This document shows, piece by piece, positions 1-40,582 of a stretch of DNA of 40,582 bases; position 1 is the first letter of the stretch; every line of letters begins with the position of its first letter. A program made the position numbers and the translations under genes. The notes under the pieces were generated by a model that was not told the DNA's origin, did not search any database, and saw nothing but the letters and a program-made list of their open reading frames with translations. The stretch comes from a candidate division WOR-3 bacterium (GTDB lineage Bacteria; Hydrothermota; Tepidihabitantia; B3-TA06): positions 60,453-101,034 of the forward strand of contig CBFGKC010000011.1 of the NCBI GenBank assembly GCA_965649265.1. Reading direction: 5' to 3'.

Positions 1-903
1 GCAACCTTCTCGCGATCTTCCGGGTACCACTGGTACGTGGACAGCTTCTCGTGGAAAAATAATCTCGACTACATCGTTCTCGGTGATGACCGCAACCTTG
101 ATACTAATGCGACATATATGCTGCCGGCCGTATCCAGGGGAACAAGCCAATCCTATAACGCTTCAACCGCCGTGGTCTTTGGCAAATTCCGGCTCGACGG
201 CAGCGGAAAGTATACTATAACTGAAAATAACGATGCTGCGCAATATTATTATACTAAATCAACGACTTTTCCTGAATTGCGAGCGTCATACAACGATCTT
301 GGAAAGCTTCTTGAAAAGGTTGCGGAAGTTTCTCAACTTACATCGAGTTTTTCCCTTACTAAAAGTGTAAACGGGGTGAAAGGCAGTTCGATTCCTACAA
401 AAAAGGGGTTTCAAATGGGGTTTTCCCCTCTGTTATTGTGGAATACTACCTGGAAAGAACGAGTGACGAGTCAAGTCGGTGTAAACTACAGTGTAGCAAG
501 AGATACAACCTATTTACCCAATACGGACTCGGCTTATGCCACCACGAGCGAGACAAAAAGTGCAAAAGTTTCTGTAGGCTATACATTTAATAAGCCCTCA
601 GGATTCAAGATTGGTTTCCTCAAGCATCTGAAGTTCAAGAACGATTTTACTCTTACCGGCTCTCTCGACTACAATCAGACTCAGAATTACACCGGTAACA
701 AAAAAGACGCCGCGTATCAAGACCCCAAAACTCCAGTACCTACAAGAACAACGGTAACAGGGGCTGTAAACGGCAAGTATACTTTTTCAGAGGCTCTTGA
801 CGGCGGGCTCGACATATCGGTCAGTCGTTTTGAGGATAATCAATACACCGATAATGCGTATACGGATTTGAAAGTCGATCTATACGTTGTGTTCAGGTTC
901 TGA
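1..903 (+). CDS. C-terminal part of a large outer-membrane beta-barrel protein, SprA/Sov (T9SS translocon)-like; 5' end outside window
   Basis: Frame is open from base 1. Amphipathic beta-strand pattern rich in T/S/Y, ending in a C-terminal Phe (..VDLYVVFRF). The segment GYTFNKPSGFKIGFLKHLKFKNDFTLTGSLDY..KYTFSEAL resembles the SprA C-terminus. Confidence 0.55.
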   Translation, partial: ATFSRSSGYHWYVDSFSWKNNLDYIVLGDDRNLDTNATYMLPAVSRGTSQSYNASTAVVFGKFRLDGSGKYTITENNDAAQYYYTKSTTFPELRASYNDLGKLLEKVAEVSQLTSSFSLTKSVNGVKGSSIPTKKGFQMGFSPLLLWNTTWKERVTSQVGVNYSVARDTTYLPNTDSAYATTSETKSAKVSVGYTFNKPSGFKIGFLKHLKFKNDFTLTGSLDYNQTQNYTGNKKDAAYQDPKTPVPTRTTVTGAVNGKYTFSEALDGGLDISVSRFEDNQYTDNAYTDLKVDLYVVFRF

Positions 904-1232
904 TGAAAAGAAAGCTCTCTAACCAAGGAATCGCCCTCTGTGTCCTGGCCGGACTGCTTCTCGTCGCTATAGGGATAGGAGTAATTCGTCATTTGCCTAA
1001 AGGAAAAATCGAACTGGAACCGTTATCCAAAACCAGGCTTCTTGTTTCTCTCAATAAAGCGGGGGTTGACGATTTAACGAGACTTCCGGGAATCGGACCT
1101 GCTCTTGCCGCACGCGTGGTCGCCTACAGGGACTCCCACGGCACTTTTCTTGCCCCGGAGAGTCTCTTGAACGTTCCCGGAATCGGCAAGTCCAAGCTCG
1201 AGGATTTAAAACCCTACATCGAGGTTCCTTAA
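903..1232 (+). CDS. comEA: ComEA-family helix-hairpin-helix DNA-binding protein
   Basis: N-terminal membrane anchor; LNKAGVDDLTRLPGIGPALAARVVAYR..G.F...ESLLNVPGIGKSKLE double HhH; TGATG overlap with the upstream gene. Confidence 0.85.
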   Translation: MKRKLSNQGIALCVLAGLLLVAIGIGVIRHLPKGKIELEPLSKTRLLVSLNKAGVDDLTRLPGIGPALAARVVAYRDSHGTFLAPESLLNVPGIGKSKLEDLKPYIEVP

Positions 1233-1648
1233 TGCCGCGCATAATGGCTATAGACTTAGGGAAAAAAAGAGTCGGACTCGCTTTTTCCGACGAAACCGCT
1301 TTCATGTGCGTGGAGGCTTTCTCTCTTCAGATTCGCGACGACAGGGATCTCGTAAAACAGATCGATGATGTCATAAAAAAACACGAGATAGTTGAAATAG
1401 TGATCGGTTATCCAATAAATCTCAAGGGCGAACGCACCGAGACGACACGCTGGGCCGAGAGAATATACTGCATTTTGAAAGAGAAGTATCATTTTCCCGT
1501 TAACCTTCTTGACGAACGCATGACCACCGCTCTTGCCGAACGCTTTGTGCCGCCGAACGAGCGAAAGAAGGATAAATCCAAGGTGGATGCAGTTGCAGCG
1601 TCGCTCCTGTTGGCCGACTACCTGAGGCAGAAAACGCATGCCCGGTAA
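1232..1648 (+). CDS. ruvX: Holliday junction resolvase-like / pre-16S rRNA nuclease RuvX (YqgF)
   Basis: IMAIDLGKKRVGLAFSD, IVIGYP, DERMTT and VDAVAA motifs. Confidence 0.93.
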   Translation: MPRIMAIDLGKKRVGLAFSDETAFMCVEAFSLQIRDDRDLVKQIDDVIKKHEIVEIVIGYPINLKGERTETTRWAERIYCILKEKYHFPVNLLDERMTTALAERFVPPNERKKDKSKVDAVAASLLLADYLRQKTHAR

Positions 1649-2609
1649 ACGAATCCTTCCTCTGTTCCTTTTCATTTTCATTTTGACCCTTCTTTCCTGT
1701 CGGAAGGGGGGAGGGGGAGGCAAGGTTGCGGATGAGATTCTCTTCGAGGTTCGTTCCGGCGAATCCACCTCTCGCATAGCCGAGAGGCTCGATTCTCTTT
1801 CGATTATCTCGCATCCCGGAGTTTTTACCTTCAAGGCCAAGCTCCGGGGCCTGGACAGGACCCTCAAGCAGGGTATCTATCGTTTTCATAAAGGGATGAG
1901 CGAGGACTCGGTTCTCCTTGTTCTTGCCTCAGGCAAGATAGCGACTGTCACGGTCACCATTCCGGAGGGTTTAACCCTTAACGAAATTGCGCTGAAACTC
2001 TCCAGGGCCGGAGTCGTAAACCAGGACACCTTCCTCAAGCTGGCGAAGGACAAAAGACTTCTCCGCGAATTCAACGTTCCATTTCAAACCTTTGAGGGGC
2101 TTCTTTTCCCCGATACCTACAACTTTCCGGTAGACATAGAGCCTGCGGATGTTCTGCGCTTGATGGCTCACCGCTTTTTCGAGATAGCCGAACCTCTCAT
2201 GCGCGGTACAAGGATCGACACACTGGTGATACTGGCCTCCATAGTCGAAAAAGAAGCGTATCTTGCCGAAGAAAGGCCAGTTATAGCGTCGGTTTTCCTC
2301 AATCGTCTCCGCGTAGGAATGAAACTCGAAAGCTGCGCGACGGTGGAGTATGCCCTGCCCGAGCACAAAGAAAGGTTGACTTACGGCGATTTACGGGTAA
2401 ATTCTCCTTATAACACGTATCAGATTACCGGCCTGCCGCCGGGGCCCATTTGTTCGCCCGGCAAGGCTTCTCTCGAGGCGGTAGCGCATCCAAAGCATAC
2501 GAAGTATTTGTTCTTCGTATCCAAGGGAGACGGTTCACACTATTTCTCCGAGACCGCCCGGGAGCATGAGCGTATGAAATATGAATTAAATCGCAAGGTC
2601 CAGGGTTAA
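1638..2609 (+). CDS. mltG: Endolytic transglycosylase MltG (YceG)
   Basis: VTIPEG, EGLLFPDTY, LASIVEKE, SPYNTY..GLPPGPICSPG, YLFFV; possible lipobox (LLSC); usual ruvX-mltG order. Confidence 0.93.
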   Translation: MPGKRILPLFLFIFILTLLSCRKGGGGGKVADEILFEVRSGESTSRIAERLDSLSIISHPGVFTFKAKLRGLDRTLKQGIYRFHKGMSEDSVLLVLASGKIATVTVTIPEGLTLNEIALKLSRAGVVNQDTFLKLAKDKRLLREFNVPFQTFEGLLFPDTYNFPVDIEPADVLRLMAHRFFEIAEPLMRGTRIDTLVILASIVEKEAYLAEERPVIASVFLNRLRVGMKLESCATVEYALPEHKERLTYGDLRVNSPYNTYQITGLPPGPICSPGKASLEAVAHPKHTKYLFFVSKGDGSHYFSETAREHERMKYELNRKVQG

Positions 2610-2624
2610 TAAAAAGGAGACGAG

Positions 2625-3695
2625 ATGGCTCATATGATTTTTTCTATAAATCCGGGCGGAGGCTCTACAAAGGTAGCTCTTTATGATGATGATAAGCCGA
2701 TTCATCAGGAAAATTTGCGGCACGATCCTGCAGAGCTTTCAAAATTCTCGTCAACCCTTGATCAGTTGGGATATCGCCGTGAAGTCATCACGAAACTCCT
2801 TGACGCCTGGAAGGTAGATACCTCGGCGCTCTCAGCGGTCGTGGGCCGCGGAGGGCCGTTCAAGCCACTCGTTTCAGGAACTTACAGGGTCAGCGACAAG
2901 ATGCTTTCAGATATTCGTGAGGGTCGTGTTGCCGCCGATCATCCGTCCAATCTCGGCGCCCTGCTCGCTCATGAGATTGCTTCGCCGTCAGGGATTCCGG
3001 CCTTTATAGTCGATCCTGTTTCAGTCGACGAGTTCATCCCCGAATCACGCATCTCCGGTCTGCCCGAAATCGAAAGGCGGTCGCTCTCGCACGCTTTGAA
3101 CATGAAGATGGTCGGTCGCAAGGCGGGGGTCGAACTGGGAAAGCGCTATCAGGATCTCAACTTGGTCATAGCCCATCTGGGAACCGGGATCTCCATAGGC
3201 GCACACCGCAAGGGCCGCCAGATAGACGTCAACAACGCGAATGACGGCGGACCTATCGCTCCGCAGAGAACGGGGTACCTGCCCGTTACCCAGCTCGTGA
3301 AGCTCTGCTTTTCGGGAAAGTACGACCAGAAGGCCCTCCTCAAGATGATCACTAAAGAAGGTGGACTTCTTGCGCATCTGGGGTCCGATCACGCCCAGGA
3401 GCTTTACAAAAAGGCCGAGACCGATAAGAAGGTCGCTCTCGTCCTCGGCGCGATGGTCCAGAGCATCGCAAAGGAGATAGCCGGCCAGGCCGCGGTGCTT
3501 GACGGGGAGGTTGACGCGATTGTAATCACCGGAGGAATGGCGTTTGAACCCAGGCTTGTAGAAGCAGTCACAAAGAAGGTGAAATTTATAACGAACAAGA
3601 TTCTGGTCTTCCCCGGAGAGGACGAGCTTGAAGCGCTTACACGAGGCGCTCTCCGAGTCCTTAAGGGAGAAGAGGAGGCACTTGAGTATGTCTAA
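2625..3695 (+). CDS. buk: Butyrate kinase / branched-chain carboxylate kinase
   Basis: INPGxxSTK, VGRGG, HPSNLG, IVDPVSVDE, HALN, DVNNA, ITGGMA, PGEDEL; AGGAG RBS. Confidence 0.92.
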   Translation: MAHMIFSINPGGGSTKVALYDDDKPIHQENLRHDPAELSKFSSTLDQLGYRREVITKLLDAWKVDTSALSAVVGRGGPFKPLVSGTYRVSDKMLSDIREGRVAADHPSNLGALLAHEIASPSGIPAFIVDPVSVDEFIPESRISGLPEIERRSLSHALNMKMVGRKAGVELGKRYQDLNLVIAHLGTGISIGAHRKGRQIDVNNANDGGPIAPQRTGYLPVTQLVKLCFSGKYDQKALLKMITKEGGLLAHLGSDHAQELYKKAETDKKVALVLGAMVQSIAKEIAGQAAVLDGEVDAIVITGGMAFEPRLVEAVTKKVKFITNKILVFPGEDELEALTRGALRVLKGEEEALEYV

Positions 3696-5463
3696 TAAAG
3701 AAGGTTCTTTGAAGAAATTCCTTTCCGGAGACGAAGCGGTCGCCCAGGGCGCCTGGGAAGCCGGTTGTCATGTCGCCGCCGCCTATCCGGGAACGCCCTC
3801 GACCGAGATCCTCGAGGCGGTGGTGAAATACAAGGATATTTACTGCGAATGGTCAACTAACGAAAAGGTGGCTTACGAGGTCGCGCTCGGCGCCTCCATG
3901 GCCGGCGCTCGCTCTCTATACGCATCCAAACATGTGGGTCTCAACGTTGCGGCCGATCCTTTCTTCTCGTCTGCATACATAGGTTCACGCGGCGGATTCG
4001 TCGTCATCACCGCCGACGACCCCTCCATGCATTCGTCCCAGAACGAGCAGGATAACCGTTACTACGGGCTTGCCGCAAAGGTTCCCGTTCTCTGCCCGTC
4101 CGATTCCGCCGAGTGCAAGGAGTTCACCAAGCTCGCCTTCGAGATCTCCGAGCGCTTCAATGTTCCCGTTATCGTTCGTCTGACTACGCGCACCTCGCAC
4201 GCATCCGGTGTCGTCGAATGCCTGGAGCGCAATGAGATTCCCATCAAAGGCTACGAAAAGAACATCGCCAAGAACCTCATACTTCCAATGTTCGCGCGCA
4301 AGCTGCACGCCTCGCTCGAGGAGCGCATGATAGCGCTGCGGGAGTACTCGGAAACCGCCGAGATCAACCGGATCGAGAAAGGGGAGGAGGGGGTCGGTAT
4401 AATAGCCGACGGCGTCGCTTACACGTATGCCAAGGAGGTCTGGCCTAAGGCGTGGTTCCTCAAGCTCGGCATGATGCACCCCCTGCCCGAAAAGTTAGTC
4501 CGAGAGCTTGCTTCAAAGGTCAAGACTATCTATATCGTCGAAGAGAACGATCCCATCATCGAGACCGGCGTCAAGGCGCTGGGCATACCTTGCATAGGCA
4601 AGGAGAAGGTCCCTCGGGTTCTGGAACTGAACCCCGACCGCCTGAACGAGGCGTTCTTCAACAAAAAGACGAACTCCCTCGACGCGGGCGAACTGCCTAA
4701 CAGGCCGCCGGCGCTTTGCCCGGGATGCACGCACAGACCGGTCTTCCACATTCTTTCGCGCATGAAGCCGATAATCACCGGCGACATAGGCTGCTACACC
4801 CTTGGCGCGATGCCGCCCCTTAACGCTATGGACACCTGCGTGGACATGGGCGCGTCCATTACCGCCGCGCACGGCATTCGCAAGGCGCTCGATCTCTCCC
4901 CGGACGAGAAGGAGAAGAACCAGAGGGTTGTCGCCGTTATAGGCGACTCGACCTTCTTCCATTCAGGCATGACCGGGCTCGCGAACGCGGTATACAACAG
5001 GGCGCCCATCACGGTCGTTATCATGGATAACCGCATCACGGCGATGACCGGCCACCAGCAGCATCCGGGCACTGGCAAGACCCTTATGGGTGAGCCAGCG
5101 AACGAGGCCGATGCGGCGGAAGTCGCGCGCTCGCTGGGAGTCAAGCATGTCTGGGTGGTTGATCCCTACGATTACAAGGAGACAAAGGAAGTTATCAAGC
5201 AGGCGATGGAGACCACAGAACCCTCTGTCGTTATCACGCGCCGCGCCTGTCCGCTTTATGACCGCACTCAGTGGAAACCTTACTACTACGTCGACGAAGC
5301 AACCTGCATCGGATGCAAGATGTGTATCGGACTCGGGTGCCCGGCAATAAGCTTCATCGCCGACCGGAAGAAATCACACATCAACGAAGTTTTGTGCACC
5401 GGCTGTTCTATCTGCGCGCAGGTTTGCCCGAAAGGAGCGATTCATGCCTCAAAAGACAACTAA
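3688..5463 (+). CDS. iorA: Indolepyruvate:ferredoxin oxidoreductase alpha subunit
   Basis: AYPGTPSTE, NEKVA, DDPSMHSSQNEQD, LCPGCTH, GDIGCY, GDSTFFH (TPP), two C-terminal CxxCxxC ferredoxin motifs. Start moved to ATG 3688, which follows GAGGAGG. Confidence 0.95.
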   Translation: MSNKEGSLKKFLSGDEAVAQGAWEAGCHVAAAYPGTPSTEILEAVVKYKDIYCEWSTNEKVAYEVALGASMAGARSLYASKHVGLNVAADPFFSSAYIGSRGGFVVITADDPSMHSSQNEQDNRYYGLAAKVPVLCPSDSAECKEFTKLAFEISERFNVPVIVRLTTRTSHASGVVECLERNEIPIKGYEKNIAKNLILPMFARKLHASLEERMIALREYSETAEINRIEKGEEGVGIIADGVAYTYAKEVWPKAWFLKLGMMHPLPEKLVRELASKVKTIYIVEENDPIIETGVKALGIPCIGKEKVPRVLELNPDRLNEAFFNKKTNSLDAGELPNRPPALCPGCTHRPVFHILSRMKPIITGDIGCYTLGAMPPLNAMDTCVDMGASITAAHGIRKALDLSPDEKEKNQRVVAVIGDSTFFHSGMTGLANAVYNRAPITVVIMDNRITAMTGHQQHPGTGKTLMGEPANEADAAEVARSLGVKHVWVVDPYDYKETKEVIKQAMETTEPSVVITRRACPLYDRTQWKPYYYVDEATCIGCKMCIGLGCPAISFIADRKKSHINEVLCTGCSICAQVCPKGAIHASKDN

Positions 5464-6034
5464 CATCTTCGTCGCCGGTGTCGGCGGACAGGGAATACTG
5501 AAATTCTCCGATCTTTTGTGCGAGGTCGCGATGCATTCGGGTCTGGACGTCAAGAAATCGGAGATACACGGAATGGCCCAGAGGGGAGGGTCGGTAACCA
5601 CGCATCTGCGCTTCGGCGAAAGGGTGTACTCACCCCTCATTCCAGAGGGTAAGGCCGATTTCATTATTGCAATGGAGCACATAGAGGCGCTCAGGCACAT
5701 TGCATTCCTTGATCACGAGAACGGCACGCTTATATATGACACGCTCGAGATAGCCCCGCCCGAGGTCTACACCGCGGTTAAACCTTATCCCGCCGACATC
5801 GAGACCAGGCTCGAGCGCCTTGCGCCGAAAAAGATCGCGCTGCCCGCCTACGATGAAGCCCTGAAAATGGGTAACACCAGGGCCCAGAACGTGATAATGC
5901 TTGGTGCACTCTCCGCCTTCCTTTCGTTCGATTCGTCCCTTTTCGAAGAAATCATCACTAAAGGTTTTCCCGCGAAATTCACGGAATCCAATATCAAGGC
6001 CTTCCAGAGAGGCAGGGAACTTGCCAAAAAGTAA
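5444..6034 (+). CDS. iorB: Indolepyruvate oxidoreductase beta subunit
   Basis: AGVGGQG, EIHGMAQRGGSV, SPLIPEGKAD, NVIMLGA; overlaps iorA. Confidence 0.95.
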   Translation: MPQKTTNIFVAGVGGQGILKFSDLLCEVAMHSGLDVKKSEIHGMAQRGGSVTTHLRFGERVYSPLIPEGKADFIIAMEHIEALRHIAFLDHENGTLIYDTLEIAPPEVYTAVKPYPADIETRLERLAPKKIALPAYDEALKMGNTRAQNVIMLGALSAFLSFDSSLFEEIITKGFPAKFTESNIKAFQRGRELAKK

Positions 6035-6043
6035 CTGCGGCTT

Positions 6044-6790
6044 ATGGATGAGAAGATAGCCAGGGCCCGCGACGCCATCACCCGGGCCGAGAAGCTTCTC
6101 GTCTTTACGGGCGCCGGGATTTCAAAGGAATCCGGAGTCCCTACCTTCAGGGAAGCTGACGGGCTGTGGGAGAAATTCAAGGCCGAGGACTTTGCAACAC
6201 TCGAGTCTTTCAAGAAGCGGCCACAAGAGGTATGGAAGTGGTACCGCGAACGCCGCTCGCTTGCCCGCAAGGCGGAACCCAACCCCGCGCACGTCGCAGT
6301 CGCAAAACTCGACCGGCTGCACTGGGATTTCATGATAGCTACCCAGAACATAGACAATCTGCACCAGCGAGCAGGGGCAAAAAGGGTTCTTGAGCTTCAC
6401 GGCAACTTGCTTCGTTCCTATTGCTTGAATTGCGGCAAAAAAGTTGATGAGTCAGAGGCAGATCTTGACGGAGAGGTCCCGACCTGTTCAGAACACGAAT
6501 GCGGCGGTCTCATGCGTCCTGATGTGGTCTGGTTCGGCGAGTATCTTGATCCGAATATCCTGAATGAAGCTACCAGATTCGCATCCGAGTGCGACTGCTG
6601 CATTGTAGTAGGGACCTCCGGGCTTGTTTACCCGGCAGCCCAGCTGCCGTATCTGGCGAAACGCAACGACGCGGCAATAATAGAAATTAATCCGGAACCT
6701 TCGGCCATCACCGGCATTGCCGATTACTTTTTTGAAGGTAAGGCCGGCGAGATGATGCCAGTGCTTGTAGAGCACATCAAGGAGGGATAA
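6044..6790 (+). CDS. cobB: NAD-dependent protein deacylase, class III sirtuin
   Basis: GAGISKESGVPTFR, TQNIDNLH, HGN, CxxC..Cx4C zinc site, RPDVVWFGE, GTSGLVYPAA; WYRERR carries the YxxR succinyl-binding motif. Confidence 0.93.
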   Translation: MDEKIARARDAITRAEKLLVFTGAGISKESGVPTFREADGLWEKFKAEDFATLESFKKRPQEVWKWYRERRSLARKAEPNPAHVAVAKLDRLHWDFMIATQNIDNLHQRAGAKRVLELHGNLLRSYCLNCGKKVDESEADLDGEVPTCSEHECGGLMRPDVVWFGEYLDPNILNEATRFASECDCCIVVGTSGLVYPAAQLPYLAKRNDAAIIEINPEPSAITGIADYFFEGKAGEMMPVLVEHIKEG

Positions 6791-7716
6791 TGAAATATAC
6801 ATATGGTCCTGTACCTTCGAGACGTTTAGGTCTTTCATTGGGAGTAGACATTCTACCCTACAAAACATGTACCGTCGATTGTCTTTTCTGTCAGCTCGGT
6901 AGAACCTCTAATCTTACAATCACTAGGTCTTCTTTCTTTCCAAAGGAAGATATCCTGGATGAAGTACTTACTGTTTGTCATCAGGAAAACCCCGATTATG
7001 TCACCTTCTCCGGATCGGGCGAACCCGCGCTTAACAAGGATATTGGCTGGATAATCAAACGGATCAAAGAAGAGGTCGAGGCAAAGGTGGCGGTGCTTTC
7101 AAATTCGTCCATTCTATGGATGCCTGACGTGCGCGAGGACCTCAACTTCGCCGACGTCGTGGTTCCTTCCCTCGACGCAGGAACCGATTCGTACTGGAAA
7201 AGAGTGAACAGACCACACCCCGACCTTCTTTTCGACCGTATGATTTCAGGACTTGTCGATTTTTCAAATCAGTACAAAGGAGAGTTGTGGGTCGAGATTC
7301 TTCTTGTCAGGGGAATCAACGATCAGCCTGAGAATATCGATGCTATCCTCTCAATCCTTGCTCAGATGCGTTACACGAAGATTCAGTTGAACACGGTCGT
7401 GAGACCTCCGAGCGAGAAGACGGCCCTTCCGCTTACCCCTGAAGAACTTGAAGCTATATCGAAAAGGTTTCCGCCGAACACCGAGATAGTTGCCACTTTC
7501 CAGAAAAGAGGTAAACACGTGGGGGGCCAGGGTGACAGGGACAGGATTCTGGACGCAATCTCGCGGCGGCCAATGACTATCAAGCAAATCGAACAGAGCC
7601 TTGGAATTCCTGCCGAACGCTCGGAAAACGTCATGAAAAGCCTCATCGACGAAGGATTGGCCAAGGCCATAATTCATGGTCAGGAGGAGTTTTACGAGGC
7701 CGTTCACGGCGCATAG
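6790..7716 (+). CDS. Radical SAM Fe-S oxidoreductase (Tyw1-like, COG0731 type) with C-terminal winged-helix-like tail
   Basis: YGPVPSRRLGLSLGVD, CTVDCLFC, SGSGEP, SLDAG, QLNTVVRPP. Confidence 0.85.
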   Translation: MKYTYGPVPSRRLGLSLGVDILPYKTCTVDCLFCQLGRTSNLTITRSSFFPKEDILDEVLTVCHQENPDYVTFSGSGEPALNKDIGWIIKRIKEEVEAKVAVLSNSSILWMPDVREDLNFADVVVPSLDAGTDSYWKRVNRPHPDLLFDRMISGLVDFSNQYKGELWVEILLVRGINDQPENIDAILSILAQMRYTKIQLNTVVRPPSEKTALPLTPEELEAISKRFPPNTEIVATFQKRGKHVGGQGDRDRILDAISRRPMTIKQIEQSLGIPAERSENVMKSLIDEGLAKAIIHGQEEFYEAVHGA

Positions 7717-7756
7717 CCTGAGCAGAAAACGCGATAAGGGGGGAGGAGGTGGTTCC

Positions 7757-7784
7757 TTGACAAAATTGTATTTTTAAATAGTAT
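7757..7784 (+). promoter_or_regulatory. sigma70-type promoter TTGACA-N16-TAGTAT
   Basis: Near-consensus hexamers upstream of GGAGG RBS and ATG 7813. Confidence 0.7.
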
Positions 7785-7812
7785 TTATCAAACAGCATAG
7801 CCCGGAGGGGTA

Positions 7813-9306
7813 ATGATCGGAGTTATATTTGTTTCCTTTTTGTATTCACAAGTCGATTCATTAATTGACACAAACAGGGTTGATACAACCACCTTTGCAA
7901 CATACAAGCTAACCGACTTCAGGATGCCCGAAAGTGGAGCAATGAAGTTTGTACTTAATCTTAACGCTGGATTAAACGATAATGCGGGTTCTTTCTGGCG
8001 TTTTCCCTATTATCCTGATGAGGATACTTTTCTTGTTGTAATAAAGAATCAAGGGAGAGACGGTTCAACAGGATGTAATATTTTTTTTGAAAGGGACAAA
8101 GAGAATTTCAGTTACTACGTCAATTCGGATCTTAAGGTATCCGCTCTTTCCAGTAATGAATCGAGATTATCCGATATGACTGAATCGGACACACTCATCA
8201 AAGCCAAAGCCCGGTTTTCCGGAGGGGATTTGGGAATTTATGGTAAAATTCAGTATTATCCTGCAGGTGATATCTTTTATATAGGCCTGAGATCAAGCCT
8301 TGATAATGGATGCTTGTTTACCAGGAAAGAAAATTCCTTTGAAGTAGATACTTTACTTTATGCCGGCGTAGAACTTGAGAGAAGTTATGGGGATACATTA
8401 TATATCTATCCCGAATTAGGATTTGGCAGGATGCGGTCGCTCAGTTACGCATCGAACGCGATGGAAATAGCAGAAGTTCTTCAGAGAAAATACACGGCCG
8501 CAAGAAACCCTCAGCTGGTCAAAGAGGTCGCAGAACTGTACGCGAAAAGATGGGAGTATCCGATAAAATACTGGCATCCTAACTGGGAGTTCTACGAAGA
8601 CCTTGAAGAGATATTTACAAAATACGGCATACCACGTGAGGAGATGAACATAAAAGACTGGATGGAAGTAATAGACGCCTCTTCGATTTGGTACTCACGG
8701 AATTGCGGGTTCACCTTGAAGTTCATGAATGCTGAATTGAGACAGATTTTTTACACACACTCAAGAAGGGATCTCGATCCTTGGTCCATTCATTACACGG
8801 AAAGTATTGATCTACTTTCTTTATCTTTGCTTCCTACCGCCGCAAGCATCAGCTGTGGTTTTCCAATTTCGATTAACACAAATCTAAATGGAAGTATAGA
8901 TTTTAAGCTATATCCTGGATTGGAATTTGCTTTTTCGCATTACGGTTATAGAAATTCATACTGGCCGGAGTATGTAAAGAAAGATACCACAATAATCAAC
9001 ACGGAAATAAAAGGTTACGGTGTCATCTATGAAATTTCTTCACCCACTTACATCTGGAATCATCTAGAGATTTCACCCGAAATTCGCGGAGGATTCGGTA
9101 AGGCGCCGCAGTCCTATAACGAATCAATAACCAGGCTATGGATTAACAATGGAGTATCGCTTTCTGCAAGGTATTACTTTACAAACAAGTTTGCATTCGG
9201 TGTAAGTGGTGGTATGTATGTCGGTTTTGAGAGAATCAATTCCTTGCCTTTTACTTATTCACTGTATCCCAATGCTGACTTAAGCCTTGATTACCGAATC
9301 TCTTAA
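7813..9306 (+). CDS. Hypothetical exported protein, probable outer-membrane beta-barrel with helical insert (paralog 1)
   Basis: 497 aa; short hydrophobic N-terminus; aromatic-rich alternating strands; shares YxLxDFRxPExG, GxGRxRxxxxAxxA and WxYxIKYW with the next gene. Confidence 0.7.
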   Translation: MIGVIFVSFLYSQVDSLIDTNRVDTTTFATYKLTDFRMPESGAMKFVLNLNAGLNDNAGSFWRFPYYPDEDTFLVVIKNQGRDGSTGCNIFFERDKENFSYYVNSDLKVSALSSNESRLSDMTESDTLIKAKARFSGGDLGIYGKIQYYPAGDIFYIGLRSSLDNGCLFTRKENSFEVDTLLYAGVELERSYGDTLYIYPELGFGRMRSLSYASNAMEIAEVLQRKYTAARNPQLVKEVAELYAKRWEYPIKYWHPNWEFYEDLEEIFTKYGIPREEMNIKDWMEVIDASSIWYSRNCGFTLKFMNAELRQIFYTHSRRDLDPWSIHYTESIDLLSLSLLPTAASISCGFPISINTNLNGSIDFKLYPGLEFAFSHYGYRNSYWPEYVKKDTTIINTEIKGYGVIYEISSPTYIWNHLEISPEIRGGFGKAPQSYNESITRLWINNGVSLSARYYFTNKFAFGVSGGMYVGFERINSLPFTYSLYPNADLSLDYRIS

Positions 9307-9321
9307 CCCTAAGGAGGGGAA

Positions 9322-10590
9322 ATGACAGCGTTAATGCTTTTAATCATCTCCCAGAGCGGAGGAGATACCGTTTACAATCTAAGGGATTTCAGGATTCCTG
9401 AGGACGGGATAACAAGCCTTACTTTTGCAGGAACGTTTAATCTGGCTAATTCGGTTCAATCCTACTACAGTACGGATACACTTTCGCCTGAAGCAAGAAG
9501 ATGGCAATCTTCATATGGTTACTCAAGGGTTTCATTGAAAAGGGACTTGAATATCAACGGTGAAACGAGATTTATACACCTGAGCATAATTCCGAGTTTG
9601 ACAGGCTCCTTAAATAGCTTCATTAGACAACTTGAGCCCGATTCCATTGTACGTTCAAGCTTGATCAGGAGTTCTATTGGTGGTAGCGCTTACTTTTACG
9701 GCGGCTGGTATTTAGCCGGGAGTTCCTGGTTTACAGGAGGAAAAGCCCGATTATCTGAGTACGGAGGAATAGAGTACTCCTGGCCTCAGGATACACTGCG
9801 TCCATATCTCACGCTACCGCGAGGCAAAGTCTTGGCAGGCGGCGGACTCGGCCGGGTTCGAAATGTGGCATCGGCGGCGCGAGCGTGGCTTTTTCTTGAA
9901 GAGAACGGTGCGGCTTCATACGATAATATTCAGCAACTGGCTGCATTTCTTTCAAGCGAGTGGAAATATAAAATCAAATACTGGCGTTACCAGAAATACT
10001 TTTATGCGGACGCCGACAGCGTTTTGGTTGAGGCCGGAGCGCTGAGCGAGTTGACGCCGTATCAACTCATGCGGTTAAGGGAAATAGTTGAGAATACGAG
10101 TCAATTCGAGAGACTTTCGGGGAACCGACTGAGTATTATGTCGGGCTTGAACTACAACGATTATGACAGGGATAGTGACCTGGAAGCGGAAATCGCGCTT
10201 TCGCTTATCGGTGGACAACCTGTATCGCGGCGATGGCAAGTATCATACTCGACAGAAAACGAAGTGTATCTTCCATTTTATTCACTCGTAGAAGGATACA
10301 GACCTGAAGCCAGTTCCGAGTCAATGATATCGCTGTCTTACTACATTAGTGATTCCTGGAGACTGTCGAGTGAGGTCGATGCGTTTATCCTTTTGAATTA
10401 TTTTACATACGGGTATGACTGCACGGTGTCATCCAGGTTAGTACCGGTGGAGTTGACAATGTACGTCGACAATCATCTCGATTTGTCAATAAAACCATAT
10501 TGCGAATACTATCTGGATGAGATCACAGACATCCAGATCCATGATTTTCATTTTGGTTTGGATGCCGGTCTCAACTGGAGACTGCGTTGA
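9322..10590 (+). CDS. Hypothetical exported protein, probable outer-membrane beta-barrel (paralog 2)
   Basis: 422 aa; AAGGAGG RBS; same three motifs as 7813..9306; C-terminal beta-signal-like FGLDAGLNWRLR. Confidence 0.7.
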   Translation: MTALMLLIISQSGGDTVYNLRDFRIPEDGITSLTFAGTFNLANSVQSYYSTDTLSPEARRWQSSYGYSRVSLKRDLNINGETRFIHLSIIPSLTGSLNSFIRQLEPDSIVRSSLIRSSIGGSAYFYGGWYLAGSSWFTGGKARLSEYGGIEYSWPQDTLRPYLTLPRGKVLAGGGLGRVRNVASAARAWLFLEENGAASYDNIQQLAAFLSSEWKYKIKYWRYQKYFYADADSVLVEAGALSELTPYQLMRLREIVENTSQFERLSGNRLSIMSGLNYNDYDRDSDLEAEIALSLIGGQPVSRRWQVSYSTENEVYLPFYSLVEGYRPEASSESMISLSYYISDSWRLSSEVDAFILLNYFTYGYDCTVSSRLVPVELTMYVDNHLDLSIKPYCEYYLDEITDIQIHDFHFGLDAGLNWRLR

Positions 10591-10614
10591 AGATTTACTT
10601 GTATTACTTAATTA

Positions 10615-13065
10615 TCAGGGTGTCCAGTCCGCATTGAAGAAGCCGGCCTTGACGACTCCACCCCAGCCTTTGTCCCAGACGTCCGTTGACCAGATTATAT
10701 AATCGGGCAGACCTGCGCCGGAATATAGAGTCGAGAAGTAACCGGAGAGCCTGAGGCCTTCTGCCTCGATACCTTCACGAACCAGAATCTTTTTTGCAGG
10801 GTTCAGCGGGTTAGGGTAGATGAAGAGCGCCGCCCTGGCGTTTGCAGGAAGAATTTCGCCGTTAACAACAAATCGAGATCGGTTGATCTTTATCGGCAGA
10901 TCCTTTTCTACAGCTGCAACAATTTTGTTTTGCTCCGAGTTGCCGATGAGGATCAGGTTGTATCTTTCCATCATGGAAGAGGTGACTGAGGTGTCCGCAA
11001 CTACATAGGTGCAGCCGTTGGCAACAATCCACCAGCGCTGACTTTCGGACACTGCAATCCGCATGAGCTTTGACGTAGTCGCTGTATCCGACTTTGTTCC
11101 GTAGACGAGGATGAATGGTTGATAATAGGCGCTCTTTATGGGCGAGTGGGGAAGGGGGTAGTCTTGAGAATTAGCGACATGCCAGTCTCCGTCGCCTACT
11201 TCAAAAACCATGGAATCTTGCGAGAGTTCAGCGGTCAGCGTATCATCATTAACGGTAACCATGATTGTAGCGTAGCCGTGATTGTTTTCAGGAGTTTTTA
11301 TAGAAAACCTTCCGACGTTCGTAGTCGAAACATGATACCCGTAGTCGTCTATCCAGCCTTTTATAGTCGCATCCTTCATGGGGTCGCTTATCGTATGTAT
11401 GCGAAGCCAGTAAGCCCCTGACGCCTCGGCGATGTTGGCGGTTCCGAAGAATACTCGCTTGGGGTATTCGGGTCTTACGGATTTTTGCATGAATTGCATG
11501 ATGTCCGGCCAGTTTACGCATGCGCCGTTAGAATCGCCCCACCAGTGGGGCTTGTCAGGAACTTCCACGTACCGGTAGTCGTAACCGAGTTGATTGAGCC
11601 TGGATGCGTAAAGCCTTGCCTGAAAAGCCGGGACGTTGTCATCGGCTCCTCCCTGCAGGATGAACACGGGAAGGTTCGAGGCGTTCTCGATTCTTGCAAG
11701 CTGGTTGTCCGACCTTAAGGCCTGGTTGCGAACTTCAAGCTGCCAGGGTTCGGCGAAGATTGCCGATTTCTGCCATGTCCAGGCGGAATAGAGTTCATGG
11801 TTCGTCCAGCCCGCCTCGGGCGAAAGCGAGGCAAACAGGTCGGGATAGGTAAGCCCCACGTGCCACGTGCCGTGTCCGCCCATCGAATGGCCCGTAAGGT
11901 GCACCTTTCTCTCATCAATGGGATATCGTCTCATTACCTCTCCGAGAACTTCCAGGGCATCAAGCCTTCCCCAGTCCTGCCAGTCGAAACCGTATGGCCG
12001 GCGGTTGGTTGGACAGGCGACGAAGGCCCAGTCTTTCTGCGTATACGAATCCACCTGAGATAAGGCCTCCACGCTCGCGCCGTGAAGGGAAAGGATCAGC
12101 GGGTATTTCCTTGCGGGGTCGTAGTTCCCGGGCGGCATGAGACCGAAGTACTGAACCGAGCCGTCTATCTCCGAAACGAAGGTTTCCTTCCGCGACTGGT
12201 CAGGCCTGCGACATCTTATTTTGAGAGTCGTTTCTACCTTGTCCCTGTCCCAGATGACGGACACGGGAAGAATCAATGAATCGCCGGGTATCGAATCCAG
12301 CAGGGGTATAAGAAGCTTGAAATCGAAGGGTGCCTTGTAGAAGTTCATGGGCGCGATGGGGGGGAGGTCGAACGCCCTTTCCTTGAAACCTTTGCCGCCC
12401 ACCACGAGCTTCGCGTTGCGCAGCCATTCCTCGCCGGTGTTGCATACCGGTATCGCTCCGTAAAGGGTGCCGTTATCCGCACCGTACACAAGATCGGGCA
12501 AGGTCGCGTCTCTTTCGATAATTCTTACATCATCGTCCACTGGCACGAGCGTGAAGCTCACCCTGTCGTCGCCTGCGCCGCCCAGGTATAGCCAGATTCG
12601 GTTGCGTCCCTTGTCAAGGATGACAGGATTGGCAAGCGTCCCCGAGGCGTAAACGTCTCCCATGTAACTGCGTTCGTTTATGGAAAACGAGCAGCCCATT
12701 GCCAGAGCGAGCGCGCGCGACCGTTTGGGGACGTTCACTTCGGCGTACGCGTAGCCGGAATTGTAAAGCGCCGAGATGCCGTAGAAATCCTGGAGCGTGT
12801 CCCATCCCACGTTCGGATAGGAAGTCCTCAGCCAACCGGTGGAATCAACCTTCACTTTTTCCCATTTCTGCCAGCCGCCCGTTGTCTGTACGGAGAACAG
12901 GCTGTCACCCTCCTTTGGAGTGAAATTGGGGTCGTCGGGAAGAATTCTCCAAGTATTTTCCCTTACGCCGGTGAGAAAAGGCCCGCAAACGAGATACTCC
13001 TCGGGCATTATCGTATCCTGAATGGACGGTGACGAAACAAGCAACGACAAAATCAAAAACATCAC
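10615..13065 (-). CDS. Secreted S9/prolyl-oligopeptidase-like alpha/beta hydrolase with N-terminal beta-sandwich domains
   Basis: Signal-like N-terminus; LHGA oxyanion motif, GHSMGG nucleophile, GADDNVP Asp, KPHWW His; AAGGAGG RBS before GTG. Confidence 0.85.
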   Translation of the reverse strand: MMFLILSLLVSSPSIQDTIMPEEYLVCGPFLTGVRENTWRILPDDPNFTPKEGDSLFSVQTTGGWQKWEKVKVDSTGWLRTSYPNVGWDTLQDFYGISALYNSGYAYAEVNVPKRSRALALAMGCSFSINERSYMGDVYASGTLANPVILDKGRNRIWLYLGGAGDDRVSFTLVPVDDDVRIIERDATLPDLVYGADNGTLYGAIPVCNTGEEWLRNAKLVVGGKGFKERAFDLPPIAPMNFYKAPFDFKLLIPLLDSIPGDSLILPVSVIWDRDKVETTLKIRCRRPDQSRKETFVSEIDGSVQYFGLMPPGNYDPARKYPLILSLHGASVEALSQVDSYTQKDWAFVACPTNRRPYGFDWQDWGRLDALEVLGEVMRRYPIDERKVHLTGHSMGGHGTWHVGLTYPDLFASLSPEAGWTNHELYSAWTWQKSAIFAEPWQLEVRNQALRSDNQLARIENASNLPVFILQGGADDNVPAFQARLYASRLNQLGYDYRYVEVPDKPHWWGDSNGACVNWPDIMQFMQKSVRPEYPKRVFFGTANIAEASGAYWLRIHTISDPMKDATIKGWIDDYGYHVSTTNVGRFSIKTPENNHGYATIMVTVNDDTLTAELSQDSMVFEVGDGDWHVANSQDYPLPHSPIKSAYYQPFILVYGTKSDTATTSKLMRIAVSESQRWWIVANGCTYVVADTSVTSSMMERYNLILIGNSEQNKIVAAVEKDLPIKINRSRFVVNGEILPANARAALFIYPNPLNPAKKILVREGIEAEGLRLSGYFSTLYSGAGLPDYIIWSTDVWDKGWGGVVKAGFFNADWTP

Positions 13066-13085
13066 GAACCTCCTTGGTTTTGGTG

Positions 13086-13113
13086 ATGCTAGCGAGGAAC
13101 TTCAAGAAGTCAA
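13086..13113 (-). promoter_or_regulatory. sigma70-type promoter TTGACT-N16-TAGCAT
   Basis: Upstream of the hydrolase RBS. Confidence 0.6.
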
Positions 13114-13136
13114 TAGAGAAAATAGATGACCTTTTA

Positions 13137-13856
13137 TTATGATGGTGGAGGAATGTCTTTCGCTTCAGGCATTATAATTATTTTGTCATTGAGTGTTATT
13201 GATATAAGTAAAGGTACTCCAATACTCGTTTCGAGGCTACCGTTAGGAAGTTTGTAGTGGAAGGGTACGATCTTATAATTTATTTTAATTCCGTCAGCGT
13301 AAAGATTTCTAAGAGTCACTTTGATTTCAATATGTGGGGCGATTCCGCTAGAGACGAAGTTTTGTTTAGCTTCGAATTTAATCCTTTGAGGTTTGCCAAC
13401 AGCTAAGAAACTGGAAGATTCACTTTTACTGTCGCTAAGCACATAATACGAAAAAAGATTTGAACCTTGCTGAGCATGAATTTCGTGAGTTAGAGCTGGT
13501 CCAAATCCTGTGTTTTCTGCAATAAGTTCGAAAGAGTAGATCCACTTAGAATCAGGAAGACCGATAGTTTTGACATTAGCTGAATTTGGAATTACATTTT
13601 TTCCTGAAGAAACATTTGGCTCAGATGGAATTCTTAAATCTAATAGAGGCAAAATTTGGATTCTTTCACTCCGGGTATTCCATTTTCGTGTCTGGAAAAT
13701 AACAATAAAAGTGCCTATCGCTAAAGCAATAGTGCCAATAGCTACAGCGAGGCTCGCCCAAAAACTTTCTTGAAAGCTTGTTTCTTTAATCAAAGTCAAA
13801 GTGTCTTTTATTAAGAGTGTATCTCTCAAGGTGTCTATCATTAAAACGGTGTCCAT
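13137..13856 (-). CDS. Hypothetical single-pass membrane protein, AT-rich (probably horizontally acquired)
   Basis: 239 aa; GAGGAGG RBS; one TM (FWASLAVAIGTIALAIGTFIVIF); visibly lower GC than flanks. Confidence 0.7.
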   Translation of the reverse strand: MDTVLMIDTLRDTLLIKDTLTLIKETSFQESFWASLAVAIGTIALAIGTFIVIFQTRKWNTRSERIQILPLLDLRIPSEPNVSSGKNVIPNSANVKTIGLPDSKWIYSFELIAENTGFGPALTHEIHAQQGSNLFSYYVLSDSKSESSSFLAVGKPQRIKFEAKQNFVSSGIAPHIEIKVTLRNLYADGIKINYKIVPFHYKLPNGSLETSIGVPLLISITLNDKIIIMPEAKDIPPPS

Positions 13857-13869
13857 TTAAAACCTCCTC

Positions 13870-13896
13870 GGGCCGACCTAAAGGTTGGCCTCTACG
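13870..13896 (-). repeat. GTAG-type REP palindrome, copy 1 (CGTAGAGGCCAACCTTTAGGTCGGCCC)
   Basis: GTAG head followed by an imperfect hairpin; near-identical copy at 28924..28950. Confidence 0.75.
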
Positions 13897-13923
13897 CAAG
13901 TATTATATGTATACTAAGCTAAA

Positions 13924-13951
13924 AATATATTTGGTCTTAGAAGCTTGTCAA
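13924..13951 (-). promoter_or_regulatory. sigma70-type promoter TTGACA-N16-TATATT
   Basis: Upstream of the REP and the RBS of 13137..13856. Confidence 0.55.
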
Positions 13952-13955
13952 GTGT

Positions 13956-14048
13956 TCCCCTCCCCCTTTATCCCCCTCCACCGGGGAGGGGGAGATTGCG
14001 GGTTGATTCGATTCCCCCTCCCAATGCGGAGGGGGGAGGGGGCGGGGT
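13956..14048. repeat. CCCCTCC..GGAGGGG palindromic dispersed repeat cluster
   Basis: TCCCCCTCCACCGGGGAGGGGGA and TCCCCCTCCCAATGCGGAGGGGGGA hairpins; relatives at 27888-28002, 29042-29102 and 29257-29290. Confidence 0.7.
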
Positions 14049-14058
14049 AAAGTTACAC

Positions 14059-14086
14059 TTGACTCCTCAATAGGTGAACGTATAAT
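14059..14086 (+). promoter_or_regulatory. Promoter TTGACT-N16-TATAAT, probably giving a leaderless transcript
   Basis: -10 ends 5 nt before GTG 14092; no SD sequence in between. Confidence 0.7.
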
Positions 14087-14091
14087 CCCCC

Positions 14092-14736
14092 GTGGCTAAG
14101 GCGTTCCAGTTTTACACCGAACAGGGTGCGGTCTACTATTCCGGTTACAAGGCCGACAACCTCAAGTCGCTGCTCGTTGGCCTGAGGGGCGTGCCTTCAT
14201 CCTCGATCTTCTATCATCTCTACCACTCCATGCTGCGCCGGCACTACACGACCACCGACTACATGAACGACTTCGCCCAGTGGGTGTGGGGCGTTTTGTG
14301 GCAAAAGACGCTCGGCGAAAAGCTGGCCTCGTTCGATCCGCTTGAATTCACCATGATCCGCGAGGCGCGCGCACGACTCATAAAGATAATCGAAGATTAC
14401 GTGGGCGAGGGCGAGTACTTCCAGCGCGTGCCCGAGGGCGAGGCGTTTTACTTCCTCTGCATCAAGAGTTTCATCTATCCTACAGGCATCAAGGCGGCAT
14501 CGCTTCCTGAACTCATGCAGGCCGTCGAGCAAATCTCGCCGCAGAGTATTTTTTACCACCTCATAGAATCGCGACTCAGGCTTCGAACGCCCTCAAACGA
14601 CATCTCATCCTGGTTAAAGGAAGAACTCAAACTTCCCGCACTCGCCGGAAAAATAAGCACGCTTTCTCCTTACGAGTACAATCTCGAGGCTATACGCGCA
14701 AAGATAGTCCACCTGATCAAAGATGAAATCGGCTGA
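14092..14736 (+). CDS. DUF5752-family protein (TreT-associated, internally duplicated)
   Basis: Two repeats of A..L..L...SIFYHL...ND...W....L...LA.K; lies directly upstream of treT. Confidence 0.8.
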   Translation: MAKAFQFYTEQGAVYYSGYKADNLKSLLVGLRGVPSSSIFYHLYHSMLRRHYTTTDYMNDFAQWVWGVLWQKTLGEKLASFDPLEFTMIREARARLIKIIEDYVGEGEYFQRVPEGEAFYFLCIKSFIYPTGIKAASLPELMQAVEQISPQSIFYHLIESRLRLRTPSNDISSWLKEELKLPALAGKISTLSPYEYNLEAIRAKIVHLIKDEIG

Positions 14737-15973
14737 AACACCAAAGCACCATCACGGTCTTGAAGACTACGCGCCTATCGTGACCGGCGCGGTCATTGAA
14801 GAGATTCGGGAGCTGGCACGGCTTCTGGGCAAGGTCAAGATCGTTCACGTGAACTCGACCAAGGAGGGGGGAGGGGTGGCCGAGATTCTTGGCTGGTTCA
14901 TCCCGATTCTCGAGGAACTGGGCATGACCGTCGAATGGGAGATAATCACCGGCGACACTGAGTTTTTCACGGTCACAAAGAAGTTCCACAACGCCCTTCA
15001 CGGTCAGAAGGAGGAGTTCACGAAGGAGATGTTCGACAAGTACCTTTCGAACGTCAAGGAACGCTCACCCCGCATCCCCGACGACGCCGATTTCGTAATA
15101 ATCCACGACCCGCAGCCGGCGGCAATCGTCGAGCAGTATCCTTCCCGCACGGCGAAGTGGGTGTGGCGCTGCCACATTGACCTTGCTGACGCCGACCTGC
15201 GTGTATGGTCGTTCCTGCGTCCGTTCATCGAACGCTACGACGGCGCCGTGTTCCACATGCCGCAGTATACGAAGAATCTTATGATCCCGCAGTTCATTCT
15301 TCCGCCGGCAATCGATCCTCTTGCAGCCAAGAACGTAGAACTGGGCGAAGCGGAAATCAAATCCATCATGCAGCGGCTCGGCATCCCACAGGACAGGCGC
15401 ATCCTTTTACAGGTCGGCCGCTTTGACAGGCTAAAAGACCCATTTGGTGCGATAGAGGCCTACAGGCTCGTACGGCGCTGGTATGATACGAGGCTCGTTC
15501 TTGCCGGGGGCGCGGCATCGGACGACCCGGAGGGTCAGGCCGTTCTCGAGGAAGTGATGGACATGGCCGGCGACGACCCGTGCATACACGTTTTGAACCT
15601 GCCGTCCGACTCCCACCGTGAAATTAACGCTCTGCAGCGCGCGGCGTCCGTAATCATTCAGAACTCCAAGCGCGAGGGCTTCGGGCTCACGGTCACGGAG
15701 GCTATGTGGAAGGCGAAACCGGTGGTAGGCAACGACATCGGCGGAATAAGGCACCAGATCATCCACGGCACCTCCGGATTCCTTATTCACTCGGTCGAGG
15801 GGCTCGCCTACCGCATCCGCCAGCTCTTCGGCAATCCCGCAATGGCCCAGCGTTTCGGCCAGCAGGCTCGCGAATACGTGCGCAACATCCTGCTCGTCCC
15901 TCACCACGTCAGACGCTGGCTGCTTCTCATGCACTCCCTGCGCGCGGGCGAAGAGGACATCATCACTTTGTAA
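14723..15973 (+). CDS. treT: Trehalose glycosyltransferring synthase TreT (GT4)
   Basis: HVNSTKEGGGVAEIL, KKFHNALHG, IHDPQP, WRCHID, RFDRLKDP, DDPEG, EGFGLTVTEAMWK. True start may be slightly downstream. Confidence 0.9.
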   Translation: MKSAETPKHHHGLEDYAPIVTGAVIEEIRELARLLGKVKIVHVNSTKEGGGVAEILGWFIPILEELGMTVEWEIITGDTEFFTVTKKFHNALHGQKEEFTKEMFDKYLSNVKERSPRIPDDADFVIIHDPQPAAIVEQYPSRTAKWVWRCHIDLADADLRVWSFLRPFIERYDGAVFHMPQYTKNLMIPQFILPPAIDPLAAKNVELGEAEIKSIMQRLGIPQDRRILLQVGRFDRLKDPFGAIEAYRLVRRWYDTRLVLAGGAASDDPEGQAVLEEVMDMAGDDPCIHVLNLPSDSHREINALQRAASVIIQNSKREGFGLTVTEAMWKAKPVVGNDIGGIRHQIIHGTSGFLIHSVEGLAYRIRQLFGNPAMAQRFGQQAREYVRNILLVPHHVRRWLLLMHSLRAGEEDIITL

Positions 15974-16070
15974 TAATTTCCCGGCAAATTTTGCGGGAAC
16001 CCCATATCAAAACAACTTACTATATAAACCATTTTGGGATTGTAGACAATACTTTCGGTATTTTTGAAAT

Positions 16071-16098
16071 AAAAAAGAGCCGGTTTGAAACCGGCTCT
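16071..16098 (-). terminator. Intrinsic terminator for hsp20 (possibly bidirectional)
   Basis: AGAGCCGGTTTCAAACCGGCTCT followed by a T-run on the minus strand, between convergent treT and hsp20. An extra 13-bp inverted repeat lies at 16118-16150. Confidence 0.75.
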
Positions 16099-16155
16099 CA
16101 TTATTTCTTTACAGGGTTCCCGAAGATTTGATTCCAGCAAATCTTCGGGATGTTT

Positions 16156-16599
16156 TTATTTAACCTCAATCGCTATCTCTTTGGTCTTTGACTTCTCCGA
16201 CTTTGGGAAGGAGATCTCAAGAACACCGTTTTCGTAGGAGGCCTTGGCCTTGTCAGGCTCGACTTCCATCGGAAGGGTCACCACACGCTGGAAAACGCCG
16301 TACGAACGCTCAATTCGGTGAAAATGACGCTCTTTGTCCTGGGCCTGGTGCCGGCGCTCGCCGGAAATGACAAGGTTGTCGCCCACGACCTGAATCTTAA
16401 CGTCATCCTTCTTCATTCCTGGCACCTCGGCCCTCACAATAATGGAATCCTTTGTTTCCTCGATATCGACGAGGGGGGCCCAGGTGGTTGGAAACTCCTC
16501 CGTGCCCCAGCGCCCGAAGAATGAATCGAAAAGTCTTTCCATATCTCTTCTGAAGGTGTCTATTCCCCAGAAGGGTTCATATCTCTTTATCTTGTTCAT
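16156..16599 (-). CDS. Hsp20/alpha-crystallin small heat-shock protein
   Basis: PLVDIEET, AEVPGM, ISGER, ERSYGVFQR, ASYENGVLEI, C-terminal IxI motif. ATG 16599 is correctly spaced from AGGAGG, whereas TTG 16608 abuts it. Confidence 0.95.
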   Translation of the reverse strand: MNKIKRYEPFWGIDTFRRDMERLFDSFFGRWGTEEFPTTWAPLVDIEETKDSIIVRAEVPGMKKDDVKIQVVGDNLVISGERRHQAQDKERHFHRIERSYGVFQRVVTLPMEVEPDKAKASYENGVLEISFPKSEKSKTKEIAIEVK

Positions 16600-16642
16600 T
16601 TCAGCCAACCTCCTTTAATAGTTGGTTTCTTGTTTCAACTAT

Positions 16643-16670
16643 ATTATAGTTTGCTAAAATGGTTTGTCAA
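16643..16670 (-). promoter_or_regulatory. Consensus promoter TTGACA-N16-TATAAT for hsp20
   Basis: Perfect hexamers. Confidence 0.8.
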
Positions 16671-16827
16671 GGTCATTCGGTCAAAACTAGTTATGAACGA
16701 ACAACAACCACGAAGTTTTTTTAAGCTTTCCGGCGAGTTTTCGGCGCTTACTGAGCTTACTTAAGTCACTTTCTGATCGGGCCTTTTACCCGGAGCCTCT
16801 TGTTCTCCTGCGGTCCATTTTATGATT

Positions 16828-17772
16828 CTACTTTGAGGCTTTTCTTGGGTTTTTCCTTGCCGCAGTTTTTTTACCGGATGACTTCTTTTTCACTCCAGTC
16901 TTCGCGGTTTTCGGAGATTTAGACGACGGTTTTGTCGATTTAAATCTCGTAGAAGTCTTTAGAGAAAGCCTGGAAGCAGGTTCTGAGGAAGGGGAGGAGG
17001 ATGAGGAGAGTGAGGAGGGCGAGGGCTCAGAATACTTAGACAGGGTCTTAAGAAGGGTCGAGGCGATTTGGACATTCGGGGCAATCGACTTTAGTTCCTT
17101 CTGATAAAGCTCTTTCAAAAAGGGCACGGCTTTTTGGCCGAATCGAGCCTCGATCAATTCAATCTGATTGACGCGAACCCACGAAGGGACATTGATTACG
17201 TCGGTGATTCTCGCCTGAAGCGCTTTTAGCCTCTCCTCATCAGACAAAACGTCGCCGCAGCTCTCGGAATCGAGAATTACTTCTTTGTTGCATCGGGGGC
17301 ACACGATAGTATGTCTGGCCTTTTCGAAATACCCGTTATAAAAGTAACGTACTTTCAACCTCTTGGAGGAGATAACGTAAAACCCCCACAGGAGCGTGAT
17401 AACGATTCCGCCGATATTGAACAGGCTCGTGTTACCGAAAAGAAGTTCACCCAGGGAATAAAGGATCATCAGCAAGAGAAAAGAAAGTATGAGTGTGCGT
17501 GCAAACGGTTTCTTTACGAGAAGAACCACGAAGAAGATGCCTGCGTGAAAGGCAAGAAGGATAGCGAGGAGTAAAGGACCTTGCACTTTTTGAGAAAAGA
17601 GTTCAAGACCGTAATCGATATTACGAATATTAGAAGGATTTATGAACTTGCTGATTATCAAAATGATTGCGGCCGCCTGTTGAATGAGGAACAGCCAATC
17701 CAGGAATCGCAGCTCTGCAGTTTTTCGGGCCTCGAGCGGCGAATACTCTTCAAGCATGCTCAGACCTTTCAT
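16828..17772 (-). CDS. Membrane protein with DUF2569-like TM region, CPRC motif and Ser-rich/Lys-rich tail
   Basis: About four TM helices ending LWGFYVISSKRLKVRYF; IVCPRC; low-complexity S/K tail; ATGA overlap with otsB. Confidence 0.65.
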   Translation of the reverse strand: MKGLSMLEEYSPLEARKTAELRFLDWLFLIQQAAAIILIISKFINPSNIRNIDYGLELFSQKVQGPLLLAILLAFHAGIFFVVLLVKKPFARTLILSFLLLMILYSLGELLFGNTSLFNIGGIVITLLWGFYVISSKRLKVRYFYNGYFEKARHTIVCPRCNKEVILDSESCGDVLSDEERLKALQARITDVINVPSWVRVNQIELIEARFGQKAVPFLKELYQKELKSIAPNVQIASTLLKTLSKYSEPSPSSLSSSSSPSSEPASRLSLKTSTRFKSTKPSSKSPKTAKTGVKKKSSGKKTAARKNPRKASK

Positions 17773-18536
17773 GTTTGAAACCTCCTTATGAGATCTAATA
17801 ACTCCTGGGGGGAATTCAGAACGTAATCCGCCAGGTTGGATATTGTTTCACCAATTGCGACTCGAATCGAACCGGAAGGAAGCGCCCTGAAGGCATCGAT
17901 ATCGGTGATGTCATCACCAAAATAGACCACCAGTGCATCCTTTGAAGGAAGGATTCGCTCACACATGAGCCTAACGGCAAGTCCTTTGTTTACTTTTTTT
18001 GATCTTAACTCCAAAACCATCTTTCCCTCTAATGTTTCGTAATCTTTAAGTCCTTTAATTTCTTTGGCATGCAAGAGAAAGGCGTTGCGTGCTGCAAGGG
18101 CATCCTTTTCCTGGGCCAGCCTGTAATGCATGGCAACACTCGCCTCTTTCTCCTCAATGATGATTCCAGAAAGACCTGAGACCGACTCCGCAAGTAATCT
18201 CGTGAAAACCGAAAGTTGCTTGTGACCGATATCGTCTTTGATAAGGGATTCTTTTTTGCATCCAGGCATTCTTATCGAGGCGCCGTGAGAACCTGCAAGA
18301 GCTACGTTCGGCAGCCCGGACAAGTAAGTCTCGAGTTGATCGAGAGCTCTACCGCTCAAAACGGCTATATTGGTCATTGGATACCTGGTCAAGACATCGA
18401 GATACTTAGGAAGATTCGGGTCCGGTTCAATTTTATCGGGGGAGGAGGCTATGTCGACAAGGGTTCCGTCAAAGTCAAAAATGAGGAGCCGTGCGGGCGC
18501 ATCTATTAAACTTCTAAACAGACGATCATTAATCAC
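17769..18536 (-). CDS. otsB: Trehalose-6-phosphate phosphatase
   Basis: HAD motifs FDFDGTL, LSGR, GSHG, EEK..SVAMHYR, NKGLAV, FGDDITDIDAF. Confidence 0.93.
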   Translation of the reverse strand: MINDRLFRSLIDAPARLLIFDFDGTLVDIASSPDKIEPDPNLPKYLDVLTRYPMTNIAVLSGRALDQLETYLSGLPNVALAGSHGASIRMPGCKKESLIKDDIGHKQLSVFTRLLAESVSGLSGIIIEEKEASVAMHYRLAQEKDALAARNAFLLHAKEIKGLKDYETLEGKMVLELRSKKVNKGLAVRLMCERILPSKDALVVYFGDDITDIDAFRALPSGSIRVAIGETISNLADYVLNSPQELLDLIRRFQT

Positions 18537-19996
18537 TTGTGGCTTCTTCTTAAAGAATCACTTGAAGTTTGCGAAAGTTTCTGCAGGAACGTTTCACCCC
18601 ATTTTCTTATATCGCGGCGCTTGAGACGCTTGCGCATCTCATCCATTCGTGCGTGGCGCTCCTTGGGTTTCATCTCCAACGCCCTCTTTAAGCCGCGAAC
18701 TATAGAGGGGATACTGTAAGCGTTTACGATCACAGCCTCTTTCAATTCTTCGGCCGCTCCTGCGAATTCGGAAAGCACGAGCATCCCCCGGCCCGGATCC
18801 TGGCTCACAACGTACTCCTTAGCCACAAGATTCATTCCATCCCTGAGAGGTGTTATGAGGCATATATCAGCCGCTAAATAATAACTTATCAATTCTTCAA
18901 AAGGAAGAGAACGAAAATAATAATGGATCGGAAGCCATCCCCTTCTGGAAAAGCGTTCGTTTATCCTGGACACGGCATTCTCGACCTCTATCTTCATCTT
19001 GACATAATCGAGCAGCTGCACCCGGGTCGGAACCGAAATCTGAACGAAGCTTATTTTTCCAATATAGGATGGATTTTCTTCGAGAAATCTCTCAATTGCC
19101 GCAAGTCTTTCAGTTATGCCCTTGGAGTAATCCAATCTGTCAACACCGAGAATTATGTGTTCGGCGCCTATCTCCTCGCGAATCCTTCGTGCCGTTTCCC
19201 TGGCCCTTTGTTTGCCGACAATCTTTTGTACTCCTTTGTAGTCAATTCCCATAGGCAGCGCCGCGGCGTGGGTTGGTCTTTTTTTCCGGATCAATCCTTT
19301 CGCGAAAGAAACATCCATCGAAAGGAGCTCTTCTGCCGCCTGGAGAAAATTGTTAAGATAAGAACGGCAGTGAAAAGCGACTAAATCGGCTCCCAGAAGA
19401 CCCGTAAGTATCTCCCTGCGCCACGGTAAGGTTCTGAAGATATCGAGGGGGGGGAAGGGGATATGCCAGAAAAAACCTATCCTCGCCCTGACGCCGAGAG
19501 CCCGAAGCTTGGCCGGAACAAGTGACATAGGATAATCGTTTATCCATAAAGTATCCCCTGTTTTAACCTCTGCCGAAACGATTCTTGCGAATTTATCGCT
19601 TACTTCGTTATAGACAAACCAATCTGCCTCCTCATACTTGGTTCGCCCTAAAAAATTGTGTGAAAGGGGCCAAAGGGTACTATTTGCGAAGCCTAGGTAA
19701 TAGTGTTCGACTTCATGAGGAGTCAACTCAACGAGTTTAAGGTCAAAAGTAGGGTTTTCGGGAGGAATCCGGCAGATATTTCCAGGGCAAACCAGGGAAT
19801 GAGGTTTTCCCCAGGCCACCCACATGCCGTGAGTGGACGTAAGAACAGGTTCAAGTCCCGTAACCATGCCGCTTACGTTGCGAACCATCCGCACTCCCCT
19901 CCTCGATTCTTCAAAATAATAGGGGCTTCTGTTGGATACGACTATCAGCCGATTCTTCTTGCCTCTACGCGTATGATTCCCAGTATCGCCAGACAC
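18533..19996 (-). CDS. otsA: Trehalose-6-phosphate synthase (GT20)
   Basis: [59 protein letters not shown]. Confidence 0.95.
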
Positions 19997-20001
19997 GCTT
20001 T

Positions 20002-20029
20002 ATACTATCACAAAATGGAAAATTGTCAA
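20002..20029 (-). promoter_or_regulatory. Promoter TTGACA-N16-TAGTAT for otsAB, probably leaderless
   Basis: -10 ends 5 nt before GTG 19996; no SD sequence. Confidence 0.7.
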
Positions 20030-20036
20030 GAGAAGG

Positions 20037-20492
20037 TCACGTTCCTGAGAGAGGATTATTGGTTCCCCACCCGCGCCTTCTGAGATCGGCTGCCACGCTG
20101 TTTCCCGCAAAAGTGACCAGTACTATCGATAAAACAGTTAATATGCCGTCCGGAAGAAATATCCCGAGAGCAAATAAGGGCACCTGACCGGCAAGTGTAA
20201 TCATAAAAATTATCTCTACAACAATAAAAGCAATTATTGGTGATGAAAATTCAACAAGTTTTGCGCTCCTGTAAGTTGCAAAAAATAATATCAATCCCGG
20301 TGCGAGAATCCCGACCCATAGCAATCCCATGCTTATTCTGATGATAATTGAGTCTATGCGTAAAAAATGCACAAAGCCTTCGAGTAAGGATTTGACCGCA
20401 CCCCAGATAATACAGCGTACCCATCCTAAGCGAGTTATCTGGCGCAGAAGCGTATCCTGATATCCAAGTATATCCGTGTCCACTATCATCAT
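20037..20492 (-). CDS. Hypothetical polytopic membrane protein (possibly 5'-truncated)
   Basis: 151 aa with 3-4 hydrophobic segments; no clear RBS; frame runs into the CTCAG repeat upstream. Confidence 0.45.
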   Translation of the reverse strand: MMIVDTDILGYQDTLLRQITRLGWVRCIIWGAVKSLLEGFVHFLRIDSIIIRISMGLLWVGILAPGLILFFATYRSAKLVEFSSPIIAFIVVEIIFMITLAGQVPLFALGIFLPDGILTVLSIVLVTFAGNSVAADLRRRGWGTNNPLSGT

Positions 20493-20536
20493 AGACGAAA
20501 TACAATCTACATACGTTCCAGTCCCCAGCCCCCCTA

Positions 20537-20703
20537 CCCCTCCTCAGCCCTCCTCAGCCCCCCTCAGAGCCTCCTCAGAGCCAGTCCTCCTCAGAAACCA
20601 CTCAGAGACCCTTTTTGTAAACTTCTCTTGGGATTTTTTGAAAAGATTCTTAGGCCATTTGGTTGAACGAAGTTCGACATGCGAAATTCGATCTCGCCGC
20701 CCT
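20537..20703 (+). repeat. Dispersed element D, copy 1: CCTCAG tandem repeats plus 43-bp twin-hairpin core
   Basis: About six CTCAG units; core 20661-20703 matches the reverse complement of 24155-24197 at 38/43 positions. Confidence 0.8.
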
Positions 20704-20755
20704 AAGTAAAACTCTCCCAGGAAGGTCTTTCTTAGGCCGAAGATATAGCGTAAAC

Positions 20756-20784
20756 TTGACAAATGGGGGAGGGGGTGATATAAT
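20756..20784 (+). promoter_or_regulatory. Consensus promoter TTGACA-N17-TATAAT
   Basis: Upstream of AAGGAG RBS and ATG 20808. Confidence 0.75.
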
Positions 20785-20807
20785 CTTTCAAAGGAAAGGA
20801 GTGTTCT

Positions 20808-21584
20808 ATGGTTATCCACTTATTGATAGCCTTGTTATCATGCTCATTCCCCGTTTCAAACAAAGGTATTGGCTTTGAGATGAAAGACCCGCATTTGTTT
20901 GCGAAGGACCTATCAGACGGGATATGCAGAAATGACCCCTTTGTAACCCCATTACTCGAAGAAAACCTGAACACTCATCCCACGACCGGTTGTTTACTAA
21001 CTCGATGGGGAGTACCATCCTGGACATTAGAAATTCCTGCCGCATTTATTGCCGGTCATATTTTAGGTTATGCAATCTGGGTACCTATGATGTTCACGTT
21101 CTGGGATGCCGGAGGGTACGATTTTGTAAAACTGGCGCTGGCCGGAAGATATTTTCTTGGGGTTCCGGCAGGAGCGGCCCTGGGAACAATTGCCTCAGGA
21201 GCGATGATTGATCAGGGTGGAACGTGGGGTTCGGCCTTCAAAGGTGCTTTTTTAGGTGATTTGTGTGTTATAACGCTGACTGCGGGGTATTGCCTGATTT
21301 TTGGAGACCCCTGGGAGTACGGCCCCGGCGATGAACCGCCATCCGTAACAACGATAGATCCCTTCGTCAAGATTTTTCTGCCTGTCGTTTCCATCATTCC
21401 TGCGGCAAGCGCGGTCTTCTGGTACGATTCAAGCATCCCAAAAGTGCCCTTTGAAACACCGGATACCATGAGTTATCGATCGTCCTGGACAAGGCATGTC
21501 AGGGAGACCTCGCTATCGGAAAGACATGTATTGGATGGCCACAAATTACCGCTAAGTCTCACTATCGTGTCCCTTAGGTTCTAA
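20808..21584 (+). CDS. Hypothetical membrane protein with glycine-rich TM helices
   Basis: 258 aa; promoter and RBS present; signal-like N-terminus; about four Gly/Ala-rich TMs. Confidence 0.7.
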   Translation: MVIHLLIALLSCSFPVSNKGIGFEMKDPHLFAKDLSDGICRNDPFVTPLLEENLNTHPTTGCLLTRWGVPSWTLEIPAAFIAGHILGYAIWVPMMFTFWDAGGYDFVKLALAGRYFLGVPAGAALGTIASGAMIDQGGTWGSAFKGAFLGDLCVITLTAGYCLIFGDPWEYGPGDEPPSVTTIDPFVKIFLPVVSIIPAASAVFWYDSSIPKVPFETPDTMSYRSSWTRHVRETSLSERHVLDGHKLPLSLTIVSLRF

Positions 21585-21653
21585 TCTATCACAAATCTCA
21601 CTTTTCGGAGAAGGGGGGAGGGGTAGACGTGTATTACGGAAGTCCCGAGTTTT

Positions 21654-21830
21654 ATGGTGTGTTACGAGTGTTACGAGTGTTACGGAAGTTACGGGTGTTA
21701 CGGGTGTTATTTCCTTTGAACTCATACTGCTGATGAAAATGACCTGTGGGATGAGGACTCATCCCAGGGGTCAGACCCTGCCCCGAAGTGAACAGATGCT
21801 ATGTTGTTATCTTTATTGTGTGTTACGGGG
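21654..21830 (+). repeat. Dispersed element C, copy 1: GTGTTACGG tandem repeats flanking a twin-hairpin core
   Basis: Five to six 9-mer units, core ATGAAAATGACCT..GGGATGAGGACTCATCCC..GGGTCAGACCC, then a trailing GTGTTACGG; inverted copy at 27711-27843. Confidence 0.8.
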
Positions 21831-21838
21831 GAGGGGGC

Positions 21839-21866
21839 TTGACAAATCCATATTTCTGATTAAAGT
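21839..21866 (+). promoter_or_regulatory. Promoter TTGACA-N16-TAAAGT, probably leaderless
   Basis: -10 ends 6 nt before GTG 21873; no SD sequence. Confidence 0.6.
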
Positions 21867-21872
21867 AAACTT

Positions 21873-23105
21873 GTGGACACTGAACACAAGCTCGAGACAC
21901 TTGGTGCTGCAGCCCAGTTTGACCTCTGCGGCGCGTGTTTGAACCCAAAGAACGACCCGAGAGCGCACCGGCAAAAGGGGCAAATGGATCGCTGGGTGTA
22001 TCCAGCCGCAATGCCTGACGGCAAGACCATTCTTTTATTTAAGGTGCTGATGGCGAACCGCTGTGAGAACAACTGCTTTTACTGCGTCGCGCGCAGGGGT
22101 AATGACCAGCCTGTGATTTCGTTCGAGCCCGAGGAGCTTGCCCGAATCTTCATGGAGATGCTCGTAAAACAGCTGGTGCAGGGACTGTTCCTCTCGTCGG
22201 CGATTCTCAAGGGCGCGCAGCGGATGATGGACAAGATGCTGGCGACGGTGGAACTTTTACGCTTCAGGTACCGTTTTCCAGGATACATACATCTCAAAGT
22301 TTTGCCCGGCTCGAGAATAGATCAGATAGAACGCGCTGTTCAATTAGCAACCAGGGTAAGCGTGAATCTTGAAGCGCCGACGCCGGAAAGACTCTCACGC
22401 ATTGCGCCCGACAAGCGCTACGCGCAGGACCTTTTCAAGCAGATAGTCGTCATGCACAGGTTAATCGACCGCTTCAATATGAACAAGAAGGGCATACCGC
22501 CGCGCGGCCAGACAACACAGTTCGTCGTCGGAGCTGCGGGCGAGTCGGACGCGGAGATTCTTTCGATCACTAAAGAGCTTTACGACGAGCTGGACCTATC
22601 GAGGGTTTTCTACAGCGCTTTTCAGCCCGCCCAGGGTACGCCTCTAGACGGGCAACGACCGACCCCGCTCTTGCGCGAGCACAGGCTCTACCAGACCGAT
22701 TTTCTCTTCAGACGATACGGCTTCAAGCTCGATGAGATTGGCCTTACAAAGGACGGCAATCTTCCTCTCTCAAAGGACCCTAAAACTATATGGGCCGACG
22801 CGCACCCGGAGTTCTTTCCGCTCGAGATAAACACGGCTCCTGCTGAAGCGCTTTTAAGGATTCCCGGACTCGGCCCGAAAACGATAAAAAGACTCATACG
22901 GGTCAGAAAAACTCACAAATTTAAGAACCTCGAGGAACTTTCAATGCTTGGGATGCGAACAAGAATCGCTTCCGGTTACCTTCTGCTCAACGGTCGCCTG
23001 GCCGGCATGCAGGACAAGCAAAGCGAGATATGGCTGCCCGGCGAAGTCAAGTTCGGCGAATTTGAGAGAACAAGGCTTCCTTTTTTGAAGCAACATAACC
23101 CATAA
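21873..23105 (+). CDS. Putative DNA modification/repair radical SAM protein with C-terminal HhH (TIGR03916-like)
   Basis: LFKVLMANRCENNCFYC, GLFLSS, GYIHLK, SVNLE, GQTTQFVVGA, REHRLYQTDFL, DPKTIWA, LLRIPGLG. Confidence 0.9.
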   Translation: MDTEHKLETLGAAAQFDLCGACLNPKNDPRAHRQKGQMDRWVYPAAMPDGKTILLFKVLMANRCENNCFYCVARRGNDQPVISFEPEELARIFMEMLVKQLVQGLFLSSAILKGAQRMMDKMLATVELLRFRYRFPGYIHLKVLPGSRIDQIERAVQLATRVSVNLEAPTPERLSRIAPDKRYAQDLFKQIVVMHRLIDRFNMNKKGIPPRGQTTQFVVGAAGESDAEILSITKELYDELDLSRVFYSAFQPAQGTPLDGQRPTPLLREHRLYQTDFLFRRYGFKLDEIGLTKDGNLPLSKDPKTIWADAHPEFFPLEINTAPAEALLRIPGLGPKTIKRLIRVRKTHKFKNLEELSMLGMRTRIASGYLLLNGRLAGMQDKQSEIWLPGEVKFGEFERTRLPFLKQHNP

Positions 23106-23345
23106 AAACTAAATTTCATAAACAGGCGGCTAGATTTTAACGGATACTTCTTAAAAAGAAGTACTCGTTACCGCCGATTCCACAAGAGCTAATAAGTTCT
23201 GTTTTTCTTTTCAAAAAAATTCAAAACCAATGAACCTGACAAACCTTTATGACACAAGTGTCCATATAACAGCATCCTCGAAAAGCCTTATTTTGAGCCA
23301 TCTCAGGCTCTATATCGATAAAAATTACCGTGTTGTTTTAAAAAC

Positions 23346-23392
23346 TGTAACTTTTACGTTACACTTGACACTCAATTATTTTTGACTATTCT
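23346..23392 (+). promoter_or_regulatory. Palindrome TGTAAC-N6-GTTACA abutting promoter TTGACA-N16-TATTCT (probably leaderless)
   Basis: Perfect 6+6 inverted repeat at 23346-23363; -35 at 23365; -10 ends 5 nt before ATG 23398. Confidence 0.6.
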
Positions 23393-23397
23393 ATGGT

Positions 23398-23796
23398 ATG
23401 CAAACAGTAGTTGACAAAAAGACCCATGATTTATGGGCAAGCCGAATGGAGAAGCCTGATCTCCTTACAAAGGCAACCGAAATGATCAAGGACATCCTGG
23501 GCGACAGGATCGGCGAAATCAGGGCCGATAAGCTCGGGATACATTACATCTCTGACGATCGCATCATCATGTCCCTGTACGCTTCCTTCCCATATCTTCG
23601 CATCTCTTTCGCACCTGCCGCCGGTCTCCTTCTTCGTGAAGAAGAAACTTTCGACGTTTATCGCTACAACTTCTGGGAGACCACATGGCGCATGACTCAT
23701 GAGTGCTATACAGGAATGTCGCTGTGGATTTCTGAGCCGAGGCACCTCAAGGTCTTTCAATCAATGCTAGAGAGGATCAAAGCTGGAAAGGGATAG
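23398..23796 (+). CDS. Hypothetical protein (possibly YjbR/DUF5655-like alpha/beta fold)
   Basis: 132-aa ORF with its own promoter and a downstream terminator; fold guess is weak. Confidence 0.65.
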   Translation: MQTVVDKKTHDLWASRMEKPDLLTKATEMIKDILGDRIGEIRADKLGIHYISDDRIIMSLYASFPYLRISFAPAAGLLLREEETFDVYRYNFWETTWRMTHECYTGMSLWISEPRHLKVFQSMLERIKAGKG

Positions 23797-23820
23797 CCCT
23801 TTGAACCTTAAAAAGATTTT

Positions 23821-23850
23821 AAGGCCCCAGAAAAGGGGCCTTTCTTTTTT
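23821..23850 (+). terminator. Intrinsic terminator
   Basis: AAGGCCCC-AGAAAA-GGGGCCTT followed by TCTTTTTT. Confidence 0.8.
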
Positions 23851-24120
23851 GTACAGGCCTTTTTTTCCGAAAAAATCAAAAGGTTTTTGGTGAGATTTGT
23901 AGCTAATCCTGAGCGATCTTTGCGGAGGCTCGAGCTTCTGTAGCGGAAAGTGCGGCGATTTATATGACCTTTAGCAATTCGAAGAATTGCTCCGGATGAC
24001 TACCCAGGAGAGGGTATGTGAGGAGGGCGAGCGCCGGGGGCGCATGGGCAGAAGTCTTTTCACATTAACATATCCACGCTTGGTTTTCGGAAAACACGAA
24101 AATTCAGAACAAGATAAATT

Positions 24121-24290
24121 CTCAGAGAGGGGGAGCTGAGGAGGCCTCTGAGTGAGGGTGGCGACATCGAATGTCGCATGTGGAACTTCGTTCGACCGGT
24201 TGCTCCCGGACCATACTTGCTTTCTTTAAAATAAATCAGGAAGATGTTAGAGGTGAGTGAGGGAAACTCTGAGGAGGGCTGAGGAGGGGA
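24121..24290 (-). repeat. Dispersed element D, copy 2, directly downstream of tRNA-Asn
   Basis: Minus strand reads TCCCCTCCTCAGCCCTCCTCAGAG..core GGTCGAACGAAGTTCCACATGCGACATTCGATGTCGCCACCCT..CTCAGAGGCCTCCTCAG. Confidence 0.8.
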
Positions 24291-24291
24291 A

Positions 24292-24363
24292 CTCCTCGGG
24301 AGGGATTTGAACCCCCGACCTAGTGGTTAACAGCCACCCGCTCTACCGCTGAGCTACCGAGGA
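24292..24363 (-). tRNA. tRNA-Asn (GTT), CCA not encoded
   Basis: TCCTCGG acceptor stem, AGCTCAGCGGTAGAGC D-arm, CT-GTT-AA anticodon loop, GGTTCAAATCC T-arm, discriminator G; promoter TTGACA-N16-TATACT at 24379-24406. Confidence 0.96.
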
Positions 24364-24474
24364 ATTATCTTGGAGCGAAGTATAGCCAGGAATAATCCCC
24401 TGTCAAGAAAGCCACTCCGCGCCGGGATGTCCCTTCTTTATCGACACCGTGAAGCGAGAAGAACTTGCGGTATG

Positions 24475-27237
24475 CTACCTTATGAGAACAAACTTGCCGG
24501 CATAAACGCCGGTGGATGTGTGAAGGACAACCATATAAAGGCCTGAAGCGGCCAGCTTGCCTTCAGAATTGAGACCGTCCCAGAAAGCGCCCATGGCCTG
24601 GAGATCTGCCGCCTGAACGTACTTGCCGACGCCTATCTCGTCAAAATCTGTCGGTTCCAATGGTATAATATCCTTTTCGAGAACCAGCTCTCCGCTCAGG
24701 GTATAGATTCTCAATTTTGTGAAAGTGGATGCCTTATTCAATCTGAAGGGAAAGTATATGACGGAGGAAACGGCCGGATTGAAAGGATTCGGGTAAGGCG
24801 AAAGGAGTTCGTTTCGAGAGAAGGTATCGATGGTATCCGGCAGGGGCTGGATTGCCACATAGACGTCCGGTATGCCGTAGCCGAGCGTGTCGTTTGGGTG
24901 TTCGGCGTTCGTCGCGCTCTTTTCGAGAAGGGTAATCAACGTGTCCGGATTACCGCGGTATTCTGGATGCGCTTGTAGAATAAGGGCCGCGCACCCTGCT
25001 ACAAGCGGCGTGGCAAAGGAAGTCCCTGCTCCGTAGTAATACTGCGAAAGAGAATCATCCACATTGATGACATAGACTCCTTTTGCGGGACCCACAAGCT
25101 CGGGCTTAAGGCGGCCGTCCGCCGTCGGCCCAACCGCGCTTCCGACTGCCGTCGCGGCCTGCTCCCACCATGCTCCAAGCGTGTCGACCCCTCCGACGGT
25201 CAGGATGCCTTCCGCGTCGGCAGGAGGAATGATGTATGGAGCGTTTTTAGCGACATTACCTGCCGCGTTCAGGACAAGAACACCTCTGTCGGCGGCCATT
25301 GAAGCCGCTCTCGATGTAGGTGAGGTCTTTCCGTCCCTTTGTTCATAGGAGTACCATTCCCCGTACGCGAGCGAGGAATTGACGATGTCGACGCCTTTGC
25401 GCTCCAGCCATTCCAGGCCCTGGATCCAGATATCCTCCTCGACCTGAAGTTCATATTTCAGGCCGTAAAAGTTGATGTTCTTTTCGGTCTTGGCGACATA
25501 GAGCTCAGCGGCAGGCGAAGCACCCATGTACCTGCCGCCCTGGTATCCCACTGCCAGAGCCGCCGTGCGGGAACCGTGAGCGGGCTGACTGAAGTTGTTA
25601 ACATCGATTCCATCCTCAGTGGGATCGTAATCGGTGTTGTCGTCTCCGTTGTAAACCCAGGCCGTCTCGAAATTGCCGCTTGTCGAGGAACCATGCGGAC
25701 TGTATGAAAACTCCTCGGGGGAGAGGGGGGAGGGGGTATCCCAGGAACCCTTGGTGACCTCGGTGGTGAGAAAAACCTGTCCAGCACATTCAAATACGGC
25801 CTTGAGCGTCGAGTTATCGGTAACAAGGTCGACTCCGTCGATAACCTCGTACGTTTCAGGATGAATCACGCTCGACCAGGTTGTACCGGCGTTACCGGTC
25901 TCGAAAGAGTGAAGCCTGAATGCGCCCGACGCGTCGTCAATCTCCGCACAGATGAGATGGTTACCCTCGATATCGAAAGCAACTACCCTGGAGGTAGCAG
26001 GGGACGTGAGCGTCGTGAAACTGGCACCCATGTTAAAGCTTCTTGCCATGTGAAGTTTTCCGGTGGTTAAATCGAGCGCGGCCACAATCAATGTGTCACC
26101 CGAGAGCGAAGCCCTGGGCGTATCGAAAATACCTGATGACGCGAATACGTCGGAAGCCGCTCCCCACACGAACGTCGTGCCGGTTTTCAATGCCGCGTTC
26201 ATTCTAATGACGCTATCCGTCTTCACGTAAAAGAGCAGATTCGTGTCGCCGTAGGTTACAATGTAAGGGGTTCGCGAATCGTAATCCAGTGTCGCCTGGT
26301 TTCCGGTCATTCCGTCATACGATAGAGTGTTCCACTTCAAATCACTTATCAAGAGCCTTTCGACATCCCCGCCCGATCCTGATTCCCATACGAGAAGCAG
26401 GTTCGAATCGCCTGCCGCAGCGTATGACCTCACGACGCCCTCGGTGAATGAAAGGTAAGTCGGCGTGAGCGCGAGTGCGGTTCCCCAGCCGGTTTGCGCC
26501 CGGCGCGAAGCGAAGAAAACTCGCGCGGATTCCAGGTTTTCCTCGGTGGAATCGGCAATGAACAACATCCACTGACCGTGAATCTCGGGCTGCATGACCA
26601 TCGCGTAATTCGAGAGCGCCGACTCGTAAGAACCCCTGTTTTCGTCCCACACGACAATCTCGTCACCGGTAATGAAATCGTGCTCGGCACCCAGCTTGAG
26701 CGTGTTGAAGACTGGATGGCTTTTCCTAAGGCCCGTATCGAGGAAACCGATCTTGACGCCTGTGCCGAATATGCCCAGGTTATGGACTTCAGGAATATTC
26801 AGGAGCGCAAGCTGATGATAGGTCGGACCGAAGTACGCGGAATCTATCGCTGCCTTGCGCATGATTGACGCGTCCGAGCGGGTTGTGACGGCGCTCGCAA
26901 CCGCCACCGGTTCCACCGAACGAACGAAAGGCATGGCGTTCAATGACTGGGACTTCATGCTGTCAACCTCGACGCTAACCGCATTGAGCCAGCGCGAACG
27001 CGTGCGGATGCGCGCCCCTTCGACTTCGAGAAGCCTTATGTACAAAGGATTAAGCGGCAGGTCGTCCTCGGTTCCGGCAGCCGCGATCCTTGAAGCCTTG
27101 CGCCTCTGAAGGGTCTCTGCAGAAACCCTGACCGCATCGGTTTTTTGCGATTCTACCTTGTTGTTGAAATAAACCCAGTACGATTCGTTTGCCCAGATAC
27201 CCGTGAAAAAAACAGCGAGGGAGATGATAGCTCTCAA
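24475..27237 (-). CDS. Secreted S8 subtilase with inserted BNR/propeller-like domain and C-terminal T9SS/FlgD-type sorting domain
   Basis: Signal peptide; YWVYF..SRWLNAVSV propeptide; catalytic triad FLDTG / AHGS / GTSFATP; AAGN oxyanion; YPNPFNP..IYTLSGELV..WDGLN..ASGLY tail. Confidence 0.9.
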   Translation of the reverse strand: MRAIISLAVFFTGIWANESYWVYFNNKVESQKTDAVRVSAETLQRRKASRIAAAGTEDDLPLNPLYIRLLEVEGARIRTRSRWLNAVSVEVDSMKSQSLNAMPFVRSVEPVAVASAVTTRSDASIMRKAAIDSAYFGPTYHQLALLNIPEVHNLGIFGTGVKIGFLDTGLRKSHPVFNTLKLGAEHDFITGDEIVVWDENRGSYESALSNYAMVMQPEIHGQWMLFIADSTEENLESARVFFASRRAQTGWGTALALTPTYLSFTEGVVRSYAAAGDSNLLLVWESGSGGDVERLLISDLKWNTLSYDGMTGNQATLDYDSRTPYIVTYGDTNLLFYVKTDSVIRMNAALKTGTTFVWGAASDVFASSGIFDTPRASLSGDTLIVAALDLTTGKLHMARSFNMGASFTTLTSPATSRVVAFDIEGNHLICAEIDDASGAFRLHSFETGNAGTTWSSVIHPETYEVIDGVDLVTDNSTLKAVFECAGQVFLTTEVTKGSWDTPSPLSPEEFSYSPHGSSTSGNFETAWVYNGDDNTDYDPTEDGIDVNNFSQPAHGSRTAALAVGYQGGRYMGASPAAELYVAKTEKNINFYGLKYELQVEEDIWIQGLEWLERKGVDIVNSSLAYGEWYSYEQRDGKTSPTSRAASMAADRGVLVLNAAGNVAKNAPYIIPPADAEGILTVGGVDTLGAWWEQAATAVGSAVGPTADGRLKPELVGPAKGVYVINVDDSLSQYYYGAGTSFATPLVAGCAALILQAHPEYRGNPDTLITLLEKSATNAEHPNDTLGYGIPDVYVAIQPLPDTIDTFSRNELLSPYPNPFNPAVSSVIYFPFRLNKASTFTKLRIYTLSGELVLEKDIIPLEPTDFDEIGVGKYVQAADLQAMGAFWDGLNSEGKLAASGLYMVVLHTSTGVYAGKFVLIR

Positions 27238-27275
27238 GTTATACCCCCTTTATATGGTTTTAAAGTTTTCGTAAA

Positions 27276-27566
27276 TTAAAATCCGCCCATCGAGCCCACT
27301 ACGGCTGCGATGACGATTATTATGACGAACAGCACGACCCATACGCCCAGACATATCAGGGAAATGATAAGGCAGGTGTTACCGATCTTTTTGGCGCGCT
27401 CCGATAGCGCACCCGTCTTGAGAATGATTGCGAAGATGAGCCCAATAAGAGGACTGACCACCGAATAGATGTAGAGGAAGGTGAGATTTAAGAGATAAAG
27501 GATATCGATTGTCGCGTCAAAACGAACCCTTTTGGGGTCGTCGAACGTCATCGGTTCTTGATTCAC
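27276..27566 (-). CDS. Small membrane protein
   Basis: 96 aa; AAGGAGGAG RBS before GTG; hydrophobic segments flanking ERAKKIGNTCLI. Confidence 0.75.
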   Translation of the reverse strand: MNQEPMTFDDPKRVRFDATIDILYLLNLTFLYIYSVVSPLIGLIFAIILKTGALSERAKKIGNTCLIISLICLGVWVVLFVIIIVIAAVVGSMGGF

Positions 27567-27593
27567 GACTCCTCCTTACAAGTTACACTCAAA

Positions 27594-27667
27594 TACCCGG
27601 CAAAGGAATCGAACCTTTAACCTACGGATTAAGAATCCGCCGCTCTGCCTAATTGAGCTAGCCGGGC
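27594..27667 (-). tRNA. tRNA-Lys (CTT), CCA not encoded
   Basis: GCCCGGC/GCCGGGT acceptor stem, AGCTCAATTAGGCAGAGC D-arm, TT-CTT-AA loop, GGTTCGATTCC T-arm, discriminator A; promoter TTGACA-N17-TAAAAT at 27680-27708. Confidence 0.95.
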
Positions 27668-27710
27668 GGTTAAGGGTGAATTTTACGCGAGATGCACAGC
27701 TTTGTCAACA

Positions 27711-27843
27711 ACCCGTAACACAACCCGTACCCCTGCGTGGTAGAGTCTGACCCTTGGGATGCGTCTGCATTACGTAGGTCATTTTCATATGCAACAAAAC
27801 TACGAGGAAATAACACCCCCGTAACACACCCGTAACACACCAT
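27711..27843 (-). repeat. Dispersed element C, copy 2, just upstream of the tRNA-Lys promoter
   Basis: Minus strand GTGTTACGGG x2, GTGTTATTTCCT, ATGAAAATGACCT..ATGCAGACGCATCCCAAGGGTCAGACTCT, then GTGTTACGGG. Confidence 0.8.
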
Positions 27844-27887
27844 GCCCCAAAAAACATCGAATGATTTCTGGGGGACCCCTGAAATTT

Positions 27888-28002
27888 ACCCTCCCCTGGT
27901 GGGAGTGGTAGGGGAGGGGGAAGTGAACTTGTCCCCCTTATTAAGGGGGAACGGTCGAAGACCAAGGGGGATTAAGCTTTCTCTCGCCCTCCGGGATGAG
28001 GG
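27888..28002. repeat. Cluster of CCCCT..AGGGG palindromic repeats
   Basis: CCCTCCCCTGGTGGGAG..GGGGAGGG, TCCCCCTTATTAAGGGGGA, CTCTCGCCCTCCGGGATGAGGG. Confidence 0.7.
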
Positions 28003-28153
28003 TTACGCTCTGGAAGAGCGTCGGGTAAGGGTTCCCTTGACACCTGCCGCAACCCACATTACTATCGAACATGGCTAAGCCTGAAACACCTTCCAGGGGG
28101 CGCAATGTAAAAGAAAATTCCATGTCAGCTGATTCATAGAAGGTTGTGATGTT

Positions 28154-28906
28154 ATGAAATATACTTCAGCAATTCTAAAATTATACTTGAATTTAGAGAA
28201 CAAGAATCGTAATAAAGCGCTTACGGAGATTAAGAAAACACCTAAACTTCAAGAAAATGAAAATTGGTTGAGAAGGCTATAGAATTGATCTTGAAAGTAT
28301 TTTACAATAGGTCTCCAGCAAAGAATGAGGGAACATTAACGATAGTAGGTTTTCGTTTAACCGATGACTTGACAGTGGCCATCAATCATATCCTTACTGG
28401 GTGGTGGTTCGTGGCAATAATGATCTTTAGAGACATTTTCGAGAACATTCTATTACTCTAATTACTTTCAGGAAAATCGTTCGAGGATAAGCGAGTGGCA
28501 CTCAGCTGATTCAGACGAACGAAGGAAAAAATTTCGTCCTAAAATCCTTCGAGCTTCCTTGAAAAAAAGATTCCGCGAAGCTATTGAAGACGACGAACGT
28601 ATTAAGGCAATTGATAAACGCTATCAATTCTATTCTGAGTTAGGGACGCACCTGACTCTTAATGGTATTTTCTCAACTTCATATCACAAAAATTCGATGC
28701 AGGGTTGGTGCTTTTATAACAAGGAATACTTGTCTAAATACACTATGGAACTAGCTAATCTTTCAGGTCCTTCGATGGATTCTTTTACGAAAGCTTGGGG
28801 AGAAGAAAATATCCCCTCCGATGTGTTGAAAGAAATAAACTCCAGACTTGAAATATGGCCGAAAGGAAAAGAGGGTGAATCTTATTCCGATTTGAAATTG
28901 GATTAA
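28154..28906 (+). pseudogene. AT-rich doubly frameshifted gene, DUF5677/HEPN-like helical protein
   Basis: Three consecutive frames join into one protein: MKYTSAILKLY..ENE / LVEKAIELILK..FRDIFENILLL / NYFQENRSRISEW..RRKKFRPKILR..YQFYSELGTH. Shifts near 28262 and 28459. Confidence 0.65.
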
Positions 28907-28923
28907 ATACATTTTGATATTTA

Positions 28924-28950
28924 CGTAGGGGCCGACCTTCAGGTCGGCCC
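28924..28950 (+). repeat. GTAG-type REP palindrome, copy 2 (CGTAGGGGCCGACCTTCAGGTCGGCCC)
   Basis: Perfect GGGCCGACCT/AGGTCGGCCC inverted repeat after the GTAG head. Confidence 0.8.
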
Positions 28951-28956
28951 GCTTGA

Positions 28957-29040
28957 GTTCTCCTGGTTGCTGAGGTCGTTATGGGATATGTTTTTCTTGG
29001 CACGCTCGTGACCCTCATCGCAAGGAAGATGGGGCGGTAA
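28957..29040 (+). pseudogene. 3' remnant of a potassium-channel-domain gene
   Basis: VLLVAEVVMGYVFLGTLVTLIARKMGR-stop resembles the last helix of Ion_trans_2 domain proteins; cut on the 5' side at the REP. Confidence 0.55.
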
Positions 29041-29041
29041 C

Positions 29042-29290
29042 ACCCTCACCCTACCCTCTCCCAAAGGGCGAGGGTATATTATTTTCCCCACCAGGGGGGA
29101 GGAACTACTGAAGTGGACTACCCCTTCCCAGATGTGAGAGGTATCCTCTTTTGGAGTTTTTGGGGCGATGAATCTTAATACTTCCTCCGGTGCATTTTTT
29201 AGTCAGCAACTACCCTACGCATGGGCGGGAACCATTGGAACGACAAACCGATAATATCCCCCTCCCTGATGGAGGGGGTAGGGGGCGGAG
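29042..29290. repeat. CCCTCACCCTACCCTCTCCC..GAGGG family repeats
   Basis: Units at 29042-29075, 29085-29102 and 29257-29290. Confidence 0.65.
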
Positions 29291-29386
29291 AACCGCACGA
29301 CTCCACTTATGCTTGCACCGAGACAGGTTCGTGAAGGGTTTCAGCGCTTCTTTAATGCGCAGTCCTCATCAAAAGGGGAGGGGGTA

Positions 29387-29764
29387 CTATTTATCGATGA
29401 AAATCCGCCACTCGGAGATAAGGCCGTCGGTGATTCGGGCGGTCCAGATTAAGGTCGTTCTCGATTCTTTCTCAGAACCAAGGTGCGAGCCAGTGACTGT
29501 TCCGATTATGGCCGCGGCGTCCGAGCCGGAGACGAGCACGCTTCGTACGTGAATTTCATAATCTGGGAAAAGCCTGAAATACTCCTTCCAGCCGCCCTCC
29601 TCCCTTTCGAGCATCCTCTCCTGACACTGAGTTCTCTCGCCTGCGTAATCGATAAAGACGTGATCGGCGCTCATCAATCCGGACAACCCGTCAATGTCGT
29701 GCCGGTTGATCGCTTTTACGAACTTGAGGATTGTCCGTTTCGGATTATTTTCTTTGCTCTTCAC
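29387..29764 (-). CDS. SnoaL/NTF2-like protein
   Basis: KFVKAINRHDIDGLSGLMSADHVFID, W..YFRLFPDY, WTARITDGLISEWRIF. Confidence 0.85.
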   Translation of the reverse strand: MKSKENNPKRTILKFVKAINRHDIDGLSGLMSADHVFIDYAGERTQCQERMLEREEGGWKEYFRLFPDYEIHVRSVLVSGSDAAAIIGTVTGSHLGSEKESRTTLIWTARITDGLISEWRIFIDK

Positions 29765-29811
29765 GAATCTAACCTCAAAATGGCGTTGACATGTTTCGTT
29801 TTTCCGGGTTC

Positions 29812-29940
29812 GTGGGTCCCCAAAAGAATGCTTCCAGCATTATTTTGGGGTATTTTTGTCCATCTTTTGTCCCCTTTTTGTCCAGCTTTTTCTCTGCCCC
29901 ACAAATCTACTGCGTATCTTTGTGGGGACCCCGAAAGAAT
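29812..29940. repeat. Element E: two hairpins flanking a TTTTGTCC x3 array
   Basis: CCCCAAAAGAATGCT-TCC-AGCATTATTTTGGGG, three TTTTGTCC units, CCCCACAAA..TTTGTGGGG; near-direct repeats GTGGGTCCCCAAAAGAAT and GTGGGGACCCCGAAAGAAT at the ends. Confidence 0.6.
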
Positions 29941-29952
29941 TCTCATGACATA

Positions 29953-30798
29953 TTATTTCTGGCAGCTCGGACACACGTAACACGTTGAACCAAGGATACT
30001 TGACTTCTCTATCGTGGTCCCGCACTCGGGGCATGGCTGACCGATCATGCGTTTATCAAGTATTACCTTATATTTACCGGGCTTATCGTACAAATCGACC
30101 TCGGAATCGCGGCCGCCGAGTTTTAACGCGTCTTTAAGTGTCTTTTTGATGATGGAATGCAGGTTCTTACGTTCATCCTCGTGAATGTCGCGCGCCTTGC
30201 GTTTGGGGTGGATTTTGGCTTTGAAAAGTATGTCCTGCAAATATCCGTTGCCGATACCGGAATGCGCCTCGCCTTGTCGTATGAGTATGAATTTTATAGG
30301 CTTAGACGCGTACTTGTCGAGATAGTCAGAAAAAACCTTGAACGTGAAGGCCTTGTCGTCAACGAGCGAAACCTCCTCCTTGCCCAGCCAGCGGTGAGCG
30401 ATAAGTTGTTCATTAGTCAACACTTGGCACCAACCCCACGCGATGATGCGGTAGGAGAGCGCGTTCGAATCCACGAAATCGATGCGGACGTTCCATTTAT
30501 CCGGGATTGTCGATATGTCCTTGTGGTAAAGCAACTTACCTGATGTCTCAAGACCGAATATAAGGTTGAGGTCGTTCCCGAGATCGACGTATATCCCCTT
30601 GCCACTAGAGCTTACCGATTCGAATTTTCTGCCGATGAGTTTTCTTGAGAACTCATCGGCATTTAGGTTAATCATCTTCATCCGCAGCTGGCTTGCGGAT
30701 TCCTTCTCGTCAACGATCGCAGATTTAATCTTCTTTCCCTTCAATTCTTTATCCATTTGAATTGCGATATTTAAGGCCTCGGGTAACTCAAACGCCAT
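29953..30798 (-). CDS. Fpg/Nei-family DNA glycosylase-like protein with atypical N-terminus (MAFELPE)
   Basis: ELPE, GK, H2TH motif GIGNGYLQDILFKAKIHP, C-terminal CPEC..CPSCQ zinc finger; AAGGAGG RBS; promoter TTGACT-N17-TAGTAT at 30823-30851. Confidence 0.88.
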   Translation of the reverse strand: MAFELPEALNIAIQMDKELKGKKIKSAIVDEKESASQLRMKMINLNADEFSRKLIGRKFESVSSSGKGIYVDLGNDLNLIFGLETSGKLLYHKDISTIPDKWNVRIDFVDSNALSYRIIAWGWCQVLTNEQLIAHRWLGKEEVSLVDDKAFTFKVFSDYLDKYASKPIKFILIRQGEAHSGIGNGYLQDILFKAKIHPKRKARDIHEDERKNLHSIIKKTLKDALKLGGRDSEVDLYDKPGKYKVILDKRMIGQPCPECGTTIEKSSILGSTCYVCPSCQK

Positions 30799-30926
30799 GA
30801 AAATCCTCCTTATGCTTTGGGAATACTAATAGGAGAAAAGCATTAAGTCAATAGGATTATCGTAGAACTTGACATCTTGACAACCGCAGAGTAAGATAGT
30901 CCATTATCGAATATAAGGAGGAGTTC

Positions 30927-31430
30927 ATGCGTGAATCTGACGTAAGAATAGTCCGGCTTGAACCCATGCGTGTCGCTTGTGCAAAAGGATTCGGGACGAG
31001 CCCGGAAGCCGAAGCGTGGGGAAAAATTCTTTCGTGGGCGAAAGAAAAAGGATTGCTCGAAAAAAATAAAACCTATCGACTGTTCGGATTCAACAATCCG
31101 GAACCGACACCGGACAAACCGGAATACGGCTATGAGCAGTGGATTACCACTGAGAAAAATGCGGAACCGGGAGAAGACGTGCAAATCAAGGATTTCCCGG
31201 GCGGACAGTATGCGGTAGTTCGAACAAAGTTGAGCACTATCACCGAGTCATGGAAAAACCTGGTCGAATGGCTCCAGAAGAGCAAGTACGATTTCGGTCC
31301 ATATCAATACCTCGAGGAATGCCTTGGTGTTACGGGTGTTACGGGTGTTACGGGTGTTACGGGTTTTGAAGGGGGAGGACCCGATCTCGAAACCGAGTTC
31401 GACATCTACATGCCGATCAAGGAAAAATAG
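30927..31430 (+). CDS. GyrI-like small-molecule-binding domain protein
   Basis: VRIVRLEPMRVA, FGFNNP, YGYEQW, FPGGQYAV, W..LVEW, DIYMPI; AAGGAGGAG RBS; promoter TTGACA-N17-TAAGAT at 30869-30897. Confidence 0.88.
   Translation: MRESDVRIVRLEPMRVACAKGFGTSPEAEAWGKILSWAKEKGLLEKNKTYRLFGFNNPEPTPDKPEYGYEQWITTEKNAEPGEDVQIKDFPGGQYAVVRTKLSTITESWKNLVEWLQKSKYDFGPYQYLEECLGVTGVTGVTGVTGFEGGGPDLETEFDIYMPIKEK
31326..31361 (+). repeat. In-frame (GGTGTTACG)x4 tandem repeat encoding (GVT)4
   Basis: Four perfect 9-mers; same unit as element C. Confidence 0.95.
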
Positions 31431-31433
31431 GGG

Positions 31434-32231
31434 ATGCCGAAGTTAACGCTTCTTTCCTGGAACGTGAACGGGGTACGCGCCGCGGAACGCAAGGGGTTTC
31501 TGGACTGGTTCAAGAAAACGCAACCCGACATCCTTGGAATCCAGGAAACGAAGGCCCAGGCCGGACAGATAAAGGAAGAGCTCTTTTCACCCGAGGGTTA
31601 CAGCACCTACTGGTCGAGCGCCGAGCGCAAGGGCTATGCGGGCACTGCCGTTTTCACGAAACGGATCCCTGATAAAGTGGAATACGATCTCGGTGTCGAG
31701 CGCGAGGAGGGCTTTGAGAAGGGCTTTGCGGGCGAGGGACGTCTCATCATCCTTCACTATCCCGAATTCGTTCTCTTCAACGTCTACATTCCTAACGGCG
31801 GAGCCGAGAATCATCGTGTACCTTACAAGCTCGAATACTCCGACCGCATGCTCGAAGTCGCGGAGGAATTTCGCAAAGGGGGGAGAGGGGTAGTTATTTG
31901 CGGTGACCTGAACACCTGCCACAAGGAGATAGATATCGCGAGGCCGAAGCAGAATTTGAACCACACGGGTTTCATGCCCATCGAACGTGAGTGGATGGAT
32001 AAGTTCGTCTCCTTCGGATACGTGGATACGTTCAGACATTTCTATCCAGACAAGCGCGACGCGTATACCTGGTGGGACCCGCGATTCCATGCACGCGATC
32101 GCAACGTGGGCTGGAGGCTCGACTACTTCTTCGTCTCCAGCGAACTGGTTTCGAATCTCAGAACCGCATTCATCCTTTCGGACGTTCTGGGTTCCGACCA
32201 CTGCCCGGTCGGTATCGAACTCCAGGTATAA
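31434..32231 (+). CDS. xth: Exodeoxyribonuclease III
   Basis: SWNVNG, IQETK, KGYAG, EGR, NVYIPNG, CGDLN, YTWW, GWRLDYF, GSDHCPV. Confidence 0.95.
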   Translation: MPKLTLLSWNVNGVRAAERKGFLDWFKKTQPDILGIQETKAQAGQIKEELFSPEGYSTYWSSAERKGYAGTAVFTKRIPDKVEYDLGVEREEGFEKGFAGEGRLIILHYPEFVLFNVYIPNGGAENHRVPYKLEYSDRMLEVAEEFRKGGRGVVICGDLNTCHKEIDIARPKQNLNHTGFMPIEREWMDKFVSFGYVDTFRHFYPDKRDAYTWWDPRFHARDRNVGWRLDYFFVSSELVSNLRTAFILSDVLGSDHCPVGIELQV

Positions 32232-32262
32232 TGTTCCTTCCATTCACTCTAAGGAGTTTTCC

Positions 32263-33354
32263 TTGAAGATAGACTTTCTTCCTTCCGAATATCTAATCAA
32301 TGCTACCCGTGATGTTGGGGGAGGAATCGAGTCCGACTTTCTCTTGCGCGCACTCCGAATCAAGAATAACTCACGGACTCCAGCCGAGATCAGAAGCATT
32401 TCACTTGAAATAAAGACGGAAGAGATGCGTGTGAGAACTGTTTCTTATTCAGGAAGGATTCTTGCAATTCGAGCAAAGAGCCTGGTAAACACTGTAAAAA
32501 ATCTGGATGGACACGTAGCCCAGATGTTCCTGGGTACGAAGAAATTCTGGGACTGCGGGCTTCTCTCTTCGACTTCCAGGCTTGGACCGGATCAGGAATC
32601 GGGATTACTGCTTGAGTATTTCAGGATAACGGACAAAAAACATCCGATTACCGAATGCGCGATTACTGTTTCATACATCAAAGAAGGCGTTGAGAGGAAT
32701 GCACGAAGAACAATTCCGGTCACGCGGTACGAAAGCAAAAACGACTATATTTTCCCGCTCAAGGGAACCTGGTTCGTGTTGAACAACTACGACGATATTC
32801 ACATTCACCGCAAGATGCACTCGCAGGAATTTGGTATGGACCTTGTACAGTTGTCGGGTGAAATGAAAATAGCACCGACACCAAAAAGCAGCAACGAGGA
32901 ACACGCCTGCTACGGAAGAAAAATCTTTGCCATTGCCGATGGAGAGGTTGTGGACTCCTTCAATGATATCCCGGAGAATCCTCCCGGATTAGGATCACGG
33001 CTTCCAGATGAAGAATGGGAAGACATCAGGAAAAGATTCGGTTTTGTCCCGGGGATTGCGGGAAACTACGTAATATTAAAACACAAGGGAAACGAGTATT
33101 CCTTCTACGCTCACATGATTCCCGGTAGTGTGACCGCGAAAAGAGGGGAGAAGCTCAAACAAGGACAAGTTCTCGGTCGCTTAGGAAACTCAGGCAACTC
33201 CGACGCACCGCACCTTCATTTTCATTTGATGGCGGGACCGAACATACTTTCCGCACGAGGTCTTCCCTGTCGGTTTACCAATCTTACACACGCACTTGGA
33301 GATGAACCTTTGGGCTTCATAACGGAAACCAACTCGATAGTCAATGCCGAATAA
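32263..33354 (+). CDS. M23-family metallopeptidase with N-terminal beta domain
   Basis: H..QEFGMD, AIADGEVV, GNYVILKH, YAH, GRLGNSGNSDAPHLHFH. Start re-assigned to TTG 32263 after AAGGAG. Confidence 0.85.
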   Translation: MKIDFLPSEYLINATRDVGGGIESDFLLRALRIKNNSRTPAEIRSISLEIKTEEMRVRTVSYSGRILAIRAKSLVNTVKNLDGHVAQMFLGTKKFWDCGLLSSTSRLGPDQESGLLLEYFRITDKKHPITECAITVSYIKEGVERNARRTIPVTRYESKNDYIFPLKGTWFVLNNYDDIHIHRKMHSQEFGMDLVQLSGEMKIAPTPKSSNEEHACYGRKIFAIADGEVVDSFNDIPENPPGLGSRLPDEEWEDIRKRFGFVPGIAGNYVILKHKGNEYSFYAHMIPGSVTAKRGEKLKQGQVLGRLGNSGNSDAPHLHFHLMAGPNILSARGLPCRFTNLTHALGDEPLGFITETNSIVNAE

Positions 33355-34114
33355 CAACATCCCTTTAGCTCTCGCGCTCTCGGCGCTTGCCGGACTTGCG
33401 ACCACCGTTGGCAGCGTCATCGGGATATTCGTACGCAGACCGGGCCCCCGTTTCCTCTCCTTTACACTGGGTTTTTCGGCGGGCGTGATGATACTCGTTT
33501 CTTTCGTCGAGCTGCTTCCCAGGGGAATCAACAACCTCGGGATGTTCTGGGGACTTGCAGCTTTTTTTGCAGGAATGGGTCTTATGTTTCTGCTGGATGT
33601 TCTTCTGCCCCATTCTTACAAGGCAGAACAACCTGATGACCATGATAAGGATAAGTCAAGGCTCATGCGCACAGGACTCCTGGTTGCCTTCGGAATAGGC
33701 ATTCATAATCTTCCCGAAGGCCTGGCGGCGTTCGCGGGCACACTCCAGAATCTAAAGCTCGGGATATCGATCGCGATCGCCGTGGCCATTCACAATATCC
33801 CGGAAGGACTTGCGGTGTCGGCTCCCGTCTACGCGGCAACCGGTTCCAGGTCGAAGGCCTTCTGGTGGTCATTTCTTTCAGGCGTCGCCGAACCGGTCGG
33901 CGCATGCCTGGCGGCACTCGTGCTTCTGCCTTTCCTCAACGAAAAGGTCCTGGGTGCCGTTCTCTCGGGCGTTGCGGGGATCATGGTTTTCATCTCCGTC
34001 GACGAATTGGTTCCTGCCTCAAAAAGATATGGTTACGATCATCTTGCCATAATAGGGATGCTGTCAGGAATGATTATTATGGCTTTATCTCTGCTCCTGA
34101 TGCAAAAAAGCTGA
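33344..34114 (+). CDS. zupT: ZIP-family zinc transporter ZupT
   Basis: GFSAGVMILVSFVELL, HNLPEG, HNIPEG, SGVAEPVG, GIMVFISVDELVP. Confidence 0.93.
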   Translation: MPNNNIPLALALSALAGLATTVGSVIGIFVRRPGPRFLSFTLGFSAGVMILVSFVELLPRGINNLGMFWGLAAFFAGMGLMFLLDVLLPHSYKAEQPDDHDKDKSRLMRTGLLVAFGIGIHNLPEGLAAFAGTLQNLKLGISIAIAVAIHNIPEGLAVSAPVYAATGSRSKAFWWSFLSGVAEPVGACLAALVLLPFLNEKVLGAVLSGVAGIMVFISVDELVPASKRYGYDHLAIIGMLSGMIIMALSLLLMQKS

Positions 34115-34148
34115 ATAAACCGGATTACATAAATCGATGAATGGGGTC

Positions 34149-34176
34149 TTGACAAGACCGAGATAAAATATATACT
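34149..34176 (+). promoter_or_regulatory. Promoter TTGACA-N16-TATACT
   Basis: About 100 nt upstream of the Roadblock gene. Confidence 0.7.
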
Positions 34177-34283
34177 GACTCATAAAAGAGTACATTAGCA
34201 TATCCGTTATGTGTGAAGTGGGTCGAGCATAAAACAGCTAAATAAAAAGAAACTCTAAGGCTTATTCTCATAGGCGGTGTAAT

Positions 34284-34727
34284 ATGAGTTCAACGCTCGA
34301 GAATGTACATAAGGTTTTGAGGGAACTTATAGACGGTACGCCTGGTATTACATTAGGGATGTTATTGGACGAGGAGGGGCTCCCTCTTTATCTCTATCCC
34401 TCATCCGAAGTATCTGAAAATCAGATTGATAAAGCTGCAATTTCGGCCTTGAATCTCCTGAGTACGGCCGAGAAGACTTCCGTACAACTTGATTTGCAGG
34501 GACTCAAAGGTGTACTCGTAAGAACCGAAAATGGTTATGTCTACGGGATAAGGGTTCAAGGCCTAAGAAAAAGCACTTTTGTCGCAAGGACCGACCCCAA
34601 TATCGCTTTAGGCGCATTGTTTATGGCAGTCCACGAAACGTGCAACCGTCTTAACGTGATTCTGGCCGATCTGTCTTCTCCATCTAACCTGATTGAGGGT
34701 CTCACACTCGGAAAAGCATCGAGATAA
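34284..34727 (+). CDS. Roadblock/LC7 (MglB-like) protein
   Basis: LRELIDGTPGI..MLLDEEGLP, AAISALNLLSTAEK..QL, VLVRTENGYV, NIALGALF. Confidence 0.9.
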   Translation: MSSTLENVHKVLRELIDGTPGITLGMLLDEEGLPLYLYPSSEVSENQIDKAAISALNLLSTAEKTSVQLDLQGLKGVLVRTENGYVYGIRVQGLRKSTFVARTDPNIALGALFMAVHETCNRLNVILADLSSPSNLIEGLTLGKASR

Positions 34728-34879
34728 GAAGGAATACAGGAGATCTGTTGTCCATTTTTACAAGCATGGAATTACATCGTTTCGACAGCAAATATTATCG
34801 GTTCGACTCTTTTTCAAAAAAGAGTCAAAAAGACTTATCGCAATCAAACTGCACACAAATACCTAGGGCATATTGCTTA

Positions 34880-34907
34880 TTGACATCGCCTGTAGTAGCA
34901 CTATAGT
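34880..34907 (+). promoter_or_regulatory. Promoter TTGACA-N16-TATAGT for the signalling operon
   Basis: Followed by a leader of about 135 nt, then GAGGAG RBS and ATG 35047. Confidence 0.7.
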
Positions 34908-35046
34908 TAAACTAAGGAGATGGTTCTGAAACCGTCGAGTTCGAGTTAAGGATAAGTAAATAAGGTAAGGAGTTAAGTATTGATCAGGAGCGCCATCGGT
35001 TTTGTCTATAAACCGATTGGATCTAAAAAAGTTCTGAGGAGACGCA

Positions 35047-36210
35047 ATGGCTGAAAGGCCAAGGGTTCTGTTTGTCGATGATGAGGAAGCATTTGCCAAT
35101 ACAATGGCAACGTTTCTTTCGTCACACGGCTTTGAAGTTGAAACCGCCTTCGAAGCCAAAAATGCTATCGCACTTGCCGCTTCCAAGAACTATCAAATAA
35201 TTGTTACCGATATCAATATGCCGGGGATGGATGGTATAGAATTGATAAGAACGATAAGAGAAATAAGTCCCGATCAAAGGATCATCGTCTTTACCGGTTT
35301 CCCATCTCATGAATCGCAGGAGGAAGCGTATAAACTTGGTGTTTTGAATTACCTGGTTAAGCCTTTCTCTACTGAACGCTTCCTGGAGTTGCTCAATAAA
35401 GCACTGACCGTAAACGGTGAGGGTCTTTTCGGCCCAGTTGAACTCACGTTTGAGGATCTTATACAGGTTTACTCACAGCAATTGAAATCAATGGTTCTCG
35501 AGATTCAAAACGGCGAAGAAACCGGTCGTATTCATTTCAAAAATGGAAGGATAATACACGCCGAGACCAAAACCAATAAGGGCACCAGTGCATTTTATGA
35601 GATCCAATCGTGGAAAGTAGGGAGATTCAAAACCGAACCAAAAGTAGAGAATGTCACAGAAACCATAGACCTTAGCGTCGACGCGTTAATATTGGAGGGG
35701 GCGAGGCTTCAGGACGAGGAGTCCAAAGAAGCTCCTCCTCCTGTAACGAGCAAAACCCAGAAAAAAACAGAAAAAGTGGGAAAGGACGCAAATAACTCTC
35801 AAAGGAGGAGTTCTATGCCATCTATGATAGAAGAGATCAATTCCGCTCTAAAAGATTTGGCGGAAAACACCCCGGGATTAAGTCTTTCATTGTTGGTCGA
35901 CAATGAAGGCTTGCCCGTAGCGCGCTACTCTTCAATCCAAATCCCCGAAGGAACGGCAGAAAGAGTGGCTGTTGCGTCGTTGGCCATGCTGGGGTTGGCC
36001 CGCCGTAACACGGATCAACTCGGACTTCAAGGTTTCCAGGAAGTGCTTATTAAGGCCGACACCGGTTATGTTTATTCGGTATCGGTAGGTGGTCCTGCAG
36101 GCTACGTTCTTGTGGCCAGAACTGACCAGTCGATCACTCTCGGCGCACTCTTTATGACGGTTCGCACCGCACGCGAACGGATAAACAAAGCTATGGGTAT
36201 AACCCTTTAA
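35047..36210 (+). CDS. Response regulator: REC + DUF4388 (PATAN-like) + C-terminal Roadblock/LC7
   Basis: VDDE, TDINMPGMDG, FTG, VKPF (intact REC). FEDLIQ..GRIHFKNGRIIHA..G..AFYEI..W..GRF..ALILEGARLQDE (DUF4388). From M257, a Roadblock paralogous to 34284..34727. Confidence 0.9.
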   Translation: MAERPRVLFVDDEEAFANTMATFLSSHGFEVETAFEAKNAIALAASKNYQIIVTDINMPGMDGIELIRTIREISPDQRIIVFTGFPSHESQEEAYKLGVLNYLVKPFSTERFLELLNKALTVNGEGLFGPVELTFEDLIQVYSQQLKSMVLEIQNGEETGRIHFKNGRIIHAETKTNKGTSAFYEIQSWKVGRFKTEPKVENVTETIDLSVDALILEGARLQDEESKEAPPPVTSKTQKKTEKVGKDANNSQRRSSMPSMIEEINSALKDLAENTPGLSLSLLVDNEGLPVARYSSIQIPEGTAERVAVASLAMLGLARRNTDQLGLQGFQEVLIKADTGYVYSVSVGGPAGYVLVARTDQSITLGALFMTVRTARERINKAMGITL

Positions 36211-36226
36211 CCCCAAGGAGGTCTAG

Positions 36227-36718
36227 ATGAGTTCAGCGTTAGATCCCTTGACCGATCTTCTTGCCAATTCTCTGTTTGACGGTGCATACAGGGCGACAGG
36301 CTATATTCTCGGACCACAGCAGCTAAAGGCTTTTGTCCGTTCGTTTGCCGAAGTAGCCGTAGAGCACATAGTCAATAAAACTGGGAAATCCATGACCGGT
36401 AAGGACGCTCCCTCGGCAGCTCTTAACTGGGCGACAATAGAAACCGAAATAGGCCTGTATAAACAGGGTCACACCGAAGTTACTCCGTCAAGCGAAGGTT
36501 TTGAAGTAACCTATTCCGACTGTAATTTTGCCGAAGCATGCGGTACGGTACTGGCAGATCTCATTTCTCAAGGAGTAATGGACAGGGAAGACCTGCCGTG
36601 CATGCGTTGCAGTCTTACCTCGGCTGCTGTACAAAAGGCAACCCGAACGAAGTCCAAGTATAAGATGATACAGCATGCCCCTGGTTTCCGCTGTCGCTGC
36701 AGCGTTAATACGCTTTAA
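36227..36718 (+). CDS. Cys-rich V4R-like / methanogen output domain 1 (MetOD1)-like protein
   Basis: AAGGAGG RBS; EVTYSDCNFAEAC, LPCMRC, CRC pattern typical of V4R-related folds. Confidence 0.65.
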   Translation: MSSALDPLTDLLANSLFDGAYRATGYILGPQQLKAFVRSFAEVAVEHIVNKTGKSMTGKDAPSAALNWATIETEIGLYKQGHTEVTPSSEGFEVTYSDCNFAEACGTVLADLISQGVMDREDLPCMRCSLTSAAVQKATRTKSKYKMIQHAPGFRCRCSVNTL

Positions 36719-36737
36719 AAAAATTAAGGAGAAACCA

Positions 36738-37316
36738 ATGGCCCAGCATAATTCTATAATAGTTGAGTCTTATCTGAAGACCTTTACTATTGATGCCGAG
36801 CATTCCCGTATAAGGGTAGGCAATCACGAAGTTGCTTTTCACTGCGACAAATTCAACACGCGCATCATAAAAGGCTTCGAAGACGTTATCGGGATCGAGG
36901 ATTCAGCAAAGCTTCTGGTCGCTTCGGCTGAAAAGACAATCCTCCAGATGTTTAATGATTTCTTTAAGGATGATGTTAAAACTCAGTTCGATTCCCTCTC
37001 ACCCGAAGACAAATTTGCGACCCTTATCGAGATGGGTAAGCTTCTTGGTTACGGAGCAATAGACCCGGCAACTCCAACCGACAAAGGCGGGACGTTTATT
37101 TCTCCCTCTTCGTATCTTGCCGAGGGATGGCTGGAGAACGAAACCCGCTGGAACTGGAAACAGCGCAGCACCCCTGTGTGCTACGACATGTGCGGCTTTA
37201 TTGCCGGAGCGCTGGCTTTTATCTACGGAAAACCCATCGGAACTTACAAGGTGACTGAAACCACCTGTCGCGCAAAGGGCGATTCCGTATGCACCTTCAA
37301 AGCGGAGGTCAAATAA
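36738..37316 (+). CDS. V4R (4-vinyl reductase) domain protein 1
   Basis: FHC..FN, LLGYG, PVCYDMCGFIAGA, VTETTCRAKGDSVCTF. Start re-assigned to ATG 36738 after AAGGAG. Confidence 0.88.
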   Translation: MAQHNSIIVESYLKTFTIDAEHSRIRVGNHEVAFHCDKFNTRIIKGFEDVIGIEDSAKLLVASAEKTILQMFNDFFKDDVKTQFDSLSPEDKFATLIEMGKLLGYGAIDPATPTDKGGTFISPSSYLAEGWLENETRWNWKQRSTPVCYDMCGFIAGALAFIYGKPIGTYKVTETTCRAKGDSVCTFKAEVK

Positions 37317-37317
37317 C

Positions 37318-37929
37318 ATGCCAATCAATGCAGACAAAATCAGAGAAGCCGTTGCCGGATTAGGACTGGTCGGCGATTCAAAGACCGGGATTCTAAGGCG
37401 CTTCGGGGTTATCCTTGCAAACAACTCCGTCGATTTTCTGGTTGGAAGAGAAATAGACCTTATTGACTTTCTCGGCCCCAAGGCCCTCAATCTCGCCGAA
37501 AAGGTTCTTATCGATGCGGCCCAGTGGTGTGCCAACGCCACTTTCGCAGGCATAATGGCGTCGGAAGAATGGAAGGGCCTCATAGAGCCCGAGATAAAAA
37601 CAGTAAACGACAGATTTGCAGGTCTTGTCGCGATAACCAACTGCCTCGGATGGGGCAAGATTACTGAATTCAAGCTCGACGAGGCCGCTCAAACCGTTGA
37701 TTTCACTGTTGATCATTCATACTATGTGGACGCCTGGAAGAAGCGCTTCGGTAAATCTGAAAGACCAATATGCTATATGTGGACCGGTGTCGCAGGCGGC
37801 TACGCGGATTTGCTCTTCAAGGGTGAAGTCCACACTCACCTCGGTATCGAAACGGAATGCGCCGCGGTCAAAGGCAACGTATGCAGATTCAAGGGCGAAC
37901 CGCATTCCAAGAAGTATGACCTTCGATAA
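37318..37929 (+). CDS. V4R domain protein 2
   Basis: LGWG, RPICYMWTGVAGGY, IETECAAVKGNVCRF. Confidence 0.88.
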   Translation: MPINADKIREAVAGLGLVGDSKTGILRRFGVILANNSVDFLVGREIDLIDFLGPKALNLAEKVLIDAAQWCANATFAGIMASEEWKGLIEPEIKTVNDRFAGLVAITNCLGWGKITEFKLDEAAQTVDFTVDHSYYVDAWKKRFGKSERPICYMWTGVAGGYADLLFKGEVHTHLGIETECAAVKGNVCRFKGEPHSKKYDLR

Positions 37930-37941
37930 AGGTGAAATATT

Positions 37942-39135
37942 TTGGATGAAACCAGGCTGCGCGCCCAGTTTCCGGCCCTTTCTAACAACGCAAGGATTTA
38001 TCTGGATAATGCAGCGACCTCGCTTACACCTCAATGCGTGATAAGTGAGGTCGCTCGATATCCAGAGACTTACGGCGTCAACGCGGGGAGGGGGGCTTAT
38101 CAGCTTTCAGCGGAACTGGCAAGAGAGATAGAGTCCGCAAGACAATATATTGCATCATTCGTCGGGGTTGAACCTGATGAAATTGCTTTCACGGCAAACA
38201 CGACTGATGCAATAAACAAGCTGGCTCTGGCTCTTGACTTGCAACCGGAAGATCGAATTGTCATAACCGGCCTCGAGCACCATTCCAACATTCTGCCATG
38301 GAGAGTAGAAGAGAGAAAAAACGGTACAAGGGTTCAAGTATTGCCATTAACAGGTGATGCCGCAATTGACTTCGATGCAGCTGTCAACACGTTGAAAGGA
38401 GCCAGGCTTTTTGCTTTCACGGCCGCTTCAAACGTACTGGGTACGCTTGAGCCAGTTGAGAAATTAACATCCCTGGCAAGGGACAATGGATCGCTCTCTT
38501 TCATTGACGCCGCTCAGCTAGTCGGCCATAAAAAAGTAGACTTCAAAAAGATCGGATGCGATTTTGCGGCATTTTCGGCTCACAAAATCTGCGGTCCTAC
38601 CGGGGTCGGAGTACTTTACGTAAAGAAAGGTGCGGAAAAATTTCTCGACCCCGTCGTCTTGGGGGGAGGTACTGTTAAGGATGTAACCGATTCATCCTAC
38701 ACTTTGCAGGACTTTCCTTCTTCTTTTGAACCCGGAACTATGAATATTTCTGGAATTCTGGGTTTTGCCGAGGCATTAAGATTTCTTAACTCCATTGGGA
38801 TTGAAAACATTGAAAGCAAAATCTCAATGCTGCATAAGAAACTTCTTGACGGGCTTCTTTCGAGACAAGAGGTTGAAATCTACGGGTTAAAGGGAAGTGA
38901 AAATGTGGGCATTGTCTCATTCAACATCAAAGGTTTCACATCTCATCAAGCGGCTTGCCTGTACGATCAAATTGGCGGGATATTACTTCGTTCAGGATAT
39001 CACTGCGCAATACCTCTGGTAAAAACCCTGGGAGACGGTACCGGAACAATAAGGGCATCGATTGCCTTCTACAACAACGAACTGGAGATAGACCGTTTCC
39101 TTGAGGTAACTGACGAAATAATCAAAGGAAAATGA
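37942..39135 (+). CDS. sufS: Group II (SufS-type) cysteine desulfurase, aminotransferase class V
   Basis: YLDNAATS, EHHSN..PW, SNVLG, DAAQ, SAHKICGPTG (PLP Lys), FEPGT, RSGYHCA catalytic Cys, RAS..YN; TTG start. Confidence 0.85.
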   Translation: MDETRLRAQFPALSNNARIYLDNAATSLTPQCVISEVARYPETYGVNAGRGAYQLSAELAREIESARQYIASFVGVEPDEIAFTANTTDAINKLALALDLQPEDRIVITGLEHHSNILPWRVEERKNGTRVQVLPLTGDAAIDFDAAVNTLKGARLFAFTAASNVLGTLEPVEKLTSLARDNGSLSFIDAAQLVGHKKVDFKKIGCDFAAFSAHKICGPTGVGVLYVKKGAEKFLDPVVLGGGTVKDVTDSSYTLQDFPSSFEPGTMNISGILGFAEALRFLNSIGIENIESKISMLHKKLLDGLLSRQEVEIYGLKGSENVGIVSFNIKGFTSHQAACLYDQIGGILLRSGYHCAIPLVKTLGDGTGTIRASIAFYNNELEIDRFLEVTDEIIKGK

Positions 39136-39449
39136 AGCAAATAATTACGATCGCCCGACACGAAGTTCAATACTATAGCACAAATCTTTGTAGTCACGGA
39201 GATGTTGGAGACTACGAGCTTTTTCCCGCCGAAAAGTTGGAAATTAATATAAAGGAGATAGTTGAAAGATATCGTGATAGGACTACTATCAGATGGAGCA
39301 GTCTTGCGGCACAGTTTTCATTAAAAGATGTAAAAGTGTCGCTCTATGCTGAAGGAAGGGTAATTCTTGAAGGGATAAAACCTGACAGTCACGAGGAAGC
39401 TTTCCGGTTTCTTAAAGAGATTCTCTCCGGGAAAACCATTCCGGCTTAG
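39132..39449 (+). CDS. Small protein resembling the C-terminal (TBP-like fold) domain of long MoeB/ThiF proteins
   Basis: ATGA overlap with the desulfurase; LC..YELFP..LEINI..VKVSLYAEGRVILEG..EEA pattern. Confidence 0.6.
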   Translation: MKQIITIARHEVQYYSTNLCSHGDVGDYELFPAEKLEINIKEIVERYRDRTTIRWSSLAAQFSLKDVKVSLYAEGRVILEGIKPDSHEEAFRFLKEILSGKTIPA

Positions 39450-39539
39450 ATACTACAACCTACTGAATAAAGTAGGGAACAATCCTTATTGACCACTGCA
39501 TTTTTTTTATCATGATTAGACGTAACAGGAGGATGAACT

Positions 39540-39797
39540 ATGAGTACTCTTAAAACCATTGATCGGAGAAGAGGCCGACGAAAGAATCAAAAGCTCAACG
39601 ATTTTCTCGTCGAGCTTTATGAGGATGTAATGCCGTCTGTTGTTGATAGAGGCACAAGTCACAAAAAAGTCCGGAAAACGAAAAACCATGGCGCAGGCGA
39701 TCCCGCCGGTTTTGACTGGGGACATTTTTTCCCTCCCAATGCCTCAGGAAATACTCTTGTCAAGATCATAAAAAGCAAGGCATTATTTTTGGAGTAA
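39540..39797 (+). CDS. Small basic hypothetical protein
   Basis: AGGAGG RBS; candidate promoter TTGACC-N16-CATGAT at 39489-39516; 85 aa, Arg/Lys-rich. Confidence 0.5.
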   Translation: MSTLKTIDRRRGRRKNQKLNDFLVELYEDVMPSVVDRGTSHKKVRKTKNHGAGDPAGFDWGHFFPPNASGNTLVKIIKSKALFLE

Positions 39798-39908
39798 CGG
39801 TACACACTTAACAGCTGTCCGTATTAGACCCCTATTTTCTCATAACAAAATCACAGACGTCATTTATCTTTCCGATTTGCTACTTCGCCTCTGAACCGAT
39901 ATTTAATA

Positions 39909-39936
39909 TTGACACCTACACTCCGTCAATTATAAT
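39909..39936 (+). promoter_or_regulatory. Consensus promoter TTGACA-N16-TATAAT
   Basis: Perfect hexamers; overlapped by the inverted repeat ATTGAC-N11-GTCAAT. Confidence 0.8.
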
Positions 39937-40054
39937 GAATCCACAATAGGTAGGCTTTAATACAAGGAGAAAGTATTTGGATGAATAAAAGAGGGCTATT
40001 TATTTTAATCCTTGCTGGATATTGTTTGCTTTCATCGGCAACAAAGGGCGACTA

Positions 40055-40582
40055 GTGCTGGAAAGATTAAAAATACTTCTCGTTGATGATGAAGCAGACT
40101 TCGTGGAAACCATATCAATGCTTCTCATCTCCCAGGGGTACGAGGTAGAAACCGCACTTACAGGTGAGCAGGCTTTATCGTTAATAAACTCCGGCAATTT
40201 TCACCTTCTGGTCGCAGATATAAACATGCCTAAAATGGATGGAATAGAATTAATACGAAAGGTAAAGGGCATCCAACCGGATATTCGCACGATAATAGTT
40301 ACCGGCTTCCCCTCAAATGAGATTCAAGCTGAGGCGCTCGCTCTCCACGTCAACAATATGCTTATCAAACCTTTTTCTACCGAAAGATTTCTTGAGATCA
40401 TCAACAATACGTTTCATAAAAACGAAATAGAGAACAGAACAGGATTAATTGGGCCGGTTGAACTTACGTGTCAGGATTTGATTCAAATGTACGCGGTGGA
40501 TGGCAGATCATTAACATTGGAGATACGACATTTAGATGATGTAGGGCGTATATACTTCAATAAAGGAAAAGTCATCAATTCT
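40055..40582 (+). CDS. Second REC + DUF4388 response regulator, truncated by window end (absent from ORF track)
   Basis: Hand translation from GTG 40055: LKILLVDDEADF..ADINMPKMDGIELIR..VTGFPS..KPFSTERFLE..GPVELTCQDLIQ..GRIYFNKGKV; clear paralog of 35047..36210. Confidence 0.9.
   Translation, partial: MLERLKILLVDDEADFVETISMLLISQGYEVETALTGEQALSLINSGNFHLLVADINMPKMDGIELIRKVKGIQPDIRTIIVTGFPSNEIQAEALALHVNNMLIKPFSTERFLEIINNTFHKNEIENRTGLIGPVELTCQDLIQMYAVDGRSLTLEIRHLDDVGRIYFNKGKVINS

Follow-up and report, generated by a model that had tools for sequence, protein, structure and literature searches.

What could bring a cysteine desulfurase gene into a run of genes for Roadblock, response-regulator, and V4R-fold proteins? 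The question is raised by the final part of the window (the whole stretch of 40,582 nucleotides analysed here from a candidate division WOR-3 bacterium), which ends where its contig, C11, ends. A preliminary description of this DNA had proposed a signalling system of eight plus-strand open reading frames, and all eight were found at the positions claimed; annotation covered the window beyond base 30,000. Robl1, a stand-alone Roadblock/LC7 protein of 147 aa (34284–34727; PF03259, 28.3 bits against a cut-off of 23), is followed by six tightly packed genes from 35047 to 39449, whose gaps of 16, 19, 1, 12, and −4 nt (with the V4R-A start taken as 36738) all stay under 20 nt, as had been stated, with a maximum of 19 nt. 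They encode RR1, a REC-PATAN(DUF4388)-Roadblock response regulator of 387 aa (35047–36210; Pfam scores of 93.4, 68.8, and 36.9 bits); g163, a 163-aa protein with a V4R/Bet3/H-NOX fold (36227–36718; AlphaFold2 and Foldseek); V4R-A, of 192 aa from the ATG at 36738 (36738–37316; V4R, 37.4 bits, cut-off 31), for which a longer reading frame begins at 36675; V4R-B, of 203 aa (37318–37929; V4R, 27.8 bits, under the Pfam cut-off of 31); a SufS/CsdA-type (class II) cysteine desulfurase of 397 aa (37942–39135; Aminotran_5, 5e-108); and g105, a 105-aa protein without an assigned family whose AlphaFold2 model has a TBP fold (39132–39449). The last gene, RR2 (40022–40582), encodes a REC domain and the start of a PATAN/DUF4388 domain (Pfam) before it leaves the contig. 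Three plus-strand sequences resemble sigma-70 promoters, as consensus matches only: TTGACA-16-TATACT (34149–34176, 11/12) upstream of Robl1, another 11/12 match (34880–34907) upstream of the six-gene run, and the perfect consensus TTGACA-16-TATAAT (39909–39936) upstream of RR2. The whole eight-gene array is also present in the congener G100, with protein identities of 48–89%.

Comparison of 34 related loci from at least five phylum-level lineages showed which of these genes belong together. The loci are labelled Deltaproteobacteria, Solibacteraceae, Hyd24-12, and Myxococcota, with the phylum of the window as the fifth lineage, and the conservation counts use only loci with room for the gene in question. 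On this basis, g163 lies upstream of V4R-A in 25/25 loci, the desulfurase downstream of V4R-B in 28/28, and g105 after the desulfurase in 20/20, and the constant unit is thus made up of g163, V4R-A, V4R-B, the desulfurase, and g105. The gene set is therefore co-conserved elsewhere, and the idea that the desulfurase might be a chance neighbour has to be given up, since the V4R pair has no neighbour as constant as this one. The preliminary interpretation holds in part: the system that it suggested stands for the five-gene core, which is always kept, but not for the Roadblock/REC set, which is not invariant and is absent from 3 of the 17 well-flanked dereplicated groups. Of 272 genomes of its own phylum, only 2 yielded the cassette; it is rare and has spread horizontally. 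Our literature search found no paper joining V4R with a cysteine desulfurase.

The V4R/Bet3 fold attributed to g163, V4R-A, and V4R-B was borne out by Pfam, AlphaFold2, and fold searches. Searches of Pfam and NCBIfam with g163 gave no match, and its AlphaFold2 model (pLDDT 91.7) matched the Thorarchaeota TRAPPC3 best in Foldseek (7yh3, 7.5e-4), ahead of Bet3, H-NOX, and the PoxR/MopR sensor domains. An alignment of related sequences revealed four invariant cysteines in g163 (C99, C105, C125, and C156), which probably form a structural zinc site; the zinc of Thor-TRAPPC3 is held by four cysteines according to the relevant part of PMC10933270. The C..ExxC..C metal site reported for both V4R proteins is indeed kept, being invariant in 21/21 sequences of V4R-A (C148/E174/C177/C185) and in 27/27 of V4R-B (C152/E178/C181/C189), and there are further invariant residues in V4R-A (H35-C36) and V4R-B (C71). 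By analogy with PoxR and Thor-TRAPPC3 (the latter from part of PMC10933270), structural zinc is the most likely occupant of both the Cys/Glu/Cys/Cys and the Cys4 sites, so that the sulfur target proposed below is a guess. V4R-B is the most constrained gene, with a mean pairwise identity of 0.57 compared with 0.39 for the desulfurase and 0.30 for g105, and it is 89% identical to its orthologue in the congener. Its profile matches the MopR sensor across the metal-site region (2.2e-7). V4R-A and V4R-B share a V4R C-terminal part and a length of about 200 aa with the XylR_N plus V4R portion of the sigma-54 activators MopR, PoxR, and DmpR, and their Cys/Glu/Cys/Cys site aligns with MopR residues 131–196, but they are stand-alone proteins without an AAA+ or DNA-binding output, form a fixed pair with a third, Bet3-like member, and carry extra invariant cysteines.

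The desulfurase retains its catalytic residues, namely the PLP lysine K215 (SAHK) and the catalytic cysteine C355 (RSGYHCA), and both motifs align with its best solved relative (5b7s, 6.9e-87). Its score against TIGR01979 is 366.5, under the cut-off of 475.1. The first 4 nt of g105 overlap the end of the desulfurase gene, stop codon included, and the protein has a single invariant cysteine, C20, in the motif LCxxGxxGD; its model (pLDDT 93.4) superimposes on archaeal TBP with a Z-score of 10.8 and an rmsd of 2.3 Å over 90 residues. The arrangement recalls SufS-SufE, SufS-SufU, and CsdA-CsdE, in which a SufS/CsdA-type PLP enzyme is likewise followed directly by a small one-cysteine partner. However, a SufE or IscU fold is expected for SufE/SufU partners, whereas the partner here is TBP-like, and this genome yielded no SufBCD, SufB/SufD included. 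Contig C21 carries another desulfurase together with NifU, which favours a desulfurase dedicated to the cassette. The clients of the desulfurase appear to be V4R-fold proteins. A search of 1.84 billion proteins with the g105 profile led to ThiF-family proteins (P0048, 1.3e-6; P0089, 2.4e-4; P0103, 7.3e-4), that is, long ThiF/MoeB-type E1-like adenylyltransferases whose C-terminal domain matches g105 and retains the LCG cysteine and the GR motif. We know of no described function for this C-terminal domain. In contrast to these enzymes, g105 is free-standing and paired with a desulfurase instead of an adenylating domain. This homology, together with the one invariant cysteine, makes g105 a candidate persulfide carrier or acceptor.

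The regulators around the core are related to one another, and the bracketing by paralogues noted previously was confirmed: Robl1 is 40% identical to the C-terminal Roadblock part of RR1 (residues 251–380), and RR2 shares 50% identity with RR1 across 174 aa. The Robl1 orthologue of the congener G100 occupies the same place (75% identity). The remainder of RR2, 204 more residues, lies on the reverse strand of contig C14, joined to C11 through a 7-nt overlap in the same frame and by synteny with the congeneric genome, and closes with a Roadblock-like domain (hhalign probability 88%, E 3e-6). The translation of RR1 contains all of the REC residues D11, D12, D55, T83, and K105, so the claim of an intact phospho-site holds, as does that of a missing kinase, with no HATPase_c match on contig C11 and all 17 matches of the genome on other contigs. 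PATAN-Roadblock proteins, with or without REC, lie directly upstream of g163 in L013, L014, L016/L021, L020, L022, and L037, the partner lacks REC in many lineages, and a DnaA-like ATPase takes its position in one clade. The suggested phosphorylation gating is thus lineage-specific.

Roadblock, PATAN, REC, or MglA genes occur inside the core or within 6 kb of it in 17 of 25 dereplicated groups, and in 14 of 17 when only groups with 1.3 kb or more of flanking sequence are counted. In L007, L018, L023, and L038, V4R-B and the desulfurase are separated by an inserted Roadblock gene, and in L029 such a gene immediately follows V4R-B. The 2.74-Mb genome of the window contains about 15 PATAN and about 10 Roadblock ORFs, and from the latter number we estimate the chance of a Roadblock ORF within 6 kb of a given locus at about 4%. 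MglA-type GTPase genes, which the preliminary description had advised looking for, adjoin the core in 6 of the 25 groups, and the encoded proteins bear the TxxGQ signature, described as that of MglA in part of PMC3000849. In line with the stated absence of a GTPase from the window, the only clear MglA-type GTPase of this genome is on contig C4, in an MglB-MglA pair. Roadblock regulators, a REC regulator, and a TxxGQ GTPase are also shared with MglA/MglB (with MglC and RomR-RomX) of Myxococcus xanthus and with the PATAN-linked MglA groups 1 and 5; PATAN genes are occasionally near mglA or mglB, as a passage of Wuichet and Sogaard-Andersen (2015, PMC4316618) has it. The differences are that the GTPase is on another contig here, that a search of this genome (96% complete) turned up no PilB/PilT-type (type IV pilus) ATPase, and that the constant part is the V4R trio with the desulfurase and g105; the term "V4R" occurs 0 times in PMC4316618. 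The usual PATAN/MglA output is thus not evident in this genome. MglA occurs in 167 of the 272 genomes of the phylum, compared with 2 for the cassette, so the MglA switch can do without the cassette. In the Streptomyces conservons (CvnA-D), the conserved signalling locus unites a histidine kinase with a Roadblock protein and an MglA-family GTPase, without V4R or desulfurase genes as described in part of PMC4316618, whereas here no CvnC/DUF742-type gene was seen and the window lacks a kinase.

Our favoured but still tentative explanation, to which we give slightly less than even chances, is that the V4R proteins form a sensor complex loaded by a sulfur relay and acting via Roadblock/PATAN adaptors on an MglA-type switch, as a horizontally acquired accessory sensory module. 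The SufS-type enzyme, judged by its catalytic residues, would take the sulfur of L-cysteine, carry it as a persulfide on the catalytic cysteine, and hand it to the single invariant cysteine of g105, which would deliver it to a hetero-oligomer of g163, V4R-A, and V4R-B. There, the sulfur may end as a persulfide on V4R-A C36 or V4R-B C71, or be incorporated into a bound cofactor, and thereby set the state of the sensor. As gene order across lineages suggests, the V4R complex would contact the Roadblock domains of RR1, Robl1, and RR2, and these adaptors would use Roadblock to act on an MglA/MglB-type GTPase switch and PATAN to act on cellular targets. Phosphorylation of REC by an unlinked kinase may be a second input in this genus.

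It is very improbable that the genes are unrelated neighbours, with a housekeeping Fe-S desulfurase beside Roadblock/REC genes drawn by chance from a large PATAN network. With so many PATAN and Roadblock ORFs in the genome, some chance adjacency is expected, and a point in favour is that no SufB/SufD was found, but the constant order of the core in every related locus with room, in several phyla, contradicts this reading, and the other desulfurase-NifU pair and the 270 genomes of the phylum without the cassette also speak against it. A more serious alternative, though a rather unlikely one, is that the core is a sulfur-trafficking or cofactor-assembly machine instead of a sensor, in which the desulfurase and g105 serve to make or mend an iron-sulfur centre, or another centre containing sulfur, on a cysteine-rich V4R-fold scaffold, or to store sulfane sulfur in the hydrophobic V4R pockets, while the Roadblock/PATAN/REC genes would merely regulate the core or be regulated by it. 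Dedicated desulfurases are typical of assembly systems (NifS, SufS, and CsdA), and each V4R-fold protein has at least four invariant Cys/His/Glu positions. The three long-flank groups without signalling neighbours (L004/L005/L035, L027, and L010) show that the core can stand alone; the first is divergent from adjoining Fur-family, catalase, and peroxiredoxin genes, and the core of L027 sits among purine genes. In three groups, the core is a few genes away from genes for the small and large subunits of [NiFe]-hydrogenase and a ferredoxin-like protein. Nevertheless, a scaffold-type ATPase, an iron donor, a radical-SAM enzyme, and an adenylating enzyme are all absent from the core, the metal sites match those that hold structural zinc in PoxR/MopR and Thor-TRAPPC3, and the commonest neighbours are signal-transduction proteins in varied arrangements, including Roadblock inside the core.

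The likeness to TRAPP suggests yet another role, in which the V4R trio and Roadblock would be a TRAPP-like exchange or GAP-modulating complex for the MglA-type GTPase, with the desulfurase and g105 as a redox or sulfur gate. TRAPP, which acts on Rab, is composed of subunits of the Bet3 family and of longin type. Like the TRAPP core and the Asgard TRAPPC3 discussed in part of PMC10933270, the cassette combines several paralogous Bet3-fold proteins, which are always together here, with Roadblock-type proteins and, in the six groups above, a small GTPase; g163 has its best structural matches in Asgard TRAPPC3 and Bet3 and a four-cysteine site like that of Thor-TRAPPC3, and MglB is assigned to the profilin-longin-like superfamily in a section of bioRxiv 10.64898/2026.10.19.760177. 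Small GTPase genes are linked in these groups, whereas those of MK-D1 are generally outside the Roadblock/longin/TRAPPC3 operons, as stated in a part of PMC10933270. We nevertheless consider this role distinctly improbable. At the sequence level, TRAPP subunits are not matched, the hosts are bacteria, the GTPase is MglA-type instead of Rab and, in this genome as in most groups, lies apart from the cassette, the sequences of V4R-A and V4R-B are nearer to those of the ligand sensors MopR/PoxR than to that of Bet3, and the fold is common to H-NOX and other ligand binders; the authors of PMC10933270 themselves, in a passage on the Asgard TRAPP/V4R proteins, regard these as ligand binders. We return to the sulfur-loaded V4R sensor, under which the cassette points to an undescribed means of coupling sulfur-dependent signals to a cellular switch of the polarity type.

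The last 6.3 kb of the window carry eight genes, all on the + strand. The array opens with Robl1 (34284-34727), a stand-alone Roadblock/LC7 protein (28.3 bits, Pfam cut-off 23), followed by RR1 (35047-36210), which joins REC, PATAN/DUF4388 and Roadblock domains; g163 (36227-36718), 163 aa long and outside every Pfam and NCBIfam family; V4R-A (36738-37316; V4R at 37.4 bits, Pfam cut-off 31); V4R-B (37318-37929; V4R at 27.8 bits, below that value); a class V aminotransferase closest to the cysteine desulfurase SufS (37942-39135); g105 (39132-39449), 105 aa and likewise without a Pfam or NCBIfam family; and RR2 (40022-40582), a REC domain with the start of a PATAN domain and an open 3' end. The six central genes are spaced by 16, 19, 1, 12 and -4 nt, and the three best sigma-70-like matches of the region, candidates by consensus match alone, fall in the three larger gaps, before Robl1, RR1 and RR2. 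An Rfam scan of 33000-40582 matched no family. Farther 5', a perfect 9-nt tandem repeat, GGTGTTACG, runs for 4.3 copies (31326-31364) within an ORF at 30927-31430 and translates as GVTGVTGVTGVTG.

The five genes from g163 to g105 travel together. Scanning with V4R-A, one genome per species, gave 7 loci from 45 pattern matches, and scanning metagenomes with the V4R-B alignment gave 26 loci from 83 pattern matches, which together with the congeneric genome G100 makes 34 related loci. Core genes were counted by tblastn and six-frame profile searches, only at loci with room for the gene in question. g163 stands 5' of V4R-A in all 25 loci whose sequence reaches 500 nt or more on that side. Where more than 400 nt lie beyond V4R-B, a SufS-like gene is found 3' of it in 28/28 loci (immediately in 24, and after an intervening Roadblock gene in L007, L018, L023 and L038), and g105 comes after the desulfurase in 20/20 loci with room, that of L023 being an 88-aa form detected by the profile only (E 2e-11). 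In L029, a locus of 1.5 kb, V4R-A had no match within the 733 nt 5' of V4R-B. The co-conservation on which the preliminary description had staked its candidate system is thus what the neighbourhood survey found, the core order being kept in all loci with room, and we are highly confident that the five genes form one functional unit. Two loci depart in detail: in L007 (103-2395) two V4R-A/V4R-B pairs stand in tandem before the Roadblock gene and the desulfurase, with g105 after roughly another 1 kb of unrelated sequence, and in L032 (9442-9998 and 10624-11812) the matches to V4R-A and to the desulfurase are each split into two pieces in different frames, which are either frameshifted genes or assembly errors. 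The seven genome loci are labelled Deltaproteobacteria, Solibacteraceae, candidate division Hyd24-12 and Myxococcota, none of them the phylum of the window, and within that phylum the V4R-B query found only the window's own genome and its congener (2/272 genomes); the cassette is patchy across lineages and has therefore probably spread by transfer. Between the two congeners, identity is 75% for Robl1, 72% for RR1, 77% for g163, 77% for V4R-A, 89% for V4R-B, 57% for the desulfurase, 48% for g105 and about 48% for the N-terminal part of RR2.

Three of the five core proteins share the V4R fold, as the preliminary description had it: V4R-A scores over the Pfam cut-off, V4R-B, which falls under it, is supported by a profile match, and g163, which the Pfam model does not match, is assigned through a Foldseek search of its AlphaFold2 model (pLDDT 91.7, input alignment of 20 sequences). 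The top Foldseek match of g163 is Thorarchaeota TRAPPC3 (7yh3, 7.5e-4). Bet3 of mouse and of human, H-NOX domains and the phenol-sensor domains of PoxR and MopR are also matched, and all of these matches have probability 1.00 and TM 0.5-0.6, those to the Bet3-family fold being 7yh3, 1wc8, 1sz7 and 2j3w. Alignments of relatives also uphold the C..ExxC..C site proposed for both V4R proteins, which is retained as C148/E174/C177/C185 in V4R-A and as C152/E178/C181/C189 in V4R-B, where it aligns with MopR residues 131-196; in g163 the invariant cysteines are C99, C105, C125 and C156. To judge from these residues, the Cys/Glu/Cys/Cys sets and the Cys4 set would be zinc-type sites. Researchers have reported that Thor-TRAPPC3 binds zinc by four cysteines and that PoxR binds zinc at a site of its own (PMC10933270). 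Outside the metal-type sites, invariant cysteines are found at H35-C36 of V4R-A and at C71 of V4R-B. A ZIP-family zinc transporter gene (PF02535, 33344-34114) lies directly 5' of Robl1, in the same position in G100, and its adjacency to three V4R-fold proteins with putative zinc-type sites may or may not be a coincidence.

The fourth core protein has the aminotransferase class V fold (PF00266, 361.8 bits, residues 19-386), and among solved structures its closest relative is 5b7s (6.9e-87), a cysteine desulfurase with whose SGHK and RSGHHCA motifs, the PLP lysine and the catalytic-cysteine loop, its SAHK and RSGYHCA align. Across 19 sequences, K215 never varies, and at least 90% of them retain C355. 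Against the SufS model TIGR01979 it scores 366.5 bits, below the curated cut-off of 475.1; by its sequence, the cassette enzyme is a divergent branch and not a canonical SufS. The window's genome, which is 96% complete, has no match to the SufB/SufD scaffold (PF01458), and it holds three further class V enzymes, one of which, on contig C21, adjoins the sole NifU_N gene. Because this separate desulfurase-NifU_N pair exists and SufB/SufD were not found, we read the cassette desulfurase as an extra, dedicated enzyme; on the same two grounds, and because the cassette occurs in only two of the 272 genomes of the phylum, a housekeeping SUF role was rejected.

The fifth protein, g105, is a candidate sulfur carrier. 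Its predicted model (pLDDT 93.4) matched only TBP core domains in Foldseek, at E 0.02-0.1 with none at E <= 0.001, and VIA-align over 48,161 chains ranked TBPs at Z 10.8, 9.6, 8.7 and 8.4 before falling to 6.2; the g105 profile had no match below E 0.07 among solved structures. L19, C20, G26, D27, P32, G75, R76, P84 and A90 are invariant, C20 in 18/18 sequences. Compared with the SufE, CsdE and SufU acceptors, g105 shares a conserved cysteine and adjacency to a desulfurase but differs in fold and family: no SufE-like or IscU-like family is matched in Pfam or NCBIfam, and the fold is TBP-like. The family is rare: of 1.84 billion cluster representatives, 112 match its profile at E <= 0.001 and 36 at E <= 1e-10, and the best 29 of these profile matches retain the LC...GD motif. 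Three of the matched proteins belong to the ThiF family, namely P0048 (330 aa, E 1.3e-6), P0089 (338 aa, E 2.4e-4) and P0103 (290 aa, E 7.3e-4), in each of which the match covers the C-terminal 80 residues, beyond the ThiF domain; both the cysteine (TLCG, AYLCG) and the GR motif are retained in these tails. In other E1-like enzymes (MoeZ/MOCS3), the C-terminal add-on is a rhodanese domain carrying a persulfide. Since rhodanese occupies the same place there, it is plausible by analogy that the cysteine-bearing ThiF tail is a sulfur-relay domain. This analogy, the 4-nt overlap of the g105 gene with the desulfurase stop and the constant pairing of the two genes are why we read g105 as the putative acceptor of the desulfurase; a complex prediction for the pair scored 0.29 against a mark of 0.32 and is counted neither for nor against this reading. 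DNA binding, at which the TBP fold hints, was set aside, since the net charge counted from the translation is about -1 and the domain ends ThiF-type enzymes. Many distant relatives of 80-100 aa (P0035, P0037, P0046-P0060) have a cysteine in an LC/VLC motif near the N-terminus, and the proteins nearest to g105 in a protein atlas are small archaeal proteins of unknown function; together with g105, the small relatives may make up a wider family of one-cysteine TBP-fold proteins.

The preliminary description had regarded the REC phospho-sites as complete, and the translations agree: the acidic pocket, phospho-acceptor Asp, Thr and Lys are all present in RR1 (D11, D12, D55, T83, K105; PF00072 at 93.4 bits), and RR2 has the same motifs (88.8 bits). 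In RR1 the PATAN domain reaches 68.8 bits (Pfam cut-off 25) and the Roadblock domain 36.9 bits (cut-off 23). RR2 is cut by the end of contig C11, with which the window also ends; the final 7 bases of C11 recur at the start of the reverse complement of contig C14, along which the RR2 frame runs on for another 204 residues, and in G100 the whole array lies on one contig that runs into DNA homologous to C14. The 7-nt overlap, the shared frame and this synteny make the join real, and RR2 is a full REC-PATAN protein across it. Its PATAN pieces score just below the Pfam cut-off of 25 (24.9 bits in the window, 22.5 bits in the C14 continuation) because the break splits the domain, and its C-terminal 120 residues resemble the Roadblock domains of the set by hhalign, the only method to detect this (probability 88%, E 3e-6). 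After RR2 come a 163-aa protein without a family and LigA-, methyltransferase-, thioredoxin- and IMPDH-sized ORFs, named from translations.

The absence of a kinase or GTPase gene from the window, which the preliminary description had remarked on, extends to all of C11, where neither a histidine kinase nor an MglA-type GTPase was found. In the extension that it called for, none is present among the ORFs that follow RR2 on C14; an MglB-like Roadblock gene with the single clear MglA-type gene of the genome lies elsewhere, on contig C4 (59489-60565; locus L040:5489-6565), on the same strand and directly after pyruvate:ferredoxin oxidoreductase genes. PATAN ORFs number about 15 in the window's genome and Roadblock ORFs about 10, and histidine kinase genes are found close to several of the other REC-PATAN paralogues. 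MglA is found in 167/272 genomes of the phylum, and 5/5 other carrier genomes hold 2-3 MglA-type genes, a co-occurrence that says little because MglA is already so frequent in the phylum. The cassette resembles an accessory input grafted onto an older MglA switch. The usual PATAN/MglA target is not evident in this genome, since no PilB/PilT-type (T2SSE) ATPase was found at 96% completeness, and a type IV pilus output is for this reason not claimed.

Across loci, the neighbours of the core are repeatedly of the same signalling kind. Merging loci at V4R-B identity of at least 90% left 25 groups including the window, of which 17 have a Roadblock, PATAN, REC or MglA-type gene inside the core or within 6 kb of it; where one flank is 1.3 kb or longer, the proportion is 14/17. 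In the window and in L013, L014, L016/L021, L020, L022 and L037, the gene directly before g163 encodes a PATAN-Roadblock protein, which may or may not include REC. The same position in the L006 and L008 groups is taken by two Roadblock genes, a PATAN gene and a DnaA-like AAA+ ATPase, joined in some cases by a fourth V4R gene; the ATPase, of 430-470 aa, follows the PATAN gene directly 5' of the cassette (L006:5383-6783) and has homologues in L008, L009, L030, L031 and L033. Upstream of the core in L022 are two histidine kinase and two REC genes. Six of the 25 groups (L006, the L008 group, the L016 group, L022, L032 and L037) have an MglA-type GTPase near the core, and these GTPases bear GxxxxGKT and LYT[VI]PGQ; the Thr replacing the usual Asp is described as the mark of MglA (PMC3000849). 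Where the genes are linked in this way, we consider it likely that the core works with the Roadblock/PATAN proteins. In three groups, [NiFe]-hydrogenase small and large subunit genes and ferredoxin-like genes lie a few genes 3' of the cassette and its Roadblock-MglA pair (L006/L033, L009, L031, L032; for example L031:7038-10226).

In our favoured reading, the desulfurase would load g105, g105 would pass the sulfur to a hetero-oligomer of the three V4R-fold proteins, and Roadblock domains would read the state of this complex and convey it to the MglA/MglB switch and to PATAN-mediated targets, with REC phosphorylation as a possible second input in this genus. The observed part of this chain comprises domain content, catalytic residues, folds, invariant cysteines, core conservation and the repeated signalling linkage; the chain as a whole, from desulfurase through g105, the V4R trio and Roadblock to MglA/MglB and the PATAN targets, is put forward tentatively, as a reading that could well hold. 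Its main rival is that the core is an assembly or storage machine for a sulfur or metal centre. Three well-flanked groups have no signalling neighbour: L004/L005/L035, L027 (among purine genes) and L010. In the first of these the core is divergent from a Fur-family gene; each of its three loci also has peroxiredoxin, and L004 and L005 have catalase as well (for example L005:4388-7206, minus strand), an arrangement that hints at a link to oxidative stress. Set beside the signalling linkage of the other well-flanked groups, the assembly or storage reading seems to us rather unlikely.

In the boldest alternative, the V4R trio and the Roadblock proteins would be a bacterial TRAPP-like regulator, a GEF or a modulator of the MglB GAP, of an MglA-type GTPase, gated by persulfidation of buried V4R cysteines via the desulfurase and the TBP-fold carrier. 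The V4R fold is thought to be ancestral to the TRAPP subunit Bet3, and this relation is in print (PMC2253512). The Bet3 fold of g163 is not proof of TRAPP membership, because H-NOX and PoxR appear in the same Foldseek results, and Pfam and NCBIfam searches of the array proteins matched no TRAPP family; we regard a TRAPP-like regulator as quite improbable. The sulfur-relay chain ending in the MglA/MglB switch is kept as our working proposal.

Parts of this picture have precedents. The linkage of PATAN with mglA and mglB is already published (PMC4316618, citing Makarova 2006), and structures are available for Asgard Roadblock, small-GTPase and TRAPPC3 proteins, in a study that describes the GTPase genes of MK-D1 as generally lying outside operons with those partners (PMC10933270). 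In the main texts of the open-access and bioRxiv literature, we found no V4R protein joined with a cysteine desulfurase, and searches there for V4R with Roadblock/PATAN, with MglA/MglB/DUF4388/SufS or with persulfide found no description of the gene set among the papers listed. The module is real, conserved and rare, and it is unreported in the literature searched; all of its parts are known families, and the combination and its logic are new.

Stand-alone V4R proteins have been described as widespread and without clear function (PMC3791482), and the cassette offers a concrete, testable setting for them: a fixed V4R-fold trio that comes with a dedicated enzyme for mobilising sulfur and is connected again and again to Roadblock, PATAN and MglA genes. 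For class II cysteine desulfurases the cassette would add a new type of partner, a TBP-fold domain with one cysteine, and through g105 it points to a possible role for the so far unexplained domain at the C-terminus of long ThiF/MoeB-type enzymes. Were the TRAPP-like reading true, it would be the first operon-level functional link of Bet3 and Roadblock/longin proteins to a Ras-like GTPase outside eukaryotes, and enzymatic persulfide transfer would be newly used as a signalling step. If a sulfur relay does set the GTPase switch, it would show how spatial or behavioural decisions of anaerobes come to depend on their cysteine, sulfur or redox status.
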